Below are positions 1 through 64,000 of a stretch of DNA of 64,000 bases, piece by piece. This stretch comes from Eledone cirrhosa. Lineage: Eukaryota. The stretch spans positions 271,250,001 to 271,314,000 of the forward strand of contig OZ024743.1 in the NCBI GenBank assembly GCA_964016885.1, in the 5' to 3' direction. A program made the position numbers and the translations under genes. How positions within the stretch are numbered: position 1 is the first letter of the stretch; the number at the start of each line of letters is the position of its first letter. The notes under the pieces are model-generated. The model searched no databases. It saw only the letters and a program-made list of their open reading frames with translations, and was not told the origin of the DNA.

Positions 1-1280
1 GGTGGGAAAATGTAACTATAATATCCTGAGTGGTGGGAAGATGTGACTATAATATCCTGAGTGGTGGGAAGATGTGACTATAATATCCTGAGTGGTGGGA
101 AGATGTGACTATAGTATCTAGAGTGGTGGGAAGATGTGACTATAATATCTAGAGTGATGGGAAGATATGACTATAATATCCTGAGTGGTGGGAAGATGTG
201 ACTATAGTATCTAGAGTGGTGGGAAGATGTGACTATAATATCTAGAGTGATGGGTAGATGTGACTAGTATCCTGAGTGGTGGGAAGATATGAGTATAATA
301 TCTAGAGTGATGGGAAGATGTGACTATAGTATCCTGAGTGGTGGGAAGAGGACTATAATATCTAGAGTGGTGGGAAGATGTGACTATAATATCCCAGGGT
401 GGTGGGAAGATGTGACTATAATATCCTGAGTGGTGGGAAGATGTGACTATAATATCTAGAGTGGTGGGAAGATGTGACTATAATATCCTGAGTGGTGGGA
501 TGATGTGACTATAATATTTAGAGTGGTGGGAAGATGTGACTATAATATCTAGAGAGGTGGGAAGATGTGACTATAATATCCTAAGTGGTGGGAAGATGTG
601 ACTATAGTATCCTGAGTGGTGGGAAGATGTGACTATAATATTCTAAGTGGTGGGAAGATGTGACTATAGTATCCTGAGTGGTGGGAAGATGTGACTATAG
701 TATCCTGAGTGGTGGGAAGATGTGACTATAATATCCTAAGTGGTGGGAAGATGTGACTATAGTATCCTGAGTGGTGGGAAGATGTGACTATAGTATCCTG
801 AGTGGTGGGAAGATGTGACTATAATATCCTAAGTGGTGGGAAGATGTGACTATAGTATCCTGAGTGGTGGGAAGATGTGACTATAGTATCCTGAGTGGTG
901 GGAAGATGTGACTATAATATCCTAAGTGGTGGGAAGATGTGACTATAGTATCCTGAGTGGTGGGAAGATGTGACTATAGTATCCTGAGTGGTGGGAAGAT
1001 GTGACTATAGTATCCTGAGTGGTGGGAAGATGTGACTATAATATCCTAAGTGGTGGGAAGATGTGACTATAATATCCTAAGTGGTGGGAAGATGTGACTA
1101 TAGTATCCTGAGTGGTGGGAAGATGTGACTATAATATCTAGAGTGATGGGAAGATGTGACTATAGTATCTAGAGTGGTGGGAAGATGTGACTATAATATC
1201 CAAGGGTGGTGGGAAGATCTGACTATAGTATCTAGAGAGGTGGGAAGATGTGACTATAATATCTAGAGTGGTGTGACTAT
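1..1280. repeat. 31-bp minisatellite (GAGTGGTGGGAAGATGTGACTATAATATCCT)n, about 41 copies, runs off the window start
   Basis: Tandem unit read directly from the sequence; variants at ATAATATCCT/ATAGTATCCT/ATAATATCTA. Confidence 0.97.
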
Positions 1281-1314
1281 ATAATCCCATACCCCAACCC
1301 ACTATCGCCTGATC

Positions 1315-1660
1315 TATTGTTGTTGCTGCAGCTGTTATTGTTGTTACTGTTGATATCGGTGCTGCTGCTGCTGCTGCAGCTCCTATTGTTGCTGTTGTTA
1401 TTCTCATTGTTTAGTTTCTCATCTGATCCCCTCATCAAGCAGTTGTTGCTACTTGTATTTGTTTTGTTACCAAACAATGCATTACCCTGGAAACAGTAAC
1501 CATTTCTTCATTTAGTCAATAAGTTGATTAGTGAACATGATCTGTTGTTGTTGTCATTGTTATTGTTATAATCATTATTGCTGTTGTTATTGTTGTTGCT
1601 GTCATCTATGTCATTGTTCTTGTTGTTGTCATTGTTGTTACCACTTGTTTGTTTTTGTCT
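1315..1660. repeat. Low-complexity (TGT/GCT)n trinucleotide region
   Basis: Degenerate TTG/CTG triplets; explains the poly-L/C/N/T ORFs here. Confidence 0.85.
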
Positions 1661-1839
1661 TTTTCTATTTTGAAAGATATGTACTGAATATTGAATATCC
1701 TAAAACACCCACTGCACACAACACTGCACACACACCTGCTTTTCTATCCTTGCATGTTTTTTCTATAGCGATATGCACTTAATGTAGTTCTAGATATAAA
1801 AAAGACAAAGATTGTAGTTGGAATGTCTTTGATTATAGG

Positions 1840-2465
1840 GCTGCTCAATCATGTCAGACTAGGGATTCAACAATAAATGACAGAGGCTGAATCATGTCAG
1901 ACTAGGAACTCAACAATAATAACAAAGGTTCAATTATGTTAGACTAGGGACTACAACAATAACAGAGTTTCAATCATGTCTGACTAGAGACTCAACAATA
2001 ATAAAGGTTCGATAATGCCAGACTAGAGACTACAATAATAACAAAGTTTCAATTATGTCAGACTAGGGACTCAACAACAATAACAGAGGCTCGATTATGT
2101 CAGGCTAGGGACTACAACAATAACAGGGGTTGAATCATGTCAGACTAGAGACTACAACAATAACAGAGGCTCAATTATGTCAGACTAGGGACTCAACGAC
2201 AATAACAGAAGCTCAATCATGTCAGACTAGGGACTACAACAATAACAGAGGCTCAATTATGTCAGACTAGGGACTCAACAACAATAACAGAGATTCAATC
2301 ATGTCAGACTAGGGATTCAACAATAATAACAGAGGCTCAATTATGTCAGACTAGGGATTCAACAATAATAACAGAGGCTCAATCATGTCAGACTAGGGGC
2401 TCAATAATAATAACAAAAGATCAATCATATCAGACGAGGGACTCAACAACAGCAATAACAAGAGA
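1840..2465. repeat. About 39-43-bp minisatellite (AATCATGTCAGACTAGGGACTCAACAATAACAGAGGCTC), about 15 copies
   Basis: Tandem unit seen directly; length varies with the AAT/AAC triplets. Confidence 0.92.
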
Positions 2466-4009
2466 CCTTTTATATTGTTACTTAACCAGCTAAAATAGCA
2501 GGCAAATAATAAGAAAGTTAGTTATATTATGAAATCACTTCAAATTCTTGATTATTTGAAAATCATAGGTAATGTTTTTTTATTAGAAATGTAACAAAAT
2601 TGGTTACTTGGATTTAGCTGAAAATATCTAGAAACAGGTTTATTAATTCAAATAGTTTAGTGGTTAACAGATTATTGTGAAAATTTGCAGTATTAGGATA
2701 AAGATTTTAGTTATTAATGTGATCAAGTCATAGTGCTGTTTTGTACATTCAAGAATGTCTTACTAATGTGTTTTTTTTAAACCCAAATGTTTATAGTATC
2801 TTTACTAGGGAACATATTGTGAACATTTGCAGTAAACTAAAGACTTTAATCTTTAATGTGATACAGTCATAGTGTTTGTTTTGTACTTTCCAAGGATGTC
2901 TTACTACAGCAGTTTCATAGGGTACAGAATTTAAGAGTGTAACAATCAATGGTACTGTTCTCCCTATCCAACCAAAACACTAACCAGTGTTATAGTTTAC
3001 AAAATCTATAATTTGAAATGTAAATAACAATGATAATAGCAGGGATTAATCATAGACATTAAGATATTGATAATTGTGTTGCAGTATCCTGGAGGAATTT
3101 ATTAATACCGCAGCCAGCTGAATATCAGTGTCTAAGAGAGAACATTCTACAATGGATCTATCTGCCTGACTGTCTATATGTATAGTGTATGTGTGTATGT
3201 ATATGTATGCATACATGCATATGTATATGTGTGTGTATATATATATACATTTGTGTGTGTATATGTATGTACATATATGTGTGTGTATATATATACATGT
3301 GTGTGTGTATATATATATAGATACAAACATCTATAATATCTGTATATGTGTGTTGAAGTGGGCATCTGCTACTGGTGGGAATTGGGTTGAAAATCAGCAT
3401 GTAGTATGTATATGGTGTGTGTTACTGTGTGTGTAGAAAGGCCAATGAGAGATTCTTAAGAATGCATGAGTTGCTGCCCACTGTAGACGAGTATCTTGGA
3501 GAGCAGTGACTCTAATTAAAAACAATTGAATGAGGCAGACGTGGATTCCATAAGCCATAGTGAAGGTCACCCATCTAGGAAGGCAGTGGCTCTGATTAAA
3601 AATGACAGCACAGGGCAGACATGAACTCTGTAAGCCGTAGTGAAGGCAACCCATCTAGGAGAGTAGACGGTGAATAAAAACTGATATGGGTGAAGAAGAC
3701 CCTTGAATCCAGTAAGACAACTTCTCTAGTGCTCATGATATGAATAATGCACCTAGTCCACACTAACTGAGGTTGTCTGTAAAAGTTCCTCATAGCCTTT
3801 TGTTCTTTACTCAGTCCTGCCTATGGTGCATGGGTAGAAGTAATTGTCACCATTCTATTTCTTATAGCTATTCTAAGTTTGATAATTCTGTCACTTACTC
3901 TACCTTTGTCACTTTATATATACATTTCTCAGCAAGCAGAATACCTACACCACCTACCTCATTATCATTTCCTGCCTAATAAACTTTGTATCTATGTTGT
4001 TTGTCCAGG

Positions 4010-5000
4010 CAGCAAAGCTCATAACCAGAGAAAAGACCTAGGCCATCTTAAACATCCCAGCAGAGGTGATGACAGTGATGAAGAGAACAACTCTGAAATA
4101 TAAGTGCATTTTGGTGCAATCTCGCAAAGTTGAGATGTCTCCCAAGCACAGGTGGAAGCTGCACTGAAGTGCATCATAAATGACATTGAGCACGTAACAA
4201 GGGCCAAACAATTGGAGAGTATCCCAGGGCTTTTCAAAACTGAGGCCCATGTTATTAAGCATTTGTTGGTCCCCTGCAAATCGGACCAAATCGTTATTTA
4301 CTCGTCCTACATGGGGAGGAGAAGTGTAAGAGTATGCATTCCCAGGATCCCACTAGGACTGGACATATGGTGGCTTCTTGGGTGTGTGGCTGCAGAGGAC
4401 CCTAAGACACAACACTCCTCGATTTGAAATGTACAAAGAGGGAGAAATGGTCCATGACTAGTTTTGAAATTTTTCTCCAATTTAAACCCGAGGACATAAA
4501 AAATATCCTAGACCCTGTCAAACTACCGGACAGGTACGAGAAAGAGGTGATTACTGAAGGCAAAAGCCACACTGCTTCGTTTGTGGGGGAAGCTACACAT
4601 CTGTTGACCTTTTGCTCTCAGCTGAAAATGGCAGGACGCTGCAAACCTCTATTGGTGCCAACACTGGTGCTGGGACAAACAACCGTACAACCAACAATGC
4701 CAGCAGCAACAACAGTAACAGCTAAACCACCACCAACAACAACCAAATGGGAAGTTGAGGAAAGCTCTCCCATTTCCTCTCCTCCTCCCCAAATAAATAC
4801 ACACAAGCATCTAAAAGTGACACAGAGATCTCGTCTTCTCATAGCGAAGATGAGAGACAACCACAAAGAGCAAAAATACAAAAATGCAAGCACAAGAAAA
4901 AAAAAATCAAACAACACACACACAATAGAAAATGCAGACACAATAGACACAACAAACATAGATACATCTACAAAAATCAACAGCATGTCACCCAAATGAA
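4010..5000 (+). pseudogene. Decayed gag-like ORF1 of a non-LTR retrotransposon (L1/Tx1-like) with a CCHC zinc knuckle
   Basis: ORFs 4152-4427 and 4424-4999; correcting a -1/+1 frameshift pair at 4560-4590 gives EGKKPHCFVCGEATHLLTFC (C-X2-C-X4-H-X4-C), followed by a T/P/K-rich low-complexity tail. Confidence 0.6.
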
Positions 5001-5189
5001 AACTCATAAAACCACAACTTATCACACAGACACCAAACTTTTTCTATAAGCAGTCTTCAAATATCTCCTCCCTATTGAGAAATTCTCTTTGCTTAATTTT
5101 TTCACTATTACCAACACACACACTGTTTTCATTCTGTGTGATCCTAATGTTGTTCTTGATGTTAACCCTTGTGGTGAATAAACGAATCA

Positions 5190-5400
5190 TTCTAGTGGAT
5201 TGGTAATATTGATAGACCATCCGGTTATGGCCCTTTATGTTCTGAGTTCAAATCCCGCTGAGGTTAGCTTCGCCTTTTGTCCTTATGGGGTCAATAAAAT
5301 AAAGCATCAGTAATGCACTGGGGTTGATTTAATCGACTTTCCCCTCCCCACAAAATTGCTGGCATTGTGCCCATAGTAGAAATCATTATTATTACTATTA

Positions 5401-5440
<40 letters not shown>
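5190..5440 (+). mobile_element. tRNA-derived SINE, family M (Meta-domain-like), with (ATT)n tail
   Basis: B-box GAGTTCAAATCC; central CTTCGCCTTTTGTCCTTATGGGGTCAATAAAATAAAG; 3' GGCATTGTGCCCATAGTAGAAATCATTATT; many copies in the window. Confidence 0.85.
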
Positions 5441-5441
<1 letters not shown>

Positions 5442-7175
5442 CATCTAGATGAAATGCAGTTCGGGTTTGTGTCAGGAAAAAGTACCACAGACGCTCTTTT
5501 CATTGTACGACAACTACAGGAGAAGTACCTAGCTAAAAGTAAACCCCTATACTTAGCTTTCGTCGACTTGGAGAAGGCCTTCGACAGAGTCCCCCGTTCC
5601 ATTATCTGGTGGGCTCTTAGAAAACTAGGTGTCGATGAATGGCTTGTGAGAGCTATACAAGCCATGTATAAAGAAACAGTCAGCAAGGTTAGAATTAACA
5701 ACGAATATAGTGAAGAGTTTAGTGTAAAAGTTGGTGTTCATCAGGGCTCTGTTCTTAGCCCCCTACTATTTATTATTGCCCTCCAGGCTATAACAGTGGA
5801 GTTCAAGACCGGCTGCCCATGGGAACTCCTATACGCAGATGATCTACGCTCATAGCTGAATCAATGGCCGAGCTAGAGAAGAAATTCCAAACATGGAAGC
5901 ACGGGCTAGAATCAAAAGGCCTTAAAATTAACCTGGCTAAGACTAAAGTTCTAGTTTGTAAGAAAGAAAATAAGGCGGCGGTCCCCTCCAGGAAGTGGCC
6001 ATGCGCAGAGTGTAGGAAAGGCGTAGGTAGAAATTCCATTTTGTGTCCCAAATGCAAAGTTTGGGTTCATAAAAGATGTAGTGGGATCACAGGTAAGCTA
6101 ACTAAGAACATAGATTTTACCTGTGGCCGGTGTTCTGGGGCAATAAGTAGCAGCAAGTGCCCACGAAATACTAGCTCTTTCAACTGCGCAGAGGGTTCTA
6201 TAGAAATAGTGGACAGCTTCCGTTACCTGGGTGAGAAAATCAGCAGTGGGGGAGGGTGCTCTGAAAGTACAGTAGCTAGAGTCAGAACTGGGTGGAAAAA
6301 GTTCAGAGAGCTTATACCACTATTAGCCGCTAAAGGGTTCTCCCTAAAAATGAAAGGCAGGTTGTACGATGCCTGCATACGAACAGCAATGTTGCATGGC
6401 AGTGAGACCTGGGCATTGTGTGCAGAGGATATACGCAGACTAGAGAGAAACGAAGCTTGCATGCTCCGCTGGATGTGTAATAGTAATATACGTGAACGAC
6501 AAAGCATAAACGAACTAAGGAAAAAATTAGAAATAAGAGGGATCAGATGTTGTTTACTAGAGAGAAGGCTACGTTGGTATGGTCACATGATGCGCATGAA
6601 GGACGATAGCTGTATAACAAAGTGCAGGGCAATAAAGATAGACGGTAGCCACGGAATAGGCAGACCCAGAAAAATCTGGGACGAGCTGATAAACTCCGAC
6701 CTCACACACTTACACCTCACCAAGACAATGTCACTGGACCGAGACCTTTGGCGGTACTCAGTAATAGAGAAGACCCGCCTTACCTAAATACAAAGTAAAA
6801 CCTACTACAATCAGTAGGCATCTCTAACAAAATACACCCCCGTCCCACCACCCCCACCCCATCCACACCGCCCCCTTCTATGTAAAGTTATGTTGGTGCC
6901 ACACCATCCAGACCGAAACAAATGAGATCGTGTAGGTGTCACGACAAAAAAACACAGTCCACGCTGTAATGTGGCCGTGTAGGCAACACGGTAAAAACCT
7001 CCCAGACCCACACTGTAAATGTGGTTGGTGTTAGGAAGGGCATCCAACTGTAGAAAACCTGCCAGACAGTCCTATGCGAGCAAGACAATCACTCTTGCCT
7101 CAAGTGGGAAAACCTCCGTCCAAACCCATGCAAGCGTAGAACACGGACGTTAAACGATGAGGATGATGATGATGA
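5440..7175 (+). mobile_element. RTE-clade LINE (family A), 5'-truncated; RT with inserted PHD finger, one frameshift near 5847, 3' UTR and (GAT)n tail
   Basis: [56 protein letters not shown] and GRPRK motifs in ORFs 5367-5855 and 5864-6787. Confidence 0.95.
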
Positions 7176-7914
7176 TCCTCTTGACATTTCATCTGTCCAT
7201 AAGTATGTTTTGGTAAATATACTTAGATAAAATCATAACGATATCATTACAAAAGCATGTTTTATCTTTGTTATATACATATATGAGTGTGTTTGTGTAT
7301 ATACACAAACACATACACACACGTGTGTGTGTATGTGTTTGTGTATATACATGTGTGTGTGTATTGTGGTCCTTTGCTGAACATCAGCTGCAGAGACACG
7401 ACAGTAAGGTAAGGTATGTATATATATAATAAGAGGTCACTTTGGCTTGTTAATCACAAGTGCTACATGAGATAAACTTCAAGTGTATGATAGCTTTAAA
7501 ACATCAATGAACTTTATACACACTTACACATACTGAGATTCAAGTTATTTACTGTTTTGTACATGTATACTTTTGTTTTTTAAGTCCACATAAAGATTCT
7601 GAACATTATATTGATGTTGGGGTCTCAAAGTGTAAATATTATAAAGAATTGATTAATTCTGTAATAAAATCATGCATATTTCCTTCCACAAGCCTCTTAG
7701 TAAATACCAAACAGCCACAATTTGTTGACACCTTATTTCTCTCTTAACTTTTCTCTACCTGTTTTGCTATGTCCCAACATGCACTGGAATGATTGGTATC
7801 AACCTTAATGCGTTGAAACTGTAATGATTACCAGAAGTTGGCTGAGGAAGTGAGACTGTCCGTCTCTCCATTGTTTTTTCCATTGTCTTTGTCCTGTGCA
7901 CCCCCTACTTTGAA

Positions 7915-8142
7915 CATCATCATCATCATCATTTAACGTCTATCTTCCACTCTAGCATGGGTTAGACGGGAATTGTCCCATTTGAGGCAAGATTGGTCGG
8001 GTGACCATGTCTCGCTCGTATAGGAATATCTGGCAGGTTTTCTACGGCTGGATGACCTTCCTAACACCAACCACATTTACAGTGTAGACTGGGAGCTTTT
8101 TACCATGTTACCTACACAACCACATTACAGCGTGGACTGTGT
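7915..8142 (-). mobile_element. 3' UTR fragment of an RTE family A-like element
   Basis: (CAT)n tail, then reverse complement of the UTR seen at 6950-7175. Confidence 0.85.
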
Positions 8143-8167
8143 ATTTTCATATTTTTTATATATACAT

Positions 8168-8522
8168 GAGTAAATTGGAGCAACGTGAAATAAAGTGTCT
8201 TGCTCAAGGACACAATCTATCACCCGGTCTGAGAATCAAACTCACAACCTTCCAATTGCAAGCCCAATGCTCTAACCACTAAGTCATGCGCCTTCACTGT
8301 TCACTCAGCTGTAGAAATGAGTTACGTCTCTGGTGTCAAGCTGTATCGGCCATTGCTTTTCCCTTACACATCATCGGTGGCGTGGAGAAGAGAGACTGGT
8401 ATGCATGAGCGATTACTGGTCTTCCACAAACAACCTTGCCTGGACTTGTGCCTTGGCGGGGAAACTTTCTGGTTGCAAATCCCATGGTCATTTGTGACCG
8501 AACGGGGTCTTTACCTTTTATC
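8168..8522. mobile_element. tRNA-derived CORE-like SINE (family C) with inverted 5' part
   Basis: 8168-8293 is the reverse complement of the head and core seen at 50839-50965; 8300-8522 continues on + (CACTCAGCTGTAGAAATGAG ... CTTTACCTTTTA tail). Confidence 0.8.
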
Positions 8523-8553
8523 TTTTATATATATATATATTTATATATTTATT

Positions 8554-8690
<137 letters not shown>

Positions 8691-8834
8691 ACTTATAAGT
8701 TGGAATAGAATGAAACGAAATTTCATTTCTCACTCTTAGTACGGCACTTACTTAAATGTAAGTATGTATGTATACGTACATACATATATGTATACAGACG
8801 TACAGTAGCATGTATATATATATATATACATACG

Positions 8835-10497
<1,663 letters not shown>

Positions 10498-10499
10498 GT

Positions 10500-11490
10500 T
10501 AGAAAAATATAAAAACAATCTCTTCTCAACATATATATGTATATTAATAACCTCAAATTACCACACTAATAATGGTAAGATAAGCTGATGAGAATAGGTG
10601 CAAAAATGCGATAATGAATGTGTCTAAAAGCGACCATAAGTATGTATATATATGTGAAAATTTATATAAATAAGTAAATATATATATATATGTTTGATGT
10701 GTATAGTTAGATGTAAGTGTATTCATGTATTAAAGTGCTTATATATATATGTATATATATATATATATAGATATAGATATATATGTATATGTATATATAT
10801 ACACATAGACTAGGGTATGTATGTATATATGTGTGTGTCTATACGTGTGTATATAAAGATAAGTTGAGTATAAAAATGTATACACATGAACGCGTATGTA
10901 TGTACATGAATACATGTGTGTATACATATATATGTATGCATGTGTATGTGTATGTAAGTATGAACATGTTACTATGTGAATGTGAGTATATGTATTTTGT
11001 AGAGGTGTGCAAATATGTTTGTGTGTGAATGCGTGGGTGAAAGGATACGTACACTTGAAAGAAAAATTTAAGTCTGAATGTTAATTAAGTGCAAACACAA
11101 AACCAACCACGCATATCTTTACTATCTCTAATCCTTCTATAGATTTAGAAAAATAACCAATAATATATTCTATAAAAATGTCAAAACAACAGATGGGAAT
11201 CTAATTACTCACTACCACCAAAAATTCTCACTGCTATCAAAAAACCACTCCCTCAACTATTCTTCTAACAACTTCACCCCTCCCTCCTAATATTCTCTAT
11301 AAAAACCAAACAGGTCCTCAGTAATATTATTCTGATGAAATGACAGTAAATAATAACATTGAAATATTGAATGTCTGCATAACTAATACTTTGTAGATAG
11401 CAGCTGTTTTCAGGTTATGTAACTGTTATAGAAACACGTGTCAATAAATTCCTTTCAACTAAACCGTATCCATTCAAATCTTTCTATATT
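10500..11490 (+). mobile_element. Non-coding 3' portion of a PLE related to PLE-1
   Basis: Flanked by (TA)n, internal TG/TA microsatellite, ends in a hammerhead and AATAAATTCCTTT tail similar to PLE-1. Confidence 0.6.
11327..11447 (+). ncRNA. Hammerhead ribozyme (type I, expanded stem II)
   Basis: Stem I TTATT/AATAA; CTGATGA 11332-11338; stem II ATGACAGT/ACTGTTAT; GAAA 11431-11434; palindromic stem III ACACGTGT; GUC site at 11440-11442. Confidence 0.8.
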
Positions 11491-11571
<81 letters not shown>

Positions 11572-11616
11572 CGTAAAATAAGAAAATTATAAAATTAACT
11601 TACTTACTAAAAAATC

Positions 11617-11699
11617 ACTTCCAACTAATTAGTTTCTGGAATGGAGTAAATATATTTTCCGAAGAAATTTATACAAAATCATTCCGTCATCAGGAAAGT
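11617..11699 (-). ncRNA. Hammerhead ribozyme (inverted copy of 12447-12529)
   Basis: Reverse complement of the + strand motif. Confidence 0.8.
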
Positions 11700-12446
11700 C
11701 TTTTTCCGTATAGGTCTCCAGGCATAGCGAGGACACTGGAAACTTATTAAAAAAATAATTCAGTGGAATGGAAATAGCGATGCGTGGACTGGATTCCAAG
11801 CCATTGAGAAAATCACTGCCTCTACGTCCGTGGCAAATTCAAAAAGAATCAATCACGTGACATCGAGGTCAATCAGTGGAAAGCGAGTGGTTATTAAGAC
11901 AGCGGCCAGCTTACTACCATAGTAGCAGCAGTCATGGCCAAATATCGCTCGACAAATGAATTGGAGATAATTATAAGGAATTTATATCTAGTAACATTTA
12001 TATACACACAGATGCATATCAATGCTAGCAAATATATAGGTTTTGTCTTATTAACATATTATTGTTCTGCAACCCCATGCATTGGACCACATTGTTAATA
12101 AGACAAAACCTATATATTTGCTAGCATTGATATGCATCTGTGTGTATATAAATGTTACTAGATATAAATTCCTTATAATTATCTCCAATTCATTTGTCGA
12201 GCGATATTTGGCCATGACTGCTACTATGGTAGTAAGCTGGCCGCTGTCTTAATAACCACTCGCTTTCCACTGATTGACCTCGATGTCACGTGATTGATTC
12301 TTTTTGAATTTGCCACGGACGCAGAGGCAGTGATTTTCTCAATGGCTTGGAATCCAGTCCACGCATCGCTATTTCCATTACACTGAATTATTTTTTTAAT
12401 AAGTTTCCAGTGTCCTCGCTATGCCTGGAGACCTATACGGAAAAAG

Positions 12447-12529
12447 ACTTTCCTGATGACGGAATGATTTTGTATAAATTTCTTCGGAAAATATATTTAC
12501 TCCATTCCAGAAACTAATTAGTTGGAAGT
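12447..12529 (+). ncRNA. Hammerhead ribozyme (type I)
   Basis: Stem I ACTTTC/GGAAGT; CTGATGA 12453-12459; stem II GGAATG/CATTCC; GAAA; palindromic stem III ACTAATTAGT; GUU site 12521-12523. Confidence 0.8.
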
Positions 12530-12847
12530 GATTTTTTAGTAAGTAAGTTAATTTTATAATTTTCTTATTTTACGTCTCTCATATTATTGTTCTGCAACCC
12601 CATGCATTGAACCACATTGTTAATAAGACAAAACCTATATATTTGCTAGCATTGATATGCATCTGTGTGTATATAAATGTTACTAGATATAAATTCCTTA
12701 TATATATATATATATATTTTACGTCTCTCATATTATTGTTCTGCAACCCCATGCATTGAACCACATTGTTAATAAGACAAAACCTATATATTTGCTAGCA
12801 TTGATATGCATCTGTGTGTATATAAATGTTACTAGATATAAATTCCT

Positions 12848-12848
<1 letters not shown>

Positions 12849-12929
<81 letters not shown>

Positions 12930-12943
12930 TATATATATATATT

Positions 12944-12979
<36 letters not shown>

Positions 12980-12999
12980 TATATATATATATTTATATT

Positions 13000-13095
<96 letters not shown>

Positions 13096-13131
13096 CATAT
13101 ATATATTTATATATATATACATATATATATT

Positions 13132-13201
<70 letters not shown>

Positions 13202-13385
13202 CATATATATATATATATTCATATATATATATACATATATATTTATATATATATACATATATATATATATTTATATATATATATATATTTATATATATAT
13301 ACATATATATATATATATACATATATATTTATATATATATACATATATATATATATTTATATATATATACATATATATATATATT

Positions 13386-13416
<31 letters not shown>

Positions 13417-13427
13417 TTATATATATT

Positions 13428-13482
<55 letters not shown>

Positions 13483-13560
13483 TTATATATATTTATATAT
13501 ATATATATATAAATATATATATATAAATATATATATATTTATATATATTTGTATATATAT
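12849..13560. repeat. About 700-bp imperfect (TA)n microsatellite
   Basis: Direct; source of the spurious YI-repeat ORFs. Similar tracts at 8526-8690, 10267-10495, 11487-11565, 32195-32360. Confidence 0.97.
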
Positions 13561-14801
13561 CATCATCTTCATCATCATCGTTTAACGTCCATTTTCCACG
13601 CTAGCATGGGTCTGGACGGGAATTGTCCCACTTGAGGCAAGATTGGTTGTCTTGCTCGTATAGGACTGTCTGGCAGGTTTTCTGCGGCTGGATGCCCTTC
13701 CTAACACCAACCACATTTACATTGTGGTGGACTGGGAGGTTTTTACCGTGTTACCTACACGGCTACATTACAGCGTGGACTGTGTGTTTTTTTGTCGTGA
13801 CACTTACACAACCTCATTTGTTTCGGACTGGATGTTGTGGTACCAACATAACTTCACATTTAAGGGGGGGTAGGGGGGTATTGTGTTAGAGGTGCCTACT
13901 GACTGTAGGTTTCGCTTTGTACTTAGGCAAGGCGGGTCTTCTGTATAACTGTGTAGCGTCAAAGATCTCGGTCCAGTGACATTGTCTTGGAGAGGTGTAA
14001 GTGTGTGAGGTCGGATTTTATCAAGTCGTCCCAGGTTTTTCTGGGTCTGCCTACTCCGTCGCTACCGTCTATTTTTATCGCCCTGCACTTTTTTATACAG
14101 CTGTCGTCTTTCATGCTCATCACATGACTGTACCAACGTAGTCTTCTCTCGAGTAAACAACATCTGATCCCTCTTATTCCTAATTTCTCCCTTAGTTCGT
14201 TTATGCTTTGCCGTTCACGTATATTACTATTACACATCCAGCAGAGCATGCAAGCTTCGTTCCTCTCCAGTCTGCGTATATCCTCTGCACACAAGGCCCA
14301 TGTCTCACTGCCATGTAACATTGCTGTTTGTATGCAGGCATCATACAACCTGCCTTTCATTTTTAGAGATAACCCTTTAGCGGCCAATAGTGCTATAAGC
14401 TCTCTGAACTTTTTCCATCCCGTTCTGACTGTAGCTACTGTACTTTCAGAGCACCCTCCCCCACTGCTGATTTTCTCACCCAGGTAACGGAAGCTGTCCA
14501 CTATTTCTATAGAACCATCTGTGCAATGGAATGAGCTAGTATTTTGTGGGCACTTGCTGCTATTTATTGCACCAGAGCACCGGCCACATATAAAATCTAT
14601 ATTCTTAGTTAGCTTACCTGTGATCCCACTACATCTTTTATGCACCTATACTTTGCATTTGGGACATAAAATGGAGTTTCTGCCTACTTCTTTCCTACAC
14701 ACTGAGCATGGCCATTTCCCAGATGGGACTGGTGCCCTATTTTCCTTCCTACAAACTAGAACTTTAGTTTTAGACAAGTTAATTTTAAGGCCTTTTGATT
14801 C
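13560..14801 (-). mobile_element. RTE LINE family A copy, 5'-truncated, inserted in (TA)n
   Basis: ORFs 14646-14897 and 13959-14645 closely match the 5864-6787 protein; (CAT)n tail at 13560. Confidence 0.95.
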
Positions 14802-15065
14802 TATATATATAGCTATAAATATAAATATTGCCAGAAATATCAAAAACCTTGCAAAAAGAATATATATATATATATATATACACACAGAGATATCCACGGT
14901 AAGTTGTGGGGTCTAGTCTGCATGAAGAACTCAATGTAATCCATATGTTGAAAATGTTATAGGTTAAAATAAATCCCGGAAAACAATAAAACATTAAAAG
15001 GAAAACAGAGTCATTATATAAGTTAAAACAATGAAATAAAAATTCAAGTCATTAGAAATATACTT

Positions 15066-15207
15066 CACTGCTTTACGATCGTTTCTAGGTGGTGATAATA
15101 CATCGTAACCATACTTCGTTATCGATCTATGTAAGGTTAGTTGCAAAATATCAGATAAGGAAAATATTTACTTACATGTATATCACCAGCTGTTGTCAAA
15201 AGCAATG
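15066..15207 (-). ncRNA. Hammerhead ribozyme with U3-A8 variant core (PLE-2 inverted repeat)
   Basis: Minus strand: CATTGCTT-TTGACAA-C-AGCTGGTGATA ... TATCACCACCT-A-GAAACGATCGTA-AAGCAGTG. Confidence 0.72.
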
Positions 15208-15603
15208 AGAATTTTATTCAAAATTAGTAGTAAATTGAGTTATATGACCTTATTTGGAGGTAGCTGAAGAACAAACCAATCAGATTGTTTTTTTTTTCCA
15301 TATGATGTTAAGATGAAAATTAATTCACTTAGTTGAGGTCATGACCCTTTGAAAGGAATGGTTGAATGGTGTTAACAATAGAATTGCTATAAATAATCTA
15401 TGAGGAAAAGGGGGATTGTCATATTGATAGTTGAATGTATATGGTATAGTGAGGTTTAAAAGGAATGTAAACATTAAATATTGAGTTGTGTTGTATGGAG
15501 TTTTTAGGTGAATATAAATTATGGTCATGACCAGGAAAGATAGTATATTAAAAGATGAAAATTATAATAAGATAATGAAATATAGTAATACAATAATATA
15601 ATA

Positions 15604-15703
15604 TAATTGTTTCTACTTTTGGCACAAGGCCAGAAATTACCCAGTGCATTACTGGTACTTTATTTTATCGACCCCGGAAGGATGAAAGGCAAAGTTAACC
15701 TCG
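15604..15703 (-). mobile_element. SINE family M, 5'-truncated, inserted in the PLE-2 inverted arm only
   Basis: AATTGTTTCTACTTTTGGCACAAGGCC ... GGCAAAGTTAACCTCG; absent from the forward arm near 19855. Confidence 0.88.
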
Positions 15704-16086
15704 TACGGTGTGGTACATTGTACATAGTATAATACAGCGTATGATACGTCTTAAAATACTTTCAAGTATGTCCATGTAGAAATAATCAAACTCAGATAAA
15801 TGCATGTTGACATATAGTCAAAACGTATAAATTTTATATATCACAAAGTGAATATACCCACATTATAGATAGAGGTATAGTTATATTGATACTCACTTAA
15901 AAACTTACATACGCATAAATAGATGTAAACATATAAATACATCTACATATGTGCACACAATCATATACACATATATATATATACACATATACCCACCTAT
16001 ACACACATACATATATGTACATACACATACATGTACACACACACACATAAACACTCATACACATATACATATATACACACATATAT

Positions 16087-17263
16087 ATCATCATCACCGT
16101 TTTACGTCCGTTCTTCCACGCTAGCATGGGTTAGATGGGTTGTCCTGTTGTGGGCAGTGTCTGGTCGGTTGACCATGCCTTGCTCATACAGGAACTGATT
16201 TGGCTTGATTTCTACAGCTGGATGCCCTTCCTAACACCAACCTCATTTACAATGAGTGCTGGGTGCTTTTTCGTGGCGCCTACACGTCCACTTTACAGTG
16301 TGGGCTGGGTGCTTTTTTGCCGTGGCACCTCCACGACCACTTTGCAGTGGGAGGGTGTGGGATCATATTGTCTATATGCTTCAGCTTGTACCCTTGGGAG
16401 GTCGGTACTCTGTATTACTGCGTGACGCCAGAGGTCACAGTCGTGTGTCATCGCCTTGGAGTGGTGTAATTGGGTAAGGTCGGCTTTTATCACCTCATCC
16501 CAGGTCATCTTGGCTCTCCCCACTCCGCTGTTTCCATGGACTTCTAGTGCTCTGCACCTTTTTATGCAGCTGTCATCCTTCATACGCATCACATGTCCAT
16601 ACCAACGCAACCGCCTCTCCTGCACACAGCATTTGATTCCTCTTATGCTCAGTCTCTCTCTCAATTCATTTATGCTTTGTCGTTCACGGATATTACTATT
16701 ACACATCCATCGGAGCATGCAGGCTTCGTTTCTCTCTAATCTACGTAAGTCTTCCACCTTCAGCGCCCAGGTCTCACTACCATGTAACATTGCTGTTCGG
16801 ATACACGCATCATACAGTCTGCCTTTCATTTTGAGCGAGAAGCCTTTTGCAGCTAGCAGTGGTAGTAGTTCCCTGAACTTCTTCCATCCCGTTCTTACCC
16901 TAGTTATTGTACTTTCCGAACACCCACCTCCGTTGCTAATTCGGTCACCTAGGTAGCAGAAGCTGTCTACTGTCTCTACAGAGCCCTCCCAGAGATTGGT
17001 GGTACTTGTTTACTGTGGCTGTTTGCTGCTTGCTGTCCCAGTACAGCTGCTGCATGTGAAGCCTACATTCTTAATTAAGCTTCCTGAGATCCCGCTACAT
17101 CTCTTGTGTACCCATTGTTTGCATTTGGAGCAGAGAATGGAGTTCCTACCTACACCTTTCCTACATACTGAGCAAGGCTGTTTCCATGGGGGGTCTGGGT
17201 TCTGTTTTCTCGTCTACTTACAAGGACCTTAGTCTTTGTCATGTTGACTTTGAGACCCTTTCT
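16087..17263 (-). mobile_element. RTE LINE family B, 5'-truncated, inserted in the TA tract of the PLE-2 inverted arm
   Basis: ORF 16293-16829 ([28 protein letters not shown]); PHD remnants at 17040-17180; (CAT)n tail. Confidence 0.93.
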
Positions 17264-20256
17264 ATATATATATATATATATTCTCATATCATACATACAT
17301 AGATACATATTTACTCATGCAATTACGGGTGGTTGTGTACCTTGATGCCTTTAGTCATTAACACATAAACCTAAGGAAGCTAAAGAATTAAAAGGTAAGA
17401 AATAAGCATGAATGCGTATAATTAGGGGAAAGGGATACTAACAAATGTTACGCTACACAGAATTATAGTGAGTTGTTATTTAGAATATTTAACTAGGTTT
17501 ATAGTATTTAAATGTTTTTCGTATACGGTGATTACAAACTATGATCAGTTCCTGTCTTTTATTCAATAAATCGTCCTTAGATTTAGTAATTTCCAAGATC
17601 TCCCCTGAACATAACCTGCATTCTCTCCTGTTCCAAAGATATGGAATCCTTTGTAGAATGGTGTTCCACGATAGCTTGACATCTATTTTTTTCTTTTTAT
17701 AGTTATTTACAGCTTCAGCTAAAGATGTGGTGTTAGCTAGTTTAGTATTGTTAAAACTACTAGAGTGTGCGTAATATCTTTTCTTAAATGTGTTCGATGT
17801 AGATCCTATATATGTTTTGTTGGAGTCCTTTATATGTTTTGTTGGCTCTATACTCAAAAACTTAGTATATAACATATCTCTTAAACTTTCTAAATTATCT
17901 TCTAATGAGGATATATTTTATAATAATGCACCCTTCTACAACGAAGCCCTAACTAGAAGTGGATATAAAGAAAAAATTTCATATATTCCCAACACTACTA
18001 TGGACCAAAATATAAAACCTAGCAAAAACTACAAACACCAAAAAATACCATCGAAACAAATACCAAATGGGGTTATTCCTAACACACCAAACAACCGAAA
18101 AACCACAACAACTATTACTACACGATCTATGACCAATGTTAACAACTCACATATGACTACCAAACATTCAACCTCTCATAATCTATCCAATAATTGTTTC
18201 TACTTTAGGCACAAGGCCAGCAATCTATCCAATAATAACACCAAATACAACCACGGTAGTTTACCAAATTCCACAAATACAGATACCAACCATAAGAACT
18301 CTTCTAGAACACAGTAAATTAATATAAGTGGTAATAAGAACTTAACTAAAAACCGCAAAAGAAACATAACATGGTACAACGCACCCTTCAACCTGCAAAC
18401 TATTGGACAAATCCCCCAAAAATTCTTCGAAATTCTACATAAACATTTTCCACCAAACCACAGATACCACCAAATATTTAACAGGTATACTGTTAAATTC
18501 TCATACTCTACATCAAACAATCTCCAGCAAAAAATAAGCAACTACAACATTTATAAATTTAAAAATAATATGACTACACCACCACAACATAATTTAAATA
18601 GGACTGCACCTTTTAAAAGGACAAATAATACAATCCTTCAACCTGGAAAACACAACCACACAAAAACAACATAGAACAAAATCACAATACAACCCTAGCA
18701 CTAAACCACCCACAAAGCAACCTTCATTCTCCCGTTAACATTAATTACAATAAGAATAGCTCAAGGATTAATGAGAACTGTATAGGTACCCCCAACAACC
18801 ATCTTACGTATGGTTGTAATTGCAGAAATAGAAGCATTTGTCCCTTAAATGGCAACTGTTTGATTAATAATGTAATATATAAATGCACTGTGTCTACTAC
18901 TGACTCCAACAAAACATATATAGGATCTACATCGAACACATTTAAGAAAAGATATTACGCACACTCTAGTAGTTTTAACAATACTAAACTAGCTAACACC
19001 ACATCTTTAGCTGAAGCAGTAAATAACTATAAAAAGAAAAAAATAGATATCAAGCTATCGTGGAACACCATTCTACAAAGGACTCCATATCTTGGGAACA
19101 GGGGAGAATGCAGGTTATGTTCAGGGGAGATCTTGGAAATTACTAAATCTAAGGACGATTTATTGAATAAAAGACAGGAACTGATTATAGTTTGTAATCA
19201 CCGTATACGAAAAACATTTAAATACTATAAACCTAATTAAATATTCTAAATAACAACTCATTATAATTCTGTGTAGCGTAACATGTGTTAGTATCCCTTG
19301 CCCCTAATTATACGCATTCATGCTTATTTCTTACCTTTTAATTTTTTAGCTTCCTTAGATTTATGTGTTAATGACTAAAGGCATCAAAGTACACAACCAC
19401 CCGTAATTGCATGAGTAAATATGTATCTATGTATGTATGATATGAGAATATATATATGTGTGTGTGTATATATGTATATGCGTGTATATGTGTATGAGTG
19501 TTTATGTGTGTGTGTACATGTATGTGTATGTACATATATGTATGTGTGTATAGGTGTGTATATGTGTATATATATATATTTATATATATATATGATTGTG
19601 TGCACATATGTAGATGTATGTATATGTTTACATCTATTTATGTGTATGTATGTTTTTAATTGAGTATCAATATAACTATACCTCTATCTACAATGTGGGT
19701 ATATGCACTTTGTGATATATAAAATTTATGCGTTTTCACAATATGTCAACATGCATTTATTTGAGTTTGATTACTTCTACATGGACATACTTGAAAGTAT
19801 TTTAAGTTGTATCATACGCTGTATTATACTATGTACAATGTATCACACCGTACTATATTGTGTTACATTATATTATATTATTGTATTACTATATTTCATT
19901 ATGTTATTATCTTTTAATATACTATCTTTCCTGGTCATGACCATAATTTATATTCACCTAAAAACTCCATACAACACAACTCAACATTTAATTTTTACAT
20001 TCCTTTTAAACCTCACTATACCATATACATTCAACATTCAATATGACAATCCTCTTTTTCCTCATAGGTTCTTTATAGCAATTCTATTGTTAACACCATT
20101 CAACCATTCCTTTCAAAGGGTCATGACCTCAACTAAAGTGAATTATTTTTCATCTTAACATCATATGGAAAAAAAACAATCTGATTGGTTTGTTCTTCTG
20201 CTACCTCCAAATAAGGTCATAGAACTCAATTTACTACTAATTTTGAATAAAATTCT

Positions 20257-20398
20257 CATTACTTTTGACAACAGTTGGTGATATACATGTAAGTAAATAT
20301 TTTCCTTATCTGATATTTTGTAACTAACCTTACATAGATCGATAACGAAGTATGGTTACGATGTATTATCATCACCTAGAAACGATCGTAAAGCAGTG
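20257..20398 (+). ncRNA. Hammerhead ribozyme with U3-A8 variant core (PLE-2 3' end)
   Basis: CATTACTT-TTGACAA-C-AGTTGGTGATA ... TATCATCACCT-A-GAAACGATCGTA-AAGCAGTG. Confidence 0.7.
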
Positions 20399-20457
20399 AA
20401 GTATATTTCTAATGACTTGAATTTTTATTTCATAGTTTTAACTTATATATATATATA

Positions 20458-20941
20458 TACACTTACATCTCTTTAAGACAATGTCACTGGACCGAGATCT
20501 TTGGCGCTACGCAGTAAGACAGAAGACCCGCCTTGCCTATGTACAAAGCGAAACCTACAGTCAGTAGGAACCTCTTAACCAAATATACGCCCCCATCCCA
20601 CTACCCCTACTCCACCACCCCACCGCCATCAACTCCACCCCTTTCTCTGTAAAGTTATGTTGGTACCACAACATCCAATCCGAAACAAATGAGGTCGTGT
20701 AGGTGTCACGACAAAAAAACACACAGTGAACGCTGTAATGTGGCCATGTAGGTAACGCGGTAAAAACCTCCCAGTTCCACACTGTAAATGTGGTTGGTGT
20801 TAGGAAGGGTATCCATCAGTAGAAAACCTGCCAGACAGTCCTATACGAACGACACGACCAATCTTGCCTCAAGTGGGACAATTCCCATCTAAAACCATGC
20901 TAGCCTGGAAGATGGACATTAAACGATGATGATGATGATGA

Positions 20942-20946
<5 letters not shown>
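20458..20946 (+). mobile_element. 3' end of an RTE family A copy
   Basis: Matches 6705-7175; (GAT)n tail; bounded by (TA)n. Confidence 0.9.
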
Positions 20947-20972
<26 letters not shown>

Positions 20973-21508
20973 ACGATGATAATACAAAGAGCATCCAGTG
21001 ATAGAAAGCTTGCCAAACAAAGAGTAGGGAGGACCCTTCAGTTGTTGTCAAAGACATGACAACCTACCCTGTGCACTTGATAGAATATAAGACCATATGT
21101 AAGTGAGAAGCAGATCCCCTGCCCTCCCTGGGAGGTCAGTAGCCTCACTCTCACTTCAATACAAACTTGGTCTATGTAGACCTGTCCAAACTTGCTAACA
21201 AGGAAAGCAGATATTAAACAATGATGATGATGATGGTGATAGTGATGGTGGTGATGATGATATATATAAATGACATCTGCAAGACAAGAATTTCTGATGA
21301 TTTCTATAAAAAAAAAAACAGAAACACTTTTAGTCTTGTAGAAGTCATTCCTATATGAAATAAATATGTACATTTTCTACTAATCTCTGGGTTACCTCAT
21401 TTAACTGTGGTTCTTTTCCATTCCTCTTTGGGAAATCATTCTTAATTCCACACACACTCATACACTCACACACACGCACACATACACACACTCACACATA
21501 CACACACT

Positions 21509-21541
<33 letters not shown>

Positions 21542-21622
21542 TTGTGTGTGTGTATTGTGGTCCTTTCCTGTACATCAGCTGGAGCAACAAGGTAAAAAGG
21601 CAAGGCGTGTATATATACATAA

Positions 21623-21684
<62 letters not shown>

Positions 21685-21841
21685 ATATATATAAAGAGAG
21701 AGAGAGAGAGAGAGAGAGAGGTAATGAATCAGATTAAATGCCTCAGTATTTGTTGAGTTTCTTTGCAGTTGTGCAGACTTTCTCGCTGTAATTTGAAATT
21801 CTATCTTTAGATATATGTCTTCAGACATAAGATTATCTTGT

Positions 21842-24800
21842 TTATAATGTGTGTATGTTGTCTGTGTATATATAATGTTTGTATGTTGTCTGTGTATATA
21901 TAATGTGTGTATGTTGTCTGTATATATATAATGTGTGTATGTTGTCTGTGTATATATTATGTGTGTATGTTATATGTGTATATATAATGTGTGTATGTTG
22001 TCTGTGTATATATAATGTGTGTATGTTGTCAGTGTATATATAATGTGTGTATGTTGTCTGTGTATATATAATGTGTGAATGTTGTCAGTGTATATATAAA
22101 GTGTGTATGTTGTCTGTGTATATATAATGTGTGTATGTTGTCTGTGTATATATAATGTGTGTATGTTATCTGTTTATATATAATGTGTATGTTGTCAGTG
22201 TATATATAATGTGTGTATGTTATCTGTGAATATATAATGTGTGTCTGTTGTCAGTGTATATATAATGTGTGTATATATAATGTGTGTATGTTGTCTGTGT
22301 ATATATAATGTGTGTATGTTGTCTGTGTATTTATAATGTGTATATGTTATCTGTGTATATATAATGTGTGTATGTTGTCTGTGTATATATAATGTGTGTA
22401 TGTTGTCTGTGTATATATAATGTGTATATGTTGTCAGTGTATATATAATGTGTATGTTATCTGTGTATATATAATGTGTGTATGTTATCTGTGTATATAT
22501 AATGTGTGTATGTTGTCTGTGTATATATAATGTGTGTATGTTATATGTGTATATATAATGTGTGTATGTTATCTGTGTATTTATAATGTGTGTATGTTGT
22601 CTGTGTATATATAATGTGTGTATGTTATCTGTGTATGTATAATGTGTGTATGTTGTCTGTGTATATATAATGTGTGTATGTTGTCTGTGTATATATAATG
22701 TGTGTATGTTATCTGTGTATATATAATGTGTATATGTTATCTGTGTATATATAATGTGTATATGTTGTCAGTGTATATATAATGTGTATGTTATCTGTGT
22801 ATATATAATGTGTGTATGTTATCTGTGTATATATAATGTGTGTATGTTGTCTGTGTATATATAATGTGTGTATGTTATATGTGTATATATAATGTGTGTA
22901 TATTGTCTGTGTATATATAATGTGTATATGTTATCTGTGTATATATAATGTGTGTATGTTATCTGTGTATATATAATGTGTGTATGTTATCTGTGTATAT
23001 ATAATGTGTGTATGTTATCTGTTTATATATAATGTGTATATGTTATCTGTGTATATATAATGTGTATGTTGTCTGTGTATATATAATGTGTATATGTTGT
23101 CAGTGTATATATAATGTGTGTATGTTGTCTGTGTATATATAATGTGTATGTTATCTGTGTATATATAATGTGTGTATGTTGTCTGTGTATATATAATGTG
23201 TGTATGTTGTCTGTGTATATATAATGTGTATATGTTGTCAGTGTATATATAATGTGTATGTTATCTGTGTATATATAATGTGTCTATGTTGTCTGTGTAT
23301 ATATAATGTGTGTATGTTGTCTGTGTATATATAATGTGTGTATGTTGTCTGTGTATATATAATGTGTGTATGTTGTCTGTGTATTTATAATGTGTGTATG
23401 TTATCTGTGTATATATAATGTGTGTATGTTGTCTGTGTATTTATAATGTGTGTATGTTATCTGTGTATATATAATGTGTGTATGTTGTCTGTGTATATAT
23501 AATGTGTGTATGTTGTCTGTGTATATATAATGTGTATATGTTGTCAGTGTATATATAATGTGTATGTTATCTGTGTATTTATAATGTGTCTATGTTGTCT
23601 GTGTATATATAATGTGTGTATGTTATCTGTGTATATATAATGTGTATATGTTATCTGTGTATATATAATGTGTATATGTTGTCAGTGTATATATAATGTG
23701 TATGTTATCTGTGTATATATAATGTGTGTATGTTATCTGTGTATATATAATGTGTGTATGTTGTCTGTGTATATATAATGTGTGTATGTTATATGTGTAT
23801 ATATAATGTGTGTATGTTATCTGTGTATATATAATGTGTGTATGTTATCTGTTTATATATAATGTGTATATGTTATCTGTGTATATATAATGTGTATGTT
23901 GTCTGTGTATATATAATGTGTGTATGTTGTCTGGGTATATATAATGTGTGTATGTTGTCTGTGTATATATAATGTGTGTATGTTATCTGTGTATATATAA
24001 TGTGTATATGTTATCTGTGTATATATAATGTGTATATGTTGTCAGTGTATATATAATGTGTATGTTATCTGTGTATATATAATGTGTGTATGTTATCTGC
24101 GTATATATAATGTGTGTATGTTGTCTGTGTATATATAATGTGTGTATGTTATATGTGTATTTATAATGTGTGTATGTTGTCTGTGTATATATTATGTGTG
24201 TATGTTATCTGGGTATATATAATTGTTTCTACTTTTGGCACAAGGCCAGCAATTATCCAGTGCATTACTGGTACTTTATTTTATCGACCCCGTAAGGATG
24301 AAAGGCAAAGTTAACCTCGGCGGGATTTGAACTCAAACCATAAAGGGGCGTAACTCTTTGCTGCAAAGCATAGCGTCAGACCCTCTACCGATACTGCCAA
24401 TCCACCGTATATAATGTGTGTATGTTGTCTGTGTATATATAATGTGTGTATGTTATCTGTGTATATATAATGTGTATATGTTATCTGTGTATATATAATG
24501 TGTATATGTTGTCAGTGTATATATAATGTGTATGTTATCTGTGTATATATAATGTGTGTATGTTATCTGTGTATATATAATGTGTATGTTATCTGTGTAT
24601 ATATAATGTGTGTATGTTGTCTGTGTATATATAATGTGTGTATGTTGTCTGTCTATATATAATAAGTGTAGGTTGTCAGTGTATATATAATGTGTGTATG
24701 TTATATGTGTATATATAATGTGTGTATGTTATCTGTGTATATATAATGTGTGTATGTTGTCTGTGTATATATAATGTGTGTATGTTATATGTGTATATAT

Positions 24801-25782
24801 AATGTGTATGTTATCTGTGTATATATAATGTGTATATGTTGTCAGTGTATATATAATGTGTATGTTATCTGTGTATATATAATGTGTGTATGTTGTCTGT
24901 GTATATATAATGTGTGTATGTTATCTGGGTATATATAATGTGTGTATGTTGTCTATGTATATATAATGTGTGTATGTAATCTGGGTATATATAATGTATG
25001 TTGTCTGGGTATATATAATGTGTGTATGTTATCTGTGTATATATAATGTGTGTATGTTATCTGTGTATATATAATGTGTATATGTTATCTGTGTATATAT
25101 AATGTGTGTATGTTGTCTGTGTATATATAATGTGTGTATGTTATCTGTGTATTTATAATGTGTATATGTTATCTGTGTATATATAATGTGTGTATGTTGT
25201 CTGTGTATATATAATGTGTGTATGTTATCTGTGTATTTATAATGTGTATATGTTGTCTGGGTATATATAATGTGTGTATGTTATCTGTGTATTTATAATG
25301 TGTGTATGTTGTCTGTGTATATATAATGTGTGTATGTTATCTGTGTATATACAATGTGTGTATATTATCTGTGTATATATAATTGTTTCTACTTTTGGCA
25401 CAATGCCAGCAATTACACAGTACATTACTGGTACTTTATTTTATCGACCCCGTGTATGTTATCTGTGTATATATAATGTGTGTAGCTTGTCTGTGTATAT
25501 ATAATGTGTGTATGTTGTCTGTCTATATATAATAAGTGTAGGTTGTCTGTGTATTTATAATGTGTGTATGTTATCTGTGTATATATAATGTGTGTAGGTT
25601 GTCTGTGTATTTATAATGTGTGTATGTTATCTGTGTATATATAATGTGTGTAGGTTGTCTGTGTATATATAATGTGTGTATCTTGTCTGTGTATATATAA
25701 TGTGTATATGTTGTCAATGTATTTATAATGTGTGTATGTTGTCTGTGTATATATAATGTGTGTATCTTGTCTGTGTATTTAT
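21842..25782. repeat. About 28-bp minisatellite (TGTGTATATATAATGTGTGTATGTTRTC)n, about 3.9 kb, with SINE insertions
   Basis: Tandem unit seen directly; 26-bp variants occur. Confidence 0.97.
24221..24407 (-). mobile_element. Full-length SINE family M inside the minisatellite
   Basis: Minus strand: A-box TGGCAGTATCGG, B-box GAGTTCAAATCC, central domain, 3' tail; a truncated copy lies at 25381-25453. Confidence 0.9.
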
Positions 25783-26281
25783 GTTGTCAATATGCTGTGT
25801 TATGAGAAGTGCTTCCATCATTGATCATCTATTTTTGTTGGAGAATCCTATACACTTTGAATATATTATATACTAATATTTTCTATCTAACTTTGTTATA
25901 TGTTATGTGCTCTTGTTTATAGTAATTGCTCCTTGTTGCTAATGCATGGAGACAATAAATGGGTGTTATATTTGCATTATCAATGTAACAGTTGAAGTTG
26001 GAAAGTTTATAGATTTCTCTTGGTCATTTATATCATGTTCTTGGTTTCACATGTTTTGTGCGTGGTTTATTACTGATAAGCTTTTTAGGGTTTTTGTAGT
26101 ACTAAATATTATGAAGGCAATGAATTGGCAGAGTTGTTAGAACATTGTATGGAATGCTTTGTGGTATTCATTCCAGCTATATGCTGTCTAAGTTCAAATC
26201 CCGCTGAAGTCAACCTTACCTTTCATCCATTCAAAGTTCATAAAATGTACCAGTCTAGTACTGGGTTCAATTCTTGGATCA

Positions 26282-26760
26282 GGTGACATGTAGTTTAATG
26301 GTTAGGATGTTGGTCTAACAATCACCAGATCATGAGTTCAATTCCTGGACTAGATGACATGAAGTTTAATGTTTAGGGTGTTGGACTAAAGATAATCAAA
26401 CCGTGGTTTCAATTGTTGGACTGGGTGGCATATAGTTTAATGTTTAGGGTGTTGGAATAAAGATAATAAGATTATGGGTTCGATTCCTGGACTGGGTGGC
26501 ATGTAGTTTAATTTTTAAGGTGTTGGATTGACAATAATCAAATGATGAGTTCAATTCCTGAACTGGATGACATGTAGTTTAATGGTTAGGGTTTTGGCCT
26601 AAAAATCGCCAGACCATGTTTGATTCCTGGACTGAGTAACATGAGTTTAATGATTAGAGTGTTGGATTAACAACAATCACCAGATCATGGGTTCTATTCC
26701 TGGACTGGATGGTGTGTTGTATTTTTGAGCAAAATACTTTATTTCCATTTTACTTCTTCT
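26282..26760 (+). repeat. Tandem array of six roughly 70-bp tRNA-like SINE heads ending in a CORE-like segment
   Basis: Repeated GACATGTAGTTTAATGGTTAGG..GTTGG..GGTTCAATTCCTGGACTG, then TTGAGCAAAATACTTTATTTC. Confidence 0.8.
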
Positions 26761-27903
26761 TCCAGTAGTTGCAACTGGCAGATAATATCAGCAATGGAAA
26801 ACCAATGGAAACATTATTTCATTGACCTTATCTGTATGTATTTTTCATGACAATAATTTCTTAGCTATTTGTTGTATTGTATTTCTACCTATATTCATCT
26901 ATAGCTTCATCTACAATGTTTTATTGTGAATTTATTTATTTCATGCTTTGTTTTTGGAACAGATACTAAAACATTTACCACTGACATTGGGTAAGTGTGT
27001 GGAGACACACACTTAGACACACACACACAAACATACACACACATACATAAACACATACACATGCATGCGCACACATATAAATATATGATGCCATGATAAA
27101 ATACAACTCGTCAACCCTGTATAGTATTAGTGCTGGTGCCATGACAAAATGGCACATAGTCCACCGTGTTAGGTGGTAGTACTGCTGTTACAATCGAAAT
27201 GCACCCAGTCAATCCTGTAAGGTGATAGTGCCAGAGTCACAATAAAATGCTCTCAGTACATGCTGCATTAGGAAGAGTACCCAGTCATAGAAACCAACCC
27301 AAATGTGGAACGTAGGAGCAAGATGTGGTCCTGTTGAGCCTCAATATCTGACAGCACCCCTACTACACTATCAGGTGTTGAAAGGCTAAGAAGAGATATT
27401 TAGCCAATACATAATTTTTTCTTTAATATATTTCTAATGAAAGATACTGTCTATGATTTTCAAATAATTTTGAAAATAATCAAGAATTTGGAGAGATTTA
27501 GTAAAACTCTTTTATTACTAAGTTAATGTTTGGCAGTTAATTGGCAGAGTCATTACAACATGGGATAAAATGCTTTGCAGTGTTTGTTCCTACTCTTTAC
27601 ATCCTGAGTTCACATCTCACTAAGGTCACTCTTTTGAGGTTAATAAAATAAAGTACCAGTTAAGTACTGGGTTGATATAATTGAGTTTCCCCTTCTCGCA
27701 AATTGCTGACCATATGCTAATGCTAGAAAGAATCACTAAGCTGGTGTTTGGAACATAACCTAACAAATGTTCTTACATAAAATTATAATAAACAGTTTTG
27801 TATCATAGAACCAGGATATATTTCATGGGTGGTTTGGTATCAAAAAGGTTAACCATAAAAATAAAGATATATTCCAACACAAATTTGTTTGTGTGTTCAC
27901 ATT

Positions 27904-28246
27904 TATGAGGGACAGCCAAAAAAGTTCATAGGCTGACTAAAATACTCTCATGGAATGACCAAATGAGGTTTATTTTTCAACATAGTCCCTGGAAAGAAAC
28001 AATGTAGTTATTAATAAGAAGAGTTGAAATTAATGCTTGCAAGATTTCACAGCTCTAGCTTCAATCATTCATAGGCTGATCAAGATACTCTCATGGAATG
28101 ACCAAATGAGGTTTATTTTTCAACATAGTCCCCAGAAATAAACAATGTAGTTATTAATAAGAGTTGAAATTAATGCATGCAAGATTTCATAGCTCTAGCA
28201 TCACTCCTTCATAGTCAGCTTATGAACTTTTCAGTCAACCTTCGTA
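27904..28246. mobile_element. Mariner-type MITE with an internal direct duplication of about 145 bp
   Basis: Terminal inverted repeats TATGAGGG..AAAAGTTCATAGGCTGACTA / TAGTCAGCTTATGAACTTTT..CCTTCGTA; TA ends. Confidence 0.8.
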
Positions 28247-28829
28247 CATCTAAGTCTCAATAGAGGCTGACGTTAACTCATCAAATGAATAATTCAAACT
28301 GTTCACATACTTAACTCAACCATGGCTTATCAAATATCTTATAGCATATTGTGTATTTGTCTGCTTTTCTTTTTTTTACATATTTCTGGATATGTATGTG
28401 TATGTGTGTGTGTGCATAGTTTTTTTGTGTGCCTCTATATGCTAGTGTGTGTGTGTGCGTGCGTGACTTTTTGTGTGCCTCTGTATGCTGTGTGTGTGTT
28501 ACCATATGCAAGTATATATGTGAGTATTAGACACAGAATGAGAGATTGAGTATGAATCTGTACAACAGGCAGAAGAATGAAGACTATATTGTGATTAACG
28601 TTTATTTACACTATATAGTGTAAATAAACTGTGAGGTGTCGCTCGCTCTGCTAGAAATAGCAGTTAATTCTCCACCGAATTACACCCCTACAGTCTCACA
28701 AGACATTGGTCAAACCAAGGTAGTAAAAGAAACTTAAATGTTTATGTTTATAGTGTGTCTGTCTGTACGTCTGTCTGCTTGTTAGCATTTTTTGCACTCT
28801 CTTCTTCTTCTTCTTCTTCTTCTTCTTCT

Positions 28830-30352
28830 TCCAGCAGGTTCTGTCAAAAGCAACTGTCTCCAACTGATCTGGCTGGATCCTCAAGCAAGACCAGTCAAGC
28901 TCATGGATGTTATCCTACCATCTTGCTCAGGAAGCAGAGTCCTCAAGAATGCCTTCCAGTGGGTCCTGTCAGAAGCAACCATCTCCAATTAATCCAGCTT
29001 GGTCCCCAAGTGTGACCAGCCAAGCTCATGGATGTTATCCAACTATCTTGCTTGGGGTATACCCCTGGGTCTCCTGCTGATTGGTTTTGCCCAGTAAAAT
29101 CTGTCCGTGATTCTTTCCTGAAACATTCTAACCAAATGCCCATAGTATTGAAGCTGAATCTTTCAATTCAGAGAAGCAGCAGCCCTACACAGAGCATTTC
29201 TTTGATCTCTGAGTTATGTACTTTATTGAATAACATTACTCCAAAAGCCCTTCAATGGAATCCCATTTCGGTCACTTGTATTCACAATCATATTCTTTCG
29301 GTCTTTACTCAAGATTCATGACAATAGGTAAGGGTTGGCACAAATACCAAATTGAAGATAGTGAGTTTGGTTTTTAAACCTACCTCCCTTCTTCTGATGA
29401 CCAAATCCTGAAGCTGGTATAGTAATGCTGGTATATTAATGCTGGTATAGTAATGCTGGTATATTACTGCACCAGCTCCTGCAATTCTTGCACTTAATTT
29501 AGCCTCCTGCCTTTCATAAATCATGAACACAGCCCCAAGATACTTGAACTTCTACACCTGCTTCAGTGGAAATCTACACACATGTAGAGTATACTGTGCA
29601 GGCTTTCTTGGGAGGATGATTGTCTCATTTATTGCAGCACTGATTTTCATTCCTGCCGTGCAGCACTTGGCAGCAAACTTATCAAGTGCATGTCAGAGAT
29701 GACTTGGAAGAGTTAAATAGCACTATGTTGTCATCAAATTCCAGCTGACTGATCCTACACCCACCTGTTTTAATACCATTTTCTATCTGGCTGCACATGT
29801 CAATCCTGTCCATGAAAATTATGAGCAGAGGAGATGATAGTATACACCCTTGGTTTTGACTTAGCAACTTTTATCTGAACACAAATTCATATAGAGACAT
29901 TCATATAGAGACATTCATATAGAGACATTCATATAGGGACATTCATATAGAGACATTCATATAGAGACATTCATATAGGGACATTCATATAGAGACATTC
30001 ATATAGAGACATTAATATAGAGACATTCATATAGAGACATTCATATAGGGACATTCATATAGAGACATTAATATAGAGACATTCATATAGAGACATTCAT
30101 ATAGAGACATTCATATAGAGACATTCATATAGGGACATTCATATAGAGACATTCATATAGAGACATTCATATAGAGACATTCATATAGGGACATTCATAT
30201 AGAGACATTCATATAGAGACATCAGGGTAACAAGAAGTTGTCCATCGATTCCACATTTCTGCAGAATATTCCACAAGTGGTGGAACATGGTCATATGCCT
30301 TTTCAAGGTCTACAAAACAAGAATACACCTCTTGGCAATACTCCTATGATTG
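28830..30352 (-). mobile_element. Old degenerate RTE LINE of a distinct family, with no PHD seen
   Basis: Minus strand remnants CFVDLEKAYD, GIDGQLL, QGCILS, FKYLG, FVPTLTYCHES. Confidence 0.8.
29886..30222. repeat. 14-bp minisatellite (ATTCATATAGAGAC)n, about 24 copies
   Basis: Direct. Confidence 0.97.
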
Positions 30353-30689
30353 TCTAACCCATGCTAGGATAGAAAAATGGATATTAAACAGTGATAATAA
30401 TGATGATGATGATGATATGTTTCCCCCAAAATGGCTGATTGAATACATGCTTTTTCTCCAAAGATGTTTTTCCATTCCTTCCTCTTCTTACTCTCTATCT
30501 TACTATTTCATCTTTTATTTCTCACTAGTGTCTGAAATGTCAATACATTTTCCTACTATATCAAACATTAAACTAATATATTTCTTCATTGTACTGTGTT
30601 GTTTGCTTTTTTGTTTCATTTTTTTCATATATACAAACATATTATATATATATATACACTTACAAACATATATAATATATTCTCATAAA

Positions 30690-32192
30690 TTGTTACAAAG
30701 GTAAAGGGGATGCTTTGGAGAGGAGCAATTATAGGGGTATAAAACTGATAGATCAGGTTATGAAAGTGGCAGAAAGGATTTTAGCACAACTAATTAGAGA
30801 AAGGGTCAAACTAGATGAGATGCAGTTTGGTTTGTGCCTGGGAAGAGTACAACAGATGCCCTCTTCTTGGTGAGACAAATGCAAGAGAGGTTCTTAGAGA
30901 AGAATAAGCCACTATACTTAGCCTTTGTTGACCTAGAGAAGGCCTTTGATAGGGTACCCCGATCTGTCATCTAGTGGTCCCTAGGGAAGCTAGGTGTTGA
31001 GGAATGGCTTGTGAGGACAGTGCAAACTTTGTACAGAGGTACTCTCAGTAAAGTCAGGGTAGGAATGGAGTTTAGTGAGGAATTCCAGATACAAGTAGGA
31101 GTACATCAGGGTTCGGTCCTCAGCCCGCTCTTGTTCATTATAGTCCTCCAAGCCATAACAGAGGAGTTTAAGACTGGCTGTCCATGGGAACTTCTCTATG
31201 CTGACGATCTGGTTCTTATAGCAGAATCAGTAGAGGAGCTAGAGAATAAATTCTGGCTATGGAAACAGCAGTTGGAAGAAGAGGACTGAGAGTGAATCTA
31301 GCTAAGACAAAAGTGTTGATGAGTAGAAAAGAGGACAAAACCCTGATTCCGTCAGGGAAATGGCCATGTTCGATATGCAGAAAAAGAACTGGCATAAATT
31401 CTATAAAATGCACACAATGCAGATCCTGGGTACACAAGAGATGTAGCGGGATAGCAGGCAAACTAACAGGTAGGGAGAAATATGTATGCAGTAGATGTAC
31501 AGGGAAATTAGACAGTAGAAGTCGCACTGATAGACACATTTTTCAAATGCAAGAGGGCGCTATAGAAGTGGTGGATAGCTTCCGGTACCTAGGAGATCAG
31601 ATTAGCATGGGAGGAGGGTGTTCCGAGGCCATAGTATCTAGAATAAGGACGGGTTGGAAGAAGTTTAGGGAGCTGCTTCCTCTGTTGATGAAGAAGGGTT
31701 TCTCCCTGCGTACGAAAGGCCGGTTGTATGATGCCTGTGTGAGGAGCGCGATGCTGCATGGTAGTGAGACATGGGCAGCAACTGCAGAGGATATGCGACG
31801 GCTGGAGAGAAATGAGGCAAGCATGCTCCGTTGGATGTTCAGTGTAAATGTGCGTGAACGACCCAGCATAAATGTGTTGAGAGAGAAACTGTGTCTGAGA
31901 GGGATAGAATGTAGTGTACGGGAGAGGAGACTGAGGTGGTATGGACATGTGATGCGCATGGAGGATGACCGATGGGTGAAGAAGTGCCAGGAAATGCCAG
32001 TTGAAGGAAGACGTGGTAGAGGTAGACCACGAAAAACATGGGCGGAGGTGGTGAGAACAGACCTCAGATCATTGAAGCTCACGGTGGAGATGACGAGGGA
32101 CCGTGACGAGTGGAGAGATACTGTGCTGAATAAGACCCATCCCACCCTTGCAAGCAGGGAAAAGCGGACGTAAAATGATGATGATGATGATG
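30690..32192 (+). mobile_element. RTE LINE family C, 5'-truncated, with frameshifts and a stop, PHD in RT, essentially no 3' UTR, (GAT)n tail
   Basis: YKGKGDALERSNYRGIKL, FVDLEKAFD, GVHQGS, YADDL; ORF 31259-32173 ends directly at the terminal CCCACCCTTGCAAGCAGGGAAAAGCGGACGTAAAA(TGA)n. Confidence 0.95.
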
Positions 32193-32310
32193 ATATATAT
32201 ATATATATATACGTGTGAGTGTGTGTATATATATATATATGCATATATATGTATATGCATATATATATGTATATGCATATATATATATATGCATATATAT
32301 ATATATATGC

Positions 32311-32360
<50 letters not shown>

Positions 32361-32364
<4 letters not shown>

Positions 32365-33080
32365 CTACGTTGGTATGGTCACGTGATGCGCATGAAGGAC
32401 AATAGCTGTATAACAAAGTGCAGGGCAATAAAGATAGACGGTAGCCACGGAATAGGCAGACCCAGAAAAACCTGGGACGAGCTGATAAACTCCGACCTCA
32501 CACACTTACACCTCACCAAGACAATGTCACTGGACCGAGACCTTTGGCGGTACTCAGTAATAGAGAAGACCCGCCTTACCTAAATACAAAGTAAAACCTA
32601 CTACAGTCAGTAGGCATCTCTAACAAAATACACCCCCCCCCCCACCCATCCACACCGCCCCCTTCTATGTAAAGTTATGTTGGTGCCACACCATCCAGGC
32701 CGAAACAAATGAGATCGTGTAGGTGACACGACAAAAAAACACACAGTCCACGCTGTAATGTGGCCGTGTAGGCAACACGGTAAAAACCTCCCAGCCCCAC
32801 ACTGTAAATGTGGTTGGTGTTAGGAAGGGCATCCAGCTGTAGAAAACCCGCCAGACAGTCCACGCTGTAATGTGGCCGTGTAGGCAACACGGTAAAAACC
32901 TCCCAGCCCCACACTGTAAATGTGGTTGGTGTTAGGAAGGGCATCCAACTGTAGAAAACCTGCCAGACAGTCCTATGCGAGCAAGACAATCACTCTTGCC
33001 TCAAGTGGGAAAACCCCCGTCCAAACCCATGCAAGCGTGGAACACGGACGTTAAACGTTGATGATGATGATTGATGATGA
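32361..33080 (+). mobile_element. 3' fragment of RTE family A, nearly identical to 6567-7175, with a 112-bp tandem duplication in the UTR
   Basis: RLRWYGH..IEKTRLT; duplication 32744-32855 / 32856-32967 bounded by ACAGTCC. Confidence 0.93.
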
Positions 33081-33477
33081 TATATATATATATATACACA
33101 CATATATATACATGAATGTTATAATCTATTGTGGGTAGCCAGCAATTCTATCTATTCATTGCAAAATACATCAGAATAGTGTTGATATATTTGAACTGTT
33201 ATATGATACCATAGTAAGAGGCATCCACAGTCCCCAGCAGAGCCACATTCCACCTCTTTCTGTCTGTTCAACAGTAAATATTGTAATATCATGCTGTCCT
33301 GAGAATTTAAATTTACAAAAGTTACTATAGAAATAGGAGATAAAAGATATGACCCAGAAAAGATACACAAGTGAATATAAATGAAAGATAAATACTCAAA
33401 TATATATCATCATCATCATATATATATAAATCTATATATACATATACAAATGTATATATATATATATATATATATAT

Positions 33478-33509
<32 letters not shown>

Positions 33510-33708
33510 TTTACGTCCGCTTTTTCCTGCTTGCAAGGGTGGGACGGGAACTGATTCTGGCTTGATTTCTACAGCTGGATGCCCTTCCTAACACCAACCT
33601 CATTTACAGTGAGTGCTGGGTGCTTTTTTGCCATGGCGCCTACACGTCCACTTTACAGAGTGCCTGGGTGCTTTTTTGCCGTGGCACCTCCACGACCACT
33701 TTGCAGTG
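33478..33708 (-). mobile_element. 3' part of a SINE with RTE-B UTR body and RTE-C terminus (similar copies at 36770-36975 and 57145-57300 on +)
   Basis: (CAT)n, TTTTACGTCCGCTTTT..CTTGCAAGGGTGGG, CTACAGCTGGATGCCCTTCCTAACACC. Confidence 0.85.
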
Positions 33709-33852
33709 TATGTATATACATATATATATACATACATATATATATACGAATATATATGTATATATACGAATATATATATATACACAGAAATCTATACTGG
33801 CTTGTAATTTTCATAACTAATCCTTTAGTTCTCTTCCTTGATTAGTTTGCCT

Positions 33853-33889
<37 letters not shown>

Positions 33890-33992
33890 TAAAATAACAG
33901 ATTAAAGTTTAAGCAAAGAATCTTCAAATTTATTATTATATATTATTATTATATATATATATTGCTGGCCTTGTGCCTAAAGTAGAAACAAT

Positions 33993-34036
<44 letters not shown>

Positions 34037-34163
34037 GTGAGGGTTTTTTTACAAAATGAAAAATAACCGAGGTGTCCTACACGAGTGAAAGTATAAGGAA
34101 AAAAGATGAAATCTAAAATGGAATTGGAGTCTTCTTAAAAAGAATATATATATATTTATTTGG

Positions 34164-34205
34164 TTCCTTTACCGGTTTCGCAGTTCTTCTGCTTTTCAAA
34201 AGTAG
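34164..34205 (-). ncRNA. Minimal hammerhead ribozyme with U3-A8 variant core
   Basis: Minus strand: CTACTT-TTGAAAA-GCAG-AAGAA-CTGC-GAAACCGGTA-AAGGAA, within a (TA)n-flanked island. Confidence 0.6.
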
Positions 34206-34232
34206 AGTTGAGATGGAGGGTCTGTGGTTTTT

Positions 34233-34317
<85 letters not shown>

Positions 34318-34729
34318 TAATGTATACATACATATACAAATATATATATATATATATATATATATCAATTAAAAAGTTGTTTCTAATACTTAGACATCTC
34401 AGTGAAAGGATAAAATATACTAATAAATTATCAATGCAGAGAAGAAATTAAACATAATAAACTTAAGCCAAAATCTTGATTTTGGGGCAGATATAAGCTA
34501 GACCAACTAAAATAAGTCAGTTTTACTCCCATATATATATATATGTGTGTACAGTGATTGTGGTGGTGACACTACAAAAGCCCCCAGTCCACCCTATAAG
34601 GTTCCGATGACATAACAAATAAGCACCCAATCAACCTTGTAAGGTGGTTGTGATGATGACATGACAAAGAGCACTCAGTCCACAAAGTAATCGTTTTGAT
34701 GTCACTATAAAAATAACCCAGTCCACACT

Positions 34730-34962
34730 TTAGAGTGTTCAACAGTGGGAATAGCTCTCTAAACTTCTTCCATCCTATCCTTATTCTAGTTATTATGCTC
34801 TCAGAGGACCTGCCTCTGCTGCTAATTAGTTCATCTAGATAGCAGAAGCTATTAACTACTTCTTTAGACCCTTCATGTGGGTGAAAATGATTTATATCAC
34901 TGACGATCTTCCCATTGGTTACTCCTGTGCATTTTCTACATACAACATTTTCCCTTCTTTTA
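34730..34962 (-). mobile_element. Old RTE LINE fragment (others at 36170-36690 and 39380-39660)
   Basis: [32 protein letters not shown]. Confidence 0.75.
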
Positions 34963-37302
34963 TAGGGTGAGTTGGGTGCTTTTGGTTGTGTCACCAACAT
35001 GACCACGTTACAGGGCAGACTGGGTGCTTTTTGTCTTGCCATTATCACAACCTCCTTATAGGTTTTACTTGGTGTTTATTTGTCATGTCACCAGCATGAC
35101 CACCATACAGGATGGGCCAGGAACTCTTTTGTCATGTCACCAGCATGAACACCTTACATATTGGAGTAGGGGCTTTTGTTGTTTCACCAACATGGCCACC
35201 TTACAGAGTGGACTGAGAGCTTTTAGTCATTTCAGCAGCATTGAAGGTTGTAATGTGGTTGGCAATCAAATGAAGACAATATATGGTAGAGAAAACTCTT
35301 CAATCTGACCAGGCATGAGATAACCTCTCTGTGCTTGTAAATGATAAATTGCACCCAGTGCACTCTGTAAACTGGTGGTGTTGGTGCCATAATGAAATAC
35401 TCATTACATCTTGTAAGGAAGTTGGTTAAGAAGTGCATCTAGTTGTAGAAACCATGCCTAATATGAGGCAGTGTTTATGGTTACATGTTGTTCCTGGCAC
35501 AGACCTTTTAAATCATTTCTTATAACATTCAAGGATGCTGTGTACATATTCTAAGAACTAGGTTATATACTGCTTGGCTATATACATTTCTAATGACTGA
35601 AATCTGGTGATGGCCTTTTTTAAGTTTCCTTTTCTAAATCTGTCCAATTACAACCAGGAAAATATAAACATTATGACACTTGTCAATTCTGTTGACATGT
35701 TCATCAAAATTTAGTTACAGATAACAATACCTTCCTTCTCTTTAACATATTTAGATAATATAATAAACAAACTTTCATCATTACTTTACATCCACTGAAG
35801 GCAGTGGATTGGGAGTACCGGTAGAGCATCGGACACCATGCTTCGCAGCATAGAGATACATCCCATTACATTCTGAGTTCAAATCCCACCAAGGTTAGCT
35901 TTGCCTTTCATCCTTACAGGGTTGATAAAATAAAGCACCAGTAACATACTGGGGTCAAATTAATTGACTTTCCTCTCCCCTGAAATTGTTGGATTTGTGC
36001 CTAAATCAGAAAGCATTATTGTACACCCTCTTCCTATGCTAGCATTCGTTAGACTGGTTTTCATGGTCCAAGACTAAATAAGTTAGAGATGGACCAACAA
36101 CAAACACACACACATATACACTCTAAATACAAAAGGATTTTTCCTTTTCAGTATAATAAAGACACCTTTGATTACATTGTTTCAAAAGACTGCCAATGGA
36201 ACTTCCTACACCATAAATGCTCTATCAACAATTTTCCAAGAGATGGCAAAATGAACAAACCTGCTTGACAGCTCTTTTTCAACACACCTTCTCTCCACAC
36301 GTCTTGATTCTTCGTCTTCACCACTTTGAGATCAACTCTTACCACTTCTGCCCAGGTCTTCTCTACTCCGGTATCCTTCCACTGGGATTTCTTAAAACCT
36401 CTTCACCCAGTGATCACCATCCATATGCATCGCATGTCCATACCAATGCAGCCTTATCTCTTGCACACTATACTACTTCTGATTCCTCATATACCCAGTT
36501 TTTCTTGCAGTTCATCCAAGCTCTGTTATTTTCTTTTCATTAACATTGCACATCCATCAAAGTATGTTTGCTTCCTTTCTCTCCAGCCTGCACCTATCCT
36601 CCAGAGTAACTGGCAATGTTTCTGAGCTATGCAGACGACACAGCCAGCTTTTTATATGGAAGAAACCTTTTGTTGTCAACAGAGGTAGAGGTTCCGTATA
36701 CATACATATATATATATACACATGCATATGTGTGTGTATATATATAGCTATATATAATGGAGGTAATAAGAAATGAGATGATAGGGACTGGGGTCCATAT
36801 CATTCCACTGCAAAGTGGTCGTGGAGGTGCCACAGAAAAAAAAGCACCCACCACTCACTGTAAATGAGGTTGGTGTTAGGAAGGGCATCCAGCTGTAGAA
36901 ATCAAGCCAGAATCAGTTCCCATCCCACCCTTGCAAGCAGGGAAAAGAGGACATAAAATGATGATGATGAATGATGATACACACACATATATATGCATAT
37001 ATATATATACACACATGCATATGTGTGTGTGTATATATAGCTATATATGTATATATATATGTATGTATATACACACACACACATATATATATGCATATGT
37101 ATAGTATTTGTTTATATATATATATATATATGTATATTATTTGTTTATATAAAGTCCTTTGACAGAAGAATGTTAAAAGAAGGATGGTTTGCCTGTTACA
37201 TTGTAACTACTTTGTTCATTTTCTATTTCTAATTGTATTATCATTGACAGTCCATTACAAACTATCACATACTCAGATACACCCAAACCATGTTAGTATA
37301 TA

Positions 37303-37337
<35 letters not shown>

Positions 37338-37340
<3 letters not shown>

Positions 37341-38190
37341 TTTCGAATCTCCAAAGAAATACGGTTTTAGGAAGCCGTAGCTATAGCCTGAAATGCTGTT
37401 CTCCTTGCTTCTGCTGGATATCACCAGAGGGTGTTAGCCCCCTGGTGTTTGCATAGCTACGGCTTCCTAAAACCGTATTTCTTTGGAGATACGAAATATT
37501 TATACAAATTGTATAAAGCTATGCTTGAAGCGAAATCCTATTTCTCTATATATACATAGTATTTACTTATATATATATATATATATACATACATATATAG
37601 TATATACTTATGTATATATATATATATATATGTATATACACATACATACATATATATATCTTTTACCTGTTCCAGCCCATATATATATAAATTCCGTATT
37701 TCTAAAGAAATACGGTTTTAGGAAGCCGTAGTATGCAAACACCAGGGGAATTAACGCCCTCGGGGCATTAGACCCCGGTGTTTGCATAGCTACGAATTCC
37801 TAAAACCGTATTTCTTTAGAAATACAGAATTCCTATACATATTGTATAAAACTATGCTTGAAGTGAAATCCTATTTCTATTTTATTATAAGTTGAGCCAA
37901 CTTATGCAGCTTCATATGCAAATGAGATTAATCACCTCATTTACACAGACAAGAAAACAATATATTCTTGACTGTTTTCAAGTCCAGCAGTAGCATCGGT
38001 GGGAGGGATCGTCCTGACGATGGCCAGTCAAGCCTGAAATCCATAGACGGTTGTCCCCCTTGCTTCTGCTGGACACCCCCTTCCGGTGTTTGCATAGCTA
38101 TGGCTTCCTAAAACCGTATTTCTTTAGAAATACGAAATTTCTATACATATTGTATAAAGCTATGCTTGAAGCGAAATCCTATTTCTTTTC
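37338..38190. mobile_element. Cluster of direct and inverted copies of a small non-coding element terminus (PLE- or retrozyme-like)
   Basis: GGTGTTTGCATAGCTACGGCTTCCTAAAACCGTATTTCTTTAGAAATAC.. on + at about 37444, 37777 and 38085, and on minus at about 37340-37385 and 37690-37745; (TA)n flanks. Confidence 0.75.
37982..38074 (+). ncRNA. Minimal hammerhead ribozyme with a long stem I
   Basis: GTCCAGCAG..GATCGTC-CTGACGA-T-GGC-CAGTCAA-GCC-T-GAAATCCATA-GACGGTT..CTGCTGGAC. Confidence 0.72.
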
Positions 38191-38904
38191 TATATATATA
38201 TATATATTTATATGTATGTATGTATGTATATATATTTATATGTATGTATGCATGTATATATATATATGCTATTTCAAATGTGAACCTGATATATTCCTTC
38301 CATATACTGTACCGATTGTGTTATTTCTTTTTACCTTTACATACATACATATATATATATATTATATACACACGTGTGTATGTAAAGGCATTGTATTGGC
38401 AGCAGTATTCATTCTGTCTCTCTGAGTTCAAATCCAAGTGAGGTGAACTTTTCCTTTCATCTTTTCAAGGTTCATAAATGAAGTACTAGTTCAGTACTGT
38501 GGTTGATTCTTTCTCCATATCTCCTTCTCACTTCTTAAAATGAATTTAAGATACACCTAATGTTTTTTTGTTTTATACCTTAGGAAGGGCATCCAGCCGT
38601 AAAAACCAAGCCAAAATTGGTTCTGTATGAGCAAGACATAATCATCTGACCTCAAAAATAAGACAACCCATCTAATCCATTCTAGCATGGAAAATGGATG
38701 TTAAATGGTGATGAGGATGAATGATGATATATATATTATAAAGAATTGGGACCCCAAGAGCTGAGTCATTGGGGTCCCGACTCTTTATAATATAATCATA
38801 CTCTACTACCCCATCAAGTACTCTGTTGAGTAATGGTTTAACTAGTTTCAAACATCTTGATTTATATATATATATACTCTCAGGTCTCGAGTAATATATA
38901 TATA

Positions 38905-38980
38905 CAGGGTGTCCCCCAAAAATGTGTATACACTTCAACTGCATTCTAATCAGTGTGTGTACATTTTTTAGGACACCCTG
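38905..38980. mobile_element. 76-bp Tc1/mariner-type MITE
   Basis: TIRs CAGGGTGTCC..AAAAATGT / ACATTTTT..GGACACCCTG, flanked by TA. Confidence 0.88.
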
Positions 38981-41900
38981 TATATATACACATACATGTA
39001 TGGTCAATTGACAGAGCCCTTAGTAAGCTGGCTAGAATGCTTCGTGATATTTATTCCAGCTCTCTACATTCTGAGTTCAAATGCCACCAAAGTCAATTTT
39101 GTCTTTTATCTTCTGAGGTTGGTAAATAAAGTACCAGTCGAGAACTGAGGCTGATTCTCCATATCTCTTTCACTTTATTGCTGTTTAGAAGAAATTGTCC
39201 ATCTTCAGACCTGAAGAGAGATGGGCTCCACCAGGTTTAAATGCCCAAGACACACTGTATATTATTATGGTGCCTCAACAACACCCTCAGAAGTTAAGGG
39301 CCCATAGCATATATACATATATATGTGTGTGCAGAGCAAAAATCTTCTTCACTGTGTATACATCCTATTTGTATGTTAACTCATCATCATCATGCTATGT
39401 CCATTGTTCCACACTTGCATTGGCTGGATGGATCCTTCTCAGTACAGCATCTGCAAGCTTCAGAGATCTGAGATCAGCCCTCACCACTTCCATCCACTGG
39501 ATTATTTAGCACTTGTTCACTCTGCAATCATAGCATGCCCATACCAATGCAGTCTCCTCTCCAGCACACTACATTTGATTCCTCTTAAACCCAGTTTCTC
39601 CCATGCTTTGTCCTTCTTGCACATTCATTGATGCATGCTTGCCTCATTTCTCTCCAGCCTTCACAGTAATTTAAGTGTATTTTTTAATTGAGCAGTGATG
39701 TCTTTCATAACTGTCTAAAATTTGCTGTTATCTTGGAGTGTATTGCCTATTTTTTAATGTATTTCTTATCATCCATAACAAGGAACTGATTGCTCTTTTC
39801 AATTCTATAAATTACATTTAATTCATTGTTTTTTAGTCCTTTCAATGCTAGTCCAAGTTTCTTGTCAAGAACTGTGATCATCCCATCTTTTTACAGATCA
39901 TCTCATCTAATGTATATTTCCTTAACCCTTTACATTACTCTATATATACTATTGTATTTTTGCAGTAAAGGCTTTACTCACATAATATTGAATCTATGAG
40001 ATTTTGATATTAATTATTCTGAGAACAATACCTTAACATCACTATGAGTGGTCAGTCATAACCAGTTTGAACAGAAAGGTGAGAGAATACTGGCTGGTTT
40101 AAATAAGTGATTTCGTTGCTATGTCTAGCAGGTTGAGAAACTGCATAGAGGCTCCCTACCTAGATGGTATAGTATAATGATGAAAGGTATTCCAGCTTGA
40201 CTAGGATTACTTTATTTAATGTGTCCTTTATCCTAAACTATACTGACTGTGATTCGGTTACTATTTTTAGCAAGTCAAGCAACCATGTAGAAGCTCCCTT
40301 GTTGGCTTGGGTATTACATTATGGTAGTTTAGAATAGTGGTTCCCAACCTTTTTACTACCAAGGACTGCTTTTTGTAGGAAAATGAATTTTCCAACAAAC
40401 TCCCCATTACAATTACTGCTCACCCAGCTTGTGATACAGTAAGAATCTATATTAAAGCAGTTTATATTTCATATAAATCATTGACCACACAAGAAAGGGA
40501 ATGGTAAGAGTATGTGTAAGAAAGAGCAAGAGAAAGTGTTGTTTATGTGATGAAGTTTAGCAGTTCAATAAATACTAAAAGCATGGGTTGGCTTTAGAAT
40601 ACTGTCTAAAAAATCTTGTTTACCAGCATGGAAGAGTAGTCTATATTTGTGGTCTTACTATGTTATAAAAGAAATTTAGGGTATTGGTCAACCTAACCAA
40701 CTCTACTTTCCTCTGAAATTTGTAGACAATGATATTAAGAAAGACATTAACATTACTTTAACCCTTTTTTGTTACCAAACTACATGTATATATGAGTATA
40801 TATAGTGAGATAATTAAAAGGTTAAAAAATTAAAAGAATTCCAGACAAATCATGTTATATAGGAAATATGAGTTGGAAATGCACCTAATTTTTTTAAATA
40901 TATACATGCAAATTCATAGCAGATAACTAAAGAAATTAGTTCATGTAAAATAAATTATAGTTGTATTTTTTTTTATAAAAAGAGGGGCTTCAGAAGTTAT
41001 CCATAACTGAAACCAGTCAGTATAAAAACAAAATAGACAACCAAGATTCTTTTTGCAAGCTCCTGCTTATGAAAAGAAAACTATAATGAACTAATTTTTT
41101 TTCTGGTTCTAAGACAAAACTGTTTCAAAATATTTATAATTTATCTAAAATTCTTCATAATTTTATGTAAGGACCCTTGTTAAGTTATGTTCCAAACACC
41201 AGTTTAATAAGAAAATCAGACTGTTTCTCATTAGGAATATAGTAACAAAAGGGTTAAAACATGTTTCTTAAATTTCAACATATTCCTATTTCTCACTAAC
41301 ATTATCTAAGGCACTTTAATCTTTATGTATTTAATGGTCTTATTCAAACATTCTTTCTATCAATATTTGCCTACTATATATTTTTTAACTCTTCAAATTC
41401 CTATCAATAATTTAACTTAACTCTACCTCCAAGACTACATACCACATTTTAGTTATAAATATTGTAACATGAGAGTAAAATTCTTTATTAAATTCCAAGT
41501 TTTAAGATGAAAACTTGAGAAACAAAGTAAAGCTATATTGTCCTCCAGCTTTTGGAATCTATTTCATCTTCCCAGTCAATAAATAACTCTTGATGTCTTT
41601 ACAGTATCTTTAGTTCAAAGAAGGATCACAAGAACCCCCCCCCCCCCCCCCCCCCCGCAAAAAAAAAACGATTCTATACAGAATCTTGAGTCAATATACA
41701 GGTATAATCAAAATATCATTCTCTCAACTAACCACTAAAGACATTGGTATCACACATTTTGTTGCTGTTTAATTCTGAATGAGCAGACAATCCAGCCATG
41801 ACTGTCACAGCAATGTTTTGGAGACATTGTCAGTCAATTAATATATAACAGTTATTAGATAGGATGGCAGTGGATTGGACAACATGCTTTGCAATATATA

Positions 41901-42861
41901 GGTACAGCCCTTTACATTCAGCTGAAGTTAGCTTTGTTTTCATACTGATAGGGTCAATAAAATAAAATACAAGTAATGAACTAGAGTTGATTTAAACAAC
42001 TTGCTCTTCCTCCAAAATTTTTGGCCTTGTGCCTAAATCAGAATCCATTATTACAGATGAACGGAGGGCAGTGGATTTCCAATATCGGTAGTGTTGGACA
42101 TCCTTTACATTTTAAGTTGAAATCCGAGGTTTGCTTTGTCTTTTATCCTTACAGGGTCAATAAAATAAAAGTACCAGTAACACACTGGTTGATTAAATCA
42201 ATTTTCCCCCCCTTCAAATTGCTAGCTTTGTGCCAAAAGTAGAAACAATTATTACAGATTGAATATGGTTGAGCAGCCAATAACATGCTAGTGATATTTG
42301 TTATGGCTTGTTACATTCAGAGTTCAACTTTGTTTCATATCCTACCAATGTTGATAAAATATAGTACTGGGGTTGATTTAATCAACTTTGCCCTTCTAAA
42401 TTAGAAATCATTATTACAGATCAAATACATCTATGATCATACAGGTAGCAGCTGAAACCATCTCAAACATATCTGAAAAGGAAAAGTGGTTGTATAATTG
42501 CTTGCTGACAGGTGAAGGTTTTTGCATATGGCCAGGACAGCCATCGCACCACTGTGCACTGCACTAACACAATGTGCCTTTCATAATTTTAGACAGGATT
42601 TTTGTGGTTAGATGTCTTTCCTATTCCCACCAACTTTATAGTATGAACTGGGTGTATTTTGTGTGACCAGCATTAGAGAGATTGTTAGACAAGACTTACA
42701 GGTCCTCTCACTACCCTGTATCAGTTTTTATTGGTCTCCTATGCTACTGCTGACAGAGCCAATGTTTACTGTATAGGAGTATAATTGATTAACTGACCCG
42801 ATAGATAAAAATCCTGGAAGAATTTGAACTAAAGTAGGACAGGCAATTCTAGATGCAATAA

Positions 42862-43036
42862 TTGTTTCTACTTTTGGCACAAGGCCAGTAATTACTCAGT
42901 GCATTACTGGTACTTTATTTTATCGACCCCGTAAGGATGAAAGGCAAAGTTAACCTCGGCGGGATTTGAACTCAGAATGGCAAGGGCCGTAACTATGCGT
43001 CAAAGCATGGCGTCCGACTCTCTACCGATACTGCCA
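42862..43036 (-). mobile_element. SINE family M with target-site duplication ATGCAATAAT
   Basis: Near full-length copy; direct repeat on both sides. Confidence 0.9.
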
Positions 43037-43399
43037 TGCAATAATGCAACTAGTTTTGCATTCTAAAACATTGCTACCCCCATCATCTAGAAAGGGAGTT
43101 TCTGTAACCGGGTAATACATCTTAATGCTGCTACTCTTATTGTTAGCACACTGAAAGGTAAATCTGGAGATCTTAATGAAGGTGAGTAGAGGTGTATTGT
43201 GATCAAGAATTGAGATGGAGGAGAGCCTCAACCACATTTCTCACACGCAAATAGATTTAAGCTCTTCTGGGTAGGAAATGGAGGGGATAAGTGAAGTGGG
43301 CATTTTATTAGCTGAGAAGTAGACATAAGGTAATTAAGGTAGTGCAAACAAGCCTATTTTTATAGGCAATAGAATGACAATGGTTATCTACTGATGTAC

Positions 43400-45420
43400 C
43401 ATAATAAGGACTAAGTACAGAAAAATACTATCTTTATGAAGACTAACAAATGACAGCAACTTCCTTTGTGCAGGTGACTTCAATGGACATAGGCAAAGAA
43501 ATAAAGAAGGGATCAAGGCTCTTAGAATGACCTATTTGCAACACAAACTTCAGGAAACCTGTTGGCACTGGATCACCTAATCAGGTGAATACATGAGCCA
43601 AATTGACTTGCCCGTTATGAGATAGCATTCATAACCATTTGTCTATGTCCTTTACAAGAGAAGAATGCACCCTCACCCAACATAAGTTAGTTATCACTGA
43701 TAACTTAACTAGACAAATCACAAATGCAGAAAAATCTGGTAGAGGGTGTAGTGACCTACATTCCGCGGGCTCATACATTGTGCGTGATTTGGCTCAGCTC
43801 AGCCAATCAGCACCAGGGGAAGAGAATGTATCCCTACGCGTTCTGAGGGAGAAATATAACACTTGCAGCTCGACCACGCTAAGGTAAAACACCATTTGTT
43901 CTTTTGCTCCGTAAGCACAAACAATATGTAACGACACAATTTTACTACGAACCTGGCCAAACGCCTCAGCCAGTCGACCGTATTTTCTCTTGTCATCTTA
44001 ATTGAATTATTTCATTATTCTTGGCATGCCAACTCAATTCACTTAACCTTTATTAATAAATTATGTAAAAACAAGCTAAAGTCGTTGTCGATATTCCTAT
44101 CATATCTTTCTACCAAAGATGGTTCCTCGTGGCTACATTACAACTTCTAAATATAACTCTCCTAAAAAGGGTATGGAAGTTAAAAGACCGTTAAATATAG
44201 GTTAGAGTTGTATATAACAAGTATGAGAGAGAAGAGGGTATAACCATGACAAGGCAATTAAGTTTCTACAGGGCAACCCACTGCAGGTCACCAATTAGAT
44301 ATATGGCTGTAGCAAGGTAGTAGCTAGATAAAAGGCGAGCTGGTATCAGCAGTACAGTAGACAGCCATTAAAGCTAAGAAAAAGGCATAGAAAAGAAAGA
44401 AAAAAAAAAAAAAAAAAAAAGAAGAGGCCAGCAAAGAACAATATTAACTTGCTAAAAGATGATTTACAAAGCATGTAAGTAAGTTGAAAGCAGGAAGTTT
44501 GCTAACCTATTATGTGAGGTGTTCCACAGTGTAGTAGTAGTGTGAACCAAACCAGGATGTTAGTGGGAAAGATATTTGAAACAGCACAGCTGCACTAATG
44601 CTCAGAAATATTATTCTGAAAGGCAGAGGTACTGCCCCCTGTAGATTTATCAGAACGGATGGCTATTGAAGTTGATAGTAACAAGGTCAAAGAAACAATC
44701 AGGAACATGGAAAAGTAACTGGACCATCAGAGATACTTAAAATCTGAAGTAGGAGTCAAGGTAGTATCATGCATTACTTGGACTGTCATAGCAGTAGAAT
44801 CATTGTTACAAGGGGAAAGGTGATGGTGTCATGGCCCTTGGGGAATTTGGTGGTAGGGTTGGGTTAGATGTCTTGATGTCAGTAAATTGAGAGTAGGTAA
44901 TGAGTTTAGTTGTGCAAGGCTGAGTCAGTTCACTTGTTTATTATAATCCCCAGGCAATAACAGTTTATAACAGGTTGTCCATGAGAACTTCTGTATGTTG
45001 ACAACTTGGTTATTGTTGAATCTGTGGAAGAACTTGAGAAAAAATTCCTAAGGAACTATCAAAATAATCTTAGCAAAGATAAAAGTTTTAGTAAGTAGGA
45101 AATGACTTGTCTCAAAAGTGGCTGTACTCAATATGTAGAAATGCTATACATTGTATAGCATAGGTATACAAAAAGGATGCGTCATTGTAGGCAGATTAAA
45201 AGTGGACATTGTATGTGGCAAGTTACTAAGAACTTCCTAATCCTGAGAAAGCTCCATAGTTCACAGCTTACAGATAACCTAATTAGCAGTGGTTGATCTG
45301 AAAGTATAGTAGCTAGAAGAAGAACAGGATGAAAAAGTTCAGAGCTACTGCCTCTTGACAAGATTCCTCTACAAATAATAGGTTGGCTGTATAATGCATG
45401 AATGTGAAATAAATGCAAAG
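43400..45420 (+). mobile_element. Ancient, highly decayed RTE LINE including endonuclease remnants
   Basis: AGDFNGH (about 43470), QHKLV, YKGKGD (about 44810), GCP*ELLYVDNL (about 44975), R(T)G*KKFR..LLPL. Confidence 0.7.
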
Positions 45421-45440
45421 GGGAGATGGAGATATATCTA

Positions 45441-46335
45441 TATATCCTACTGATCTAAGATCAACTCTCACAATTTTAAAGGTAAAATTTTCTTTGGTAA
45501 ATTAAGATAACAGGAGGCACTCAAACAGAGCCTCTCATGTTGCTAAAAAATAAAAACCAAATCTTAAGGGTAAAAAGATAGAATGGTAACGACTCAAATG
45601 CCTTTTACCATGTCTGTATGATTAGAGCTAACGTGAGGCTAAATAGTTTAAGAAGCCATTACATGTTAGTTTTTGGTTCAACATTTTTAGATCCAGTCTT
45701 GCTACTTTTGTCCATGTCTTGTACTGTAGCTTCTTTATGCTGAGAAATTCTGGCACTTCACCCAACAATCAGTGCATTCTTCTCTCGTGCACACATTTGA
45801 TTCCACTTATAATTCAGTTTTTCCCTTTACTCATGCACATTAATATTGCATACCCATTTGATTGTGCTAACTTCATTTTTCATCATATATATATATGATG
45901 AAAAATGAAGTTAGCACAATCAAATGGGTATGCAATATTAATGTGCATGAGTAAAGGGAAAAACTGAATTATAAGTGGAATCAAATGTGTGCACGAGAGA
46001 AGAATGCACTGATTGTTGGGTGAAGTGCCAGAATTTCTCAGCATAAAGAAGCTACAGTACAAGACATGGACAAAAGTAGCAAGACTGGATCTAAAAATGT
46101 TGAACCAAAAACTAACATGTAATGGCTTCTTAAACTATTTAGCCTCACGTTAGCTCTAATCATACAGACATATGGTAAAAGGCATTTGAGTCGTTACCAT
46201 TCTCTTTTTACCCTTAAGATTTGGTTTTTATTTTTTAGCAACATTAGAGGCTCTATGTTTGGTAAATTAAGATAACAGGAGGCACTCAAAGAAAATTTTA
46301 CCTTTAAAATTGTGAGAGTTGATCTTAGATCAGTA

Positions 46336-46342
<7 letters not shown>
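45441..46342. repeat. About 900-bp foldback palindrome (arms about 450 bp) centred on a short TA tract at 45890/45891
   Basis: Arms are reverse complements apart from a few indels/substitutions and a 25-bp micro-inversion. Confidence 0.93.
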
Positions 46343-46380
<38 letters not shown>

Positions 46381-48346
46381 AAAAAAAAAATCCAAGCATA
46401 GCTTTGTGGTTAAAGAGTTTGCAACTAGGTGATTTGAGGTTTGGTACCTTGGACAAGTGTCTATTATCGTTTTAAGTTGACCTATGTTTTAGGAGTGAAA
46501 TTCCATTGACAGAAACTGTAGAAGCCTATCATACACAAGAGTTGTGATAGTTGATCTCAACATTCCTTGTCCGAGATGTTCAATGTGACAAAGCCAAAGT
46601 TGTCTGGGAGAAGACATGCTAGAGAAAAACCACCCAATCTATGCAAGTATGAACCACCAAGTATAAAATAAGTTTCAGTGGCTCGGGCTGCTATTCATGA
46701 GAACAGCTTTGTATCCACAATGCCAACAAAGACAAATAATGTATGGCCAATAATTTACATTCTTAGAAGGAAAAAAAAAAAAAAAAAAAAATTCCGTAAA
46801 AGAAAATCATTTCTCAATACAACACTTCACCATGAAGAACTTGTTTAATCATTAGATTAAATATAATCAACAACATATTGGTATGAAGAACATGACCACA
46901 AGCAGGAAAATGTTTATTTGTTACATGGAAAAACCAAATAGACAAAAACATTAAATTACAAGAATACATATGTGAAAGGGAAGAAAATGTATTGCCATAC
47001 AAGATCCTCACAATTCTATGATAATCAACATTGCCAACCATAAAGATTGGTTTAAAAAAAAAAAAAAATTTGTTTCCTTTATTAAACCAACAGGCTAAGT
47101 TGGGGCTAACGACAACCTACCTATATGGAATGTCCAGAGCGAAATTTTTAAAGTGATTTAACAATTTTCTCTCTTCTCTTCATAATTTCATTCAACAAGT
47201 AAAATGCTTCCATGTAATTTGGAGAACATCCCACAATAGAAGGAAAAAAATATAATCAAAAAACAAACAACACTTCATATGTATATGTCAACATACTTTA
47301 AAAACTATACTGGGACCTGCAAGTGTTACATTATATTCAACATACACGCAGTACCGTTTTCTGGAAATAAGTCTGGTATACATATGGCACTATGTGGGGC
47401 TAAATGATTGTGTCTGCATCTGTATTAAGAGTGAATGAGCAGCAGGAGGAGGACGAGGAGGATATGGGGATGAGGAATGGCACAACAATACTGGTAACAG
47501 CTCTCGCAAGCTATCAGGCAAAGCCTTAAAAGAAAAGAAAAAAAAAAAAGAAAAACTAACAAAAAACTTCATAAAGGAAAAGGAGAAAAGTGATGTTGGT
47601 GGTAGAAATAACAACAACAAGACCACCAAAAGAAAATTATGAATAATTATGGATTAGGTCATCGATGAATGACAACTAGGATTCAAACCTCACCTTCCAT
47701 CCACATCAACCTCCTGCAGCTCAACACAATTACTGAATGCAATACAAGTATTTTGTCCACAACTATTAGACTTGCTACAGCATAATGTCAACCTCTAATA
47801 TTTCAGGAAAAAAAAAAAAAAAAAAAAAAAAAAAAGAAGAGGAAAAAAAAAAGACCAGTAAATTTTTTAAATATACAAGGAGAGACACATACACTCACAC
47901 AAGCATGCACACACACAATCATGTATATGTAAATACACACTTTTTTTTTTTTGCAAACAAGTCACTTTAAAAAATTCCTGATCTATCACATTTGACACAA
48001 TGAGCCTTAAAGATTTGTTTAATGAGTACGGAGGAAGGAGTAGTAAGAGTCTTTACAACAACATTCAAACTGTACACCTGTATTGCCTACACAGCCAGCA
48101 TAACAACTCTTCAAAATAGTTTATTTCTGCCTGCTTCGTCCTCGTTAGCGTTCCACATTCCACTTGGTATTGATACCAAGACAGAAATAATGAAATTAGA
48201 CATTCAATTAGAATTTTTTTTCTTTTTTTTTAAATTGGGATTTTCTATTTCCTTTCCTTCAAATTATTACTGTTTCCACCGTACCTCCTAATTATTTTAA
48301 AATTGTTTTCTTTTTTTGTTTTGTTAACAGCAACCACTAGCAAGCC

Positions 48347-48554
48347 TCATTCACGTGTTGAAAGGATCAAAGCAACAATCAATCCGTAAAGTCCCAATAC
48401 TTCAGCAAAAATGAGGATAAGAATCATTCCAACAAACAATCTTGGTTGTTGAGCTGTTCCTCGTACACCAGCATCTCCAACTATGCCAATAGCAAAGCCA
48501 GCAGCTAATCCACTCAAACCAACACTAAGACCAGCACCTAAATGAACAAAAGCC
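48347..48554 (-). CDS. ATP6V0C: V-type proton ATPase 16 kDa proteolipid subunit c, exon 3 (last coding exon)
   Basis: [68 protein letters not shown], including the catalytic Glu; poly-T+CCAG acceptor; phase matches exon 2. Confidence 0.98.
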
Positions 48555-49676
48555 CTGGAAAAAAAAAAAAAAAAAAAAAAATTCAAGTAAAAATTTAAAC
48601 AAAATTATAGCAACTATTTAAACCTTTCATTGTGTATATATATATATAGGACCCATAAGGCCTAATGGCGTTGCACGAGCACCATCATGACACAGTATAT
48701 CTTGTATTTTAAACCTGGCAGAGCCTATTCCCTCCATGTTTGAACACACCATTCTTTTTTCAGAGAACTGGACTGGTACTTTCATCAACTTCCAAAGGAT
48801 GAAAAGGAAAGTTGCTTTGGGCCAGCTTTGAATTCAGAGTGCCAGAAAGAATTGTGTAAAGCATTTAATTTGACATTTCAAAAACTGTCACTGCGCTACC
48901 TATCCATTTCATTACCATATTTCTTATGGTAAGACATCTATGATTTCAAATTTGCAAAATTGATCATGAATTTGGAAGAATTTAATATGACTAACCTTTT
49001 CATTGATTCTTAACATCCTGTACATATTAAACCACATTAGCAAGACACCACTTATGACTGAATCATATTTCCACAATCTGCCCACTATTTCTTTAGATAT
49101 TTTCTGCTAAATCATTATAATGGTAGGTTTTTAGATAAATGTAAACATTGAAACCAGCAGATTTATATTGTAGAAATACAGTTGGTTTCAAGTGGTTTGA
49201 TATCAAAGGTTCAAGTTACCTAGATAAGTCAAATGCTTTACATTTAAAATAATTTTCACATTAAGATACCACTAATATGAATATTCAAAAGCATGCTCAG
49301 CATTGAAGAAAAAAAAAAAAAAAAAAAAAAAAAAACCAACTTAAGTCTTGGCTTCACAGTAAACCCAATCAAGTCTCCATGAATAAAACTGGCACATTTA
49401 TCACCCAACCTGTTATACTGTTAACTAAATGATGGCCAGGTGTAAAAACTAAAAAATACTATTTTCATTCAATTAGTTTTATAACAATAGTAAGCTGACA
49501 AGATTATATATAGTCCTATATGAGCGCCAGTCACCCGACCAACTTTGCCTCAAGTGGGACAACTCCCGTCTAACCCATGCTAGCGTGGAAGATGGACGTT
49601 AAACGATGATATATATAGTAATAATAAATGTTAAGGGTGAAAGCAGTAATTCTTTGCTTAAACTTTAATATGTTAG

Positions 49677-49718
<42 letters not shown>

Positions 49719-50053
49719 TCCAGTTTCGACTAGTAAGACCATATTCAGCTAAGTAGTCAATACTTATCCACTCACCATTGAAATGATGCGAGCTCAACCA
49801 TTGGGCACTAACTTTTCACTGTGTGCGTGCGTGCGTGAGGGAGAAGGTGCACATCCTAGTGTTGCACTCGCAATCAAGGTTGTGGGTTAGAATCTAGACT
49901 ATGTGGTACATTGTGTTCTTGAGCAAGATTTTTCATTTAACATTGCTTTTCATGATAAGACTGGGGCTACTACTGTGAGAACACTTGAGAAACCCGTGAT
50001 GAAACTTCACGAGGCCAGCTAAACCTTTATAGGTGTGAGTTGTAGAATTAATT

Positions 50054-50438
50054 TGGTGCATGGCTTAGTGGTTAGAGCATTGGGCTTGCAATCGAAAGGA
50101 GGTGAGTTCAATTCTCGGACCAGGTGATGTGGTTTCCTTGAGCAAGACACTTTATTTCACATTGCTCCAGTTTACTCAGCTGTAGAAATGAGATGATAGG
50201 ACTGGGATCCCTATCATTCCACTGCAAAGTAGTCGTGGAGGTGCCACGGAAAAAAAAATCACCCAGCACTCACTGTAAATGAGGTTGGTGTTAGGAAGGG
50301 CATCCAGCTGTAGAAATCAAGCCAGAATCAGTTCCCCTTTATGCAAGACAAGGTCAGCGGACCGGACACTGACCACAACAGGACAACCCGTCTAACCCAT
50401 GCTAGCGTGGAAGAACGGACGTAAAACGGTGATGATTA
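50054..50438 (+). mobile_element. CORE-like tRNA SINE (family C) with RTE-B 3' end, in intron 2
   Basis: A-box TGGCTTAGTGG, B-box GAGTTCAATTC, CTTGAGCAAGACACTT core; tail matches the 16087-16350 reverse complement. Confidence 0.88.
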
Positions 50439-50838
50439 CATACACCATTGAAATGGATTACATGCTAATTTATCTTAGATAAGGAAAACTAATTTGCTTG
50501 CCAAAAATAGAACATTTTTGTATTCATGAGATTTAAAAAATCTTTTTAACAATTGTAAGCTGGCAAAAATATGTAACAGACAATTTACAGAGGTGTCAAT
50601 GTAAAGAGCAATATGTGACAGAACTATAACTAAAATAATGTTGTAAATTTGACATACAATCAGTTAATTCTGCTTATATATAAAGCTCACATCTATAATC
50701 CATTTATCAAGAGTAATAATATACAAGTTATTCTTGTAAATGGTTTTTAAGCTATAGAGTTCTCATTTTTCCTATCATCAGTCCAAAAGGTGCGACGTGA
50801 CCTTTGCATGCTACGCCAAAAAACTAATATATATATAT

Positions 50839-51212
50839 GGAGGCACATGGCTTAGTGGTTAGAGCATTGGCCTTGCAATCGAAAGGTTGTGAGTTCAATC
50901 CTCAGACCGGGTGATGTGTTGTTTCCTTGAGCAAGACACTTTATTTCACATTGCTTCAGTTTACTCAGCTGTAGAAATGAGATGATAGGGACTGGAGTTC
51001 ATATTCCACTGCAAAGTGGTCGTGGAGGTGCCACAGCAAAAAAAAGCACCCACTGTAAATGCCGGTGTTAGGAAGGGCATCCAGCTGTAGAAATGAAGCC
51101 AGAATCAGTTCCCGCCCCACCCTTGCAAGCAGGGAAAAAGCAGACGTACACACACAAGATATATATACATATGCCCTACCCTTGCAAGCAGGGAAAAGCA
51201 GACGTAAAATGA
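50839..51212 (+). mobile_element. CORE-like tRNA SINE (family C) with RTE-C terminus, terminal motif duplicated
   Basis: Same head as 50054; ends in CCCACCCTTGCAAGCAGGGAAAAAGCAGACGTA, present twice. Confidence 0.88.
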
Positions 51213-51550
51213 TATATATCTTTTGTAGATCAGATGTCTGGACTAAGTCCGACGTGTAATTTACACCTATCTGAAGATAAATTATCTAGAGCTTAGTGTG
51301 TCAATTTAGTAGTCAAATGATTGGTGATAGATTACTTGTGTCATGAACCCAAGCTTTCTTGGAGAATAGTTTTTCAAAAATTGATTAGTCAAATGAAGGG
51401 CAATATCCATGACACCTTTCCTGGTAGGATCCCTGTGACTGTTGGAAGTTACCTTCAGACTGGAGTTTCTGGTCAACTTTGCAAAGATTATATTTTCTTG
51501 AATTGCTAAGCTCACCTCAATCAGTAATGTTAATTGTGGTATGGCTAAGA

Positions 51551-51593
<43 letters not shown>

Positions 51594-51771
51594 ACTCAAA
51601 TGTTTTAAAGAAAAAAATTGCCTCTTCCTAAGCAAATATATGAAAACTCAGTGAAAACCATGAGGAATTTAAAAAAAAAAATCTTTCATTTATTTACAAG
51701 AAGCTTAGAAAGAAAGTATATGAAAACTAAGTATTGTGGTTGTGTGTATTTGGACAAAACAGAAAACTTAC

Positions 51772-51955
51772 TTGAACAGCTTATAGCCCTGTTTGATATT
51801 GTTAGCAATAAGGACAGCCACAACCAAACCATAAATGGCAAGGATACCAGCCATGACAACTGGAATGATGGATTTCATAATCAACTCTGGACGCATAACC
51901 GACATGGCTGCAATACCAGTGCCTGACTTGGCTGTGCCATAAGCAGCACCAAGAG
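51772..51955 (-). CDS. ATP6V0C: V-ATPase subunit c, exon 2 (184 bp)
   Basis: (A)[60 protein letters not shown](K); acceptor TTTCTACAG, donor GTAAGT. Confidence 0.97.
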
Positions 51956-53063
51956 CTGTAGAAAGAAAGAAAAAACATTTAAATAAAGGTTATAAAAATA
52001 TTTTCCTGTCAGAATCAGAACAGTAAAAAGTCTGTAAACACAAAGTATGACTTATTAAAAGCCGATATAATTTTAAAATGTTATATTCTTTACCATATTT
52101 CCAATGAAAGACACTGCTTATGATTTTCAAATAATCAAGAATTTGGAGGTATTTAATATAACCAACTCATTAAGGAGTTGGGAATAAAGGTTATTAAAAT
52201 TATGATTGAATACTTAGATATAAACACTTTAAAACAAAATATCTTTGTATCAGAACTAAGAATGGTTTGGTAACAGGTTTAAAAAGGAGATTCTAATTTC
52301 CTTACTCAACAGATTAGATATGAAATAAGATATGGGGCATGCAATATAGTTTTAACACTGCAGTAATTGCAATCTATTGATCGACTGTATTATGGAGAGC
52401 ATTTGTGAATCAATCCAAGAAGTACATTAGCAAGACTTTGGAAAGCAAAAATAGCACTGACTACTTTACATTAAAAATTAAAAGTCTTAACTAATATTAC
52501 AAATTTTCACAATAATCTGTTCAGTAGTAAAGATACTATGTGCATTTAAATTAATCTGTGTTTAGATATTTTTTGCTAAACCATTACAGAATGTTAATGA
52601 TTTTTTTAATAGTATTGGTTAAAAATTTGGGACAACCATATCTTCAATAAAAAATTTGGAGATTTAGTAATATAACTGTAGAATCATGTGTATCTCAGAT
52701 TTTAGAATAGATACTGTATCCCAGAGTTGTAAGGAGTGACTAAAATGGTTAGCATCAAGAAGGGTACCCAACTGCAAAACTGCTTCAAAAACATCCTGTG
52801 ACACCATGGAAAAGTGAACGTAAAAATGATTAGATTTCTAAGCTGGTGTTTTACATAAAATCATGATGGAAGACTTAAAATTCAACTTTATAAGATAGGA
52901 AAATTTCCACATAAGGGAAGCTGTAGACATTGAACCAATACTAGACCGAGTGAGGCACTAGGTTAAAAAAAAAAAAGGACTCCAATAGCAATGTTAGAAA
53001 CACCATTTCAAATGAATAGCTTCAAAAAGGTGAACATTTCAAAACTGAAGACATTAAAATGTC

Positions 53064-53378
53064 AATCATCATCATCATCGTTTTATGTTAGTTCTTCCAT
53101 GCTAGCATGGGTTAGACGGGTTGTCCTGTTGTGGGCAGTGTCTGGTCGGCTGACCATGCCTTGCTCATACAGGAACTGATTTTGGCTCGATTTCTACAGC
53201 TGGATGCCCATCCTAACACCAACCTCATTTGCAGTGAGTGCTGGGTGCTTTTTCCGTGGCGCCTACATGTCCACTTTACAGTGTGGGCTGGGTGCTTTTT
53301 TGCTGTGGCACCTCCATGACCACCTTGCAGTGGGAGGGTGTGGGGGAATATTGTCTATATGCTTCAGCTTGTACCCAA
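53064..53378 (-). mobile_element. 3' UTR fragment of RTE family B, in intron 1
   Basis: Near-identical to 16087-16395. Confidence 0.9.
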
Positions 53379-53683
53379 TGTTTAGATAGTTTTTGCTAAA
53401 CCATTACAATGTCAATGTTTAAAGTATTTTATACATTCATTCAATTTTTGACTATCTAAAGAGGAGAAATTAAAAAAAATGTACTAGATACCCCTTCATA
53501 GCAGTAATCAATATGATGTACAATGAATCATTCAACCTAACCAAACTTAACCCTTTCATGACCATATTTCTAACAAAAATATACTGCTTTTATGTTGTCA
53601 AAATCAGTTATGGGAGGGTTAGTGAAATAACTAACTATTTTAATGGCAAATATTTAATTCAAATTCAATATCTGTCATGTAAT

Positions 53684-53855
53684 AATTGTTTCTACTTTAG
53701 GCACAAGGCCAGCAATTACCCAGTGCATTACTGGTACTTTATTTTATCGACCCTGTAAGGATAAAAGGCAAAGTCAACCTCGGCGGGATTTGAACTCAGA
53801 TCGTAACTATGCTGGAAAACACGGCGTCCGACCCTCTACTGATACTGCCAATCCG
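53684..53855 (-). mobile_element. SINE family M with TSD GTAATAAT (another copy on + at 57742-57885)
   Basis: Same sequence family as 24221-24407. Confidence 0.88.
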
Positions 53856-55774
53856 TAATAATGATATTCCAGTTCAAGGTTTGAATTTAAATCTAAGCAG
53901 TGGCTTGACATTTAACTCTTGAGACCAAACTGCCTCCGATTCTATGATACAGAACTTTAAAGTTTAATATTTATCTAAAAACCTTCGATCAATTCTATAT
54001 ACAAACCTTTGTTCCAAACACTAGCTTACTAACAAGAAAGTTAAGCATATGAAATCTCCCAATATGTTATATTTAAATTTATTTGAAAATTTACTCAGTA
54101 ATTCAACTTAAGTGTTAGCATTATGATAGATTATATTACTAAGCAACAAGCCTGTTCTAGATTCTAGAAGAACCATTTTCATTATAATGTAAATATTTTA
54201 AATGTGGACTAATGTTAATATTCAACAAAATATGTCAAATCACATACTCCCAATGTAGCCATAGCACAAAGACAAGGACCAACAAATAGGACCACAGTAA
54301 TAATTATTCATGAATTTAAAGAATGACAAGAAATTACATTGTTTTAAGTCTGAAGTATCACAAATTCAGCAATCTAAATAATTTGGAAGTAAAAATGAAG
54401 ATAGACAATAATGCCTAATGCATTTCATTATATTCAAAGATTGCTGAATGCCAAAAGAACTTAAAAAAACAATGCTCCCCACTCCCTATCAATACAAATG
54501 CACCCAATATGTTTTAGCTGCTAAAAGAACTTACAAGTGCATTAACTAGTACCAATATAAAAACAATCACATCTTGAACCTCCATTTTGTAACTTCATAA
54601 AAAACAAACTAGAATAGATACATCCCACATTGTAAAGAGGCAGTCCTGGTGCCACAATAAAAAGCACCCAGTCAACTGCCAGGCAGTTGCGGTGGTGTCA
54701 TGATAAAGCACATCTGGTACACACAATGGCATAGTTAAGGAGTATGCTTTGCAATCATGTGGTTTTATGTTCACTCCCAATGCATGGCACCGCTGGCAAG
54801 TATCTTCTATAACCTTGAAGTTGACCAATGCTTTGAGTAAAATTTGGTAGACAGTAAAGGTGATAGCGTGTGTGCATACACATACGTGTGTAGTTACATC
54901 TACTGTCTGTATAAACCCAAATTAGCTGTTCAACAAAACAAATCAATAAAATCAGTACAAAGGTGGATATGATTGACTAAATTCCTTTCAAGTCCGACTG
55001 AAATCAGTAAAATGCTAAACGGTTATTCCGTTCATATAGTGATTAACAAATTGGAGACTAAAAAACAAACAGTCAATATTATAGCATGCACAACTACGTA
55101 TTCCTAAGCATCAGAATTACCATTACAATATTCTATCCCATTAAGCATTAAGATACATTGCTCAGTTTTCTTGAAAGGGATCTTACACTTTATCCCTTTC
55201 ATGATTGCCTTTCTAAGGAAATATTTCAATTAAGAATTTTCAGAGATTTACTAAAAGAATTATTACTAAGATAAATAACTTGACATATGGCTTTTATTTA
55301 AAACTATGCTGGGAGATTCTAATTTAAACAGGAACTCTAAATGGTTGGCGTTAGGAAGGGCATCCATGTATAAAATGGAACGTATGAGCATCAACTGGTT
55401 CACTGACGTGTCTAGTCTTAGACCGTGTAAACCCGTCCAGCTCATGTCAACATGGAAAACAAACGTTAATTGATAATTCTAGAGTAATATTGATCCTACA
55501 ATGTTTTCATACAAAACACTTCCAAGTTTCTTTTTTAAATAAATATATATTTCGACGTCAGTTCCAACCGTCATGAATATTGCAATGTATACTTTATTTT
55601 ATACTCCAGCATTAAACTTTCGATCAATATTTGAGTTTATTGTAAGATTAAACCAATCGCAGTGCCAATTAGGACATCAGCCAATATCGAGCATAAGTTA
55701 CACAATTTCGAATGAACAATCCAATTTATCTTTTACATGTTAAATTTCTCGGGGGGGGGGGGAAGGGGGAGGAG

Positions 55775-55843
<69 letters not shown>

Positions 55844-56546
55844 CTTTGAAAGCAATATTGGATTAAATAAACATTTATAGGTAAACAATTAGGATACTGA
55901 AATATTAAGTTTTAACAATTTAACCCGAAGAAGCTTTTATATACATGGAGAGGAAAACGAGGTCCAAAGTGCAACATGTTAAAACAAAACGATAAAAGCT
56001 AACAAAAGGAAACAAAAATAGTTAACATAATTTTAGTGCGATGGGGGAGGAATTGCCAGTCAGGTAACTGAAATCATGTGTTCCATAACGAAAGTACCCA
56101 CTAAAATTATATAATAGAGAACAAAATATATCAACGAGAGCCTTAATGTGATTCTCAATACCGTCTTTTGTCACATCTAACTCGATATATTTTACCATTT
56201 AGCACTTTACTATCATCCAAAAATATACACATTCTATTAAGTATCACCAGGTCACGCTTTCGTTTAAGCTCTTCTCTGTAGTTACGTAATATATGTCAAA
56301 CCCCTTTACAACGAGAAGCTGTACATTTCAAAATATTTCTCCCATTGTTATTCAAACTCCTTTAAGGGGGATACATTTACTCCTGATTGGGAAGTAGCTG
56401 CCTATCCAGAAATAGATCATATCCCCTATATACCAACTTGAGTAAGACGGGACCGAACCCTTTAAATCAACAAGGACTGCAATTGTTTACTTTAAGAAAA
56501 AATATCGCTGGATTATATATATATATATATATACCATATCAATTTC

Positions 56547-56579
<33 letters not shown>

Positions 56580-59500
56580 AAGAATTTGGAGAGATATAGT
56601 TAAATAGTTTAGTAATTTAGTGTTTCGAACACGATTTAACATAACTTCCTTAAAACTATGACGTTTTAATAGAAATATGAACGAGTTATATATATATAAA
56701 TTGAACCAAATGTGATCTCTGGTGTGCCCTAACACTTGATAACACATCTAGACTAAGGAGGGGAAGAAAGACACGGAAAATAATTATATTGATCTGAAAG
56801 GAAAGCGATGATGGAAGAGTAAAAATCTATCAGTCAACAGGAGAGGAAACTGGCCTCCTGAAATATATAGGTCGATCATAACGGCATCTCACTAAATATT
56901 GATTTTTCAATTAGAAATGATGAGATCAGGGAGGGAGAAGAAACGGGAGTTGCGACATTCATTCACATTTTCTCCAACCAAACAAGCTAACTCCAGGTAG
57001 AATCTCACTTAAAACTAGTGCTAAAAGATGGAACAAAACTAAACGATATTAAACATGAATGTATGTATATACATACACCCTATCACCTTAAATGATACAA
57101 CGGATATTTTAATCCTGGATACATTATGCCGAAAAAAGACCCCAGGTCGTGGAGGTGCCACGGCAAAAAAACAAAAAAAAAAAACACCCAGCCCACACTC
57201 AATGAGGTTGGTGTTAGGAAGGGCATCCAGCTGTAGAAATCAAGCCAGAATCAGTTCCCGTCCCACCCTTGCAAGCAGGGAAAAGCGGACGTAAAATGAG
57301 TGGAGATTTTGTTCGTATCATGAATTCACACTCGAATCAATAAAGCCTCCATTCATAAGCTAGTCAGTTCTGATCATTTAACAGATGAAAATGTCATTAA
57401 TAAAACTGGATTATCTGGTCCGTCCAATTACAAATTTCCTTTAAAATTTCAATATGAAAAAAAAAAAAATCTAAAAATTTAAATAACATTTTTTAACACG
57501 AACACAACAGTTGCAATCTCCCGGAAACTCCAGAAGAGAGCAAACATTAACAATTGGGATATTTATTTTAAATAGTTATTAAAACAAGTCTCGATATCTC
57601 AAAAGTAATGTGATTTACAGTCAGTTTATTTTTAAAAAAGAAAAAAACCCAAAACAAAATGAATAAAACCCATGACTAAAATACTTCACGTGAATAAGAC
57701 TGAGACGTAGAAAATGGGATGGGTAAAACAAACGGAAACTATCCCGCCGACGGTTAACTTTGCCTTTCATCCTTATGGGGGTCGATAAAATAAAGTACCA
57801 GTCACGCACTGGGGTCGATTTAATCGACTTTCCCCTCCCCCCAAATTACTGGCCTTGTGCCTATATAAGAAACCATTATTTATTTATCACGAGAACAGTT
57901 AAAGAAAGGTGCGGTGGCGAATATACAACCAACAAAACCACTGATGATTCGATTTCCATTGTAAATGTTTATTTACAAATGATTTGATAAAATAAAAAAT
58001 AAAAAAACCCACCCATTATAGTGGTTAATATTTTTTTAATAATAATTATAAAGAAATTCCATTTGATATCTACTCGGAGTGTATGCTAGACACCACAGCT
58101 ATATAACCAAGCGGACTGACCTTGCATGGACCCCGCAGATTAACACATTGGGATCCTTGTGTATTATTTATAGTAGGAACATTAAATCAAAATACATTTG
58201 GGACCCTCGCTGCAGCCCAGTCTGAACCCCCCCCCCTCTGAATTCGCTACTGATAACCACAAACACGGTACCCTATTGTTCATTTAACCTTTGCTGCACC
58301 GCCCCTTTCCCCCCACTAATACTTTGATCATATCTACAAAATTGACCTTTGTCTCAAGAAGGACGGCCAAAAATCGGGGAAAAAAAAAAACCAAAAAAAA
58401 AAAAACCGATGTACAGCTCCCTTCACCATCTGTAGCTAAAATTTCAACGATAAATATAACCACTAGACTTCCAATAGCTCGACATGCTAGAAATAGCTAC
58501 CAAACATCTAACCTACACACCCGCCTTAAAAAAAAAGAAAAAGATACGCTGGTTAATGTTTTAGATATATTACGCCTTTAACAAAATGCATTGTCATAGC
58601 TGACTAAATACCTTGTCACATGTTAAATCAAGAATTAAATAACTACCACTGGGTTTCGAAATTAGCACTGGTCTAAACAAAGAGGCTGACCGGAAGCATT
58701 CATCCGTACTCGACATTGCTCTCGGTAGAACCTTTTGCTTAAGGTTACTGTCACATCAACGAGCTTGGAACACCATACCAAAACTAACCAAAAAAGAAAA
58801 ATAACTTCAAAATTTGTTTAGTGTAATAACTGCTGCCGTAAATATAAATTTAGGGTGTCACCATTAAAAAGGAAATGTGAAAACACCATTTTACGACAGC
58901 TAAAATCCTTTACCGTAATCGTCCGGTTTACTGCGCCATAAGCTCAAATCTCACCGAGGTTGATAAATATACCACCAGCCCGGTCATGATGTTGACCTGG
59001 AGAAGGATGGACTTCACCAGGTTTAAAAATGTACAAAACATGCATGTCATGACGGTGCCCCTATGACTCCAATATATTAGGACCGATGTTCTGTTCGGAG
59101 TTCAAAACTTGGCAACGGATATCACTAAAACATTAAGAATCTTTTCTAATTTTTTTTTATTTTTTGTGAAGATCTGGTTGTTAGAATTTCCCAGAGTTTA
59201 AATTTAGTCCATTTCTTTTAAATTTTGGATTATCTCAATAATTTCAGCTTAGAATTGTAACTGCGTACAGCAGATACTAAATATGGAATCACATTTCCCG
59301 TCCCAACACGAAAAGCGGCATGAAATGAAAGCCTTGCTGAAGAACGCAACGCAACGCGCCGCCCGATCCAAGAATCGAAACTACCTACAACTTTATGATC
59401 GTGAGTCAAACACCCTAGCTACTACCCCTTACTAAATCCACAGTGCCTAATACCATAGTTGGACCGATTATTCTCACTGACCCCATTTCAGCTACCTTGG

Positions 59501-60543
59501 AGCCATCCACATCCTATTTTATTCAACCAGAAAATATCCTCTGGAAGTGTAACGCACAAACGAGACTGTTTTCCGTTCGGAAGTCAGTTGAAATATTTTA
59601 GAACAAGATGCTTGCCTGTATCTGAGAAACAAAACCATTTCCCCAAACAGTAAGAGCAATAACCACCCCCCATAGTGATTGTCACCACAATAGTAGAGGA
59701 GACAGCTGAATATAATAGTATATAAAAAAAAGCAACAGTAAGGGAGGAGGGTCACCTGTAGCTACTGGACCAAGCAGCAACAACACATTCACTCACCAAC
59801 CATCAATGATATCGCTCGATAAAAATTTACAGTAGCCCAACTGTGTGTGTGTATATAAGAGTAAAAACAGAAGCTGTAGAAAGGAAAACGTCTATTTAAA
59901 AGAACCATCGAGAGAGGATAAGGGTTGAAAAACAAAGCGATAGGAAATGAAAGGATAGGTGAGAGCGAGGGAGAGAGATTCTTCACGTGACTTATTAGTA
60001 TGCCGAGTCCCCCACTCCTCTCACTGGATACTCGAAGAAAGATATTACCAAACCCAACATACTTCAATAGAAAATATTTAGATATCAAACATTTTGTACA
60101 TCTATTCAGAATTTATTACAAGCCTAAAAAAGCTGTTCCGTTTATATATATATTGATATCTCTATACCCAACTCATACCGAGTCCTTTCTGGATTTTCGT
60201 CGGTATTATAATATATATATATGATTATGGAAAGACGGATGCGAAATTAAGTGATGCTCCTTGTCTGTGAGCACTAGTAACATAGGAGTTAAGGTATTAA
60301 ACAATTAAGACTCATGGACCGATCTATAGTTCTATTTAATACTAGTGGATTCCAAATGAGCTGGAAATCAAACGGTTTGCCATGACGTGTGGAAGAAAAC
60401 AGGAGTGCAAAACAATGGATTAAAATTACTGATATTGGTCGTGTGACGAAAAGATTTCACGAAACCAATTCCATCGGGGGTGGGGGTAATGGAGTGAAAA
60501 TTAAATGAAAAGCATTTGTCACAACATACATCAATGAGAAGAG

Positions 60544-60578
<35 letters not shown>

Positions 60579-60958
60579 GGGGCGAAGAATTAGAGCAATT
60601 ATAGATGAATTTTAAAATTACGATATTTTGAGGGAAAAAATTCAAACACCACCTCGTAGAATATCCTAATTTAGAACCAACAAAAACTTAAGGGCAACAG
60701 TGTTGAAAATATAATTATAACGGGTGTAAATGGAGCAAAGAGATATTCTAATTTAATTTCCAGCACACACACAGAGGACTACCATGAGTGGGCGTGTATG
60801 GTAGTCTGAATGATAAAGAGTTAAGATTTCAGACTAACTCCTAAGAGAGGAAGGAATAGCTTTTTTTTTTATCTCTTCGCCTAGGCCTTATTTCTTGAAG
60901 ATCAAATACTTATAAACCTTATTCCAAATATACCTTTTAAAAATACTCTCGTATAGAC

Positions 60959-61011
<53 letters not shown>

Positions 61012-61497
61012 GCTAGACAGCCAAGTATCCTTTAACTTATGGCGTGAGCCAGTCTATTCACCTACAATAATTACATCGAGATTTAAATTAGATAAAAAGG
61101 TACATAAATTAAAAGCAAACCTCACTGCACAAATTTAATTACTTGACACGACCATACACACATGTATATAGATATATACCATATTCTACTGCACACACAC
61201 ACACACCTCAACTACATAATATATGCATGTTACAGGCTAAAAATATATCTAGTCTCGTACATGTGTATAGACATTTTACAAATAGTATCCCCACCACTGT
61301 ATTATATATATAAATATATATATCCTAGTAAACGTGAGCATATATAGTATATAATACATTTACAGGCGTATATGTAAATTTAACTTAAGTTAAAATACCT
61401 CCCCCACATCTGACGAAACTTTTGTCCAAGAGTCATTGAGCCGAACCTGTGTTTATAGATTAAAATCTAATTGCTGGTCGGTATAATTTACCGCCAA

Positions 61498-61539
<42 letters not shown>

Positions 61540-63019
61540 GACATACAAAGTATGTCAAGTAGAACTACACATTATGTAATATCAATAAGGGAAACGTTAA
61601 AATGAATTAGGAACACGATTTGGTCACCTATGTTAGAAGTAATGGTTTATAAAGAGTGGATGGGCAATAAGGACACGGGATACATATACGAAGGAAATGA
61701 TCAACAGTAGATATTCACAGCTTAGAGATCGATGTGCGTTTGGTCACAACAGAAAAGACGGACTGTATTGAATCATGAATGGATTTGGTGTCTTGCTTCA
61801 CTGAATTTTAACTCTACAGGTATTCTATTACAATTGAAAAGGGACTAGGTAGTACACAAACTACCCTTATCAAATAGACAAATGCATACATATATACACA
61901 CACACACACACAGGTATTACTAATCGAGACTCGTAGGAAGACTATTATTCAACTCAGTAGTCCATACTTTAAGTGTGCGTGTGCGTATATATATCTTTTA
62001 ACGTCCGTTTTCCTGCTGGCAAGAGTTGGCCCTTATATAATCAAAACGTAAGTGCTGTAATTCAAGATAACCCTAGGTCATCAAATATTGAACACGCCTT
62101 ATGATCAGACCCTTCAATCATGACCATACTTTTTATACCTCAGACTACACTTAATATTAAGTCTATTTTTTTTTAAACGATAGAATATGATTTCAGATGG
62201 ATATTTAGTTACTATTTCTAGCAGGTCGAACGACCAGTAGTGATAGTAGCAGTGTTATAATAGTAATAATGACTATACTAATAATTGATGGATGCCGATA
62301 AATACGAGGAACGGCCAATCATTATGTTACTTCTAGAATAGAAAGTGATTGAGAATTAATGTAGGCGGTAGCGGCAGTAGTAGCAGCAATAACAATGGTT
62401 TCTATAACATAGGCACAAGGTCACATCTTTGGAGAGGCTACTGTTGGTTATATATATATATACTACCGTTGACTTGACAGGCACTGGGAAACCTGTGTCT
62501 CAACGCAAATGATCATAATAACAAATCGCTACAATGTCAGAGAAAATCGGGTTATTTAGTTGATTTTCTATTATTATGGTCATTTACGCTTAAACATTTC
62601 ATATTCATCGATTAAACAGCGGTACTTAATGGTATTTAATGTTATCAAACCCAGAAGAGGGCAAAGTCGACCACCAGCGGGACGAACTGAAAAACACTGT
62701 AGTTTAACTCAGGTCAGACCTGATAGAACGGACCTATAATCAGCAATGACAATCCAGTTTTTTTTTTCAAGCAGATATAATTTAGTTATTGACTACATTA
62801 ATCAAGAGGTCCTTTTTTCTAGAGTGTGGTTTTAGAGAGATTCGGGTATTTCCGAATAACTCGCGTTACTTGACAGTTGTGTTAACACACCCTTCACAGA
62901 AAAGAAACGAAATCAGCTGAATTCGAACTCAAATTATAAAAGGGGCATAACAAATGACAGGCAGTTCATTTCATAAATGATAATAGTAAGAACATAAAAC
63001 ATAATACTGGGTGTGTGTA

Positions 63020-63069
<50 letters not shown>

Positions 63070-63122
63070 CACACATACGCGTGTGAGCTGAGAAACAATG
63101 GAAATTTCAAGCAAAACAACAG

Positions 63123-63166
<44 letters not shown>

Positions 63167-63198
63167 TAATATAATATAATATATAGTATATAACTTAC

Positions 63199-63274
63199 CA
63201 CTAAATACCATTGCTGATGTGGCACCCATTACACCAAAAAACGGCGCATAAATTGGAGCATCGTCGGTAGACAT
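63199..63274 (-). CDS. ATP6V0C: V-ATPase subunit c, exon 1 coding part (76 bp)
   Basis: MSTDDAPIYAPFFGVMGATSAMVFS(A), donor G|GTAAGT; 76+184+208 = 468 nt = 155 aa plus stop. Confidence 0.97.
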
Positions 63275-63409
63275 GATGTTATATTTAGTGAGTAATTAAG
63301 GGGTTATATATATATATATGGATTCAATGAATAGAGACAGAGATAACTATATATATATAAATATATAGTAACGGAGAGAGAGATAAAAATAATGTGAGAG
63401 ATTAAAGAG

Positions 63410-63625
63410 GTCTAAAGTGTTGGCAGGCAAGTTCTCAAATACCAAGCACTAAATGGGAAACTATCAAGCACACGGGAAAATGGCGCAGTAGTCATATGAT
63501 TGTGTTGGCTGGCATGAATTACAAAAGATAAACGATTCTCATTAGTCGGCTATATCGAGGCTGACCAATCAGAATTAGGCTTTTCTGAAATATTTACATA
63601 CACATCCGTTTCCGCTTTTCTTTTT
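63410..63625. promoter_or_regulatory. Candidate bidirectional housekeeping promoter
   Basis: Locally CpG-richer; YY1-like AAAATGGCG (about 63477), CCAAT box GACCAATCAGA (about 63564), ETS-like TTCCG (about 63610); lies between two divergent ATGs. Confidence 0.6.
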
Positions 63626-63888
63626 ACAATTTTTCCTTTTCTTTTTTTTAAACATAAGAAAGAAAGAAGTAAATAAAATAATTCAGAAAAGTAAATAAAT
63701 AAATAAAAATTCATTTTCCCTCATGCCACCACATGGCTAAATGTTGAGGTTTCAATTCTGAAGTTGTTTATTTGAAAATCAATTATATTTTGTAATAATA
63801 TTAATAACAATAATATATATATGTATATATAAATATATATAAAACATTTGTCTTTCTTTCTTCATCATACCATACAAAATTTCTTACG

Positions 63889-63906
63889 ATGAAGTTTTCC
63901 TTTCAG
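63889..63906 (+). CDS. Probable first coding exon of a divergent gene (MKFSFQ), resembling the PWP2 N-terminus
   Basis: ATG AAG TTT TCC TTT CAG followed by a consensus donor GTAAGT; only six codons, so the identity is tentative. Confidence 0.45.
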
Positions 63907-64000
63907 GTAAGTTTTTTTTATTGTTAATTTAAAAATATATCTATATATATATATTCTTAAATTTTTATTTTCTATATTCTATAGTTTTAAACATGATTTT

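Follow-up and report, generated by a model that had tools for sequence, protein, structure and literature searches.

The window analysed here is a stretch of 64,000 nucleotides from Eledone cirrhosa. At 11327-11447 it holds a hammerhead motif in which stem II is a 90-nt fold-back. In the reading favoured here, which was judged to have somewhat better than an even chance, the motif is a terminal-repeat hammerhead of a Penelope-like element, stem II is a covarying 90-base hairpin, the predicted cut after C11442 is slow and made by dimers only, and the long arm likely binds the protein of the element. The pairing of hammerheads with Penelope-like elements is known; the long covarying arm is the unusual part. 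The copy is referred to as family A and has the following features.

10496-11491, plus strand: family A Penelope-like element, 5'-truncated copy, aligning at 94% with the 3' end of a full-length element (1,036 columns)
11327-11331, plus strand: 5' strand of stem I (TTATT), able to form five A-U pairs with 11443-11447, from the sequence
11332-11339, plus strand: core CUGAUGA and unpaired A11339, from sequence and alignment
11340-11429, plus strand: expanded stem II, from pair probabilities and covariation
11340-11347/11422-11429, plus strand: basal helix of stem II
11353-11357/11414-11418, plus strand: middle helix of stem II
11358-11360, plus strand: 5' side of the first [AN]U/A[G] 2x1 internal loop, partner 11412-11413, alternatively drawn as an A bulge and a U-G pair
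11370-11372, plus strand: 5' side of the second [AN]U/A[G] 2x1 loop, partner 11399-11400; all 12 aligned rows keep its G, A, T and A, G, C
11372-11379/11392-11399, plus strand: distal helix of stem II, with apical loop 11380-11391
11430-11442, plus strand: unpaired A11430, core GAAA, minimal stem III with the palindrome ACACGTGT at 11434-11441, and predicted cut C11442
11443-11447, plus strand: stem I, 3' strand AATAA, from the sequence

Positions 11332-11442 read CTGATGA, A, the fold-back, A and GAAA-C-ACGT-G-TC, with TTATT before and AATAA after. This is a type I hammerhead core, CUGAUGA...GAAAC-ACGU-GUC, and the sequence bears out C11442 as the cut position named in the original prediction. 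CUGANGA, GAAA and UH are present in order and stem II is a closed hairpin (p 0.73-1.00) whose base has a single extra nucleotide on either side; the extra A on the 3' side precedes GAAA. Residue numbers (C3-G8, U3-A8, A9, G10.1-C11.1) follow the general hammerhead scheme. The G10.1-C11.1 pair was not found throughout, the position being A-U in family A, G-C in family B and U-A in family I. G10.1-C11.1 is the usual hammerhead pair, common and not obligatory. An active hammerhead with U-U at 10.1-11.1 has been reported (PMC3088659). The stem II arms predicted for the two copies of the window were confirmed, ATGACAG/CTGTTAT at 11340-11346/11423-11429 in family A and GTGACA/TGTTAC at 10112-10117/10194-10199 in family B, as were the palindromic stem III loops ACGT and ATAT, which lie within 8-nt palindromes. 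The insert, given before as roughly 75 nt, is 76 nt long. No hammerhead was found by Rfam at gathering score over the whole window, nor at E up to 10 over 9900-11700; the only matches were microRNA models on TA-rich sequence, all below gathering score. The lack of a hammerhead match would be expected because of the 76-nt insertion.

The family A copy at 10496-11491 consists of non-coding 3' UTR and terminal repeat alone, lies between (TA)n tracts and ends 49 nt beyond the predicted cut. A pattern for the 3' half of the motif gave 1,940 matches in the 3.0-Gb genome vs 0 for the reversed control pattern, and the family A hammerhead motif has about 1,900 near-identical genomic copies. The ACGT loop was kept in 96 of 100 family A copies among the matches listed. 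All 29 other top copies that were fetched were identical to the window copy across the hammerhead, which makes its earlier description as the best-preserved hammerhead meaningless. At the full-length loci L091, L093 and L095 two hammerheads in the same orientation, about 3.55 kb apart, flank a frame with reverse transcriptase (RT) and GIY-YIG nuclease; at L091 they stand at 3600 and 7151 with the ORF between them. The ORF starts about 210 nt after the predicted cut. The family B locus L096 has the same layout, two hammerheads flanking the ORF. The motif is found in both terminal repeats of an RT and GIY-YIG element, as in Penelope minimal (dimer-type) hammerheads. [quoted passage not shown] Insertion into (TA)n, a further trait of the clade, was seen at the 3' ends of copies.

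Other repeats were observed in the window. Directly after the family A copy, 11562-11928 and 12218-12584 form inverted arms of 367 nt, 99% complementary and 289 nt apart, and a 150-nt part of this region recurs at 12690 and 12839. LINE fragments with a reverse transcriptase followed by a PHD-like finger lie at 5328-6787, 13905-14803, 16293-17030 and 31250-32173. A satellite of more than 200 overlapping copies begins at 21684; its spacing alternates between 13 and 15 nt and its GC skew is strong. Positions 45610-46171 form a perfect palindrome with 286-nt arms that may be an assembly artefact.

Folding of the family A monomer gave the basal 8-bp helix together with ATAAC/GTTAT and TGTCTGCA/TGTAGATA at p 0.73-1.00, the latter two at p 0.81-1.00. 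The helix GCATAACT/GGTTATGT, proposed earlier for the insert, had a pair probability of 0.00, and forcing it cost 4.7 kcal/mol (from -23.4 to -18.7). Stem I was absent from the monomer (p 0.00) and stem III nearly so (p 0.04). The palindrome ACACGTGT formed a self-duplex of -10.3 kcal/mol, and two molecules folded together reached -58.5 vs -46.8 for two monomers, with the palindrome paired and stem I still absent. Five A-U pairs are possible in the stem I of family A, and 68% of cells were paired across the lineage of families A and B; in the C lineage stem I reaches 9-10 bp. Folded with its flanks, the window copy had a z-score of -1.5 in family A and -0.9 in family B, so that the predicted fold of a single copy is on its own unremarkable. 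For stem II alone the z-score was -3.9 in the family A medoid, -3.0 in family B and near zero (+0.35 and +0.40) in two of nine clusters. Common family variants in a public sequencing run lay in the apical loop (11387 and 11389) or changed G-C to G-U (loss of 11411). Contigs of three public runs were compared with the window and showed known family variants only; two of the runs, with one whole contig each at a depth of about 4, were excluded.

The original prediction had concluded from the A-T to G-C difference between the stems of families A and B that RNA structure is under selection. One such change is insufficient, but the conclusion itself is supported by comparisons between families. Covariation among the top BLAST copies of families A and B was not resolvable, the copies being too alike. 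Because young copies cannot show selection on pairing, other families were collected with core patterns of different spacing, which gave 386, 1,059, 2,102 and 166 matches vs 8, 37, 99 and 2 for the controls. For each pattern the first 100 places were listed and 30 loci fetched, and the sets are small samples from the first contigs.

For the lineage of families A and B, 12 intact representatives were picked from about 40 fetched sequences. Fourteen of 32 pairs changed on both sides (37 cells), which none of 500 shuffles reached (shuffles 7.8); this control ignores relatedness, and the 12 rows amount to about five lineages. Slid controls gave 2-6 two-sided pairs only. On the structure of the window copy 87% of cells paired, and five of the eight basal pairs of stem II covaried. 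RNAalifold, unprompted, returned the same stem II helices, with two-sided change in 9 of 19 pairs. Weaker covariation was observed in a second lineage (F), represented by 12 of 18 fetched members: 10 of 30 pairs were two-sided, a count reached by 25 of 500 shuffles, in 22 cells, reached by none of 500. Here RNAalifold recovered the distal helix and not the basal one, which was then supplied by hand. For the C lineage it missed the basal stem II because the alignment was gapped there, and basal covariation was read by hand from single folds. The frequency of G-U substitutions favours RNA over DNA as the level of selection.

A set of 83 distinct motifs with stem II of at least 75 nt and a C-G or U-A core pair was divided into 22 clusters. 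The medoids of the nine multi-member clusters formed 7.0 of 8 basal pairs with their own arm vs 3.5 with the arm of another cluster. Across all 22 clusters the values were 5.9 and 3.6, the best-pairing of multiple possible cores having been taken, which favours the own-arm figure, mostly in singletons. Pairing of stem I followed the same direction (1.67 vs 0.89 of 3). Stem III loops were palindromic in 14 of the 22 medoids, though the search patterns did not require palindromes. The A.A opposition at the base of stem II, which had been put forward as kept, is present in both window copies but is not conserved: T precedes GAAA in 14 of 100 family A copies among the matches listed, and the nine multi-member medoids show AG, AT, TT, CA, AA, CA, TT, GC and CA.

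An origin of the covariation in common ancestry and AT richness, with the structure unselected, would agree with the weak single-sequence z-scores with flanks, the relatedness of the alignment rows, the absent Rfam match and the second-lineage pair count reached by shuffles. This explanation is highly improbable, given that arms from different families pair at half the own-arm rate, that slid controls collapse and that the flanking UTR cannot be aligned. Comparisons between families support selection for pairing, and this selection acted on active source elements, not on the genomic copy in the window. Uncompensated stem changes, which the original prediction had named as evidence against it, were encountered in part. 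At three separate loci, identical copies show A.C in place of the first stem II pair, the very pair cited, and have a CTGTTAC 3' arm. They had been considered as a compensatory change within family A, which was rejected because the 5' arm is unchanged and the pair broken. Two further loci carry CCGAUGA in the core. Such copies imply either that some source elements do not strictly guard these positions or that the copies moved in trans.

A particular internal loop recurs in the arm. In the alignment of families A and B the G-A-R-U and A-G-C of the [AN]U/A[G] 2x1 loop are fixed in 12 of 12 rows, and the surrounding helices vary. Families A, B, I and F have two such loops each and the C lineage has one; in that lineage the distal module is nearly invariant and the basal stem diverges. 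At least half the members of eight of the nine long-stem clusters have it, compared with four of nine for the next commonest 2x1 loop and five of nine for the best 1x2 loop, in a comparison made post hoc, after the loop had been noticed, and on related families. It was present in none of five shorter clusters, 6 of 13 long singletons and 10 of 40 short singletons. We regard the loop as a lead, a candidate protein-binding feature.

An ordinary minimal Penelope hammerhead might also have had its loop II enlarged by a neutral fold-back or insertion, so that the basal helix alone is needed and the distal arm self-pairs out of the way. Stem II lengths in this genome span 12-116 nt, shuffled sequences fold as well as some of the long clusters, inversions often occur near these elements, and covariation would arise from self-pairing alone. 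Neutral growth is nevertheless improbable in our judgement, since specific unpaired bases of the distal arm are conserved while the flanking helices change, and since the distal module of the C lineage is near-invariant against a diverging basal stem. In the favoured reading the arm has a role of its own. Contact between loop II and stem I is usual in hammerheads; the [AN]U/A[G] loops lie at least 13 bp from the core, too far for this contact. The long stem II could be a separate functional domain in which the RT-endonuclease binds the loop and gates the hammerhead between RNA cutting and copying, a proposal that is tentative and, taken whole, rather doubtful.

Families B and C are represented in the window by the following features.

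8932-10283, plus strand: 5'-truncated Penelope-like element of family B, comprising the ORF's GIY-YIG end and the 3' UTR; its end runs slightly into the TA tract
10104-10212, plus strand: family B hammerhead, 90-nt stem II homologous to that of family A, ATAT loop, weak stem I
20265-20390, plus strand: hammerhead of family C with a stem II of 107 nt, the core variant UUGACAA (U3-A8) and a GATC loop; not part of the original prediction
15074-15199, minus strand: another copy of the family C hammerhead, with a 9-bp stem I

Between families A and B, 257 of 336 RT residues and 35 of 86 fourfold-degenerate sites are identical. Their cores are identical at 16 of 19 positions and their stems II at 50 of 90, the latter only modestly above the neutral 41%. 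Outside the ribozyme the UTRs cannot be aligned, and at the ribozyme the alignment is confined to its 3' end. Family B has about 1,000 candidate copies. Its stem I has one pair directly adjoining the core and is weak in top copies. AGGTATT (10181-10187, in stem II) pairs with AATACCT (10213-10219, after the cut) over 7 bp at p 0.96 and displaces the basal stem II (p 0.03); this predicted helix is possibly an off-switch or a sign of decay. A non-circular permutation using the internal helix of family B was dropped, there being no core after that helix. In family C, C3-G8 of the core is replaced by U3-A8, and all C sub-lineages seen share a mismatch, C.C, at stem position four.

Further hammerhead families with stems II of 12-62 nt were observed at L004, L015, L027, L037, L044, L050, L082 and L097-L126; some have GAAAU and TATATA-type palindromes, and a nuclease frame lies upstream in L015 only. 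No nuclease frame was found upstream of the families with 31-, 40- and 53-nt stems II. L192:390-9301 (G000:C1, ~176,443,900-176,452,800) consists of about 18 tandem units, each 487 nt long, many of which carry a CGCG-loop family hammerhead with a 53-nt stem II; it looks like a non-LTR retrozyme array. The expansion of stem II could not be dated from a nuclease tree, which held nuclease fragments of this genome alone and no short-stem family, and which was mostly unresolved (4 of 17 branches starred).

Cleavage by the family A motif is predicted from its core and fold. An excess of 5' copy junctions at the predicted cut was not found: 5 of 16 matches lacking C11442 were junctions, vs 11 of 25 at a single control position 8 nt further on, where two were local duplications and two seem to come from a single locus; through microhomology, junction positions are uncertain by 1-2 nt. 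None of nine matches altered just after the cut was a copy ending there. Among 68 copies, 36 stop 30-59 nt beyond the cut, 30 continue into the ORF side and two stop at 10-19 nt. Because copies extend past the cut site (~49 nt), we infer that reverse transcription used uncut or re-joined RNA as its template, in line with the report on Anolis.

These copy ends are also what would be seen if the fold were selected and cutting no longer mattered, the hairpin serving the protein of the element as a packaging or priming signal and the core being kept for shape or by inertia. The success of family B with a weak stem I and a competing helix agrees with this, as do the small sets of copies whose first pair or core is broken. 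In Anolis, mutants of the hammerhead retain insertion in vitro, and none of the RNA reads stops at the cut (PMC11167929). Against it, the catalytic nucleotides are fixed across many families (386, 1,059 and 2,102 matches as given above, with 8, 37 and 99 in controls), the U3-A8 swap makes sense for the active fold only, and palindromes are kept despite sequence change. Loss of cutting is considered unlikely. The favoured dimer-cleaving hammerhead itself has evidence against it in the five A-U pairs of stem I, the missing copy-end excess, the extra A before GAAA, the A-U replacing G10.1-C11.1, the copies with A.C in stem II or CCGAUGA in the core, and the weak stem I and competing helix of family B, which yet has about 1,000 candidate copies. 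In the mechanism proposed, a transcript of tandem elements would bring two hammerhead motifs together, their palindromes would pair, and the RNA would be cut, or cut and re-joined; the form copied into DNA would be the uncut or re-joined one. Most speculatively, the [AN]U/A[G] loops may bind the RT-endonuclease protein, assisting or timing cleavage.

Palindromic, dimer-type hammerheads in Penelope-like terminal repeats have been published (PMC4209133), and their dimer cleavage reviewed (PMC6765202). The motif described here resembles the minimal Penelope hammerheads in occurring in each of the two terminal repeats, in its type I topology and in having a short stem I and an unpaired nucleotide after A9 (PMC4209133), as well as in the palindromic loop III, the U3-A8 variant and the predicted dependence on dimers (PMC4209133, PMC6765202). 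It differs from them in that helix II of the minimal type has 6-8 bp, whereas here it is about 90-92 nt long with three helices and conserved internal loops, and in that family A is without G10.1-C11.1 and has the extra nucleotide before GAAA (PMC4209133).

Protein motifs, GIY-YIG and (TA)n targets are shared with the Hydra-clade elements (PMC8557442), among them Hydra-1_Obim of Octopus bimaculoides. N.N opposition at the base of stem II is already present in the Hydra table, for example in ctgatgat...tgaa. In the hammerheads listed there stem II has 3-7 bp, loops are of 3-10 nt and stem III mostly has 3-4 bp; the Octopus hammerhead is short. Stem II is at most 25 nt in that table, compared with about 90-92 nt here and 79-107 nt in eight other clusters, and the elements are under 3 kb, compared with a unit of 3.55 kb here. 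The longest stem II case in the hammerhead table of the same paper, a Selaginella element flagged there as deviating, has a loop of 35 nt. Core halves were searched there 7-17 nt apart, with half cores noted at 35-50 nt, so that hammerheads with spacers of 80-110 nt would be missed. If the arm is a separate protein-binding domain, long-armed hammerheads escape published descriptors, and families scored as ribozyme-less or 'half core' may carry them. No description of 80-110-nt stems II or of the [AN]U/A[G] loop in Penelope hammerheads was found in the literature as available, and Figs S2-S3 of PMC4209133 and the collection of Lunse et al. (RNA Biol 14:1499) may hold longer ones.

The role of the hammerhead in Penelope-like elements is called unclear in PMC8557442. 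As in the Anolis Poseidon element PAc (PMC11167929), copies include sequence 3' of the cut, and neither genomic nor RNA ends are found there. The short stem II of PAc overlaps the start codon, whereas here the ORF begins downstream of the cut, and protein assistance of the hammerhead, shown in PAc (PMC11167929), is only inferred here. The thousands of copies in many families, with the wide range of stem II lengths noted above, form a natural series for finding the parts that are needed, and the covarying long arm with its recurrent loop offers a concrete candidate for the protein contact implied by the Anolis work.
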